A stretch of DNA of 64,000 nt from Mobula hypostoma. Taxonomy: Eukaryota. The position numbers and the translations under genes are program-made. Below, in pieces: positions 1 to 64,000 of the stretch (position 1 is the first letter of the stretch; the number at the start of each line of letters is the position of its first letter). A model generated the notes under the pieces. It was not told where the DNA came from. It made no database searches and saw only the letters and a program-made list of their open reading frames with translations. The stretch covers positions 106,704,001 through 106,768,000 of the forward strand of contig NC_086107.1 in the NCBI RefSeq assembly GCF_963921235.1, in the 5' to 3' direction.

Positions 1-1956
1 GATACGGCTCTTAAATCGTTCAGACCTCGGATCTCGCCTCGCCTTGCCTCGTCGCATCGAATTTCCTCCTAGTTCGCTCCAGCAAGAGGCTCCAGACATA
101 CCAGCAAAATGCCACATCGCACGGCTCAACTCCGACAGGGAAGCCACAGGCTACAGCTTGCAGCAATTGTTTACCAGAAAAAAGTGTGACTGGCAAAATA
201 TTTAGTCGCTTTTTTCGTTCCAATGGCCGCAAGGACGTCGTCACTTAAACCAGTAAGTAGCGGCATTGTAAACCAGAAGGTGTGTGTGAGAGATTGAGCA
301 CTGAACAGATTCGGATTCAGATTGATTCACAACTCGTCTGCAGAAACAGTCAAATGCGTCATTTCCATTAAAACCAGAACAACACAAGATGTGGTGGGGT
401 GGGATGGGCAGCCTGCAAGTGTCGCCACAGGCCCGGGCACCAACATTGCCTGCTCACAGCACTCGAACAAACAACACAGAACACAACGAGCAACAGAACA
501 GAACCGCAGCAAAACAGGCCCCGTTCCTCCCTCGCAATGATCCACCCACGCATGCGGACAGTCCTCCTCACAACAGGACAGGTCTCAGGCTTTGGCCATC
601 GGGCGTGGAGTCGACCTTCACGCTTTGACCATTCCCGCCAGAATGTTTTCCCGCTCTTTACCAAGGTTCGGAAATGTGGAGCGACAAGCAATCAGCTGGA
701 GGAACTCAGCGGGCCAGACTGCAGCCGATTCGACACCACCCTCCCCTCCCCCCCCCGGAGTCTACCCGGCCGCCTGCCGACGCCTCTCCTCCCGGCTGCC
801 GCACAGAAATGCTCCCGCTGGGACCGAACACAGAACCAGCCCCGGCCTGAGCTGGGAGGAGAGAAGCCAGTGGCCAGTAGAGCCGGGATTCGGGGAAGGC
901 CTGGACCATCCGGGATGGCTTGTGGAGGATGGATGTGTTGGGACGGAGAACAGCCGTGATCTTAGAGCATGGGAGAAAAGACAAGAGTCTGACTGGCCTG
1001 CCCCTGTTCATTTAGCGAAACAGCGCAGAGTAGAACCTTCCGGTCCTTCGAGGGCACCACCCCAGCCATCCCCGAAGCCCCCGATTTCACCCTAACCTAA
1101 TCACGGGGACAATTTACAATGACCAGTTAACCTACTCAGTATGCCTGTGGGAAGAAACCAAAGCACTCTGGAAAACCCTGCGGGGAGGGTGTACAGAGGA
1201 CGCCGGAATTGAACTCTGAACTCCGACGTCCCGAGCTGTGATAGCGTCGCGCTAACCGCTACACTACCATGGCGACCACGGTTATGTTACCCAGGTTTTC
1301 TGCGTTTTGGATATGGACTTGGACTGCAGACCTTTTTTTTCCAGTCTTAGTTTTTTCTATTCTGAGTTTTTAGCCCAAACTTTCTCTCTCTTTTTATTTG
1401 CGTGTGCAGGGGGGGTGGGGTTGATGTGGCTGTTCCATTTATGTTTTTTTTGTGCAGGGAGGAGGGATTTTGGGGGGGGGGTTGATGAACGAAAGAAACC
1501 GTTCTTTTCTTTCTTGGTTCGGTGGCTATCTGGAGAAGACGACTTCCAGAGTTGGATACTTTGATGATAAATGGACCTTTGAACGGTTAGTTTAATTAGT
1601 GCCTTCTGCTTCTAAATCTTGAGTTCCCTAAGAATCTAGGCTGGCACCCCAGACCCAGGTACAAAGTTTAAAGTAAGTTTATTATCAAAGTACATAAATG
1701 TCACCATATACAACCCTGGGGTTCATTTTCTTGCGGGCATTCACAGTAAATACAGGAACCACAATAGAATCAATGAAAGATCGCACCCAACTGTGGACAA
1801 ACAACCGATGTGCAAACTGTGCAAATACAAAAAGAAAGGAATGATAATTATAAATAAGCAATAAATATCAAGAATATGAGATGAAGAGTCCTTGAAAGTG
1901 AACCTAGAGGCTGTGGGAACAGTTGGGTGATGGGGTGAGTAAAGTTATCCCCTCTG

Positions 1957-2147
1957 AAGAAGGATCTAGTGCTTTCCCGATGTATATGATGAATAAACTC
2001 TTCTCGGGTTTCCAGCCAGGTGCAAATATCGATTATAACAAATGTTTTGATGACAAACCCTCTCATCCTGAAGATGGCAGAGTTTCTCGTTGAAATACCG
2101 GTTATAATCAATACCTGTACCTGGCTGGAAGCCCGAGGAAAGTTTGA
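1957..2147. mobile_element. Fold-back (palindromic) Penelope-like mini-element with decayed hammerhead-like core
   Basis: Perfect 12-bp TSD TTATCCCCTCTG (1945-1956, 2148-2159). Inverted arms 1995-2039 / 2101-2145. Central CTGAAGATGGCAGAGTT...GAAA. Confidence 0.65.
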
Positions 2148-2196
2148 TTATCCCCTCTGGTTCAAGAGGAACACAGTGAGAATATAGACCGAGACG

Positions 2197-2290
2197 GCAC
2201 CCATGGGGGCTGGGATACGGACGCAACCAGCACCCATGGGATCTGGGGTGCACACAGAGCCAGCACCCCTGGGAGTTGGGACCCAGACAT
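2197..2290. repeat. 33-bp minisatellite, ~3 degenerate copies
   Basis: GCACCC(A/C)TGGG recurs at 2197, 2230 and 2263. Confidence 0.75.
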
Positions 2291-2699
2291 GTTACACTTG
2301 CTTTTAAGCCAAGACTTGCTCTCAGTTTTTCACGCTGTTCTGAATTCAAAGGTTTCAACATCCTAAGTGACTCCAGTAATGGGATTTATCATTTATAACT
2401 TCTGGTGTTTTTCTAAATGGGGCTCAGAATTTGCTCTCATACAGGATGAAACTGTTTAAAACCGTCCTAGGATTATTGCAAGAGGAACGTACGTGAGACT
2501 TGTTCATCCTTGAAATAACAATGTGAATGATTGTATGTATGTGACATAAAGAAATGACTTTACAGGAAACATTTGGTATAAACTTTTGCACATTTCTGTA
2601 ATTTTGTTTTAATAAACTTTATTTTAAGGACATTTGACCCAAATGATTAACAGTGGCTGTTTTGGGGAGTACATTTCGGATTGCATTGGAAGGAGGATG

Positions 2700-2950
2700 G
2701 CAAGGTAGCATAGTGGTTAGCACACCGGTTTACAGTGCAGGTGACCCGGGTTCAATTCCCACCACTGAATGTAAGGAGTTTGTACGTTCTCCCTGTTTTC
2801 CTCCGGCTGCTCCAGTTTCCTCCCTCAGACATACCTGTTGGGGGGTTAATTGGTCATTGTAAATTGTCCAGTGATTAGGCCAGGGTTAAATTGGGGGAAT
2901 CACTGGGCAGTGTGCTCAAAAGACCAATGCCACGCTGCATCTCGATAAAT
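2700..2950 (+). mobile_element. tRNA-derived SINE (representative of an abundant family; related copies near 1010-1275, 12415-12680, 15020-15255, 35155-35460, 41215-41480)
   Basis: A-box-like GCATAGTGGTTAGC, B-box GGTTCAATTCC, and a shared core TGTAAGGAGTTTGTACGTTCTCCC. Confidence 0.75.
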
Positions 2951-2999
2951 AGGGAAAAGTACTTCCAAAAGTATCTCGGTAAAGATGCAAGTATGGCAT

Positions 3000-3842
3000 A
3001 AAACAGGGACTTCAAGTTCCTGAGTGTCAATGTCTCTGAGGCTCTAACCTGGTCCCAAAACATCGATGCAGCTATAAAGGAGGTAAGATTGCAACGCACA
3101 TAGAAGCTGCTGGTGAACACAGCAGGCCAGGCAGCATCTCTAGGAAGAGGTGCAGTCGACGTTTCAGGCTGAGACCCTTCGTTCACCAGCAACTTTGATG
3201 TGTGTTGCTTGAATTTCCAGCATCTGCAGAATTCCTCCAGTCTGAGGCAAGATTGCAGCTGTGTTTCATTGGGAGTTTGAAGAGATTTGGTTTGTTACCT
3301 AAAACACTTGAAAACTTCTACAGATATACTTTGGTGAGCATTCAGACAGGCTGCATCACTGTCTGGTACGGGGGGGGTGGGGGGAGAGGGACTATTGCAC
3401 AGGATCGTAAGAAGCTACAGAAAGTTGTAGAATCATCTCCATCATGGGCACTAGCCTCTGTAGTATCCAGGACATCTTCGAGGAGTGATGCCTCTATTAT
3501 TCAGGACCCCCCATCTCCCAGGACATGCCCTCTTCTCATTGTTACCATCAGAAAGGAGGTACAGAATCCTGAAGACACACACTCAATGACTCAGGAACAG
3601 CTTCTTCCCCTCGGCCATACGATTTCTGAATGGACATTGAACCCACAAACACTACCTCGCTTTAAAAAAAATTTCTGTTTTCACCCTATTTTTAATTTAA
3701 CTGTTTAATACACATAAATATACTCATCATAATCCACTTAATTTTTTTTCTGTCATTTAGTGCATTGTACTGCTGCTACAAAGTTAACAAATTTCACGAC
3801 ATATGCCGGTGATATTAAACCCAATTCTGATTCAGATTCTGA
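3000..3842 (+). mobile_element. LINE (L2/Rex-like) 3' fragment interrupted by a fold-back Penelope-like insert at 3093-3243
   Basis: Degenerate RT C-terminal ORF (FYRYTLVSIQTGCITVWYG) and (ATTCTG)n tail. The insert is flanked by a GAGG(T/C)AAGATTGC duplication at 3080-3092 / 3244-3256. Confidence 0.7.
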
Positions 3843-4077
3843 CCACAATGTTGTGCCGCAAGATCAATCTGACCTTTCCCTCCCACATAAAATCTCTATT
3901 TGCCATTTATCCATACGCCTATCCCGGAGTCTCTTAAATCTCCCAAATGTACCTGCCTCCAGCACCACCTCTGGAAGCACGTTCCATGCACCCGCCACTC
4001 TCTCTGTAATAAAAAGCTACCTCCAGTGTCCAAGAAATTGGAATAACTTCAATGAAGTTCTTTAAAGTTACAAATAG

Positions 4078-4475
4078 TTTATACCTCTGCGTACGGGCTA
4101 TGCCGTAGGCCTGACTTATACTTCTGCGTAGCCCTACGCCGTAGCGAGCATGCGTAGCTGTGTCTGCGTCGCTGTGCAATTCACCGCCAAAATGCCAGTT
4201 GGCGGTGGGGTTTCTATGCCACTGCGTTGAGTTTCTTCGTGAGAGACATAGACAAGGATTCAAATATTTCAAATATTTTCGGATGTCGGCAGGTAGATTT
4301 GACGATTCGGTTCACCGTCTCCAAGCATTTATTTCACATCAGACCAATCACAGTTGTTGCAGTCTGCGTTGCTGCGACGTGTGAGTTACATTTTTGGGGA
4401 GGTGCGCGTCACCCTGCGGCGTAGGGTACGCGGTACCTAGGGTGTACATTTGACGCAGAAGTATAAATTGGGCTA
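4078..4475 (+). mobile_element. PIF/Harbinger-derived non-autonomous DNA transposon
   Basis: Perfect inverted repeat TTATACTTCTGCGT at 4116-4129 / 4453-4466. Internal frame KYFRMSAGRFDDSVHRL resembles the Harbinger transposase N-terminal FRMS motif. Confidence 0.7.
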
Positions 4476-4511
4476 TAGATATTCACATCTGTAAAGGTGG
4501 AGCTTTTCTCT

Positions 4512-5197
4512 TAGATTAGATTTTTATTTAGATTAGATTATGAGGACACTCAGTCCTTGTTTATTGTCATTTAGAAATGCATGCATTAAAGAATGATACA
4601 ACGTTCCTCCAGAATGATATCACAAGAAACACAGGACAAACCAAGACTAAAACTGACAAAACCACATAATTATAACATATAGTTACAAGGGTGCAAAGCA
4701 ATACCATAATTTGATGAAGAGCAGACCATGGGCACAGTAAAAAAAAGTCTCAAAGTCCCGATAGCCCCATCATCTCACGCAGACGGTAGAAGGGAGAAAC
4801 TCTCCTGCCATGAACCTCCAAGCGCCGCAAACTTGCCGTTGCAGCACCATTGGAAGCACCCGACCGCAGCGGACTCTGAGTCCGTCCGGAAACTTCGAGC
4901 TTCCGACCAGCCCCTCCAACACAGCCTCTCCGAGCACCATCTCTGCTGAGCGCTTCGACCCCGCCCCGGCTGCCAAGCGACAAGCAAAGCCGAGGACTCG
5001 GGGCCTTCCCCTCCGGAGATTCTGGATCACACAGTAGCAGCAGCAGCGAAGCAGGCATTTCAGAAGTTTCACCAGATGTTCCTCCGTACTCTCACGTCTG
5101 TCTCCATCAAATCAGGATTGTGCACGGCACCCTACTTGACAAATAACAGACATCACCACCGGAGTGGCCGCTGTGAGCCGCGTCACGCCGCCATCTT
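4512..5197 (-). mobile_element. ~680-bp non-autonomous retroelement with (TCTAA)n tail
   Basis: Minus strand starts AAGATGGCGGCG and ends in (TCTAA)n. It interrupts a CR1 fragment. A second copy lies at 7300-7960 in the opposite orientation. Confidence 0.7.
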
Positions 5198-5667
5198 CTC
5201 CTCTCCTCTTTGGAGTGAAGAAGGATAAGAGGCGACTTAATAGAGGCATATAAGATGATAAAAGGCATAGACAAAGTGGATAGCCAGTGCCTCTTTCCCA
5301 GAACAGAAATACCTAATATGAGAGGGCATAATTTGAAGGCGATTGGAAGAAGGTATCTGAGGATTGCCACAGCTAGGTACGGGTGATGGGTGCATGCTAT
5401 CAGCTGCTAGGGGTGCTGGTAGAGGCAGATACAACGGGGACATTTAAGAGCCTCATAGGTAGACACAAGGATGAACGAGAAATGTAAGGTTGTGCTGGAG
5501 GGAAGTGTTAGATTAGTCATGGACCAGGGTAAGGTTCAAAATTGTTAACTGTCATTTCCAGTACACGAGTATAAAGGAGAATGAAATAATTGTTACTCCC
5601 GGATCCGCTGTAGCACAAAAGAACACAGTAATATCAAGAATACATTGTAAGATAGCTTACATACATA

Positions 5668-6012
5668 TAACCATATAACAATTACAGCATGGAAACAGGT
5701 CACCTCGGCCCTTCTAGTCCGTGCCGAACTCTTACTCTCACCTAGTCCCACCGACCTGCACTCAGCCCATAACCCTCCATTCCCTTCCTGTCCATATATC
5801 TATCCAATTTAACTTTAAACGACAACATCGAACCTGCCTCAACCACTTCTGCTGGAAGCTCGTTCCACACAGCCACCACTCTCTGAGTAAAGAAGTTCCC
5901 CCTCATGTTACCCCTAAACTTTTGCCCTTTAACCCTCAACTCATGTCCTCTTGTTTGAATCTCCCCCACTCTCAATGGAGAAAGCCTATCCACGTCAACT
6001 CTGTCTATCCCC
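5668..6012 (-). mobile_element. CR1 LINE 3' fragment
   Basis: ORF TRGHELRVKGQKFRGNMRGNFFTQRVVAVWNELPAEVV is a typical CR1 ORF2 C-terminus. Confidence 0.85.
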
Positions 6013-7299
6013 CATAGACTGGTTATATGTCCATAAAGTAAACGCTGGGCACAGGAGTGTCTGTACATAAGATGACAATAAAGTAATGTTGGTGGGGGTG
6101 TGATGGGGTGGGTTCGTGGGTGGAGCTGTTGATCAGTCTTACTGCTTGGGGGAAGTAACTGTTTTTGAGTCTGGTGGCCCTGGTGTGGATGCTACGTAGC
6201 CTCCAGGCTGAGGGTCAAAGCTGATGGTTGGCACAATATTGTGGGCCGAAGGGTCTGTACTGTGCTGTTTAACAGGGAAAGCAACTTGAAGGATGTCTTC
6301 CACAGGCCCTTGATGCTCCTCCTGAGTGAGAGAGGTCTGCAGTTCGGGAGGTTGTGTCAGAGGGGTGCAGTTTAATGGCAGTGCACTGCGTGCTGACAGA
6401 AGAGGGAGTCGATTTCGCAGTGGGGCGTGGATGCCAAATACACCGTCTGTTTTGTCCAGACGCCTCCCAGTCCAAGATCTGTGATGTGCAAGAGGCCCGA
6501 ACCGGATGGTGCAGTCTCACTAAATGCAGAGATGGGCGAGGGCAGTCACAGTGGGCACATCTACACGGAGCACTGTCGCAGGAAAGCAGCATCCGTCGTC
6601 AGTGACCCCCCACCACCACCCAGGCCACGCTCTCTTCTCGCTGCTGCCGTCAGGAAGAAGGTACAGGAGCCTCAGGACTCGCACCACCAGGTTCAGGAGC
6701 AGTTATTATTGTTCTGCCCACTTGAACCAGAGGGGATAACCTCACTGAAATGATCCCTCAACCTATGGACTCACTTTCAAGGACAATATTCTCGATATTT
6801 ATTGCTTATTCATTTATTATTATTTCTTTTTTCTTTTCCTGTTTGTATTTGCACAGACTCTCTTTGTTTTGCACGTTGTTTCTTCTTCCTGTTCTGTCGG
6901 GTGCGGGCTTCCACTGATTCTATTGTGTTTCTTGGATTTGCTGTGACTTCCCACAAGAAAATGTGTTGCATAAGCTGTCGTATATGAACTTTGATAACAA
7001 ATTTATTTTGAACTTTGAACATTCATACAGCAGTAGCCTATTCAACCCATCAAGCCTTGGTATTGGTTCATTATTGTCACATCTGCCAAGATGGTCCACC
7101 ACGGGGAAAGCCCTCCCCACCCTTGAGTACATCTGCATGAAGCAACATCCATCATCAGGGACCCCCAATGCCCAGACCATGTTCTCTTCTCTCTGCTGTC
7201 ATCGGGAAGAAGGTACAGGAGCCTCAGGACCACCACCAGTAGGTTCAGGAACAGTTATTACCCCTCATCCATCAGATTTTTGAGCCAAAGGGTACAACG

Positions 7300-7962
7300 C
7301 GCAGCGTGCGTGGCCACTTCGGTGATGATGTCTGTTATCTGTCAAGTAGGGGACCGTTCACAATTCTGATTTGATGGGAGATGGACGTGAGAGCACGGAG
7401 GAACATCTGGAAAACTTCTGAAATGCCCGCTTCTCTGCCGCTGCTACTGTGTGGTAACCGGAATCTCCAGAGCAGAAAGCCCCGAAATCCTCGGCTTTGC
7501 GTGTTTCAGCGGCTGGGGAGAGGTTGAAGGCGCTCGGCAGAGGATGGCACTCGGGAGGCTGTATCGGAGGGGCTGGTCGGAAGCTCGAAGTTTTCGGACG
7601 GATGGATTCAGTGTCGGCTGTGGTCGGCTGCTCCCAAGGTATCGGCAAGTTGACGGTGCCTGGAGGTTTATGGCAGGGAGTTTCTCCCTTTTGCTGCCTG
7701 CTATCGGGGACTCGGGAGTCGATTGACTCGGGGACTTTGAGACTTTTTTTTACCGTGCCCATGGTCTGTTCTTCATCAAATTATGGTATTGCTTTGCACT
7801 ACTGTAACTATATGTTATAATTATGTGGTTCTGTCAGTGTTAGTCTTTGGTTTGTCTTGTTTTCTGTGATATCACTCCGGAAAAACACTGTATCATTTCC
7901 TAGTGCATGTATGCATTTCTAAATGACAATAAAAAGAGGACTGAGTGTTCTCATAATCTAAA
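7300..7962 (+). mobile_element. Second copy of the 4512-5197 family, inverted
   Basis: Reverse-complement similarity over its length; shared ORF start MGTVKKSLKVP on opposite strands. Confidence 0.75.
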
Positions 7963-8189
7963 AAAAACTTTTCTCACCTTCACTTGCCCCATCACTGAAA
8001 TGTTCCCTCAACCTATGGACTCACTTTGAAGGACTCTTCATCTCGCGTTCTTGATATTTATTGCTTATTTATTTAATGCTAGAAACATAGAAAACCTACA
8101 GCAAAATATAGGCCCTTCGGCCCACAATGCTGTGCCGAACATGTCCTTACTTCAGAAATAAAGTAAAGGCTGCAGCTGCAAAGTTTACG

Positions 8190-8780
8190 GCATTATCGTA
8201 AGAAGGCGCGGATCTGCTTTCTGGTAGTGTGGCACTGCTGTCGTAAAGTAGTTGTTAGAGACAGTCCAGTTTTAGGTGGTCTGGTTTAGTTTTAGAAAAA
8301 TATTGTTTATTTCTCTGGACAAACAAACACTTGGGTAAAGTCTGCGCGGTCCACAAGGGGAAAAGACTTCGCGTTGGTGTTGTAGAAAACTCCGCCGTTG
8401 CGACAGTGTCGCGACACCCGCTTTGCGGCAGTGAGGCAGGCTCCCACCGTGGCGGAGCCGCCGGTTCTTCTCAAGTTTCAGAATCCGTCGCCATCGGGCG
8501 GGAAAGCCAGGTAAATGCGGCGGGGGGAGAGTTCCCGGAGGCTGAGCCGTAACCCAGGGCCAGGATTTTGTTTCTGTGAGGGCAGACTGAGGGATGGATG
8601 GAGAGGTTCCGGTCGGCGGCGTCAGACATCTCCCGGTTCACCCCCACCTCGGGCCTCCGTGTCGAGCCGCCTTTAGCCGAGAGTAATTCCGTGAGACTGG
8701 GCTGGGAGGGACGCTACAGCTGCTGGTTCAGTTCTGCGAAGCTGTGGTGGCCATTTCCGCCCCCCTCCCCGTTATGGAGA
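8190..8780 (+). promoter_or_regulatory. EIF3D: CpG-rich promoter/first-exon region of EIF3D
   Basis: High CpG density in unique sequence. Palindrome TGTCGCGACA at 8407-8416 resembles the BANP/TCTCGCGAGA motif. Pyrimidine tract TTCTTCTC near 8465. Donor CAG|GTAAAT at 8510/8511. Confidence 0.7.
8465..8510 (+). other. EIF3D: Probable non-coding exon 1 of EIF3D (5' end uncertain)
   Basis: Lies in the CpG island and ends in the donor AG|GTAAAT. Vertebrate EIF3D has a non-coding first exon, and exon 2 has an acceptor just upstream of the ATG. Confidence 0.6.
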
Positions 8781-8785
8781 CCGTC

Positions 8786-8860
8786 CACCCTACCCCTACC
8801 CCACCCCACCTTACCCTACCCTACCCCACCCCTACCCTACCCCCACCCTACCCCACCCCC
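8786..8860. repeat. (CCCTA/CCCCA)n C-rich pentamer tract
   Basis: About 14 consecutive C3-C5 runs, seen directly. Confidence 0.85.
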
Positions 8861-9961
8861 TGAAACTCACCTCAACCTCAACCTCCCCTCTTGGTGCTTG
8901 ATCCTCCAAAATATTCCGCATGGAATTTAAACTGGAGCTGGGCCCAAGGAGGAGATTTTTGAAGAAAAGCTGCCTTAAATTTAATTGGGCAAACGACAGG
9001 AATTCTGCAGATGCTGGAAATTCAAGCAACTTTTAAATTTAATTGGGTCTGGTTGTGTGACTGTGGTAGGATGAAGATTTAATGCTTTAATTGTGCGGGG
9101 GGTGGAAATGCTGTACACATCTGACTTGGTAGTTAGTATTTCAAATTGAGTTGAGTGCCCTCGTCCTCACGTGTTATGAGTGATTCCTCCTTTCCTGGTG
9201 GTACAGAGGGACCCCACAGCCCCCCATTCCACTGTTCATGACAGAACTGTGTTCAGCAAACTTGCCTCGATGATACACAGTGACTGGCTTGCCATTAGAT
9301 TAAAAACTACGAGGGAGGCTGGACAAATGGTGAGGTGAAGAATTTTTCAGTCTGTTCCTGAAGTTCTGGCTTCTGCAGACTCAGCTTGTGCCGAATCCTG
9401 ATACTTTACACTGTGACAGGCTTGTACCTCTCCCAGTGTTGAGGTGACCGCCTGCTGTTCCTGTGTGCTCATCAGTGCTAAATGATAACGTGGCAATTTG
9501 TCCATACTGCAGCCCAGCGCAAATGTGACAGACCTGAACCCTTCAATATTTCACCCCAGGGTTAAAACATTGACAGATTTGTATCTAATTCTGAATCTCA
9601 GTGTCGCAGAGTGATGCCCAGTAGATTCACCAGTATTTGCCAGTGTAACACAGGCAGAACTCTGCACACGATTAACGAACCTCAGGGTCACAAGATGATA
9701 CCTCAGGGTTGCGATTACACTCGCTCCAGTGTTAACACAAATCCACATCAGTGTTACTGAGCTGTAGAGCGATAGTTAAGATACTTGTTAGTGTTTGATA
9801 AGGCAGAGTGTGAAAGATTATGGTGAGAAGGCGGGATATTGGGAGGGAAATGGATCAGTCATGATGGAAGGGCAGTACAAACTCGATGGGCCAAATGGCC
9901 TAATTCTATGTCTTATGGTCTTATATACATTGGTGTTGTGCTCTGATGTTAGAAACTAACA

Positions 9962-10236
9962 GATTATGGCCGGCTGATGGCGCCGGACGCCGAGGCGGAG
10001 GTTCCCGGGTTCGAACCCAGTCGGGTCCGGTCCTGAGTACGCTTTCCATCCGTGCCGGGTTGAGTGCCGAGATCGCAACTCGACCTCGTAAAATAAGGGA
10101 AAATACTACGAAAATGTCTGCGTGAGGAGTGGCGTGCCACCCCGTCCGTCTCTCTCTCTCTCTCTCTCACTCCGCGCCTTGTAAAAGCCATGAAAGATCC
10201 ATCATAATGGATGCAGGCACATGCCAAAAGAAAAAA
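9962..10236 (+). mobile_element. Young CpG-rich tRNA-derived SINE in EIF3D intron 1
   Basis: B-box GGTTCGAACCC at 10008-10018, A-rich tail, and 11-bp TSD AGAAACTAACA (9951-9961, 10237-10247). Confidence 0.8.
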
Positions 10237-13200
10237 AGAAACTAACATTCATTTTATTTGTCACATGTACATTGAAAAATACGGTGAAATGTGTTTGTGT
10301 CAGCGCAGTAAGAATGTGCTGGGGGCAGCCTGCAAGTGTTGCCGTGCAGCGTAACGTATCTGCGGTGTACTAGTCCTAACTGTACACCTTTGAAATGTGG
10401 GAAGAAAGCCGGAGGAAACTCTGGGAAACTCTTACAGTTATGTCCACCAATACCAGTGTTACTCTGTGATCATCCCTCTGTCTGTTGGAGCCGAGACAGT
10501 GAATGACCAGTGCACACCAAACTATACAGTAACATTATGGGGTAACAGATGGTGTTATTATGGTAACAGCCACACAATGGTACCATAAGCCAGCACCTGA
10601 AACTGGACAGGATGATGGGACGTATTGCCGTCAGGGAGAGGCGGGTGTGTGGGATGGGATGAACCTAGTCTCCGGCCTCCACAGCAGCTCGCCTGGCTGT
10701 CACGCGTGAGGTCACCGGAGGCTCCGTTTCGGGAGGTGGTGCTGTCAGGATCGAGTCTGATGTCGTATGCAAAAGTAGATGTGCGCACTAGTGCAACAAA
10801 AAAACCCCGCAGTTGCATCACAGGCACATCACAGTAAGTAAACAGGACAACCTTTTCATTAAACAATGTGATTAGAACAAAAAACACACACCTCTTCTTT
10901 GTGCCAAGTGAATCTTAGCGACGTTTGGTGAGTCTGACCAGTGAGTTTGAGGGGCCAGTTTCCTGTGTCCACATGGGTCTCTCTGGCTCAATCTCGAGTT
11001 TTGTGTATACCTAGTCCACTGCTTCTTAGACACGCCTTTGGGATCAAGCATGATTTACTTCCAGCCTAGTTTAGCAGGTTCTGGGGTGGCTAATGAACTC
11101 CATATAGGGACCACAGACTCTTCCACACTGGGTCAGGGGGTGGCTAATAATGTCCACAAAATCTGTGAATCTGTCGGATTCATTACCACAGACGGCTGTG
11201 GAGGTCAAGTCATTGGATATAGTTAAAGCAGGAGTTGATAAATTCTTGATTGGTCGGAGCATGAAGGATATGGGGAGAAGGCAGAAGATTCAGGCTGAGA
11301 AGGAAATGGATCAGCCATGGTGAAATGGCGGAGCAGACTCGATGTGCTATTTGGCCTGATTTTGCTCCTATTTCTTATGGTTTAAAATGGCTGGAGGAAC
11401 TCAGAAGCTCGCGCAGCATCAGCATTGATGGAGGGACATAAATTTTCAGGCCAAGGCTCTTCATTGGGATTGGGAAGGGACAGAATGCAGAACACTTTCC
11501 AGTCCTGATGTGTCTCGGCCTGAAATGTTGACTGTTTACTCCCCTCTGTAGATGCTGCCCGACCTGCTGTGTTCCTCTAGTACCATGTGTGTGTTGCTTA
11601 AGATTTCCAGACTCTGCAGAATCTCTTTTGTGTCTGAGGTGGCCAGTAGGATAGGCAGATGGTTAACTTGTGAGATGACAGGCTGTTTCCGCAGGGTCTT
11701 TCTCTGTGCTTCCGGTCTATGACTTTAAGGTCCTAACGTACTGTCCCAAATGCACTTTGAGTGATCATGGCTCGTCAGAGGTTCCCAGGATTGAGTGAGG
11801 ATATTGCACTTCTGGGAAGCTTGGTATCTTTTTCTCCTGTCTGGCTGGAAAACAGCTCCTACGCTGACCCTGTGTGCTCCGGGAGCCGATTGTTAGGTGC
11901 ACAAACCCAGTGTATCCAACTGGGATGAACCAGGGCATCAGCACTGTGGGTGTCAGCTTGGCTGTTTTTCCTCCTACCGAACCTAGGACAGTACAGCACA
12001 GGAAGAGGCGCTGTGGCACACAATGTCTGCGCTAACTGTGAATTCAGATTAAATTGATCCCATCTGCCTGTTTGTGAATCTCCCACCATGTTGATGTACT
12101 TGTTTAGATGCCTTCAAAATCTAACTATCTTACTGTTTCCTCCACACACCCAGCTAGCACAGTCCAGGTACCCATCTCTCTCTGTGTTTTTAAAAAAAAG
12201 TTACCTCACACAAATGCGGCAAAGTTTGGTGTTTTCCAGTGCCTTGGGATGCTCACTGTATGTAACCCAGGTCTCAGGGCAGGTACCACTGCTGTCCCAT
12301 AGGCTGAGGATTTGATCTTCAGATACCCTTTCCGGCACTCGAACAAAGACTTTCTGCAACATTGAAGGCGGTGATGAGTTTTGACATCAGTGTCTGTCTA
12401 CATCAAGACAGGCGTTGGCTGTTCGGTACACTCAGCACAATCGCTTTACAGCTCCAGTGATCACCTATCAGGGTTCAATTCCCCGCACCGACTAAGGAGT
12501 TTGTACGTTCTTCCTGTGACAGTGCGGGTTTCTTCCGGGACATACAGGTTAGGGTTAGTAAGTTGTGTGGGCATGCTCTGTTGGCCCCGCAAGCGTGGCG
12601 ACACACGCGGGCTACCCCCAGCACATTCGTTGGGGCAAAATGATGCATTTCACCGATGTGCATGTGACAAAGCTAATCTTTAGAGACGGCTCCAGAAATA
12701 GGGAAAGTGGATCCCAGTTTTCAGGGTCTTACTGTGGGCCTGCATTGTCCCTACACTGGACAGGTACATGGATTGGAAAGGTTTAGCAGCTTATGAGCCA
12801 AATACTGGTTAATGAGACTAGCTTGGGTGGGGCAGGGATTAGTTGAGCTGAAGGGTCTGATTCTGTGCTGTAGGACTCCATGGCTATATTGATATGAGAT
12901 AAATCCTTCAGAGAATGTGTGTGTGTGAGATGTGATAAGATAAGAGTGCATTTATTGTTCTTTGAAGGGGGTTTGGTATATTGGCATGCTTACCAGCTAA
13001 AGGACAATCCCAGACACTACAAGAATTGGATATTTCATGTCCAATATAGATAGAACTTAAAATAATTGGACAAAGGGTCATTCCTGGAGACATTTATTCC
13101 CAGGATGTGGCTCCAGTGTAGATTTTGAGATTCTTCCTTCTCTAACAGCTCTCTCCCTTTTCCTCTCTCTGCTCCCCGCAACTGTCTTCCACCTTCACAC

Positions 13201-13392
13201 CCTGCGTTCCCTTTCCTTCCTGTGACTCAGACCCATCCCTGTCCCCTTCTCCAGTGATTTCTGCTTAATTGGACCAATTATGGTAGGAAATTGGAGGAGT
13301 GCCGGCATTTGCAGTCAGTGACCTGGTGTCCGCTATCTTACTCCCCACTTCATTGGGTGTTCTTTTGTCTTTCTGTAGCAGAACCGTAGAAG

Positions 13393-13515
13393 ATGGCACG
13401 ATTTCTGACCCCGGTGATCCAGGATAATCCTTTTGGATGGGGACCTTGTGCTGTGCCAGAGCAGTTCAAGGACATGCCATACCAGCCCTTTAGTAAAGGT
13501 GATCGACTGGGAAAG
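13393..13515 (+). CDS. EIF3D: eIF3 subunit D, coding exon 1 (gene exon 2)
   Basis: [41 protein letters not shown] matches the eIF3d N-terminus. Acceptor TAG/CAG at 13378/13381, donor GTGAG at 13516. 123 nt. Confidence 0.97.
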
Positions 13516-13579
13516 GTGAGTCTTCACTGTGTTGTGGAGGGTTTGGGATACCACTGTGACTTGGAAGGAGGTCTTTAGT

Positions 13580-14185
13580 ACACACACAAGATGCTGGGGG
13601 AACTCAGCAGGTCAGGCAGCATCTATGGAAATAAATAATTAGTCAATGTTTCAGGCCAAGACCCTACATCAGGAATGGAAAGGAAGGGGAAAGATGTCAG
13701 AATAACAAGGTGGGGAGAGGGGAAGGAGGATAGCTAGTAGGTGATAGGTGAAGCCAGGTGGGTGGGAGCAGTAAAAGTCTGAAGAAGAAGGAATCTGATA
13801 GGATAGGAGGATGAACCATAGGAGAAAGGGAAGAAGGACGGTCATCGGGGTCGGGGTATGGGGTAGAGGTGATAGGCAAGTGAGGAGACGAAGTAAGAGG
13901 CCACGTGGGGAATGAAAGAAGAGGAGAAATCGATGTTCTTGCCATCAGGTTGGAGGCGACCCTGATAGAATATGAGGTGTTGCTCCTTCAACCTGAGAGT
14001 GACCTCATCATGGTAGAAGAGAAGGCCATAGACCAATATGTCAGAACGGGAATCGGGATAGGAATTAAAATGTTTGGCCACCAGGAAATTTGGTCTTTAC
14101 CAACCTTCACCTGAAATGTCAGCTGTCCCCTTCCTTCAGCGGATGCTGTCCGATCCTCCAGAGTTCCTACAGCACCTTCTGTGTA
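13580..14185 (-). mobile_element. Penelope-like element 3' fragment (GIY-YIG endonuclease C-terminus plus terminal repeat)
   Basis: ORF HFNS...LRLKEQHLIFYQGRLQPDGKNIDF; decayed hammerhead motif near 13640-13678. Confidence 0.7.
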
Positions 14186-16354
14186 GAGCAATCCAGTCAG
14201 TCCCTGTTCCCCCACTCTGTCCACGTGCCCTGCACAATAACACCTCAAGTGCCACATGATTTCCCTTTTGAACTAATTGCTTATTTTTGCTTCCACCACT
14301 GATGTAGAGAAGGAATTATAGGTCATGGAGTGGAAGAGGTTTTCCCTATATCTAACTCCTAGTCCATATTCTTTAGCCTTTGTATCGTAACTTATTGGAA
14401 ATAGCTTTACTCTTGTTTAATTTTTCTTAACCTGTCATAGCTTGTACATCTCTAGCAAATACCCCTTTCGTCCAACCCCAGGTTCTCCCACTAAACTTGC
14501 TAAATAAAGTGTGTTATATCTGAACCATTCTGGACAACCTCTTCAGCAGAACCTAAAGGACCTTCACATGATGATTAGAAGTAAACTTAAAACTCTAGTT
14601 ATTTCTTTGTAAAGGTTCAGCATAACTTCTCTCTTTTATATTGAATATTTCCACTAATAGCCCCAAGATTTGTTTGCTTTACGTATTATGTGTTTAGTAG
14701 GTTCTGCAACCTTCGCATGTCATTCTGCTCTCTCTCTTCCTGCTTACTCTTCAGAACTGTGTTACCTGATATCTCCTGCCCCAACCCATTAGATTACCTC
14801 ACACATCTGTGTGTTAAATTCCATCTGCTATTTGTCTATTCATTCTTAACTCATTTTTTAAATCTAGGCAATCACACTCCCGTGAGCATTTTGTTGGTCA
14901 GCATTTTATGTGGTGCTTTGTCAATGCACGTGGAGAACAGTAACCGTGTTCTCTATGTCACCTGTGACATGTATACTGAAAGGTGCCAGAAAAGGGCCAG
15001 TAACATTAACTTATTGAGACGCAGCCCTTCTGGCCCTTTGAACCGCACTGCCCAGCAACCCCCGAGGTAATCCTAGCCAAATCGTGGGACCAATTAACCT
15101 ATCAGCTGGGATGTCTTTGCACAGTGGGAGGAAACCAGAGCATCTGAAGGAAAGCCATGTGGTCACGGGGAGAACGTACAAATTCCTCACAGGCGGTGGC
15201 GGGAATTGAACCTGGGTCACTTTTACTGTGAAGCGTTGTGCTGACCACTGCAGTGCCACGTCATGAAGGATCCCAGCCACCCTGCTCATGGACTGTTTGT
15301 CCCACTCCCATCAGACAGAAGGCTATGTAGCATCCACGCCAGGACCACCAGCCTCGAAAACAATTGCTTTCCCCAAGCACTGAGGCTGATCAATACCTCC
15401 ACCCACTAAACCACACTTCCACAACCTCCCCACTACCGCCCCTACTTTATCATTTCCTGTCAGATGTACCCTACATACAGACACTCCTGTACCTAGAGTC
15501 ACTTTATTGACGTGCAGTCTGTTTTATGTATCTATATGTATTGTGTTCTTTATTTTATTGTGTTTTTAGTGCTGCATTGCATCTGGAGTAACAATTATTT
15601 TGTTCTCCTTAACACTTGTGTACTGGAAATGACATTAAGCAATCTTGAATTCTTCCCCGTTACTTCAACTAAAGAGGTTAATTTATGTTGGTTGAAAGTG
15701 ACCTGCTTTTTACAAAGCCACATTGGCTCTCCTTAGTTAAACATCTGTAAGTGTCTTAATTTTTTTCTCTTATTGTTTCTAAACCTTTATCCATCACCAT
15801 GGTTAAATTACTAGGAATATGCTGTAACCCTTTTTTTAAACAATGGTGTGCATTTTCCACTTTCTCTAAGCCTGTAGCACTTTGCTGTTCGGAGGTTAAT
15901 TGTCCCGTGATTAGGCTAGGGTTAAATTGGGGGTTGCAGGACCTATTGTACATTATATCTTAATAATTTTTAAAAACTCTGAGAAAGACGCGTACCAATT
16001 TAGTAAAAATATCACTACAAGCACATAAAGATATCAGTAAGATACAGCCATGCAAAAAAATGCCCAGTCCCTGACTCCGTGAATGCCGCAGAAATCTGCA
16101 GTGGACCGCATTTGAGCTTGCGTTTTGCCGAGCGAACACTCGGGGACGGCGCCGACTGCAGCCTAAACACCGCGCCACAGCGCCCCTGGAGAAACGCACT
16201 AGCTCCAACTCCTCTCTCCTAGCAGCTGTAAGTGGGCGACGCTGCGACTGGGGGCCTAGTCTTCACAAATACAAGACAGCAAGCGCAGTTCGCATGTTAG
16301 GAAGTTAATTTGGTTTGTTCACTCTTAAGATGGTGTAACTATTTATCTTTGCAG

Positions 16355-16400
16355 GTTGCTGATTGGACAGGAGCTACCTATCAGGATAAGAGATACACCA
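16355..16400 (+). CDS. EIF3D: EIF3D exon 3
   Basis: VADWTGATYQDKRYT; tttgcag acceptor, gtaagt donor; 46 nt. Confidence 0.96.
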
Positions 16401-17535
16401 GTAAGTACCAGTGTGCTTTTGTTCGATATTCTCCCCTACCCAGGGTTTCTTGCCCTTTTCTGGTAGAACAGATACAGTTGTATATTTTGTAGCTGCTGCC
16501 TGTCTATCTGCAGGAATGTTACTTCTTTCCCTCTTGGCCCCTGCTAAACCGAACGCAGTCCCAATTCCAATTCTGGGGTTTTCTGGCAAGCACACATATT
16601 GGGTAAGGTTAAATCCATCATGACTGCATCTTTATCCAGAGCCAACATTTTTCCCCAACTCAGCAAAAGTATGACAGATTATCGGGTCAAAACCTCGTTG
16701 CTAAATTTGCAGATTTAATTGTTAGCGTCAGGTTTGTAGGGGTGGTTTTGGGGGCAGCCTAGGGAGTTGGGGGGCAGGTTAGGGTTTAGGAACTGCGAGG
16801 AGTGGAGTTGGAGGTAATGGGCAGTAAATGTTGGAGTCTAGGAGTCGGAGCTGCATTGGAGTGGGCTGGAGCTGGAGTCAGCGTGCTCTGCAGTAGAAGG
16901 CGTTTAATCCTGTGGGTGGGTGTTGGGTTGGACAAGGGTTACTGACCCACCCCACCACCAGTTGGCAAATCCTGGGCAGGATTTAGACGAAACTTGACGA
17001 GTCCAGAAGTCAAGGCCCGATGTCTGCAACTGCAAGTCCGCAGCCAGTGTCTGAGAGCCTGTGTGTTCAGGGTGAAGGACTTTGAAGATGACATGTCCTA
17101 GGAATTGGAGGGATGCGGGTGTGTGTGTGAGAAAGGGGGCTTGTTTGATTTCTTTTTTGGTGGTGGTGTTGCTGTTGCTTGTGTTGGGCTACTGAACACT
17201 TCGGACGTGCTATGTTGGTGCCAGACAGCGTGGTGACATTCCTAGGTTGTGTTGGTTGTTGACACAGAAAATGCATTTCATTGCATCTTTCAAATGTACA
17301 TGTAATGAATAAATGAATCTGAATCTGCTGTGTGTGTGCGGGGAAATTGGCTAGGTGTGTGGGGAAATTCACTGTGAATCAGTGATTACCCTTTTGAATA
17401 ATTTAATTGGCTGTGCAGGCCACGGGATGTAGTGCTGGTGTATGACACTGTAGAAATGCAACTTCTTCCTGGCATGCAAAGATACCGCAGTATTGCTAGC
17501 AAAGCGCTCTCTCACTCACTTCCTCTCCCCCACAG

Positions 17536-17672
17536 ACAAGTATTCCTCCCAGTTCGGCGGCGGCAGTCAGTATGCCTACTTCCACGAGGAGGATGAGACC
17601 AGCTTCCAGCTCGTTGATACTGCTCGCACCCAGAAGACCGCGTACCAGAGGAACCGCATGCGATTCGCTCAG
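17536..17672 (+). CDS. EIF3D: EIF3D exon 4
   Basis: (N)[45 protein letters not shown]; cacag / gtaaag; 137 nt. Confidence 0.97.
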
Positions 17673-18178
17673 GTAAAGCCTCTTGGGAGCTGTGTCTACT
17701 TCAGGTGGAGTTGGGGAGTGTCCTTGGGATTGGTGAAAGTTAATGAGATCTTGGGACAGGTCCAAGAAAGTTAGACTTTAAAACAATCTGCGGAGGTATA
17801 ATGGTTGGGTCACCCTACTAATATGGGGATCTGAGTATCGAGCATGGGTTCAAAACCTACTAAAGTTTAATTAACCTACCAACCGGTACATCTTTGGATT
17901 GTGGGAAGAAACCCACGTCACGGGGAGAGCGTACAGGCTCCTTACAGGCAGCGGAGGGAAATGAATCTGGATTGTCTGTACTGTAAAGCATCGTGCTCAC
18001 CACTACGTGCTCATATCTGCGAGCCTAGGTACTGGCATCTTGGGGCAGTGGCTCTGTCAGTTGGGCCACTGTGTCACCCACGCTCATCGTTAACTCGCAG
18101 GTTGTGTGTGTGGGATAGAACGAATGTTCGTCAGTAATCCACTCAGTGCAGGACTGATGCTTGTTTGAACGTTTTCAG

Positions 18179-18267
18179 CAAAGAAACATGAGGCGGGAGA
18201 AAGATCGGCGTCAGCTGCTGCAGTTCAACATGCAAACCCTTCCAAAGAGTGCCAAGCAGAAAGAGAG
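18179..18267 (+). CDS. EIF3D: EIF3D exon 5
   Basis: QRNMRREKDRRQLLQFNMQTLPKSAKQKE(R); ttttcag / gtgagc; 89 nt; frame continuous. Confidence 0.93.
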
Positions 18268-18739
18268 GTGAGCAGCCATTGCAGCAACCGATCTTTATTC
18301 CCTCAAGCACCCTGCTGTTGTTCATCCTCCTGCTCCCCCAATTATTGCTCCGTGCATCAGTTGGCAGCCTATTTGCCTATAGGAGTCTTCAATTTCCTCT
18401 TGATGATGTGATTGGGCAGGACTTGGAGTTGCCTTACCAGGTAGTGGAAACTGGTTTAATAATGGTTTTCGGGGGGGGAATGAATGAAGAAGGATTCTGC
18501 AGGAATATGAGGGAAGAGTGAGACAAACGGGATTGTTCTTGGAAAGACCTGGCATATTAAAGGGCTAAATTCAATACTCATGATCCACCTGACATGTACA
18601 TCCATATCATAGATAGTGACTGGGAATGAAGTAGGATTCGTGTTCGAGTCAAGATGACCAATTTCTCTCTCTTTCAACATATAAAAAAAACTTTTTCCCA
18701 ATTAAGTGAAACCCAATCCCCATTCACATTATTAGAGAC

Positions 18740-19100
18740 GCAGAGCACCGAAACAGGCTCTTTGACCCGTCTGCCTTGACCCATTGACCTGCAGCCTGGA
18801 CCATAGCCTCCGTACCCCTCCCATCCATGTACCTGTCCAAGCTTTTTTTAAGTGTTGAAATTGAACCCACATCCACTACTCCCGCTGGCAGTTTGTTCCA
18901 CACTCTTACCACCCTCTGAGTGAAGAAGTTCCCCCTCATGTTCCCCTTTAACATTTCACCTTTCACCCTTAACCCACTACCTCTAGTTGTAGTCTCAGTC
19001 AACCTCAGCGGCGAAAGTTTGCTTGCATTTACCCAATCTATACCACTCATAATTTTATATACTTTTATCAAATCTTCCCTCATTCTCCTGCACTCTCCTC
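18740..19100 (-). mobile_element. CR1 LINE 3' fragment
   Basis: MREDLIKVYKIMSGIDWV...GNFFTQRVVRVWNKLP. Confidence 0.85.
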
Positions 19101-19533
19101 AACCCTTGGTAACATCCTTATAAATTATTGTTGGAATCGGGGATTTATTTAGTGAGAACATAAGAATTGACCGGTGTACATTGACTGGTGTACAGAGCGA
19201 TACGACGGAGAATGTTTAAACATAATGTGTGCAACTCTTTGTAGTTAGATGACACTGACTCTTAGGTAGAACTGGCCTCCTTGAAGACGTATCCTTCCTA
19301 CAGACTTGCCTGTGCTTTTCACAGACTGAAGTCTTCCTGTGCTTGAGTTAGAGTAGTGGAAAGCTCTTGGCAAGATTCTGGTATGATGCCTTCCTGAGTT
19401 GAGCAGCTAGCCATTGCTTGGGATTCCGTGAGCCTGGAAGATCGACTGCGTGGCTGCACACTTGGATTTAGTGTTTAGACAATTGGAGTTGTTTCCCTGT
19501 TATCTCACGCATTCGTCCATGCTGTCGTTCTAG

Positions 19534-19606
19534 AGACCGTTTGAGACTGCAGAAGAAATTTCAGAAGCAGTTTGGTGTGCGGCAAAAGTGGGACCAGAAA
19601 AACCAG
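19534..19606 (+). CDS. EIF3D: EIF3D exon 6
   Basis: DRLRLQKKFQKQFGVRQKWDQKNQ; ttctag / gtcagt; 73 nt. Confidence 0.95.
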
Positions 19607-19711
19607 GTCAGTATTCAAACTTTGCCTTTCCTTCAAGAAGCTAAAAGGTGTTGGTCCAGTCTGAGATTAAGGAATTTGAGGATGAACAGTTCCACACGTT
19701 GTTGGAAAGGC

Positions 19712-19850
19712 TGTGTGTGAGAGAGTGTGTGTGTGTGAGAGAGTGTGTGTGTGTGAGAGAGTGTGTGTGTGTGTGAGAGTGTGTGTGTGTGTGTGTGTGA
19801 GTGAGTGTGTGTGAGTGTGTGTGTGAGTGTGTGTGTGTGAGAGAGAGTGA
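19712..19850. repeat. Compound (TG)n/(AG)n microsatellite
   Basis: Seen directly, in EIF3D intron 6. Confidence 0.95.
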
Positions 19851-21161
19851 GGTTTCTGTGGCTATTTCAGTATTCAACAGCTGATGCTGTATTTTGCTTC
19901 TTGTTAACAAGCTGTTTCAGAATATTGACTGGAGATTTTTTGCACATTAATTGATAAATGATTTTCCTGTGTCCATTCTGATGGATTGCAAGTATGTTTA
20001 GTATCTGTCTGATGGACACATGCAGTAGATGGGTTGATTATTCCTTCTTCAATGGGTCGGCTACCCGGGGTCCCTTCTCTGGTAGGATAAGTGGGCACGA
20101 TTCAAATCTCTGGGTAGGTTTGGTCCTACAGGCATGGAACTTATTTTAACTTCTATAAACTTATATATAAACTTAATATATAAACTTAAGTTTATTGAAT
20201 GGATTCATCCTCTTTTTGACTTGGAAGGGATTGCAACTGGAGACCCATTTTGAGACAATGAATGCCCACTTAGTCAGGCAGCTGATGAGCTGGAGTAATT
20301 GAAAATATAATGGATGTCCCAGTTGGCCCACATGTTTGGGTGGGTGACATTTGAGATGTTTAAAAACTGGACTTCCTGGCTGACCAAGATTTAACATTGC
20401 TGGTTTTTGTAATAGGGTGGGCATTGTTATTGTGAACAAAAACGAGGGATTTTACACTGCCCTCTGTGTTTGAGAGCTTTAGTCCTGTGTGTGTAATGGA
20501 CAGTTACAGCACTTTAATAACCCTCCACAGTTCTACCTCGTCTGCAAATCTTCTCCATTCCTCTAACCCTTGGGATCTTTCAATTTTTTTGAAGCCCGAA
20601 ACTTTGCTGATTTCTAAATTTAACTGCGCCGCCACTAATAGGCCTTAATCTCTAGAACTTCTTCTGTAATCCTCTCAAATCATCTTTCCTCCTTTAAAAA
20701 AGCTCCTTTAATCTTGAGACGCCTGGCTTAATGTCCTTGTGAAGCTCAGTGGCTTTTCTTGTGTAATTGGTAATATTCCTTGAACTTTGCAACACTTCTG
20801 ATACTTCAAAGAGATACCTGCAGCGTGTCCATTGATACGTCAGAAGGCAGTGAGAAGCCTTGCTTGTGTCAAGAGCAAACACAGTCTGGGCATGTGCTGG
20901 CAGCAGCCTGCAGGTGTCGCCATGCTTTTGGTACCAACCTAACGTACCCGCAAAATAGCAACCCGTACGTCTTTAGAATGTGGGAGGGGGTCAGGGGGGG
21001 GGATGGAGGGTGGGTGTACAAGCTCCTTAGAGCGGCAGAATTGAATCCAGTCACTGGTGCTGTAAAGCATTACTCCAACCGTGCTGCCCTATAAAGGATC
21101 TGCATAAACAGAACTTGTTGTCTGGGCTTGTTCACGTGTCCCTTGTTTGTTACTGACACAG

Positions 21162-21277
21162 CTGAAGCCAAGGGATTCTTCAGTTGAAGTGCGGAGTGAC
21201 TGGGAAGTGAAGGAGGAGATGGACTTCCCAAGGCTGATGAAGATGAGATACATGGAAGTGGCTGACCCCAGTGATAT
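21162..21277 (+). CDS. EIF3D: EIF3D exon 7
   Basis: LKPRDSSVEVRSDWEVKEEMDFPRLMKMRYMEVADPSD(I); acacag / gtgagt; 116 nt. Confidence 0.92.
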
Positions 21278-21820
21278 GTGAGTGTTTTTAACATGAACCT
21301 TGATTCCATAAACCATAAGCTGTAGGAGCAGACTTGGGCTTGGCCCATCGAGTCTGCTCTGCCATTTCACGTGGCTAATTCATTTTCTCTCTCGTTTCCC
21401 ACTCTACAAGAATTGCCCACCTAACCTTGCCCAGCTTAAATGAAGCAGATAGGTGACCTCCTCTGGTTCGTTGTTGTGATGCCTCTTGCTGGCAGTAGAT
21501 TTGCGCAGTTGACATTTTGAGTGTAATTGTGATTTCTGCGATGCAACTGTTCCGCAGCTCTCTCCAGTCTCATTAGAAACCCCGTGGTCGCACAGTACTG
21601 TCTGCTGTCAGTGTTTCGCCCCATAGTTTCAGCTGACTTGCACGTGTGTTGAGGGACTGTTGTGTTGTCAGATGTGCTATAAGACATTAAACAAGTCTGT
21701 TGAGTGGGTCATTCCTTAGCGATTCCAGTGTACTGCTTGGAATTTATATCTCAACTGTGCCATCAGAACGGCTGATCTGTTCATGGTGTTGATGTTATAT
21801 GCTGTCTTTTATCCCCTCAG

Positions 21821-21953
21821 AGAGTGCTGCGGTACCTTGGAGTACTACGATAAGGCCTTTGACCGAATTACCACGCGGAACGAGAAGCAATTGAGAAGTA
21901 TCAAGAGGATTTTCCACACCGTTACCACCACTGATGACCCTGTAATTCGCAAG
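21821..21953 (+). CDS. EIF3D: EIF3D exon 8
   Basis: [44 protein letters not shown]; cctcag / gttagc; 133 nt. Confidence 0.96.
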
Positions 21954-23377
21954 GTTAGCAGACTGATCCGGCGTTGTTTGCCACTCCTGTGGGGCAGGAG
22001 CATCTCATAATCTTCACACAAAGCAACAAAGATCTGTGCAGAATGACAACTCAAATCTGAACAGACTGCAGGCGGAGAGATGATTTCCTCTTGTCAGTCG
22101 TGGCTAGAGGCTGATTTGGTCCAAGTAACAGATTGATTTTACACACGTTATTATTGATGGGAGTTGTCTGGGGGGGAAGCAGGAGATATTGCCCTCCTGA
22201 ACGTAACCCAGGGGACTGATTGCTGTAACTTTAGTGAACAGTTCAGAGGATGTCTGGTGTAGTCTTGAGAATATTAAAGTTACCCCATCTCCCACCGATT
22301 ATTGACAGCCCTTTTTTGGCTGTTTTATTTAACTCCTGTTCCTTTCACCTAAGAGCTCCACGTTCAAATTAAAGATCACATTCCAGTTTAATTATCATTC
22401 AACCGTACATGAATACAGCCAAGTGGAACAACGTTCTTCTGGGGCCAAACATACTCAGCACATTCAAGGTAGCGAGCACACATGTAGTCACGCAAAAAAA
22501 AAAGTATAGCCCAACTTCCTGGGTGACGTGTCCCACAAATTGATGGTGCTGTTCCCAGCAGTCTGCAGACAGACACACGTTCCAACAATGCTGACTGTGC
22601 AGTGCTATTGGAGGGAAGGGGTAAACTTTTCTCAAAGTCAAGTTTATTGTCACACACCAGTGCCGGGAAAAGCTGACTTACAGCAGCGTTCGCAGGCACC
22701 TAGCTTCATGTAAGCAGCCTTGACAAGAAAAGCATAAAATAAGCGTCAGTCATACACAACTTTTAACAAGAACAATTAGAACAAAAGTAATTCCCCTTGT
22801 AGTGCAGAGTTATCAAAGTGTTTGGAATGTTTCTACACTCTAGTGATGAAGGTTGTGCCCACTGGTTCAAAAACTGAACAAAGGGAAGTAACTGTAACTG
22901 AACCTGGTGGTGTGGGACTTCGGGCTTCTGTACCTCTTGCATGATGGGTGAAATTTAATTAGGATTGGAGCTTGGGACTACTGGCATTCCTGAAGAGAAA
23001 TAAAAAGCCAGCATTTTGGATTAAGATTCTTTATTGAGTCCTGATGAAGGGTCTCGGCCCAAAACATCAGCTCTTTATTCCCCTCCATAGACGCTGCCTG
23101 ACCTGCTGAGGTCCTCCAGAATTTTGTCTGTGTTACTCTGGATCTCCAGCATCTGCAGACTTTCTTGCGTTTACCTGCACTCCTTTTCTGTGTGTAGTTA
23201 CAGGTTAATGTCAAACACAACAAAAACTCGGGCCAGTGTTAATCCTGAAATTTGTTGGGTGTTGACAACGCGAATCCTGTGGCCCGGTGGACGTTGAGGT
23301 GGTGTGTCTGCTGCTGCCAGATTGGAAGGAGGGATATATTGCCTGCTACCTAGTTCAGTGCCTGTGTTTGTTTCCAG

Positions 23378-23525
23378 CTCGCCAAGACTCAGGGAAACGT
23401 ATTTGCGACGGACGCCATCCTGGCCACACTGATGTGCTCCACCAGATCTGTGTATTCTTGGGATATCATCGTGCAGCGAGTCGGTTCCAAGCTGTTCTTC
23501 GACAAACGCGATCACTCTGACTTCG
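23378..23525 (+). CDS. EIF3D: EIF3D exon 9
   Basis: [49 protein letters not shown]; ttccag / gtaagg; 148 nt. Confidence 0.97.
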
Positions 23526-23574
23526 GTAAGGACACGTGTGACAGTCCAGTCAGAACTGCTGTGCCCCTTTGTTC

Positions 23575-24220
23575 TGTCCACCACAACAGGCGGAATTTCC
23601 CGGTGGCCATTCTTTTCAATTTGCATTCCAATTCCCATTTCAACATGTTGGTCCGTGGCCTCCTCTACTGTCACGATGAGGCCACACTCAGGTTGGAGGA
23701 GCAACACCTCGTATTTCATTTGGGTAGCCTCCAACCTGATGACATGAACATTGATTTCTCTAACTTCGGGTAATTTCTTCCACCTTTCCTCACTTCTCTA
23801 CCCCTCCTCGCTGCCTTTTTCCATTCCCTGTTCTGGTTGTCCTCTCACTCCTTTTCTTCTCCTCACCTGCCCATCACCTCCACCTGGGTGACCCTCCTCC
23901 TCTTTCTCCCATGCTCCGCTCTCCTCTCCTATCAGAATTCTCCTTCAACCCTTCACCTCTTCCACCTGTCACCTCCCAGCTTCTTGCTCCCTCCCTCACT
24001 TGGTTTCACCTGCCAGCTTATACTCCTCCCCCCCCCCCCCCCCATCTTCTTATTCTGGCTTCTGCATCCTTCGTTTCCAGTCCTGATAAAGGGTCTTGGC
24101 TGAAAATGTTGACGAGTTATTCCCCTCTATGGATGCTGCTTGACTTGCTGAGTTCTTCCAGCATTTTGTGTGCGTTGCTCAAGATTTCCAACATCTGCAG
24201 AATCTTTTGTCTTAGTGTTT
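23575..24220 (+). mobile_element. Penelope-like element 3' fragment
   Basis: Frame PVAILFN...[28 protein letters not shown], followed by a pyrimidine-rich tract and terminal repeat. Confidence 0.75.
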
Positions 24221-24348
24221 TTTAATGTATTGTGTCCCCTCAGCCTCTCGTTAACCTGCAGTTTAAAATCTTAGTTATCTGAATGGCGAATTGGGTGCGA
24301 TGCTCAGAAACAAAGCCACTGAGTAATTAGCTCTTTTAAATCATTCAG

Positions 24349-24479
24349 ACCTACTGACGGTCAGCGAGACTGCGAATGAACCCCCTCAGGATGAAGGGAA
24401 TTCTTTCAACTCGCCCCGTAACCTAGCCATGGAGGCCACCTACATCAACCACAACTTCTCCCAGCAGTGCCTGAAGATG
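24349..24479 (+). CDS. EIF3D: EIF3D exon 10
   Basis: (D)[43 protein letters not shown]; attcag / gtaagg; 131 nt. Confidence 0.97.
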
Positions 24480-24631
24480 GTAAGGAAGGGCTCACCCCAA
24501 ACTTGTTTCTTGCCTCTCACTTAAAGATGCTAGTAAGAGAGAGTGGTGTTTCCGTTCTATCTCAGAAATGTTATTGAGGGCTTTGGGTGGATGTGGGAAA
24601 ACTGGATAGAAAGCAGTATTCTCATTTGATT

Positions 24632-26798
24632 GTACACTTGGTGGCCACTTTATTATGAACCTGCTGTACTTCATTAAGTGGCCACTAAGTGTGCGTTTAT
24701 AATTTTCTGCTGCTGTAGCCCATCCTCTTCAAGGTTTGTCTTGTGTGTTCAGACAAGCTTTAGTGCACACTGCTGTTATACTAGCTGAGTTAACTTCTTG
24801 TTTGGCCAATCTCCTCTGACCTCTCTCATTAACAAGGCATTTTCACCCACAGGACTGCCTCTCACTGGATGTGTTTTTTTGTTTTTCACATCATTCTCAA
24901 AACTAGAGACTTTTGGGATCAGCAGTTTGTAAGCTACTCAAACCACCCTGTCTGGCACCACGAATCATTCGACAGTCAGTCAATTAGATCACATTTCTTC
25001 CTCCATTCTGATGTTCGGTCTGAACAACAACTAAATCTCTTGATCATGCCTGCATGCTTTTTATGCACTGAGTTGATTGATTATCAGAATCAGGTTTAAT
25101 ATCATTGGCATATGTCATGAAATTTGTTAACTTGGCATCAGCGCTAAAATGTAATACATGATAATAATAGAAAAATACTGTGCATTACAGTAATTATATA
25201 CATATTGAATAGTTACATAAGTACTGCAAGAAAAGTAGTCAGGTAGTGTCACATTCAGAAATTGGATGGCAGAAGGGATGCTGGTCCTGAGTCATTGAGT
25301 GTGTGTCTTCAGACTTCTGTACCTCTTTCCTGCGGTAACAATAAGAGGGTGTGTCCTGGGTGATGGGGATCCTTAATAATGGTGCTGCATTTCTGAGGCA
25401 CCGTTCCTTGAAGATGTCTTGGATACTATGGTGGCTGATGCCCATGATGGAGCCGACTAAGTTTACAACTTTCTGTGTCTTACTTTGATCCTGTGCAGTA
25501 GCCCTCCCCCCCCCATACCAGATGTTGATGAAGCCAGTCAGCATGCTCTCCATGGTACATCTGTAGATGTTTTCAAGTGTTTTAGGTGATAAACCAAATC
25601 TTCTCGAACTCCTAATGAAATAGTCATAGTCATACTTTATTGATTCCGAGGGAAATTGGTTTTCGTTAGTTGCACCATAAATAATTAAATAGTAATAAAA
25701 CCATAAATAATTAGTAATATGTAAATTATGCCAGGAAATAAGTCCAGGACCAGCCTATCGGCTCAGGGTGTCTGACCCTCCAAGGGAGGAGTTGTAAAGT
25801 TTGATGGTCACAGGCAGGAATGACTTCCTATGATGCTCAGTGTTGCATCTCGGTGGAATGAGTCTCTGGCTGAATGTACTCCTCTGCCCACCCAGTACAT
25901 TATGTCCAAGATGGCATGCAACTTGCAATCCTCTTTTTGGACACCACCGTGAGAGAGTCCAGTTCCATCCCCACAACATCACTGGCCTTACGAATGAGTT
26001 TGTTGATTCTGTTGGTGTCTGTCACCCTCAGCCTGCTGCCCCAGCACACAACAGCAGACATGATAGCACTGGCCACCACAGACTCGTAGAACATCCTCAG
26101 CATCGTCCGACAGATGTTAAAGGACCTCAGTCTCCTCAGGAAATAGGGACGGCTCTGACCCTTCTTGTAGACAGCCTCAGTGTTCTTTGACCAGTCCAGT
26201 TGATTGTCAATTCGTATCCCCAGGTATTTGTATAAATATAGCTGCTATCTTGCCTTCGTTATAGCTGCATCAGTATGTTAGGATCAGGTTAGGTCCTCGA
26301 GATATTAACACCCATGAACTTGAAATTGCTCACTCTTCCCACTTCTGATCCCTCTGTGAGGTCTTCCCTTTCTGAAGACCACAATCAGCCCTTCGGTCTT
26401 ACTAATGCTGAGTGCAAGATTGTTGCTGCGACACCACTCAACCAGCTGGTATATCTCGCTCCTGTACGCCCTCTCGTCACCATCTGAGATTCTGCCAGCA
26501 ATGGTTATATCTTCAGCAAATTTTTAGATGGCATTTGGGCTGTGCCGAGCCACACAGCCATGGATGTAGAGAGAGAGTAGAGCAGTGGGTTAAGCATACA
26601 TCCCTGAGGTGCGCCAGTGTTGATTGTCAGCGATGTTATTTCCAATCCGCACAGATTGTGGTCTTCCAGTTAGGTTAGGAAGGTGAGGATCCAATTGTAG
26701 AGTGGGCCCAGGCTTTGTAGCTTTTTGATCAGGACTGCAGGAATAATTATATATTTGCATTAACGAGCAGGTGTACCTAATAAAGTGGCCACTGGTGC
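24632..26798. mobile_element. Tc1/mariner-derived element with nested LINE insertions
   Basis: TIR-like GTGGCCACTTTATT at ~24641 and AATAAAGTGGCCACTG at ~26779. Minus-strand LINE at ~25085-26745, itself interrupted at ~25623-26235. Confidence 0.65.
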
Positions 26799-26869
26799 AG
26801 GTCGGAGGGAGATTTGTTAATACATGTTCTAATTTGTATCCAGTTGCGGAGGCATTTTTAATCGTCTAT

Positions 26870-27325
26870 GGCACCTCTGGTGAAAGGACGTGTCCATTCT
26901 GGGGTAGCTCACTCACCTTTGGTCCCCACCGGCCACTGAGCTCTCACTTGTGGCTCCAAAGTGACTGTTTGCATGCAACAACAGTCATTTCAACAGGTGG
27001 GCTAAACTAGGTGAGGGTCGCCAGCGGCCTCATACCCTAGTGAGATAGGGACATGCCTGTACTAGCATATAAATTCAGCTCCAGTGGGCTGGGCAGCTGA
27101 GGTCAACGGTACAATCTCGCGGCCGGGAAGGCGGTTCTGCAACACTTCCTGGAGAGTGACGATCATAACAAGCCACAGAAGTCACCGTCATCCACTGCAG
27201 CAAGGAAGACCCCAGCTGTGATGACTTTGTTCCACTTTACCTGCACTTCCAAGGTTGACAGAGTGGAGCTGCCCCAATGTTCCGGCTTTTCCGTTCTAAA
27301 AAAACTTCTCTTTGTGCAGATCAAT
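26870..27325 (+). mobile_element. Older, degraded relative of the 35839-36402 RTE-like element
   Basis: Shares GCACCTCTGGTG, CACCTTTGGTCCCCACC, GCTCTCAC, TTTGCATGC, GGCTAAAC and AGGTGAGGGT. Confidence 0.7.
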
Positions 27326-29994
27326 CAATTATTAAAACTCTGGGAAAGGACAAAGGTAACATTATTCAACAGAGAGTCGTAGAGTAATCGTGCAGAAACA
27401 GGCCCTTCGGCCAACTCGACAATGCTGACCTGATGGTGTTCCTTTTGGCCCATGTCCTTCTGAACCTTTTGTCTCCATGTATCTGCCCAAATGTCTTTAA
27501 AACGGAATTTCTTTTCATATAGTGTGTTGTGCTGTGAACGGCACTGTGTGAAAAAGCAATGGAGGCAGATTCAGTTATTTAAAAGGCTCAGAATAAAAGA
27601 AATTCGGGCTCTGTTGACTGAGCAAAGTAGGGTACGAAGGGTTAAATGGTTTCCTTCGCTGCAGTACCCTTCTTTGATTAAAATGAGATTCCATTCTGCT
27701 GCATCCGGAAAGGTTGGTTAAATGTGAAACACCTACTTGTTTTAACAATTCGGTTTAGGCTGTGCACGGCTGAAGACATTAAAAACAACACCACCTCCTC
27801 CAGTCTCGGAAGGTTTGCTGACCTAATCCTGCGGATTGACGTTTTAGCGCCTTATTAAATGACCTGCGAATGAAAGGATTGCCTCCGCTTTTATGACTGG
27901 CTTACCCAGTCGTGATGTTTCTAAAGAGCAGCGCTGTCAATCTCGGGCGCTTCTTCCCGGGAATCTTTCTCACTGGTAAAATATCACTACTCTGCGCGTG
28001 ACCGCCGAAAAAAACTGCACGTTTGTGGGCGCAGCTCAGCACATCACAGGAACCAGCCTGTCCTCTACGGACTCCGTCTATATTTCTGGCTGCTTCAGTA
28101 AAGCAGCCAGCGTAATTGAAGATCCCGTTTGTGCCAGACATCCTCTATTCTGTCTCCCATTGGGCAAAGATAACAAAAACCTGAAAACACGGACCAGCAA
28201 GCTCAAGGATGACTTCCATCCCACTGTTTTCGGACTCTTGACCACACCCCTTGTACGACAAGATGGACTTTCAACATCAAAATACCTCACTGTGATCTTG
28301 CATTTTATCGTTAACCTGCACCGCACTTTTTCAGTAGCTTTTACATTTTATTCTGCATTGTCCCCCTCAGCGCACTATGTAATGATTTGATCTGTATGAA
28401 CGACAAGCTTTTCACTGTATCTTGATACATACAGCAGTATATTTTTCCTAAACTAATCGTAAGCAATCAGATACCCGGTTTTAGGATATTGATCAAAATT
28501 CAAAGATTCAAAGTCCAGTTATTATCAACGTGTGCATGCAGTATAAAACCCTGAGATTTGTCTTCCCGCGGACAGCCATGAAACAAAGAAAGCCATGGAA
28601 TTTGTTCAAAGAATAACATCAAACCCACTGCTGTCTGTAAGGATTGTGTATGTCCTCCCTGTGACTGAGTGGGTTTCCTCTGGGTGCTCTGGTTTTCTCC
28701 CACAGTCCTTGATTAATTCGGAGGTTGTCGGGTGGCGAGGCTCAAAGGGCTGGAAGGGCCTGTTCCACGCTGTATCCCAATAAATAAATAAACCCCTGCC
28801 CCCCAAAAAAAGCATAACAGGTAAGAAAAAAAGGTTGAAAACACGGAATATAAAACACAAAACCAAAAGGGTCAGTTCAGCTCAGTTTTAGTTCATTCTA
28901 GCGCTGTGTCGTTTGTTATCCAGGCCGCCCTGATCGAAATCTCCCAAAATAACAACAAGGTAAAAAGATTAGTTTGGCGTATTGGGGGTGTCGATGGAGG
29001 GAGAGATGCTTGTGTCCTAGGCTAGGAATGATGCATACTCTGTTGCAGTTCCACAGTCACTGACAGAGATGCTGCCAGGTGTCTGGGTCTTAGTTCACGC
29101 ATAGTCGGCAGGTCGCTGGAGGAATGAAAGGAGAGCCGGTTGTTGCAGATAATTTCAGGTTTGGGCAAAAATGTGATATGGGGTGCGGAAGCAACCTTTC
29201 CCTGTTGGTGAGTATACCCATAAGTATTGATCCCCATCCCAGGGTCATGGGATGCAGAGTCCCAAAGAAGGTAGTCACGTCTAATGGCTGACTCTCTAAA
29301 GCAGGGGTTCCCAAATGGTTTTATGCCATAGACCAATACCATTAATCAAAGGGTTGTGGAGCCCAGGCTGGGAATCCCTTCCCTGTAGGCTGAAATCTCC
29401 CTACTTGCCCAGAGCGAAGCTTTACGCAAACATCAAGGCTGCTGAATAATTTCTTGTCAGCTTCTGAGATTGCCAGAGTGTGAGGTAACGGGCAAGGTGG
29501 GGTACGAGTCACCCTCTCTTGCATTTCCAGCATCCCTGCTTCAAAATAACAAGATATCAGCATGTTATCCTGCCTCTTACATGGTCACAATAACTTGTTG
29601 AGAAAGAATTTATTGAGTTGTTCCATACTACCAGGTTAAATGCTGGGTTAATGGCATAGATGAAGGGTCTGGACTGAAGATACGGACTGTCCATTTCCCT
29701 TCACCGATGTTGTATGGCCCTCCAGCATTTTGTTTGTCGCTGTGAATGCCCACATCCTGCAGTCCTGAGCCTCTCCAGTTAAATTAATCTGCCTGCTGTC
29801 ATAAAGACAGAAGTAGTGATCCCAAGTTTAAATCCCACTGCAGCGGCATGGCAATCTACATTTACTTAATTAAATAAATGGCGTTGCTGGCTCCCACTGT
29901 GGCTGGTTGATTAATTGTTGGTCAGCGTCCAGGGCTCTGGCACGATTTTGTTTTCAGCTTTGTTTTTACATTTTCTGCCTCCCTGTTCTTGTAG

Positions 29995-30080
29995 GGCGCT
30001 GAGAAGTACAAATTCCCGAATCCAAACCCTTTCGTGGAGGATGACGTCGATAAGAATGAAGTAGCGTCAGTGGGATACAG
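29995..30080 (+). CDS. EIF3D: EIF3D exon 11
   Basis: GAEKYKFPNPNPFVEDDVDKNEVASVGY(R); ttgtag / gtacaa; 86 nt. Confidence 0.96.
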
Positions 30081-31246
30081 GTACAAAGTTGAAAGTAAAT
30101 TTATTATCAAAGTACGTACTGTACACTGGGCGGCCACTTTATTAGATTCAGGAGTGGAACCCAGTGTGGTCCTCTGCTGTGGCCTATCCACTTCCGACGT
30201 GTCGTGCATTCAGAGATGCTCTTCTGCACACCACTGTTGTAATGTGTGGTTATCTGAGTTGCTGTCGCCTTCCTGTCAGCTTGAACCAGTCTGGCCATTC
30301 TCCCCTGAACCTCTTTCAATAACGTGGCGTTATTGCCCACAGAACTGCTCGCTGGATGTCTTTCAAAAGGGCGCTGCTTCGAGAATGAGATATCCATCAC
30401 TAAGGACCCTTACCATCTATGATATGTCCTTTTCTCATTACTACCATCAAGAAGGAGGTACAGGAGCCTGAAGAACCGCGCTCACATTTTAGGAGCAGCT
30501 TCTTCCCCTCTGCCATCAGATTTCTGAACAGTCCGTGAACCCATGATATCATAGTCATAGAAGAGTACAGCACAAGAACAGATCTTTCGGCCAATCTAGT
30601 CCATGCTGAACCACTTAAAACTGCCTATTCCCATCGACCTGCACTGAGACCATAGCCCTCTACCACTACCATCCATGTACCCATCCAAACTTCTCTTAAA
30701 CATTGATTCTGATTTTGATGACTTGGCCTCCATAACTCCCTGGGAAAGGGAATTCCAAACTTTTGCACCTGCTTGAGAAGTTAATCCCCCTGTATTTAAT
30801 TCTTGAATAGGCGACCCCTCTCTGAAGCCTATGAGAAAGCTAGCATTTATGATGTTACCTCCAGAGGAAACTGTGGGAGATCCACCACCTTGGGCTGTCC
30901 GAGTCTGGATTCAGACGTTGGTTCAGGAGCAGCTAAGAATAGCTCGTTTCCTTTCCCAAGGGTACATAAGGAAATGGGTCAGGAACTATGACAGCTTGAA
31001 GCTTCATGGTCGTTTTTACTGATTCCAGCTTTTTTTTCTGTCTTTTTTCTTACATAATTAAAGAAAAAGACACATAGAGTTCACTGATGGGATTTGAACT
31101 CGTGATCCCTGAATTGTTTGCCCTGTTTATGACCACTACATTACACTGCCTAGAGCTGTAATCCTGCTGGGCATTAAGGAAGTCCTTTAGTTTTGGGTGC
31201 TGTTTCCTACCCCAGCTCACTCTTGGTTGCTCTGACTCTCCTGCAG

Positions 31247-31376
31247 ATACCGGAGGTGGAAGCTGGGGGATGACATCGATCTGATCGTGCGATGTGAACA
31301 CGACGGTGTCATGACAGGAGCCAATGGCGAAGTATCGTTCGTCAACATCAAGACTCTAAATGAGTGGGACTCGAGG
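31247..31376 (+). CDS. EIF3D: EIF3D exon 12
   Basis: YRRWKLGDDIDLIVRCEHDGVMTGANGEVSFVNIKTLNEWDSR; ctgcag / gtaagg; 130 nt. Confidence 0.97.
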
Positions 31377-34300
31377 GTAAGGCAGTAACGAGACAAGAAG
31401 TTAGTTTCCCAGTGTTGGATTCTGGTAATTTTGCATTCAAAGATTCTTCAAAAGTCCAGAATGAGCATAAAATTTGTTGGTTATTTATTAACATTTATTA
31501 AAGTGTTATAAGATCAAAGAATGAAGAAAAACAACAAAAAAGTTGCAGTCATCGTATACAAAAAAATGCTCAAACTAGAGAGATATCAAGCCACCATAAT
31601 AACAAATAACCTATGAAATAATCACTAAAAAATAAACTTCTATAAAAGCTACCAAAACCACCAGTAAAGGATTAAACAAGCAGCAGATATCACCACTGGC
31701 AAACGTTGAGACTTCCACCACCTCCTGTGGGAAAAAAAACTAGGAAGCTTCTAGAAACATAGAGATAGTAGTTACTAAAAAAAAATACACTGAACGATTA
31801 CACGTATGTAGGTGATTACATAGATAATACAAGTAAGCATAGGAAAGTTAAATAATGAGAAGATAACGATTTTACACCCTAATGCAAAACCAAGGAAAGA
31901 TCTTGGAACTGATTGTGACAGAACCCAGCAGAGAGGATCAGCCCCAGCGATTGTCCAGTGCAAGCTCTTTTCCCCCTGTGCCAGAGAGCTAGTTCCTCAC
32001 AGAAGAATGCAAAGCAACTTCAGTTACACCTCAGACACGAGAAAGACTGTAGATGCTGGAAATCCAGAGCAACACACACACAAAATGTTGAATGAATTCA
32101 GCAGGTCAGGCAGCATCTATGGAAAAGAGTAAAAGTGGATGTTTTGGGCCGAGACCCCTCCCTAGGACTGAGAAGGAAGTGGAAGAGAAGCCATATCAAA
32201 AAGTTGTTGGGGGGGTAGAGGCTAGCTGGAAGGTGATATGTGAAGCCAGGTGAGTGGGAAAGTTGAAGAGCTGGAGGAAAAGAATCTGATAGGATGGGAG
32301 AGGAGACCACAGGAGAAAGGGAAGGGAAGAAGGAGGGGACCCGGGGGAAGTAATAGGCAGGTGAGAAGAAGTAAAAGATCAGAGTTGGGAATTGGGTGGG
32401 GGGTGAAATTCGGTGAAAGAAGATACTGCTATTTGTGCCATCAGGTTGGAGGTGCCACCAGGCAGTTCAAAATCTCTGATTTTCAGTTGGGTGTTTCATC
32501 CAGCTCTGCACCTGGGTGGGGATCTTAAGGAATGGGTGGCTTTTGTGAGTATTTGTGGGGTTGGGTGTGGAGTCATCACTCCGCTACTGAATGTGCTCTA
32601 GCTATTTTATGTTCTCTTACAATATTGACGGAGATTGCTCAGTCCACTGAATCAGTGCCAGCACTCAGAGCAGTCCCGTCAGTGCTATTCCCCACTGAGC
32701 TTTCTGTAACCTATACTGTCTCACATGTCACACACACAAAATGCTGGAGGAACTCAGCGGGTCAGGCAGCATCTATTGAAATGAATAAACAGTTGACATT
32801 TTGGGCCGAGACCCTTCTTCAGGACTGGAAGGGAAAGGGAAGGCTTCAGAATAATAAAGTGGGGGTGAGGGGAAGGAGGCTAGCTGGAAGGTGATGGGTG
32901 AAGCCAGGTGGGTGGGAAAGGTCAAGGGCTGGAGATGAAGGAATCTGATAAGAGGAGAATGGACCATAGGAGGGGACCTTACGGAAGGTGATTGGCAGGT
33001 AAGACGAGATACTAGGCCAGAGTGGGGAATAGAGGAAGGGAGTGGATTTTTTTAATATCAGAAGGAGCAATTGATAGTCACGCCATCAGTTTGGAGACTG
33101 CTATCCAGGTGTTGCTGCTCCATCCTGAGGCTGGCCTCACACACCCACCTACATTAGGGGAAATTTATGTAGCCAGTTAACCTTCCAACCTGTCTGTCAT
33201 TGGGATGTGGGACGAACCTGAAGCATCCAGAAGAAACCTAAATGGCCAAAGGGAGAACGTGCAAACTCCACATGGACAGCGCCGGAGTTCGGAATGGAAC
33301 CTTGGCTGCTCGAGTTGTGAGTCAGTGCTGCTGGGAAACAGCGCAACAACTGGAAGTCTGTCTGATCCTTCCTGCTTCCCCCTTCGTCCCTCAAAAAGCA
33401 CCAGGTGCAGAGACTAGTTGAAGCACTCAACTGCAAATCAAGGAAGAGACTTTGAGCTGTCTGGTTCTTGTCGCTCAATAGTGATGCCTGTCATTTGTAA
33501 AGCTTTAGTGCATGTCTCTTAAGAAGGGAGTGGAGCTTAGGGTAAGAGTTGAGGGGTGAGGTGAAATTACCCCAAGGCACAAAATCAAGTTGCTTTAAGG
33601 CCCTTCATTGGTTGGCGTTGACCATGGATGTTGCGTCCTAACTGTCCAGGGCAGTGTGATATGGAGAGCAAACTGTTGCCCATGCAGCAGGCTGCCCCTC
33701 CGTGCTGCTGACGAATCCAAAGCAACGGCAGAGACCAGTGCAGTTTGGCACCAGCAGCATCACAGGAGTCGCCAGTCAGCGTTGAACTCAACGTAGGACT
33801 GACTTTGGGGCTCCAGCTCCAAATTTCTTCCTCTGGGTTCACTCCTGAACCCTTCCCCATGAGTAGGCATAGCTGCAAGGCAGCAGAGGTTTGAAATCAG
33901 AGTTCTCCTCCTCGATGAGCCCCATCTGCTGGAAGCGACTGGTTTTAGGGTGCCAGTAACCCGCCTTTGTCTCTTCTCTAGGCAGTAGAAACAGTTCTGC
34001 TAGGCTCAGTTACTAAGCTCCCCCCCCCACCCCCGGATGACAACCTTAAGAAATCAAAGTTGTTTTCGTATGTTCACGTTACACATGATACCTGCCTTGG
34101 TCTGAGTACCAGTGAATGAGGGACAATACTATCGGTTAAGGGAGAGTGTCAGAGCATATGGTACGTTCCTAAAGAGAGTGTCCGAACTTGTATGTCTTCT
34201 CCTAACTTGGGGCATACTGGAAATCAAACCAAACGAAAACTCAAATCTAAAGTCATAGAGCACTATAGCACAGAAATGGGCCCTTCAGTCCATCTAGTCC

Positions 34301-34773
34301 ATGCAAAGCTATTATTCTGCCTAGTCCCATCGACCTGCACATAAACCCTTTCATGTACTTATTCCAAATGCCTGTTAAATGTTGCAATTGAACCTGCGTC
34401 CACCACTTCATCTGGCAGCTTGTTCCACACTCTTAACACCCTCTGAGCGAAGATTCCCACCTCCCCCCCCCCCAGGTTTCACCTTTTACTCTTAACCTAT
34501 GACCTCTAGTTCCATTGGCATCCAATCTCAGTGGAAAAAGTCTGCTTGAATTTATCCTATATATATATACCCCTCATAATGTTAGGGTTGATTCACTCAA
34601 ATCACCCTCATTCTCCTATGCTTCAGGGAGAAAAAAGGCCTAAAAATCTAATCTCTGGGTAGTGTTTTAATAAAACTCACAATTTTTTCTTTTTATGGCT
34701 GCTATTTGATAGGTATGGGCTGTGTTGGGGTACAGGACACTACTGACTGTATTAAATTTCTGCTCCTGGGTAG

Positions 34774-34916
34774 TACTGTAATGGTGTGGACTGGCGACAG
34801 AAGCTGGACTCGCAGAGGGGAGCTGTCCTTGCCACCGAGCTGAAGAACAACAGTTACAAGCTGGCCCGATGGACCTGCTGTGCATTGCTGGCCGGATCAG
34901 AGTATCTCAAACTAGG
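34774..34916 (+). CDS. EIF3D: EIF3D exon 13
   Basis: [47 protein letters not shown](G); gggtag / gtaaga; 143 nt. Confidence 0.96.
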
Positions 34917-35838
34917 GTAAGAAGGGTGGGCTTGGGAAGGGATTCTAACAAAATTTCCCACAGTCCAAAGGTGTACAGGTTAGCAGGTGAATTAGTCATT
35001 GTGAATTGTCCTTTAATTAGGCTTGGATCGGTGGGTGCTGGTTCCGTGGGCTGGAAGGTGGAGATCTCTAAATAGAAATACAGGTGCATTCAAAGATCTA
35101 AGGGAGCCAAGTTATGGAAGTGAGCAGAGATCTTGGTGATTCTCCTTGGAACAGAGGGAATAGCTCAGCTGGTGGAGTTGCTGCCTCACAGCTCCAGCAG
35201 CCCTGAGTTAAATCCTGTCTGTGTGGAGTTTGCATGCTCTCCCAGTGACTGTATTACTTTCCCTCAGGTGTACCAGTTTCCTCCCACACCCCAAAGATGC
35301 ACAGGTTGGTGGGTTTATTGTTCACTGCTGGTTGGCCCTAAGAGAGGGATTGAACTTAACAGGAACAAAATAAAAGGGGAGAGGGTTAATGCAGAATTAG
35401 TGTAGATGGCTGCTCAGTGGCCTGTAGAGACTTGATGGGCAGAAGGGCCTATTTCCATGCTAAGTGATCCTTCAAAATTCAAATTAACTTTTCTTGTCAA
35501 AGTACATACATAAAACCATATCCAATTTCTTATGGGCGCACTCAATAAATCTGTAGAATAAGAACCATAACTGAATCAATGAAAGCCCATCCAGCTAGGG
35601 CACTCAACCAGACAACAAACAAATACAAAAAAAAAGGGGAAAAAAATAAATAAGCAATAAATAACGAGAACATGAGGTGAAGAGCCCTTGAAAGTGAGTC
35701 CATAGGTTGTGGGTACATTTCAGTGATGGGGCAAGTGTAGTTATCCCCTTTGGTTCAAGAACCTGATAGTTGCAGGATAATGACTGTTCCTCAACCTGGT
35801 GGTGCAAGTCCTGAGGCTCCTGTACCATCGAACTGATG

Positions 35839-36402
35839 TGTGTGTTCGTCTATTGTCAATGTCGATGAGGACCTTGACACCATTTGATGGTGTCGAGACT
35901 AGCGCGTGATTTGGATTTAAGTGAGGGAGAGTTGCGCAGTGTCAGCCTCACTCTCTCTTCCCAATTCCCATCTGGATCCAGTGGCAAGACAGAGTCGAGA
36001 CGGCTGGAGATGGGACTGGGCGCAGTGGATGACCAGGACGTCTTCTGTGTCTTGCCCTGCTCTACACGTTCCACGATGCTCGCAGAGACTGCCTTCTTGA
36101 CCGTTGGACCTTCCATCGGTCTCGTCCGCTCAATCCCCCGGAGTCTGTCTTCACATGCTGGGATAGACAACTCCCTATCTCACCGAGGGTTTGAGACCCG
36201 TCGGCTACCCTCACCTGGTTTAGCCGGCTTGTCGAAGCCGTTGCCTGGGGTGTGGCCGCTGTCGCATGCAAACTGCTACAGGGAGCCACAGGTGAGAGCT
36301 GAGTGCCAGGTGGGGACCAAAGGTGGGACTAACTGCCTTGAAGAGGACATGACATGTTCCCCCACCAGAGGTGCTACCCCTCCCTGACACCCCATACACC
36401 CC
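35839..36402 (-). mobile_element. Non-autonomous RTE-like retroelement with a 5' HDV-like ribozyme fold
   Basis: Interrupts an L2-like fragment with a degenerate TSD (TACC..AACT(G/A)ATG). CpG-rich. Nested double-pseudoknot pairings at 36208-36402. Confidence 0.7.
36208..36393 (-). ncRNA. HDV-like ribozyme (predicted, probably carrying one P1.1 mutation)
   Basis: P1 GGGGTGT/ACACCCC; P2 CTCTCACCTG/CAGGTGAGGG; P3 GGC/GCC; L3 starting TCC; AGGCAAC; P4 CGGCTT-CGAC-AAGCCG; J4/2 GCTAA. Confidence 0.65.
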
Positions 36403-37186
36403 TACCTAACTAATGCAGCAGTGAGGGGAGAGCATAACCTGGGTGGTGGCGGTCCCTGATGATGGATGCTGCTTTCCTGCAACTGCATTTCATGTGGGTG
36501 TAGATCCTGATGTGAGAGCAGGTTTAATAAAGATGATCAAAGTCCCAGAGGTTTTTTTACATAGAACAAATGAGAAACAACTTCCAGCATTAGGAAGGTC
36601 AGTAATTAGGACACAGCTTGACAGTAATTGGCAAATGAACCAGAGGGGGTGTTTGGAACCTTCTGCTGTGAATTATTGTGATTTGAAATGTGTTGCCTGT
36701 GGAGGCAGATTCTATTCAATCATTGAGAAGGGAATTGGGTAAATGGTTCGAAGGAAAATAGTTTACAGGGATATGTGGAGTGATTGTGGGACCAGGTGGA
36801 ATAGGCTTCTCTTCCAGAGGGCCCCACATTATGCCCTGTGGTCGAATGATTTCTCCTGAAGGTATCATTCTGTGAAATAAGTGGTTCCTAAGAAGGGATG
36901 AGGATGTGCATGAGAATGATCCTGGGAATAAAAGAGTTAACATATGAGGAGCATTTGATGACTGTGGGCCTGTACTCCCTGGAGTTTAGAAGAATGTGTG
37001 GGGGGGTCTCATTGTAGCCTATCGAATATTGAAAGACATAGAGTGGACCTGGAGAGGATGTTTCCTATAGTGAGGGACTCCAGGACCAGAGGGCACAGCT
37101 GCAGGATACAAGAACATCTCTTTAGAACAGAGATGAGGATGCAGGTCCACGGGTTCAACGCAGAGTCCAGGTCAGCAGTTCTTCTG

Positions 37187-37545
37187 CAGTACCAAGGGAT
37201 CGCCACCTTCAGAGGGGCAGTACCGAGGGATCGCCAGCTTCAGAGGGGCAGTACCGAGGGATCGCCACCTTCAGAGGGGCAGTACCGAGGGATCGCCAGC
37301 TTCAGAGGGGCAGTACCGAGGGATCGCCACCTTCAGAGGGGCAGTACCGAGGGATCGCCACCTTCAGAGGGGCAGTACCGAGGGATCGCCGCCTTCAGAG
37401 GGGCAGTACCGAGGGATGGCCGCCTTCAGAGGGGCAGTACCGAGGGATCGCCAGCTTCAGAGGGGCAGTACCGAGGGATCGCCACCTTCAGAGGGGCAGT
37501 ACCGAGGGATCGCCACCTTCAGAGGGGCAGTACCGGAGGACTGCT
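37187..37545. repeat. 31-bp minisatellite, 11 near-identical copies plus a degenerate end
   Basis: Unit CAGTACCGAGGGATCGCCA(C/G)CTTCAGAGGGG starting at 37187, 37218, 37249 ... 37528. Confidence 0.95.
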
Positions 37546-37825
37546 GCCTTCGGGTTGGGGGGGCGGGGTTGCAGTACTGAGGGATTCTAGCTTCTTGCTA
37601 TTACTTACCTTCCTTAAAGCTCCCCTAATCTGCATTAAGCTACCGACGGTAATACAGCACAGAAACAGACCCTTCAACACGCACCCCGCCCCCCCCCCCC
37701 CCACAAGGTGCCTGACTGAGCCAGTCCCAATTGGCCATGTTAGGCTTGTATATCCCCCGAACTGTCCTGTCCATGTACTCCTGAATGAACCTGCCTCAAC
37801 TATATCCTCTGGCGGCTCGTTTGAA

Positions 37826-38298
37826 ATACACTCGGTGGTCACTGTATCAGCTACCTCCTGTACCACGTAAGGTAGTCACTGGGTGTATGTTTCATCAGCT
37901 TCTACTGTTGTAACCCATCCTCTTCAAGGTTCGACACATTATGCGTTCAGAGATGTTCTGCACACTGCTGTTGGAATGTGTGGTTATTTGAATTACCGTC
38001 GCCTTCCGGTCAGCTTGAACCAGTCTCTTCATTCTCCTCTGACCTCCCTCACTAACAAGGTGTTTTCGCACCATTCTCTAAACTCGAAGTGATTGGTGTG
38101 CATGAAAATCCCAGGAGATCAGCAGTTTCGGAGATACTCGAACCACCCCATCTGACACCAACAATCATTCTAGACCACATTTCTTCCCCACTTGATGTTT
38201 GGTCTGAACAACAACTGCACTGAGATTCAGCCACGTAATTGGCTGTTTAGATTTTTCATTAATGAGCAGGTGTACGTAATAAAGTGGTCACTGTATGT
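37826..38298. mobile_element. Tc1/mariner-derived non-autonomous element
   Basis: Ends TACACTCGGTGGTCACT / AATAAAGTGGTCACTGTATGTA; same family as the 24632, 30120 and 58690 copies. Confidence 0.7.
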
Positions 38299-38867
38299 AC
38301 TGCCTTCTGTTGCCCCACAGATCCCTTTCAAATCATTTCCCTCTTACCTTAAACCTGTGCCCTCTAATGTTTGGTTTTCACTCCCTGGGAAAAAGACTTT
38401 GTGCATTCACCCTATCAATGCCTTCCGTGATTTTATACACTTCCGAAATGTCCAATTCCAGGATGGCTTTAGTGGCTTTATTTGTCACATCTACATCGAA
38501 ACATACAGTGAAATGTGTCGTTTGAGTGAAACCAAGTCAGCAAGGATTGTGCTGGACAAGTGTCGCCACACCTCTAGTACCAACATAGCGTGCCGACAAC
38601 TCACAAACCCTAACCTGTCCGCCTTTGGAATGTGGGAGGAAACCAGGAGGTCACGGGGAGAGCATATAAACTTGCAGACAGTAGCGGGAATTGAACCCCG
38701 ATCTCAGCTAGCACACCGTAAAGTGTTGCACCATCCCAACATCCCTTCTGTTGCAGGTTGGTCTTTCTCTGTTCTAGCTTCCTGCTACAATTCAGAGCCT
38801 CATAAACTAGCCCCGTAATCGTACTAAAACCTGCTGCTGTGCCCATGACTGCTTTTTGTTTTTGAAG

Positions 38868-39060
38868 GTACGTGTCGCGATTCCACATCAAGGACTCCTC
38901 GCGTCACGTGATCCTAGGCACTCAGCAGTTCAAGCCCAACGAGTTCGCCAGCCAGATTAACCTGAGCATGGAGAACGCCTGGGGGATCCTGCGCTGCGTC
39001 ATCGACATCTGCATGAAGCTGGACGAGGGCAAGTACCTCATCCTGAAAGACCCGAACAAG
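38868..39060 (+). CDS. EIF3D: EIF3D exon 14
   Basis: [64 protein letters not shown]; ttgaag / gtgaga; 193 nt. Confidence 0.97.
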
Positions 39061-40064
39061 GTGAGACATCAGGCATAGGAGGGAGGAGAGGTCTAACGGG
39101 ATATGGACCAAAGCAGGCAGATGGGATTAACTCGGGCAACTTGGTCGTTGGTTGGTGTGGACAAGCTGGGCTGAAGGAGTTTCCGTGACTGTGTCTTGGA
39201 ATAATGTGAGCATGATAACTGCTTTACACCATTGCAGTTGGAAAGACACTGGCTTGTTGGGAGAGGGGATGTCAGTGAGAGAGGCTGAAGGCGTTTGGGC
39301 TGAATAGCCTAGTAAAGCAGTACCCCTAAGGTAATGAAAGTGGGCTGACTGTTTGGCAGTGTCTCATAGAACCCGAGAATCACACTTTGTGTGGGACTTG
39401 GACCTGATGGCTCCAGAGGGCAGCAAATAGCACCAGAGACCAGGTTTCAGTCCCGACCTTGGGTACTCTCTGTGTGGACCTTAAATGATCTCCCTGTGAC
39501 TGGGTTTCCCTCTGCGTGCTCCGGTTTCTTCCCACATCCTGAAGCTGTACAGGTCAATGGGTTAACTGGCCACTAAGTTGGCCCTTGCGTGTAGACGAGT
39601 GGCAGGATCAGGGTCAGTCAGTGAGAATGTGGGGGAAGCAACCTAGGATTAGTGTGGACTCTTGTGCTGAGGGGCTGGTTTCCATGCAGTGTCTCTCTGT
39701 CCACATCTGTTGTGTGTTTGGCTGCTGGCTCGCAGTGAGTTCCCTCACCATCGAACTCTCAGGATTTGTAAAAAAAAATAAATCATAAAAATCCAGGGCA
39801 ACAGGAACTGTGTTCCCAGTTCAAGGGCTGGGACTGGATTTATTGAACAGTGGGAATTTGTATGAGTAATGAGGGTGGGGTGAAATATTTTTGAGTTGGA
39901 AGGAGATGGGATAGGGAGGTTTTCCAGACTCAGTCATGACAAGATGCCTTGCGCTGATGACCTCTTCTCCATGGTGTGGGTGCTTCGTGGGTGCTTCTTG
40001 GTTGCATTGTGGTCGCTGAGCCCAGAGCTGGACTCACCTTTCCCTTCCCCTCTTCCTTCAACAG

Positions 40065-40172
40065 CAAGTCATCCGTGTCTACAGCCTGCCCGACGGCACC
40101 TTCAGCTCCGAGGAGGAAGAGGACGACGAGGAGGAGGATGACGATGATGAGGAGGAGGATGGTGCACAGTGA
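40065..40172 (+). CDS. EIF3D: EIF3D terminal coding exon with acidic tail
   Basis: QVIRVYSLPDGTFSSEEEEDDEEEDDDDEEEDGAQ*; caacag acceptor; TGA at 40170-40172. Summed exons give 1656 nt, 551 aa. Confidence 0.9.
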   Translation, partial: QVIRVYSLPDGTFSSEEEEDDEEEDDDDEEEDGAQ

Positions 40173-40245
40173 GGAGTGCAGCCATGCCTCACCAGAACCA
40201 CACTGACGCCGTTCGCCCCTACGCCACTGAGGACAGGGAGACCAA

Positions 40246-40276
40246 AATAAAATTGTGTACAGTCACTTGGAATAAA
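40246..40276 (+). terminator. EIF3D: Tandem polyadenylation signals of EIF3D
   Basis: AATAAA at 40246-40251 and 40271-40276, 75-100 nt after the stop codon. Confidence 0.7.
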
Positions 40277-41679
40277 GCTCCTCAGATAGCTTCCCCGGCA
40301 GTCTGCTTCCTGTGTCCTGAGGCGCGGTATATCTACACGAAACAGAAGTTAGTGAATTTGGTGGCCACTATTCGACAGTGGGGCCATGCAGCCGACTGCT
40401 CTGCTCTGTTCTGAGACAACAGTGTTGACCTGTGTCCTCTCGTTACACACAGAGCAGTTCCACTTGCAGCAGGCTCTGTTACCAACTCTCCCCTTGGCTG
40501 AATTCCTGAGGAATCTGCTTGAGAGTTAGTGCATGTCTCTACCACCCATCCCTCACATACTCATTCACACACAGTCTTCCTCACACACACACAGATTTTC
40601 CCTCTGCCCCCTCTACCCCCCCACAGGTGCAGAACTATTAAACGCACCTCATACGCTAACCCCTTCATTCCTGCGATCCTTCTCTTGAAGTTCATTTGAC
40701 CCCAATGTCAGCACATCCTTTCTTAGAAAAGGTGCCCGAAAATGCCCAAGTGAGGCCGCATCAGTGTTTTATAACACTTCAGCATTAATACTGGACTCCA
40801 ACATCTTCCCAACTACTGAAATCAGGCCAACTGGCCTATAAATTCTTGTCTTTTGTCTCCCTTCCTTCTTAAAGAGTGGAGTGACATTTGCAGTTTTCCA
40901 GTTCTCCAGAATTATTCCAGAATCTAGTGATTCTTGAAAGATCATTAATGCTTCCACAATCACTTCAGATGCCTCCTTCAGAAGCCTGGGATTTAGTTCA
41001 TCTGGTCCAGATGATTTATCGACCTTCAGATCTTTCAGCTTGTCAAGTACCTTCTTCATAATAGCAACTACACTCACTTCCACTGGTTCAATTCCAGTTT
41101 TGTACATTCTCCCTGTGACTGCGTGGGTTTCAAAGGAAATCTCTGGAGGCGTTATTTGTTTTACACGGCTGGTGGGTGTCTGGAAGGTGCTTCCATGTGG
41201 TGAAGACAAATATGTAGCATAGCAGTTAGTGCAATGCTCTTGAAGCTTGGGGTGTTTCGGAGTTCAATTCCAATGCTGTTCTGTAAGGAGTCTCTGTACG
41301 TCTTCCTGTGGAATGTGTGGGTTTTCTCCGGGTGTTCTGGTTTCTTCCCATGGTCCAAAGAGATACTGGGTAGGTTAATTTGTCATAGTCAATTGTCCCA
41401 CGGTTAGGTTAGGGTTAATCGGGGTTATGGGGTTGCTGGGATGGTGCAGCCGGAAGGGAATACTCCGTGCTGTATCACTGAGTGAGAGGGGTGTTTGCAG
41501 CTCATAAATAGACACAGGCATGTACAGGGAATGAGGGATATGGACATTGTGTAAGCATAAGGGACTAGTTTATTTAGGCATTTAATTACTAGTTTGATTA
41601 GTTCAGTGTAACTGTGGTGCACTGTTCTGTGTTCTAAGTTGATGGAGGAGAGGAACGGGCAGCAACTGGATGGGTGTGT

Positions 41680-42285
41680 CATAAGAAATAGGAGCAGGAG
41701 TCGGCCGTCTGGGTCATCAAGCCTGCTCCGCCATTCAATAAGATCATGGCTGATCTGACCACAGACTCATCTCCATCTACTTGCCTTTTCCCCATAACCC
41801 TTAATTCCCCCACTATGCAAAAAATCTATCCAACCTTGTCTTAAATATATTTACTGAGGTAGCCCCCACTGCTTCATTGGGCAGAGAATTCCACAGATTC
41901 ACCACACTCTGGGAAACGCAGTTCCTCCTCATCTCCATCCTAAATCTACTCCCCCAAATCTTTAGGCTATGTCCCCTAGTTCTAGTCTCACCTACCAGTG
42001 GAAATGACTTTCCTGCCTCTATCTTATCTGTCCCTTTCATAATTTTGTGTTTCTATAAGATCTTTCATCCTTCTGAATTCCAGTGGGTATGGTCCTAGGC
42101 GACTTGATCTCTCCTGGCAGTCTAACCTCATCTCTGGAATCAGCCTGGTGAACCTCCTCTGCAATGCTCCAAAGCCAGCATGTCCTTCAAGTAAGACCAG
42201 AACTGCATGCAGTACTCCAGGTACAGTCTCACCAGTACCCTGTACAGTTCCAGTGTAACCTCCCTGCTCTTAAATTCAATCCCAG
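41680..42285 (-). mobile_element. CR1 LINE 3' fragment
   Basis: LYRVLVRLYLEYCMQFWS and TRGHSLKIWGSRFRMEMRRNCVSQSVVNLWNSLP. Confidence 0.85.
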
Positions 42286-44274
42286 AGAAGTCCCATCTTC
42301 CCTTGGAGACTGGTGGGGTGAGACAATTCTTGGGCAGATTGTGCTTGGTAGGTGGTGGTCTCAATGGACACTGGCTATATATATATGGTGGGGTTGGTAG
42401 TCTTAGACAGCAGGGAGGTCTTAGATTCTCAAACTAGGCAGTTGAGGGGCTGAGATGTTAATACTGTTGAATCTGCTTCTACCATTGTTGCCTTCCTAAC
42501 CATAATTCACTGTGGAAAATGTCTCCTCATCACTAATCTCCCTCTATTCAATACCCCTCCTATGGCTCCACCAACCACAGGGGTTTGAATCAATGATCTA
42601 ATGACTCAAAGATGTGAATTGTAACCAGGCTATCAAGGATCGCCTACAAAAGGCTATAGAAGCTCAGTAGGTCAGGCAGCATCAATGGACAAGGCATAGC
42701 CATGTAGAGGGATACGAGTTAAACGTGGCACATGAGACCAGCTTGATTGGTATGGACCAGTTGGTCTGACGGGCCATGTCCATAATGTGTGACTCTTCGT
42801 GAGATAGGGTAAAGGCCAGAAATACACCCTCATTCAGTAAAGTGGCTTTTGGCTCCCTCCAGTGGACAGACCTTTGGTTGCAGTCTACCTCTGCTTCAAA
42901 TAGAAATAGATCAAGGTCATTCAACTTGGTGCTAACGCTTCAAATGAGCTCCCCCGTTAATTCCAATAGCCTCCTCTCACAGCTCTTCTCCTTTTCAAAG
43001 ACTTGCCTGACTTCCTCACGAAATGTTTCGATCTTGAGTCTGCTTCCACTTACCCAAGATCACAACTCGCGTTTGCCATCTCAGCCTTTGTCAGTCACCT
43101 TAACCTTCTGGCTGCTAACCCTTATTGCTAGTGGAAGCAGTGCCAGAGATGTCTGTCACTGTTCCAGAGACAGTAGGGGGGGGGGGTCACCCATCCATTC
43201 AATTTCAATTAGAATTCGTTCAAAGTAAATTTATTATCAAAGTACATATATGAAACCATGAGATTTTTTCTTGTGGGCATTCTCAATAACCATAATAGAA
43301 TAAATGAGAGGCTGCACAGACAGTGTGGGCAACAAGGGTGTAAAAGACAACAAACTGCAAAGACAAAAAGAAAACATACAATAATAAAAAAATATCCAGG
43401 TGAGATGAAGAGTCCTTCAGTGATGGAGCGAGTGATTCAAGAGCCTGATGGTAATAACTGTTCCTGATCCTGGTGGGGGTGAGTCCTGAGTCTTCTTTAC
43501 CTCCTTCCTGATGACAGCAGTGAGAAAAGAGCATGGGCTGGGTGCACTAACTGACCAGAGCACGAACGTGTTCAGTGACTGAATGAGAACAGCCTGGCTA
43601 TTCCCACCTCTCCCTTGCCTCTGCTCTTTGGTGTTGAAATCCTTATCACTGCCCATGTTACCTTCAAACTTAATGGTTTCCCTTTTTTTCTGGTCTGCCT
43701 CCCGTCTCTTTGAACATTAGGTCAGACAAACCAGTGCTGCCTGTGTTCTCCAAGTTCTGGCCTCTTGCAACTCCCCAAATCATTGGTAGCCAGAACTTCC
43801 CCTCAGGAATTACCTACCACTTTTACCAGGGAGAATTGGAGAGGTGGCAGTTCCTACATTGAAGAACAACGTATCTTCTACCTGGACACTTTCACAGCCT
43901 GCAGGACCACTTAACGAAGTTGCCAACTTTCGGCAACTCACTTCTCCGGTCTGTATCAGAATGGATACTGCAAGTTATCAATCTGGCCCGGTCTTTCTTC
44001 GTTGATGCGGCCTGATGGGAGATGTCCCACAACCCACTTGCTAACAGAACACAGAAGCATAAATCACCTGCTAACTGCTCTCAGTAGTCTATTTAAACTA
44101 GTCTGCCCCTACCCAGTCCTGCCAATACGCCCCAAACTTCTCTGTAGATTAATGTTTCTTTTAATCTCTGCCAGTTCCGACTCAAAACATTCACTTTTTC
44201 TCTCCCCACAGGTACTGCCTGACCTGTGTGTTAAGGTATTTTCTGCATTTGTTTAAATTCAAGGTGAACAGGAA

Positions 44275-47200
44275 ACAGTTTACTACCTCAAACATCTTTA
44301 TTGAGAATCACAATTTTACAGTTAAATATTTGCTATCGTCTCAATGTACCACAAACACAGGCTGCGCTGTGAGGGGGACACACAGCGAAAACGATATTTA
44401 AAGCCACGAGGGCTCCATATACACACCATGACGTCTATACACAGAATGCTACACTTGTTCGGCAATAATTTAGTGGCTAGTGCAGTGCTCTCTCTGATGG
44501 CGGGCGAGTCTGGCATCACAAGGAAACTGTTCCAATCTGTGCACCGGGTATTGGCCGGGGTGATATGGGTGTTTGAGGTAATGGGAAGATTCGCACCTCG
44601 CAGGCAAATCACACACACTCGGATAGATCCCACTGCTGTTCCACATCTCCCACCCACCACCCTTGCCTTTCGTAAGTCTCATAACCCCCCACCCCCCCCC
44701 ATTGGCCGAGGTAACTGCTGGCAAGGGCAATCCCCCAGCCTGTTGCATCAACTTGTTCCAGAGCAACACACACAAAACACCGGAGGAACACAGCAGGTCG
44801 GGCAGCATCTATGGAGAGGAATAAAGAGTCGACACTTGAGTCAGACGCTTCATCCAGTCCTGATGAAGGGTCTCAACCAGAAACATCGACTGTTTATTCC
44901 CCTGCATAGATGCTCCCTGACTTACTGAGCTCCTCCAGTATTTGGTGCGTGTTCCTTCAAGACTTCCTGCACCTGCAGGATCTGTGTTTATAAATGCATA
45001 GCACCTTCCACGTCCCTTTTGGAATGCCCCGCAAGCTCTTTACAAACAAATCAAAGTTTGGTCATTGGAGGGATAGCAGCCAATCAGTGCACAGGTGGAA
45101 GCATGGTAATGGCCAATCAGTTTTAGTGGTTTGGAGCGAGAAATGTTTGAATAGAATCCCGTTCAGGGTAATGTCCATACGATCTTTTCTCTGTACCTGA
45201 ATTTGGGAGAGTGGGTGCTGGTTTAGAGGTGGTACCCTGGTACTATAGTGCTCTTTCTAGGGAGGTGCTGAAACCCACAACCTTCTGCCTAGGAGATGAG
45301 AGTGATAAGTACCCAGATCACTGCTAGAGGATCACTCCAGTTCTCTATCATAGCTTAAGTGGAAATGATCGGGAGAGACGAGGCTCTGAACATACATAGC
45401 AGGTGTGCCTTTTGTCCTCCTTGGGGGAAGAGTTTCATGGTCGTCCATCTCCACACTTCCAGGACCTGCCTCAACACTCCCCACTGGCCAGTGATAGCGA
45501 ACACTCTTGACACACACAGCCTCCAAGTGTGTTACCCCACCTCCCCCCAATCAACCTGGGAAATGGTCATTAGTCCCACCTCAAGCTCTGATGCTCCTGA
45601 TCTGCCCCTGTGGACAAAACATCAGACAACATGGTTTTCAATAAGTTACCTTTTACATACAGGCAGGGGGTTCCAACCTGGAGTCCATGGACCCCTTGCT
45701 TAATGGCATTGGTCCATGGCATAAAAAAAGGTTGGGAACCCCTGCATACAGATGATTCTGATGCCTTCACCCACCCCTATCACCTCAGAAGGCCTGGGCC
45801 TAGCCCGTATACATAGTAACACAAAAAAATGTATTTTTTTTAAATACAACAGTAAAATACTATATGAAATACAGATTTATACACTTTTAAGGATCTGTTT
45901 AAAGTTGCAACTGTTCCCAGTCTATACACAGAATACTAGGCAATCTGTAGAACGAGGTTTGATAAGACAGTAATATTTAGACAGGCAGCCCCCCCTTTTT
46001 CGGACCTTGCCATCAAGCCCCAATCTTCTGCGTTTTGTTTAACAGTGCAGGCTTAGTGTGCTGTGGAGATCCAGCTAACCAACCCTCGGCCTACTACAAC
46101 CAATGCTATTGATCTTCTCCCTTGCACCACGAAGACTAATTGGTTCGTTGTATATAATTCTCCCTCCCATCCCTCAAGAGGATGGCGGTAAATAGGATCC
46201 TGGGATCTTGCTCTCCAGCTGATAACGGGTGTAAGAGCTTTGATCCATGGGCCTCTTGGCTGCACAGGACCATTTCGTGCTGACTGCTCTAGGTCGACGC
46301 TTGCCAATCAGTGGTTCTGAATCAGTCTACCGCCTGGGTCGATCAGCAAGCCAGCCCTGCCCGAAAACCTGGCTCCAAACCTTGTCCCTGCTCCAACACA
46401 CAAATGGTCAGAGCACACGATGGGATCAACATGGAAGAGGTGATCTCAGAGACTGGTTTTCCCCACCAATTGTCTGGCTGAGGTGTTTATACTGATTACA
46501 TGGTGCAGTACGGTAAACAGACAGAACTATATCCTCCGGTGTTGGGCCGGGCCAGAATAAAAGGGGACAAGGTTAAACTGAGTGCCAGGCCGCTCAGGAT
46601 GATGTGGGGTGTGTAGCCTTCACACAGAGTGGGGAAGGAATCGGATATCATTTCCACTCCTCCCACGAGCTTTCCTCAGGCTCACTGAGTATTTCAAAAC
46701 GGTGATAGAGTTTCACTGGCTAAACAAATCGGGGGAACTGAATGGAGCCAAGGTTAACGTCGTCTACGGTCTAACAGATTGAGGGGACAGGACAAAGGAC
46801 TGAAGACCCTGCTATTCGACGCAACGGGTGTCACTGAGCGAGGCAGGAGAACCCGCAGCCACACCATCCCACATTGCACATCAGCACCGACTGCCAACAG
46901 TTCCAGTTGGCCCTGGGGGAAGAGTTCTCAACCTTTCGCTCTCAAATCCCCGGGAGGAAGGATTAGAGAATACCATCCAGGGACCTCCAGCCCATTGCAG
47001 AAGGTAACTCTCAACTCCCATGCAAAGGACCACCATCCCAGACTTGTACCAGACTGTTCCAGCCCACCTGAGTAACGGGTTCCCCGGACCCTGTCACCTA
47101 CAATACATCCTTTAATAGAGCCTCCCAGCTGTGCTGCAGTACTGAGCATCTCCCGTCAGTACCTCCCTATCAATGGAGGGGGTCCACTCGGTCCCTTGCC

Positions 47201-47952
47201 TCAGACCCCATAACCTCCTCCCTGTCAGTACCACTTCTCGCAATGAGGGGCTGTGCTGAGCGAACCAAGGGAGCGTGGACACTGCCTCAGGCCCAAAACC
47301 CAAAGGCCGGTTCCAGTTGTTACCCACATAGCCGACTCCTTGTTCCCATCCCAGCCGAAGTCCTCAGCTTGGAGGGGGTTAGGGTCTATCGGCAGTGGGG
47401 GCAGAAGCCCTCTGAGAGGGACTCTGCTTTCTCCCCCAACCCTTGCCCCCACCCAAACGATTGCATGTGTCCTTAAGGAGCAGTAATAACCCAACTTGCC
47501 TCAGGTACCTCTGGGAAACCCCCAAGCATTCTGTAGCCTCCCCCCGCCCGCCCCTCATCGGGCATCAGTGATTCAGAATTCCCTCCCCACAAACACACAC
47601 ACCCAATCCCAACAGAAAGTAAGGTGAACTTTAGAGGGGGATTACTCTAACAGCAGCCACAAAACAAGAATAAATAAATATATATTTTGTTCATTTAATA
47701 TACATTGCCCACCACCTGACCCGAGGTTCTGCCAGGAAACCGGAAACTGTCCACCCTCCGGACGTCAGAGATTTAAAAAGTGCGACTCAAACACAAGGAG
47801 ATTACAGCCTGTCCTAACTACTTCAGACACACTGATGGCTCACACGTGTTGGAGCGTCCTCCTGCTTTCGTCAAGAGTTGCCCAGTAAAATGTGTATCTG
47901 CCCCCACCCCGTGCGAGGGCCTCATGTACTCCGCCCTCATCGCGGACGCGCT
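44275..47952 (-). other. SYNGR1: Probable long 3'UTR of SYNGR1
   Basis: Repeat-poor stretch after the stop codon, ending at a minus-strand AATAAA (tttatt 44297-44302). The end position is inferred. Confidence 0.55.
44755..44985. mobile_element. Fold-back Penelope-like mini-element in the SYNGR1 3'UTR, with + strand hammerhead motif at 44855-44892
   Basis: Inverted arms around CAGTC-CTGATGA-AGGGTCTCAACCA-GAAA-CATC-GACTG. Confidence 0.7.
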
Positions 47953-48168
47953 TCAGTAGCCCTGCGACTGGTATCCGTCTGAGCTGGTGCTGTAGGGGGC
48001 CGTCGGCAGCGGCTGCTGGTAGGACCCAGGCGGCTCCATCTCGTCGCCGGAGACGTACGGTGCGTAAGGGACGGAGGCATCCTGGCTCGGATCGGTGTAG
48101 TCCTGGGAGAAGAGGGCGGAGTCGGCCCCGAGACGGTACCGCTGGTACCCCAGGAATGCCTGGCCAGC
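47953..48168 (-). CDS. SYNGR1: Synaptogyrin-1 terminal coding exon (1a-type C-terminus)
   Basis: AGQAFLGYQRYRLGADSALFSQDYTDPSQD...GYQSQGY*. The GADSALFSQDY and GYQSQGY motifs identify SYNGR1 rather than SYNGR2/3. Acceptor gaacag. Confidence 0.94.
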   Translation of the reverse strand, partial: AGQAFLGYQRYRLGADSALFSQDYTDPSQDASVPYAPYVSGDEMEPPGSYQQPLPTAPYSTSSDGYQSQGY

Positions 48169-48224
48169 CTGTTCAACGGGGGAGGAGGGGAAGGGCAGAG
48201 AAAGGGAGGGCAGACATACAGAAA

Positions 48225-48225
48225 G

Positions 48226-48260
<35 letters not shown>
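48225..48260. repeat. (TG)n(AG)n microsatellite near the SYNGR1 exon 4 acceptor
   Basis: Seen directly. Confidence 0.9.
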
Positions 48261-48264
<4 letters not shown>

Positions 48265-49132
48265 CAGTGACAGAGACAGTGGGAGAGAGATGAACAGAAA
48301 GAGTTGGAGACAGAAAAGGGGAGGCAAAAGGAGGAGGCACAGAGAGAGGGAGAGGAAGGGTGGGTGGCAGAGGAGGAGGGAGAAGAGCGAGATAGACAGA
48401 TGGGGTGCGGGAAAGAGAAGAGCAAGCGAAGAGAGAGAGGACACTGCTGTTAGTGTTGTTAATATGTTGAGATTGTTAAAATATAATTGAGAGTTAGGCC
48501 AGAGCGCGTAGTTCACACATTAAGACAGTCTGACAGGCCTGATTACATGCAGTGCAGGTACACACAAGCAGTAAATCCTTCTGCGTTTGTAGGCAGGATC
48601 ACACAAAGGTACTAGAGGGCTATTACAGAACCTGGCAAGGGCTTGGCTGGTAGCTGCATCAGGGTGATTAAGCTAGCAAAAATCACTGATGCCTCCTCAA
48701 ACCAGATTCAGAACACAGGGACGTGGAGCCTGTAGCCCACTGTCTTTTAAATTAGCTGTCAGTTGACGCAAAGTGACTGGCTGATTAAATTCTCACTGTG
48801 TTTTCAAATCTCAGTCAGGTCTTTCCCCATCCCCGTCTCTCCTTCAACCCTGGACGAGATTTACGATCCTCCAATCTTAGCCTCTCAATCAAGACCCAGA
48901 TTCATTTCCACCCCTCCCCTCCCCCCAATCTGTGCCTCAGTTGCTGGAGTCCCTCAGGATTGAAAGAGGGATGTGAACTGATTCTTTAGCCTGTTCTATT
49001 ACTTGCTCACTGGACATGGGAGTCCACAGCAGACTCCCACCTCCTGACACAGGGACGTGAGGTGCCATCTTTAGGTTCTGTTGGTTTTTAATGCAAATGA
49101 CGTGATAAATAAATTAATCTGAATCTAATAAT

Positions 49133-49400
49133 GAGGCAGCCAATTTGTGCCAAGCCAAGTTCCCTCTCACACCAAGTGACTAAGGATAACTATCTTTTAG
49201 ATTTCTTCCTAAAGAATAAATATTGACACCACAATTCTGAGGCCTAGTCTGTATTTGTCTTTACAATGTCCCTATGGGATCTTTTCTATCCACTGACAGG
49301 GACCAGCACACACTTCATCCCAAAGCCTCTCCAACAACGCAGTATTCACTTGGAACTGCACAGGGGCAGGTCTTGAACCCACACTCCTGACTGAGAGGAA
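49133..49400 (-). mobile_element. Ancient DeuSINE-like remnant (similar remnants near 21620-21790 and 44990-45320)
   Basis: GGCAGCCAATTTGTGC...ATAAATATTG...ATGGGATCTTTT matches the reverse of the Deu-domain as I recall it. Confidence 0.5.
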
Positions 49401-51009
49401 AGAGAAGGCTGGGGATGAGGAAGGAAAATAATGAAACAGGCCTATGCCCCCCCCCCCCAGAATAAGGCAGGAGCTGGAGATGAGGGAGGTGGGGTTGAGA
49501 AAGTGAGAGAGAGGGTACAGCTGGCATATCAAGGAGGTGGTATCTATTATTAAGGACATTCATCGTGCCCTCTTCTTATTAGTACCATCGGAGGTGGGGG
49601 AGTACAGGAGCCTGAAGACCTCCACTCAACGATTCAGAAACAGCTTCTTCCCTTCCACCATCAGATCCGAGAAAATTACCCCATTACTCATTTGTCTTCT
49701 ATTTTTGCAATTTATAGTCATTTTACCACAAACTACAAATTTCACATCACTTAATTCAGTGATAAGAAGCCTGATTCTTTAATCCAGAGAGTAGCGGTGA
49801 CAAATACTGTCTGCTGTCACCCACGTTAATCTGATCTGCTGGTAGTGGGATACTTTGTGTTGCACAAGGTTAGAGTCCCCAGTGGAGGTTTCAGCTCACT
49901 TGCCGTTAGACCCCTGAACTTCAGACAGTGAGAGGAAGCTGGAGGGTGGGGGAGAGAAGTTAAACAAGCACAGGGGTTTGCTGCGGTGGGAACAGTTTAT
50001 TGTATTCCTCTGTGAAGCTGACGTCCTTTAAACGTTCCATCGCAAAGAGCACCAGGTAACCCTGCAACGGGAAGGTGTATGAGCCGGGTGAAACAGGCAG
50101 CTACGATCAAGGAGACGGCATAGCACTGACGTGGCGGCTGACTGCCAGTACACCAGCGTCGAGCGTTTGCTGCTCCCTCCCACCACAACCAGGCATGGGC
50201 TTTAAACCTTTTACCCGTGACTCCCTTGGCTTGTGTCTCCTGTGAAAGTGCGGGAGGGCACACGTGAGCGTAGAGCTGTATAGTGCAAGAACAGGCCCTT
50301 CAGCCCACAATGTCTCTGCCAGCCATGAGGCCAAATTAAACCAAATCTCTGTTCCTGGCAGTTTACTTGCAAATGTCTCCCCACCATGCAAGGAGACATC
50401 GCCAGTGCGCTATCGATCGCGGTGTGACCTTTATATACTTTTTGATCAGCTGATTGCATGTCATTTTGGAAATTCAATAGCGACGCAGGGAGGAGATCTT
50501 GTCGCTGAGTGGCAAACGTCGTGCACCTTGAGCCAACGCAGGCAAAACCCCTGACCACAAGCACAAAGTTCACCACAAGGCCAATCAGCTGACTGAAAAG
50601 CATATAAAGGCCAAGCATCCGGAGGACCCGCCACATTCAACGGTGCACTGACGATGTCTCCTCGCATGGTAACGAAACGTTTGCAAGTGAATTGCCAAGA
50701 CCGGGGAAAAACTCAACCCAACCATCAGCCACCTGAGCTACACACCTTCTGAATTAAACCAAACTCCTTCTGCCTACACATGATCCTCATCCCTCCATTC
50801 CCTGTGTATTTATGTGTCTATCTTACAGCCCCTTCAATGCTCCTTTTTGCACCCACCACTCCCCACGGCAACCTGTTCCAGGCTCCTGTCACACTCTGGT
50901 TCAAAAAACATGACCCATAATCTCCTTTAAACTTTCGCCCTCACTTTAAATGAAGTTCCGTATTGGCATTTCTACCCCGGGAAAAAGTTCTGTGATTGTC
51001 TGCCTATTG

Positions 51010-51224
51010 GGCTGGCTGGTGGTGTAGTGGCATCAGCACTGGACTTCAAGGCAGAAGGTCCTGAGTTCAAAACCCAGCCAGGTCCCAACCTGGGCAGCAG
51101 CAGTATCTGTGCAGAAGAAAGGCCTGGCGATCTACTTCTGCTTCTTGGCATGAAAACCCCGTGGACCCTAAGGTCCACGGACTCACAAAGAGTCGGACTC
51201 AACTTAACGACTGAACAATAACAA
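51010..51224 (+). mobile_element. tRNA-derived SINE with an RTE/BovB-type 3' tail
   Basis: A-box TGGTGTAGTGG, B-box-like GAGTTCAAAACCC, and tail GTCCACGG..CACAAAGAGTCGGACTCAACTTAACGACTGAACAATAACAA. Confidence 0.7.
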
Positions 51225-52265
51225 ACTTATCTTCACCTCACTATTTCTAGAGTCATGGAAAACTACAGCACAGAAACAGGTCTATCAAGTCTTTGCTGAA
51301 CCATCAATCTGCCTGGCCATCAACCTGCACTGGGACCATAGCCCTCCATATCCCTCCTGTCCACATATCTATCCAAGCTTCTCTTAAATATTGAAATTGA
51401 CCCCACATCCACCACATTTGCCGGCAGTTCGTTCCACACTCTCACCACTATGAGAGTGAAACTGCCCCTCATGTTCCCCTTTCATCCTTAACCCATCACC
51501 TCTAGTTCTAGTCTCACCCAACCTCAGCCTGCTTGCATTTACCCTATCTATTTACCCTATTCTTTTAATCTCACTTACATCTTCCCTGTAGGTAGGTGAC
51601 CAAAACTGCACACAATACTCTAAATTAGACCTCACGTTCTGCCTTATACAATTTAAACATAACATCCTACTCCTGTACTCAATACATTGATATGTGAAGG
51701 TCAATGTGCCAGAGCTCTCTTTACGACCCTATCTACCTGTGGCACCACTTTCAAGGAATTATGGATCTGTAATCCCAGATCCCCTTGTTCCACAGCACTC
51801 CTCATAGCTCGTCCATTTTTCAGCCCATTTTTCCAGCTGATCCAGATCCTGCCGCAAGCTCTGATATCCTTGCCCCCAGTCTTGGTGTTATCCGCAAATT
51901 TGCTGATCCAGTTAGCCACGTTATCATCCAGATCATTAATACAGATGACAAACAACAACGGACCAGCACCAATCCCTGTGGCACTCCACTAGTCACAGGC
52001 CTCCAGTCAGAGGGGCAACCCTCTATGACCACTTTCTGGCTTCTCCCACAAAGCCAATGTCTAATCCAATTTACTAGCTCATCTTGAATGCCAGCGACTG
52101 AGCCTTCTTGACCAACCTCCCATGCAGAACCTTGATAAAGACCTTGCTGAAGTCCACATAGACAACATCCACTGCCCTGCCTTCATCAACTTTCCTGGTA
52201 ATTTCCTTGAAAAACTCTTAAAATTGGTTAGACGTAACTTACCACAAACAAAGCCATGCTGACCA

Positions 52266-52461
52266 TCTGTAGCTACACACATCAAAGTTGCTGGTGAACG
52301 CAGCAGGCCAGGCAGCATCTCTAGGAAGAGGTACAGTCGACGTTTCGGGCTGAGACCCTTCATCAGGACCTTTTCCTAGAGATGCTGCCTGGCCTGCTGC
52401 GTTCACCAACAACTTTTATGTGTGTTGCTTGAATTTCCAGCATCTGGAATTTCCTCGTGTT
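52266..52461 (-). mobile_element. Fold-back mini-element with intact minimal hammerhead ribozyme core (52335-52370)
   Basis: 58-bp arms at 52275-52332 / 52368-52425. TSD TGCTGACCA (52257-52265, 52462-52470). Minus strand reads GGTC-CTGATGA-A-GGGT-CTCA-GCCC-GAAA-C-GTC-GACT. Confidence 0.85.
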
Positions 52462-54129
52462 TGCTGACCAACTCTAATCATCTATACAACCATCCATGTC
52501 TATCCAAATACTTATATATCTGATCCCTTAGAATACCTTCATACACCTTTCCCATTACTGATGTCAGACTCACTGGCCTATAATTTCCTGCCTTATCCCT
52601 ACAGCACTTTCTTAAACAATGGAACAACATTGGCTAACCTCAGTATCTCTGCTAAGGCCCTACAATTTTGACACCAACCTCCCACAGGATCCGAGGGAAC
52701 ACCTTGTCCACCCTAATTTGCCTCAAGACTGCCTAGTCCCATCAACTTGCACCAGGACCACAGCCCTTCATTCCCCTCCCGTCCACGTATCTATCCAAAC
52801 TTCTCAGTAATCTATATAGGGTCCATAACTTCACTGCTGCATTGCCTCACGTCTATAGATTGTGTCCATCTCCTGAGTAAATACAGATGCAAAAAAATCC
52901 ATTTAAGATCTCTTCCATCTCTTTCAGCTCCACGCATAGATTAGCACTCTTGATATTCTAGAGGACCAATTTTGTCCCTTGCTATCCTTTTGCTCTTAAT
53001 TTACCTATAGAAGCCCTTAGGAGTCTCCTTCACCTTGTCTGCTAGAGCAACCTCATGTCTTCTTTTAGCCCCCCTGACTTCCTTCTTCAGTGTTCTCTTG
53101 CATTTCTTATACTCAAGTACCTCATTGTTCCCACCTGACCATACCTGCTCTGTACCTCGTCCTTCTTAACCAGGGCCTCAGTATCTGTCAAAAACCAAGG
53201 TTCCCTAAACCTGGTATCCTTGCCTTTTATTATGACGGAAACATACAAACTTTGTACTCTCAAAATTTCACTTTTGAAGGCCTCCCAGTTACCTTTACAT
53301 TACATCTTTGCCAGAAAACATCCTATTCCAGTCCACACTTGCCAGGTCCTTTCTGATAGCATCAAAATTGGCCTTTCTCCAATTTAGAATCTCAACCAGA
53401 GTACCAGACCTATTCTTTTCCATAATTACCTTGAAACAAATGGCATTAACATCATTAGACACAAACTTTCTGTCACCTGCCCTGTCTCATTTCCTAATAT
53501 GAGATCTGGTATTGCACTCTCTCTAGTTGGGACTTCTATGCAACGATTAAGGAAACTTTCCTGAACACATTTGACAAACCCAATCCCATCCAACCCTTTT
53601 ACAGTCACCTATCACAACCTTAGGTTTCTTGCAACAGTCTGCAATTGTTTTATAAATTTGTTCCTCTAAATTCTGCTGGGTGGTCTATAATATAATCCCA
53701 TTAACGTGGTCGTACCTGTCTTATTCCTCAGTTCTACCGATAAAGCCCCACTAGACAAGCTCTCCAGCCTGTCCTGACTGAGCTTTGCCATGACGTTTTC
53801 CCCGACTAGTAATGCCAGCCCTCCCCTGTTAATCCCTCCCACTCTATCACGTCTAAAACAACGGAATCCTGGAACGTTGAGCTGCCAGACCGACCCTTCC
53901 TGTAACCAAGTCTCACTAACGGCTACAATGTCATGATCCATGCCCCAAGCTCATCCACCTTTCCTACAATGCTCCTTGTATTGAAATATACACAGCTCAG
54001 AACATTAGTCCCAGGGCGCTCAATCTTTCGTTTCCTGACCTTGTATATAGACTTAAGAACATCTTTCTCCACAACCATTCCACTATCTGTTCTGACATTC
54101 TGGTTCTCAACCTCCTTCAACTCTGGTTC

Positions 54130-54323
54130 GCGAACACAAGGAAATCTGCAGATGCTGGAATTTCAAGCAACACACATAAAAGTTGCTGGTGAACGCAGCA
54201 GGCCAGGCAGCATCTCTAGGAAGAGGTCCTGACGAAGGGTTTTGGCCCGAAACGTCGACTGTACCTCTTCCTAGAGATGCTGCCTGGCCTGCTGCGTTCA
54301 CCAGCAACTTTGATGTGTGTTGC
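54130..54323 (+). mobile_element. Fold-back mini-element with intact minimal hammerhead ribozyme core (54225-54260)
   Basis: 61-bp arms at 54167-54227 / 54263-54323 with 1 mismatch. TSD TCAACTCT(G/A)GTTC (54117-54129, 54324-54336). Core GGTC-CTGACGA-A-GGGT-TTTG-GCCC-GAAA-C-GTC-GACT. Confidence 0.85.
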
Positions 54324-56740
54324 TCAACTCTAGTTCTCTAGTTTTAAACACCACCCCCTCCCCACCCCTGTGCTGCACGAGCAAAGCTTCCCGCTAGCAT
54401 GTATGTCTTCATAATTTTTATAAACTTCTATCAGGTCTCCCTCAGCCTCCAGTACTCCAGATAAAACAACCCAAGTTTAGTATCATAGAAGAGGACAGCA
54501 CAATTTTGTGCCAAACCAGCTAAAAAGCAAATCAATAGCACCCAAACACTAATCCCTCCTACCTACACCATGTCCATATTCCTCCATCCACGTGCCTATC
54601 TAAAATCTCCTAAAAGCCTCTAAAGTACTTGCTTCTACCACAATACCACCCAGCGCATTCCAGGGATCTGCCACTCTCTGATAAAAAACTTGCCCCTCAC
54701 ATCCCCCTTGAATCTACCCCTCTGGTATTAGACATTTTCAACTCTGGGAAACAGATACTCTCTGTCCACTCTATCTATGCCACTCATAATCTTATAAAAC
54801 CTGTCAGATCTCCCCTCAGCCTCTGACGCTCCAGAGAAAACAACCTAAGTTTATCCAGCCTCTCATTATATCACATGCTCTCTAAACCAGGCAGCATCCT
54901 GGTGAACCTCTTCTGCATCCTCTTCAAAGCCTCAAAATTTTTCCTACAGTAGGGCGACCAGAACTGTACACAATACTGCGGACGTGGCCTAACCAGAGTT
55001 TTATAAAGTTGCAACTTTTGAACTCAATGCCTCGACTAATTACCTCCCCTTAGAGCAAATGCTCTCTATTCCAGGCAGCATATTGGTAAAGCTCTTCTGC
55101 ACCCTCTCCAAAGGACTCTACATCCTCCTGTAATGTGGTGACCAGAAATATAGTGCAGCCGAACTAATAAGTTTTGTACAACTGTAACATGACTTCCTTC
55201 CTCTTATACTCAATGCCACGACCATTCTCCGTCTTAACCACCTTATCTAATTGTGTAGTGACCACCAGGGGGCTCTGGACTTGGACCACCCCAGATCCCT
55301 CTGACTGCCTTCTATTGTCTGGCCTGTGGAAGCAGTTCGAGAGCATCTGCAGAATATTTAACAAGGGGACAGCAAAGCTCATCCCAATTGCACCCTTCTC
55401 AGGCATCCCAGAATTTTCCCCATTTCCCAGTGCTCATCAGGGAGTGGTAAGCCTGTGTTATTCAGGACTGTGAGGATGACTATCTCACTTCATACAATTT
55501 GCTGGACAAAGTAGAAATGGCTGAATTATTCAGGCTGTGCATCACAGGGGGCAGCAGAGTGGCACTGCTGGTAGAGCTGCTACCTTGCAGCTCCAGTTGA
55601 ACTGGGTTCAATCCTGACATCAGGTGCTGTCTCCGTGGCGTTGGCACGATTTCCCTTTCAGGTGCTTCCCAAAGATTCACAGGCAGGTAGGTTAATTGGC
55701 CACTGTGCCCCTAATGTAGACAAGTCGTAGATTCATGAGGGGTGGGGAGAATAAAATTGGAGTTGAATAATGTACTAGCATAATGGGTAGATGATGGTCA
55801 TCATGGGTTCGATAGGCCAAAGGGCCTATTTCCAAATTACATCTGTCAACGACTCTTTAATTCCATAAACAGGCTTTATAAAGAGGGCATTGGTAACGTC
55901 AGGAACAAAGCGAAGCTCTCTCTACACTGTCCCATCCAACACTTCCAGAGCAGGGATAAGCCAAGTTCAATACGATATATCTCCAATACTATCCCACCAA
56001 ACATTCTCTGGACAGGTAGGGCACAGGTTAAGTACAGAGTAAAGTCCCTTATACACTTCACCCATCAAAAATTCCCTAGGCCAGATACAAGACCATGATG
56101 CATTGGAGCAGAATTATGTAATTCGGCATATTGGGTCTACTCTGCCATTCCATCAAGGCTGATTTATTATCCCTCTCAACCACATTCTCCTGCCTTCTCT
56201 CCATAACCTTTGACGCTCTGACTAATCAAGAACCTATCGACCTCCACTGGCTTGGCATCCACGGCTGTCTGTGGCAATGAATTCCACAGATTCACTACCC
56301 TTTGGCTAAAGAAATCTTCTCTCATCTCTGTTCCAAAGGGACATCTTTTTAATCTGAGGCTGTCCCCTCTGGTCCTGGGACACCCCACTATAAGAAGTAC
56401 TCTCTACACGTCCACGAGGCCTTTAAATATTTGCTAGATTTCAATGGCCAAGTCATCGGGCATAGGACCCAGGACAGCTATAATACAGCACAGAGCAAAA
56501 CCAACTCTACAAAGTATTTCACATGCCCATTACTGAGACACCATCCTACTGTCCTGTCCATTGAGACGAAGAAGGGTAGATACCATAAGGCTCAATTGTC
56601 ACTCCCGCCCAATACGCCAGAATTACACAATTCCGATGATGATACACAGGAACAGGGCTTGAGAATTCCCTTTTGTGTGGCCTGTTCTATCAGGACTCGC
56701 AGCCTTGTCTAGAGACAAGACATAGTGGCCCAGTGGGATG

Positions 56741-56852
56741 CAAACACGAGGAATTCTGCAGATGCTGGAAATTCAAGCAACACACATCAAAGTTGCTGGT
56801 GAATGCAGCAGGCCAGGCAGCATCTCTAGGAAGAGGGACAGTCGACGTTTCG
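56741..56852 (-). mobile_element. Truncated Penelope-like terminal repeat insertion
   Basis: Perfect 14-bp TSD GGCCCAGTGGGATG (56727-56740, 56853-56866). Confidence 0.85.
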
Positions 56853-56967
56853 GGCCCAGTGGGATGGTCGGTTTCGCCAACAGGCCTCGAGGGGGAGGAG
56901 GGACGCCACCTCACTCCGCAGGCTTTGCTAACTGTAGGCCGCTGGTCGACCAGGGTCGGGTACTCAC

Positions 56968-57116
56968 CCAGGTGAAGATTGAGAAGAAGGAGAAGGTGAT
57001 GGCGGCACGAGCAGCGTCTGCCCCCTCCTTCAGCGGGTTGTCTTCAGCGAGGTTCGTGGCCTGCCACTGGTTGGTGAGGAAGCAGAAGCTCACAAACCAC
57101 AGGAAGGACCAGCAGC
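56968..57116 (-). CDS. SYNGR1: Synaptogyrin-1 exon 3
   Basis: (G)CWSFLWFVSFCFLTNQWQATNLAEDNPLKEGADAARAAITFSFFSIFTW; ctgtag / gtgagt; 149 nt; upstream intron of 115 nt. Confidence 0.95.
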
Positions 57117-57231
57117 CTACAGCAGGGGAAGGGGAAGACACAAATGAAAGATGTAACACTTGGCCCCAGCACCTGTCAACACCCCCCTCCCCCACAGAGA
57201 CCCGCCCTCCCGCCGGCAGCCCGTCACCCAC

Positions 57232-57469
57232 CTGAAAATCCGATATCCCCCAAGACCACCTTCTTCCGGTCCTTGACGCTGCTGATCTGCGGGAAGTAGG
57301 CGTCGAGGGCGAGGAAAGCCAGGCACCCGAGGAAGGCCAGCACCCCGATGGTAATGCCATAGTTACAAGCGTTGGCATTGCGATTGAAGACACAGTGCTC
57401 CTCGATCTCGCTCGGTCGGTTCACGTAGCCCTCGTTGACGATCGATCCAAATACAACAATCGAGAAAAG
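57232..57469 (-). CDS. SYNGR1: Synaptogyrin-1 exon 2 (MARVEL domain)
   Basis: LFSIVVFGSIVNEGYVNRPSEIEEHCVFNRNANACNYGITIGVLAFLGCLAFLALDAYFPQISSVKDRKKVVLGDIGFS; ccccag / gtgggt; 238 nt. Confidence 0.95.
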
Positions 57470-58687
57470 CTGGGGAGGATGCACACACAAGGTGGAGAGT
57501 AAGAGGGAGAGATAGAGGTGATGAGAGTACGAGGCAGACAGTGAGAGAGAGTGAGGTAGATGGAGTGAGTGTGCCAGTGATACCGGGGGGGGAGGAGATA
57601 GAGGGGCAGCAAGCCAGGGCGGAGTTGGCAGGGCAGGGTCACACCAAGAGTGAAGGTACAACAGAAAGTGCCAAGGAAAGGGAGAAGAGAAAAAATGAGA
57701 AAGCTATTAGTTTTTCAATACATTCAAACAACCTGACGTGTTGATGCATTGCCGCCTTTTGTGCCAAGATGAGGCCACCCGCAAGGTGGAAGATCAACAC
57801 CTTAATTCCACCTGGGTACCCTCCGACCTGATGGCATGATTATCAATTTCTCCTTCCGGTGAGCAAATTTCACCCCTCACCCCTTCCTCTGTCCCCCCCC
57901 CTCACTTCTTCTCACCTGCCTATTACTTCCCCCCGGGTCCGCTCCTCATCCCCTTTCACCTACGGTCCACTCTCCTATCAGATTCCTTCCTCTCCAGCCC
58001 TTGACCTTTCCCATCCGCCTGGCTTCACCTATCACCTTCCTGCGAGCCCGCTACCCTCCCCCTCCCTTCTCAGTCCTGAAGAAGGGCCTCGGCCCGAGAT
58101 GTCGGCTGTTTATTCATTTCCATAGATGCTGCCTGCCCTGCTGAGTTCTTCCAGTGTTTTGTGTTTGTTAATATGTAAAAGCTCTTCTAACAGCTAGAGG
58201 CACCTCAAAAACAGCTGGAAAAAATATAAACTGGTATCTCGATGTTAAAATAGGTAAGGAGATGTGAAAGAAACAATGCTAAAGGAGCATCATAAAAGAG
58301 GGAAGGGAAGATGCTTAGGGAGGGAATTTCAGGCCTATGGCCCAGGCAGCTTAAAACAGGCCTGTTAATGGCGATTAGACTTCTCACCAACAACAGGCGG
58401 GTGCAGAATCGGGGTGGTTAGAGATTCAGGGTGGGGTGAGGGCAGAAAAGAATTTGAAAACAAGGGCACAAACCCTAAAACAGTGAAAGGCAGTGAGCGC
58501 AGGGACGAGGGAGAAGGAGGTGTCAGCTAGCAGAGCTTTGAGGCACTCAGAGTTGGACAAGATGACCAGGAAAATGTTGACGTACCAAGAGTGAGGGTGA
58601 AGTTTCAGCTACAAATAAGCTGAGGTGGCACGTATCTAGGCAAGGCCGTGAAAGTAGAGGCAGCTAATATTCGCTAACAGCAAGGAT

Positions 58688-59540
58688 ATACACACAGTAG
58701 CCACTTTATTAGGTACAGCTGCTCGTTAATGTAAATATCTAATCAGCCAATCATGTGGCAGCAACTCAATGCATAAAAGCATGCAGACATGGTCAAGAGG
58801 CTCAGCTGCTGTTCAGACCAAATATCAGAATGGGGAAGAAATGTAACCGAAGTGACTTTGACTGAGGAATGATTACTGGGGCCAGACAGGGTGGTTTGAG
58901 TATCTCAGAAACTGCTGTCTCCTGGGATTTTAAAGGTGCACAACAATCTCTAGAGTTTATAGAGAATGGTGTGAAAAACAAACAAAAAGTCGAGTGAGCC
59001 GCAGTTCTGTGGGCAAAGAGCCTTTTTAATGAGAGAGGTCAGAGGAGAATGGCTAGATTGGTTCCAGCTGACAGGAAAGTGACAGTAACTTAAATAACCA
59101 CACGTTACCACAGTGGTGTCATCAAATCAAATGCCTGTTATTGTGCTGGTGTTCAGGGCGGCAATAAGAATACTTCATTGCTGTTTCTGTAACAATTTTT
59201 TTAAATCTGACCAGTCAGGGTTGTTGGCCCCAAACCTGGACCACTCTTAGTCTGGCCTCTACCCTGTGACCTGTTTGGAAGGGTGACCCTACCAAGAGCC
59301 AAAGCACGAGGCCCTGACTCCGGCCAACATCGCTCACCGGCTCACTGAGGCACGCGAGCCTCCAAATGCCATGACAAGGTGTGGTCCTTCGGGAGGCAGA
59401 AGTGGTGTGCAGAAGAGCATCTCTGGATGCACAACAAGATGAACCTTGAAGTGGATGGGTAGCAGAAGAACCACGAATATAGTGAGTGGCCACGTTATTA
59501 AGCACAGGAGGTACACAATAGACTGACAACTGAGTGTATG
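58688..59540. mobile_element. Tc1/mariner-derived element with an RTE-like insert (~59120-59395)
   Basis: Starts TACACACAGTAGCCACTTTATTAGGTAC and ends ACTGAGTGTA. Confidence 0.7.
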
Positions 59541-60139
59541 GTCCGAATTAATTTTAAGATCAAGTGTAACATGAAGGTTGTCCAATCTAGGACTATTTCC
59601 TTAATTTCTTAGCATCTGGCAATCATTAGTAAAGTCATCATTCATTATCCATGCAAAACTATCTTTGAATTGGTTGTGAAGGATGACGGAAAATCTCACT
59701 GAAACCTATCGAACATTGAAAGGCTTCGATAGAGTGGATGCGGAGAGGTTGTGTCCTGTAACAGGGGAGTCTTAAGACCAGAGGGCACAGCCTCAGAATA
59801 GAGTGGTGTCCTTTTAGAACAGAGGTGAGCAGAAATTACTTTAGCCAGAGAGTGGTGAATCTGTGGCCACAGGCAGCTGTGGAGGCCAGGTCATTACATA
59901 TGTTTAAGGCAGTGTTTGATAGATTCTTGATTAGTCAGGAATTAGTTATGAAGGGGTACAGAGAGAAGGCAGGAGATTAGGACTGAGAGGGAAAATGATG
60001 AAATGGTAGAGCAGACTCAATGGGCCAAATGGCCTAATTCTGCTCCTATATCTTATATGATCTTATGATGCAGCCTTGAACCAGTGCAGTCCTTCTGGTG
60101 AAGGTCAACCACAGGGTTTTTCAAGAAGCTGGCCCAGCA

Positions 60140-60722
60140 ATGATGAATTACCGAGAGGTAATGTTGCAGCTGTATGGGACCCTGGTCAGACCCCACTTGG
60201 AGTACTGTGCTCAGTTCTGGTCGCCTCACTACAGGAAGGATGTGGAAACCATAGAAAGGGTGCAGAGGAGATTTACAAGGACATCGCCTGGATTGGGGAG
60301 CATGCCTTATGAGAATAGGTTGAGTGAACTCGGCCTTTTCCCATTGGAGCGATGGAGGATGAGAGGTGACCTGATAGAGGTGTATAAGATGATCGTGTGG
60401 ATAGTCAGAGGCTTTGTCCCAGGGCTGAAATTGCTAGCACGAGAGGACACAGTTTTAAGGCGCTTGGAAGTAGGTACAGAGGAGATGTCAGGGGTAAGTT
60501 TTTTTACACAGAGAGTGGTGAATGCGTGGAATGGGCTGACGGCGACGGTGGTGGAGGCGGAAATGATAATGGTCTTTCAGAGTCTCCTGGACAGGTACAT
60601 GGAGCTTAGAAAAATAGAGGGCTATGCGTAACCCTAGGTAATTTCTAAGGTAAGGACATGTTCAGCACAGCTTTGTGGGCAGAAGGGCCTGTATTGTGCT
60701 GTAGGTTTTCTATGTTTCTAAC
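60140..60722 (+). mobile_element. CR1 LINE 3' end
   Basis: REVMLQLYGTLVRPHLEYCAQFWSPHYRKDVETIERVQRRFT; tail TTCTATGTTTCTA. Confidence 0.9.
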
Positions 60723-60919
60723 CAGTGATAAATTTCCAAGTCACAATGTGTGAGACTTGGACAAGAACCCACAGGTGGACAATACTGGTTTGAGAGATGG
60801 TATTGGAAGTAGCCTAGACAAGTAACTGATCACAGAAAGGGGATGAGAGTATAGGATGATGGATTAGGTACAAATCAAGTAGATTACTTTGTTCAAAATG
60901 AGGTCAGACCCCTTCAGAG

Positions 60920-61735
60920 CAAAACACAAAATGCTGGAGGAACTCAAGTCAGGCAGCATCTATGGAGATGAATAAACAGTTGACGTTTTGAGCTGAGACC
61001 CTTCTTCAAGGCTGAAAAGTAAGGGGGAAGATGATGGAATAAAAAGGTTGGGGGGAGAGGAAGGAGGCTAGCCGGGAGGTGATAGATGAAGCCAGGTGGG
61101 AGGAAAAGGTCAAGGCTGGAGAAGAAGGAATCTGATCGGAGAGGAGAGTGGACCATGGGAGAAAGGGAAAGGCAAGGGGGAGATGATAGGTAGGTGAGAA
61201 GAAGAGGGGGTAAGAGATGGCTAGACTTGCTTTAACTCTAAGGCAGGATAAGGGAGAAAGGGAAGGAGGAAGGGACCCAGGGGGAAGTAATAGTCAAACA
61301 ACAGGAATTCTGCAGATGCTGGAAATTCAAGCAACACACATACAAGTTGCTGGTGAACGCAGCAGGCCAGGCAGCATCTCTAGGAAGAGGTGCAGTCGAT
61401 GTTTCAGGCCGAGACCCTTCATCAGGACTAACTGAAGGAAGAGTGAGTGAGGGATTTGAAAGTTGGAGGGGGAGATCCAAAATGATAGGAGAAGACAGGA
61501 GGGGGAGGGATGGAGCCAAGAGCTGGACAGGTGATAGGCAAAAGGGATACGAGAGGATCATGGGACAGGAGGTCCGGGAAGAAAGATGGGGGGGGGACCC
61601 AGAGGATGGGCAAGGGGTATATTCAGAGGGACAGAGGTAATAGTCAGGCAGGATGAGGTAAAAGGTCAGAGTGGGGAATAGAGGAAGGGGGATTTTTTTT
61701 AACCAGCAGACATCGACATTCATGCCATCTCCAGA
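60920..61735 (-). mobile_element. Penelope-like fragment with a younger Penelope-like copy nested at ~61296-61636
   Basis: Duplication GTAATAGTC (61287-61295, 61637-61645). Hammerhead motif at 61394-61429 on the minus strand. Confidence 0.75.
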
Positions 61736-64000
61736 CACCCAGGTTCAATCCTGAGCCTGGATTCTACCTGTGCGGAATTTGTGTGTTCTCTCTGAGCTCC
61801 TTCCCCACCACCCCCTCACTCCATGAATGCTCTGGTTTTCCACCCTTTCCCAACGACACGCAGATTGGCGTGTTAATTTGCCACTGTAATTTGCCTGGAA
61901 GGTGGGAGAGGTTTATAGGAACATGGAGAGAATGAAATGGGATTAGTGCAGTTTAATGGTCAATACTGCATCTGTGGGCTGAAGGGCCTGATTCCATGTT
62001 ATCGGGAGGTTGTCCGTCGTGTCTGACGACGACAGGAGACCTGTGCAGGAAGTTTTTAAAGTGGAAAAGTGGAAAAGGCTGGAAGGGTCTGTTACCTAGA
62101 TAAATAAACCTACATTTTAAAGATCCGATGGCAGAGAAGAAGAAGCTGCTCCAAAAAATATTGAGTGTAGGCCTTCACCCTGATGGTAGGTTTACCAATG
62201 CTTGGTAAAGACTTGTTACCCACCACATAAATACACTCCATTATTTTTATAAACGTCTATAAGGTCACCCCTCAGACTTTTGCGTTCCAGTGAGAACAAT
62301 CCCAGCCCAACCAATCTCTCCTTGTAATTAAACCACTCTATTGGTTGCAGTGTCATAGTGAATGTCTTCCGCACTCTTTCTCCTGCTGCCATATCCTTCC
62401 TATAACACGGTGACCAGAACTTCACACAATAGTCCACGTGTCTTATACAGTTATAACATCATGGTCCAACTCTTCTACTCAATGCCCATGCTTATGACAG
62501 TCCGAAAGCCACATTCCTTCTTCACTAACCTATCCATAACATCGCCATTAAGGGGCTTTGAACTTGGGTCCCTCGGCTTCTAAGTTCCCTTGTGTTTACT
62601 TTATATTCTCAACTAGTATTAGACAGCCAAAAATTCATTACCTCACACTTGTTTGCATTAATCAGAATCAGGTTTAATATCACCAGCATATGTTGTGAAA
62701 TTGTTAACAGCAACAGCAGTACAATGCAAAACATGATAAAAATAGAAAAAAAACTAAATCACAGTAAGTATATTTTTATTTATTTATTAAATAGGTACAA
62801 AAAAACAGAAATAAAAAAATGGTGAGATAGTGTTCATGGTTTCAATGTCCATTTAGAAATCGGATGGCAGAGGGGAAGACGCTGTTCCTGAATCACTGAG
62901 TGTGTGCCTTCAGACTCCTGTACCTCCTACCTGATGGTAATGATGAGAAAAGGGCATCTCCTGGGTGGTGGGGGTCCTTAATGATGGAAGCTGCTTTTCT
63001 GAGGCATTACTCCTTGAAGATGTCTTGGCTACTACGGAGTCCATGATGGAGCTGACTAATTTTACAACTCTCTGCATCACATCTCAACGCTGTGCAGTAG
63101 CCCCCACCGCCCGCCCCATACCAGACAGAGATGCAGCCAGTCAGAATGCTCTCCATTGTATATCTGTAGAAATCTGAATTCCATCTGCTACCATTTTTCC
63201 CTGTTTTCCAGCTAATCTAAGTTCCTCCGTATCCCTGGGCAACCGTCCTCACTATCTACAATTCCAACAACCATGTTGTCAGCAAACTTACTGAGACGTC
63301 AGATACTCTCTGCTGACTGAGAAGGAAGACGGAAGATGCCAGCATAGGAAAGGTGGGAGGAGGGGAAGGAGGCTAACTAGGAGGTGATAGGTGGGCGGGA
63401 AAGGTCAAGGGCCAGAGAAGAAGGAAGCTGATAGGAGAGGAGAGTGGACTATAGGAGAAAGGGAGGGAAGAGGGGACCCGGGGGGGCAAGTGACATTCAT
63501 TTCCATAGATGCTGCCTAACCCGCTGAGTTCCTTCAGCGTTTTGTGTGTGCGTGTGTCGCTTTGGGTTTCCAGCATCGTGTTTCAGATGTTCTCACCCAA
63601 CGAGGCCACAGCCCTGATCCGTGCAGTATATTACTGGTTACAGACATCCAGTCGGTAAAACAACCCTCCACTACTACCCTCCAATCCAAAACTGGCTTGG
63701 TAATACTTGTATGAGGCAGTGCTCCAAAACACTCCGGCCAGCAAGTGTCCTTGCTTTCTGGAGCTGCCCACCACGCAAGATCTAAAAATCCTTGCTAAAG
63801 TCCACATATACAATATCTACTGCCTTGCTTCAACAAATTTCACAGTAACCTCCTCAAAAAAAAACCTTCACATTTCTGAGTCAGGATTTCACAAGCGCAA
63901 AACTGTATCAACTCCACTATCAGTCTCCTGCCTTTCCAGAGGTCATACATCCTACTTCCAATAATTTTTTTCTAATCGTTTCCTTAGAAGCCCAAAGTTC

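Follow-up and report, generated by a model that had tools for sequence, protein, structure and literature searches.

A predicted HDV-like self-cleaving ribozyme with an additional hairpin in loop 3 at the 5' end of a high-copy retroposon family

On the minus strand of a 64,000-nt stretch of Mobula hypostoma DNA (the window), we identified a copy of a retroposon family whose 5' 195 nt, to judge from the sequence, probably form an HDV-like self-cleaving ribozyme (Table 1). The segments follow one another in the order P1 - J1/2 - P2 - P3 - L3 - P3' - P1' - P1.1 - (J1.1/4) - P4 - J4/2 - P2', which is complete and amounts to a nested double pseudoknot. Copies of the family share a sharp 5' end at the base predicted by this fold, the peripheral helices covary between related families, and the residues of the catalytic core do not differ between them. 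The core loop carries a hairpin, and such a structural variant of the HDV-like ribozyme is likely to be new.

That a retrotransposon carries another HDV-like ribozyme is unsurprising in kind, as 5' trimming of RTE, R2, baggins and L1Tc is established. In PMC6765202, RNAs of all four are described as being processed by HDV-like ribozymes, and on such ribozymes heading non-LTR retrotransposons, Ruminski et al. (2011) and Eickbush and Eickbush (2010) are cited in PMC6765202 and PMC3774820. For R2 ribozymes, PMC3774820 gives a J1/2 of 216-498 nt and a P1 of 6-7 bp, in which mismatches at the top are normal. According to PMC4908430, structured J1/2 domains activate HDV-like ribozymes, and PMC3386971 describes the U and the G of loop 3, which form a trans G.U pair, as the family signature, the base after the G being bulged and least conserved.

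Results

The window contains a non-autonomous retroposon that shares its 5' region with a LINE

The preliminary description of the window had assigned the site to an RTE-like element, but it is a 566-nt non-autonomous derivative and not an RTE itself. The family comprises at least 1,800 to 3,900 copies in the genome, with a divergence of 4-8% among them, and a comparison of the 3' ends of genomic copies revealed target-site duplications (TSDs) and short-repeat tails. Around the window copy (35837..36402), a clean TSD was looked for and not found. The insertion in the window is old and dead, a decayed fossil whose core carries three mutations; relative to the family majority, it has an A for G at 36246, by which one P1.1 pair is lost, and a T>A change at 36274 in the stem of the loop-3 hairpin. 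The hairpin that precedes the tail is likely a recognition element for the reverse transcriptase.

Table 1. Positions of the element and of its predicted structural parts in the window.
Feature	Position	Strand	Remarks
Whole non-autonomous retroposon copy	35837..36402	-	566 nt; delimited by BLAST of 30 + 30 genomic copies
Ends of the retroposon	5' end 36402	-	3' end ...GACGAACA, then (CA)n tail; read from the window
P1 5' strand GGGGTGT, preferred	36396..36402	-	7/7 pairs with 36253-36247; predicted cleavage directly 5' of the G at 36402
J1/2 peripheral domain	36299..36395	-	closed stem-loop of ~97 nt; self-contained fold in SINE and LINE
Second GGGGTGT unit, P1 of the preliminary description	36387..36393	-	folded into the basal J1/2 stem in MFE and centroid structures
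P2 5' strand CTCTCACCTG	36289..36298	-	10 standard pairs with 36208-36217, one of them U.G; invariant in four families
P3 5' strand GGC	36285..36287	-	pairs with 36254-36256; invariant
Loop 3 proper, 8 nt	36277..36284	-	window TCCCTGTA; family majority TCCCCGTA
Hairpin at the loop 3 / P3' junction	36258..36276	-	majority GCTGT - 9-nt loop - ACAGC; in all four families
P3 3' strand GCC	36254..36256	-	spacer G at 36257 directly before
P1 3' strand ACACCCC	36247..36253	-	pairs with GGGGTGT
P1.1 3' strand	36245..36246	-	AG in the window copy; GG in the family majority
P4 hairpin CGGCTT-CGAC-AAGCCG	36225..36240	-	6 bp, 4-nt loop
J4/2 GCTAAAC	36218..36224	-	candidate catalytic C at 36223, in C-N-R-A context
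P2 3' strand CAGGTGAGGG	36208..36217	-	pairs with 36289-36298
Hairpin directly downstream of the ribozyme	36183..36204	-	one pair G-C in SINE vs A-U in 15/17 LINE copies
3' hairpin before the tail	35873..35897	-	11-bp stem in the family majority; from aligned 3' ends

The 5' 250 nt of the retroposon also head a LINE of about 4 kb that encodes endonuclease and reverse transcriptase, and the same 5' region occurs in two further families of this genome. One full LINE copy, L061 (~4 kb, frames broken, tail (CCA)n), is 82% identical over the shared 5' 250 nt, and a BLAST comparison of the 3' 300 nt of the retroposon with this copy showed no similarity. LINEs of the RTE clade are about 3-4 kb long and have one ORF for AP-endonuclease and reverse transcriptase and a tail of short repeats. 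L061 matched RVT_1 with E = 1.7e-29 and Exo_endo_phos_2 only with E = 8e-4, which is below the cut-off of that model, and an Atlas protein search for the reverse-transcriptase clade returned generic RT clusters only. The four families of the same genome that we compared are designated SINE-like, LINE, family 3 and family 4.

A short, non-coding, high-copy element with TSDs and a LINE-type tail also fits the description of an ordinary Pol III SINE, in which case the 5' end would be the Pol III start and the likeness to HDV a coincidence. However, ARAGORN found no tRNA in 35700-36600, Rfam gave no tRNA, 5S, 7SL or snRNA match with E up to 10, and neither yielded a known RNA family, tRNA or other, that would account for the 5' end. 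Moreover, a Pol III head would not be expected on a 4-kb protein-coding LINE, which has the same 5' region, and the match to the ribozyme descriptor, presented below, is beyond chance. A Pol III origin of the 5' end is thus very improbable.

The core has the order, pairing and key residues of HDV-like ribozymes

When the minus strand was read, all segments named in the preliminary description were located, and the HDV order of helices that it had recognized was borne out by the related copies. Pairs are standard throughout the window copy (P1 7/7, P2 10/10, P3 3/3, P4 6/6). In each of the four families, the majority sequence has CC and GG for P1.1; a consensus without this GG had been named as an argument against a ribozyme, and the family majority has it. 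HDV has GGGCAAC in J1.1/4. The window copy reads AGGCAAC at 36246-36240, a deviation that had been ascribed to CpG decay, and this explanation agrees with the family majority, which has GGGCAAC as do the HDV genomic and antigenomic ribozymes. The G at 36246 is present in the majority of genomic copies and also in contigs of four other organisms, namely in most of them in three sequencing runs and in a third of them in run X13. Two contigs of run X14 have a loose end after P1.1 that was not readable as P4 or J4/2. Run data came throughout as Logan contigs (24 runs), in which the starts of molecules are not visible. In J4/2, CTAA occupies 36223-36220 and is followed by two more bases and then by P2'. 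The candidate catalytic C was invariant in 65/65 and 46/46 aligned copies, and the N of C-N-R-A is T or C depending on the family, with CCAA in family 3.

We searched the window with a loose descriptor, in which P1 had 7 bp, P3 3 bp and P2 no fewer than 6 bp, loop 3 spanned 6-30 nt and contained CC at positions 2-3, P1' was followed by GG, and C-N-R-A preceded P2'. This descriptor recovers the site with either GGGGTGT as P1. In 40 dinucleotide shuffles, this loose setting gave 0.225 loci per window, and a P2 of at least 9 bp was reached in 0/40 shuffled windows, the P2 of the site itself having 10-11 bp. The HDV-like arrangement is beyond chance. A second descriptor match, on the plus strand at about 7437-7570, was minimal and at the chance level, and we rejected it. 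The folding z-score was weak for the window copy (-2.67) and lacked significance in a near-majority copy (-0.74), and folding energies do not discriminate in such G+C-rich sequence.

The preliminary description had expected standard models to miss the motif, and indeed, there was no Rfam match at the gathering score in the window region, nor an Rfam HDV match on the 5' ends of 16 LINE copies. Up to E = 10, the best model was RF02682, the HDV-like ribozyme of F. prausnitzii, whose consensus CAGGCAACG...CGGCUAAG aligns to 36259-36213; this likeness concerns the 3' half only, and the score of 14.6 bits (E = 6.1) is far under the gathering threshold of 44.

Loop 3 contains a conserved hairpin

To our knowledge, HDV-like ribozymes all have a loop 3 of 7-8 nt. 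Here, the whole loop, which lies in the active site of the predicted fold, comprises 28 nt (36284-36257 on the minus strand, beginning with TCC), and when the majority sequence was inspected by eye, no other canonical P3 pairing that would shorten the loop was found. These 28 nt are most readily interpreted as a loop of HDV length (8 nt), then a 19-nt hairpin with a 5-bp stem, then one G. Loop 3 proper has the U at position 1, the CC for P1.1 at positions 2-3 and the G at position 6; this TCCnnG is found in the window copy as well as in all four families, and positions 4-5 are CC, TC or AA depending on the family.

A hairpin around GCATGC had already been considered possible within the 28 nt, and the related copies support its existence, with GCATGC placed in the loop of the GCTGT/ACAGC hairpin. 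The hairpin is kept in the four families despite differing loops of 9 or 7 nt, and its top pair occurs as U-A, U.G and C-G. The C-G variant was seen in run X17, in which 36272 is changed in 33.4/36.9 and 36262 in 609.6/609.6 of the depth; the contigs of this run do not cover the middle of the element (~36072-36197), and this was not counted as evidence. Within the genome, the top-pair combinations T/A, T/G, C/A and C/G were counted 3,902, 258, 112 and 17 times, respectively, and about 7 of the 17 C/G doubles look like the main family, compared to about 2 expected, so that the support by these counts is suggestive at best. The T/G class is mostly a separate family.

The core is invariant between families, and peripheral helices covary

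No fixed difference separates the four families in P2, P3, P1.1, P1' or the GG after P1', nor in the U, CC and G of loop 3 or the C and A of J4/2. By contrast, J1/2 differs at 13-32 columns and P4 at 6-7 positions. Three pairs of P4 show compensatory differences between families (G-C/C-G; C-G/U-A in 12/12 family-3 copies; U-A/U.G/C-G), and 97.5% of the P4 cells are paired. In J1/2, helix Hc has three compensatory pairs in 16/17 LINE copies and a fourth in 12/12 family-4 copies, and compensatory changes between families also occur in helix Hd and in the hairpin downstream of the ribozyme. In total, at least 11 pairs have changed in a compensatory manner at the level of families. In an alignment of 46 sequences, 93.9% of the cells were paired, compared to 89.5% after shuffling (0/500 shuffles reached as much) and at most 50.7% after sliding, and the covariation score was 0.175, compared to 0.101 shuffled and at most 0.070 slid. 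Fixed U.G pairs in P2 (pair 2), P4 and Hd are compatible only with the sense strand of the element.

The covariation that the preliminary description had proposed to examine in P1-P4 and in the L3 hairpin was thus present in part: P4 covaries and the top pair of the L3 hairpin varies, whereas P1, P2 and P3 are invariant. The four families show no variation in P1, P2, P3 or P1.1, so that covariation gives no support to the pseudoknot helices and speaks neither for nor against them; a recent common ancestor could account for their invariance.

These data bear on the possibility that the resemblance is due to chance, that the sequence has no function at the RNA level, and that its conservation only reflects the youth of the copies. 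The low divergence within the family and the rate at which the loose descriptor finds loci in shuffled windows are in line with this. However, the core is unchanged between families while J1/2 has diverged, the compensatory pair changes distinguish whole families, and no shuffled window had a P2 of 9 bp or longer; we therefore disfavor chance resemblance as highly improbable.

Genomic copies mostly start where cleavage is predicted

The first GGGGTGT is the start of 30/30 best copies, and it was reached by 22/29 copies that had been picked solely by their P4-J4/2 pattern, the remaining seven being truncated at scattered sites. Exact TSDs of at least 8 nt, searched in 59 copies, adjoin the first G in 10 copies and are 1-3 nt off in 8. 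The same 5' boundary appears in contigs of another organism as loose ends at 36402. Copy starts and TSDs therefore agree with the earlier proposal that genomic copies begin at GGGGTGT and that the 5' end of the element, marked by a duplicated GGGGTGT, coincides with the predicted cleavage-site G. The position of P1 had to be revised, as the preliminary description had placed it at 36393-36387: P1 is better assigned to the first unit, 36402-36396, because most copies begin there and because the LINE has a single unit. The second unit may be an alternative P1, and three copies (L055, L094 and L098) begin with it. All seven P1 pairs are Watson-Crick in the window copy as well as in the SINE, family-3 and family-4 majorities, and the P1 of the LINE has six pairs plus a C.A mismatch at the top (seventh) pair. 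Copies carry one to three 9-nt GGGGTGYAT units at the 5' end, in some cases with partial units upstream, so that the 5' terminus is not perfectly uniform. An internal promoter could likewise produce a sharp 5' end.

Discussion

A ribozyme at the head of the element would explain why copies start at an identical base. In the mechanism that we propose, the element, in which no promoter of its own is recognizable, would for this reason be included in longer transcripts of the host, an assumption drawn from RTE, baggins and R2. The RNA would fold into the nested double pseudoknot, and the J1/2 stem-loop would draw P1 and P2 together. The J4/2 cytosine at 36223, together with a Mg2+ ion held by the loop-3 U/G pair, would then cleave just 5' of the first G of the first GGGGTGT. 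The freed RNA, with that G as its first base, would be copied to new sites by a LINE reverse transcriptase, which would recognize the 3' hairpin and the tail, and as a consequence of this release prior to copying, full-length copies would begin at the same base.

The alternative that has most to be weighed is a conserved structured 5' UTR that resembles HDV by descent or convergence and no longer cuts. Its 5' end would be set by an internal promoter, either an initiator at +1 of the kind found in jockey/I-type LINEs or a dual promoter/ribozyme as in L1Tc, and its structure would serve translation, RNA stability or protein binding. Consistent with this, the core helices show invariance and no covariation, the active site contains the 28-nt loop 3, and Rfam does not recognize the motif; furthermore, the L1Tc 5' segment doubles as promoter and ribozyme according to PMC3383444, and a role in promoting translation has been proposed for HDV-like ribozymes (PMC6765202). 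Nevertheless, the catalytic signature (U/G of loop 3, CC/GG of P1.1, and C-N-R-A) is kept in four families, and variation is confined to positions that are known to be free. A promoter would leave the strand-specific U.G pairs and the compensatory changes in P4 and J1/2 unexplained, and the 5' end lies exactly at the base predicted by the fold. We therefore consider a non-cutting UTR unlikely and favor the self-cleaving ribozyme.

It is quite possible, and we propose it tentatively, that the motif represents an active subclass of HDV-like ribozymes with an extra helix, P3.1, at the loop 3 / P3' junction, which would occur in a LINE, in several derived high-copy families and in relatives in at least four other organisms, and which would be invisible to Rfam models and short-L3 descriptors. 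In that case, searches would have overlooked many HDV-like ribozymes in the retrotransposons of animals, and the active site would tolerate, or use, a helix at the position of the bulged nucleotide of HDV. Lying next to the loop-3 residues that would hold the catalytic metal, and conserved in several families and organisms, the core helix is a natural test of the rigidity of the HDV core.

With the HDV-like ribozymes of R2, RTE, baggins and L1Tc, the motif shares the exact 5' end of the element, the nested double-pseudoknot order, the long structured J1/2, a P1 of 6-7 bp, the loop-3 U/CC/G, the GG of P1.1, C-N-R-A in J4/2, and the presumed release from co-transcripts. It differs from described HDV-like ribozymes in the conserved 19-nt hairpin of 5 bp between an 8-nt loop 3 and P3'. 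Unlike the R2, RTE, baggins and L1Tc ribozymes, it belongs to families of thousands of copies in an animal genome of vertebrate-like size and CpG depletion, escapes the Rfam models, and has an activity that is predicted from sequence. Keyword searches of the open-access subset, which are no proof of absence, found neither a description of an HDV-like ribozyme with a loop-3 hairpin nor of one heading a vertebrate SINE.

As a short non-coding element that has the 5' ribozyme region of a LINE and is presumably mobilized in trans, the retroposon resembles the R2-derived SIDEs (PMC3414825) and the L1Tc-derived NARTc (PMC3383444). It differs in that its 3' part has no BLAST similarity to L061, the one full LINE copy compared, and in that it is not site-specific. 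A further parallel is the P1.2 domain of the drz-Agam-2 type (PMC4908430), where a stable J1/2 helix domain closes the gap between P1 and P2; the domain described here covaries, but it differs from that type in its size of about 97 nt with several helices, and in the SINE-like family it sequesters the second P1 sequence.

The inserted helix suggests that searches by descriptors or covariance models with a fixed short L3 undercount the family. In the large genome of this animal, elements with the predicted ribozyme head, the short non-coding derivative included, account for thousands of copies, and the four families with their compensatory changes in P4 and J1/2 constitute a ready comparative data set.

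A probable HDV-like ribozyme at the head of the element

Our best reading of the 5' end of the element is an HDV-like ribozyme, which its sequence makes probable. The ribozyme would free the element RNA from longer transcripts, and this release would fix the 5' end, a role reported for RTE, baggins, R2 and L1Tc (PMC6765202, excerpt). When the window sequence was read directly, all segments of the preliminary description were found on the - strand where it had placed them, and a pair check gave standard pairs at every proposed pairing.

Segments of the ribozyme candidate and changes in the window copy
Feature	Position	Strand	Basis
GGGGTGT, first unit	36402-36396	-	window read
GGGGTGT, second unit	36393-36387	-	window read
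P2	36298-36289	-	window read
P3	36287-36285	-	window read
Loop 3, 28 nt	36284-36257	-	window read
P3'	36256-36254	-	window read
P1'	36253-36247	-	window read
AGGCAAC	36246-36240	-	window read
P4	36240-36225	-	window read
GCTAA, its C at 36223		-	window read
P2'	36217-36208	-	window read
C>T, loop-3 position 5	36280		window copy vs majority
T>A, hairpin stem	36274		window copy vs majority
G>A, P1.1	36246		window copy vs majority

Scanned over the whole window, a purposely loose HDV descriptor (loop 3 of at most 30 nt, J1/2 of at most 130 nt) recovered the site and one minimal match elsewhere, against a background mean of 0.225 loci per shuffled window (40 shuffles). A P2 of at least 9 bp, as at the site, occurred in 0 of 40 shuffled windows, and chance resemblance is a poorly supported reading. 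The other match (7437-7570, + strand; P2 of 6 bp, loop 3 of 16 nt) falls within the chance-expected rate. Rfam gave no match to the site at the gathering score, and the sole weak match was that of the F. prausnitzii HDV model to the 3' half of the site (14.6 bits, E = 6.1), in an alignment spanning CAGGCAACGG...CCGGCUAA.

The system belongs to a known kind, a LINE headed by a ribozyme with non-autonomous derivatives. The new feature is a conserved hairpin at the junction of loop 3 and P3', of which we found no description in the open-access subset of the literature; in our preferred reading, loop 3 consists of 8 nt, to which the 5-bp hairpin and a single G are added.

The element and its relatives

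When the animal's own genome (3.48 Gb) was searched, 2,318 first-look candidate copies emerged; the 40 that were scored are 95-97% identical. Homology among copies spans 36402 to ~35840, a 566-nt element. At the 3' end its copies read ...GACGAACA and then a tail of short repeats, for example (CAA)n, (CCAA)n or (CA)n, and target-site duplications of 8-12 bp flank them. The P4-J4/2 pattern occurs 1,828 times in the genome versus 6 for the reversed control, and the loop-3-hairpin pattern 3,902 times versus 0. The element contains no long open reading frame, no tRNA was found in it, and it matched no Rfam family; a Pol III SINE head is poorly supported. The element is a non-autonomous retroposon that depends on a LINE and shows no recognisable Pol III head. 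The site described earlier as the 5' end of an RTE-like element is that of a repeat, and not of a full-length LINE.

At one locus picked by pattern (L060/L061), the first 250 nt of the element recur at 82% identity and are followed by a different sequence, with an endonuclease-like and a reverse-transcriptase open reading frame (RVT_1, E = 1.7e-29; Exo_endo_phos_2 weak, E = 8e-4). This LINE measures ~4 kb, ends in a (CCA)n tail and has broken frames; first-look candidates for its specific 5' UTR number 810 in the genome, and 5' ends were fetched from 20 of them. A third family (L082-L093), which surfaced during the pattern search of the genome, has a fully re-paired P4 (CCGTCT/AGACGG) and the loop 3 TCCAAGTA, with a hairpin loop of 7 nt. 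The fourth and older family is represented in the window (~26870-27400, + strand) by a decayed, 5'-truncated copy with its own J1/2, 77-83% identical to relatives elsewhere in the genome, from which ~25 nt comprising P3', P1', P1.1 and the 5' strand of P4 have been deleted. Two loci depart from the usual layout: L058 (G000:C1:36571381-36574406) has its first 150 nt inverted beside positions 150-564, a 5' inversion of twin-priming type, and in L034 (G000:C1:2868999-2872024, - strand) a SINE-like copy ends at element position 272, beyond which lies a different LINE with a long endonuclease-type frame (392 aa open), either a nested insertion or a chimera.

Where copies begin

All 30 best-scoring copies, a set biased towards full-length copies, start at the first GGGGTGT, and their upstream flanks are unrelated; 25 have retained the initial bases and five have one or two of them changed. 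In a second set, 29 SINE-like copies for which an intact P4-J4/2 pattern was the sole selection criterion, 22 extend to position 1-6 (20 of 27 independent copies, as two pairs among the 22 have common flanks), and the truncation points of the remaining seven are scattered (positions 10, 14, 27, 31, 34, 113 and 158). A simple exact-match search of 59 copies found target-site duplications of at least 8 nt adjoining the first G in 10 and lying 1-3 nt off in 8. From these sharp starts and adjoining duplications it follows that the 5' end of the copied RNA lay at G 36402 or a few bases from it at most, and this favours the first GGGGTGT as P1. The duplicated GGGGTGT at the element start was recognised in the preliminary description, which had placed P1 on the second unit. 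Three copies (L055, L094 and L098) do start at that unit, so it may be used occasionally.

The number of 9-nt GGGGTGYAT units varies at 5' junctions (L062-L081, L035/L036, L050/L051): LINE copies have one or two and the SINE-like family two, at times preceded by a third, partial one. [quoted passage not shown]

Conservation and covariation

Between the SINE and LINE majorities, 2 positions differ in the segment bounded by P2 and P2' (both included), versus 32 columns in J1/2. Over all four families, no fixed difference was found in P2 (20 nt), P3 (6 nt), P1', the loop-3 U, CC and G, the P1.1 GG or the J4/2 C and A residues, and the variable places are loop-3 positions 4-5 (CC, TC, AA), J1.1/4 (GCAA, TAAA, TACA), the N of C-N-R-A (T or C), P4 and J1/2. 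The first six loop-3 bases of the LINE, TCCTCG, are identical to those of HDV. The pattern of conserved and variable positions is what an HDV-like core should show: the family has the loop-3 U and G as its signature, and a bulged, least conserved base follows the G (PMC3386971, excerpt), and P4 and J1.1/4 are variable (PMC3774820, excerpt).

In an alignment of 46 copies (17 SINE, 17 LINE, 12 family 3), 93.9% of cells are paired, versus 89.5% after shuffling (0 of 500 as high) and at most 50.7% when slid, with covariation scores of 0.175, 0.101 and at most 0.070, respectively. Kinship alone can outdo such shuffles without any structure, and we therefore counted events at the family level. P4 shows compensatory changes from G-C to C-G and, in 12/12 family-3 copies, from C-G to U-A, and its third pair is U-A, U.G or C-G between families. 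Within J1/2, helix Hc has three pairs compensated in 16/17 LINE copies and a fourth in 12/12 family-4 copies, and helix Hd several between families; a downstream hairpin changes from G-C to A-U in 15/17 LINE copies. A fixed difference breaks a pair at one place only, the seventh pair of P1 in the LINE (C.A), and the fixed U.G pairs assign the structure to the sense strand of the element.

P1, P2, P3, P1.1 and four of the five loop-3 hairpin pairs never vary, and only perfect complementarity and invariance point to them. This lack of covariation in the pseudoknot helices, together with the 28-nt loop 3, calls for caution and speaks for the main alternative, a conserved HDV-shaped 5' UTR that has lost cleavage and whose 5' end is set by an internal promoter. 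We consider this unlikely, and an HDV-like ribozyme remains our preferred reading.

The window copy and copies in other organisms

Besides the three changes listed in the table, the window copy differs from the majority of 59 copies by CpG decay and one inserted nucleotide in J1/2, and it is a fossil. The family was also found in contigs of four runs, each from an organism with a different code (the RNA label of these runs is a guess). G at 36246, giving the GGGCAAC that had been guessed for the window's AGGCAAC, is present in most contigs of X2, X14 and X17 and about a third in X13, and T predominates at 36274 (+ strand T>A) in each of the four runs, so the window copy has mutated at both sites. 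The top pair of the loop-3 hairpin is C-G in X17 (depth 33.4/36.9 at 36272 and 609.6/609.6 at 36262). Loose ends in X13 have a P1' ending in U (G.U at the predicted cleavage site) and a P4 G-C changed to C-G, and those in X2 at 36402 have the same 5' boundary (10 contigs, dissimilar continuations).

J1/2 is predicted to fold as a closed stem-loop in both SINE and LINE. In the centroid fold of a near-majority copy, J1/2, P2 and P4 form, and bases 1-10 and the P3-L3-P1' region are unpaired. The second GGGGTGT of the SINE-like family is predicted to pair with a family-specific 3' segment, so that the first unit would be available as P1.

A tandem array of at least 12 copies of a 31-nt unit, up to 97% identical (37093-37613), lies about 700 nt away from the 5' end of the element, within + strand open frames that read a repeated peptide. 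The window has a CpG observed/expected ratio of 0.42 and many other interspersed repeat families, with copies at, e.g., 13580-13803, 32074-32295, 32730-32953 and 60917-61141.
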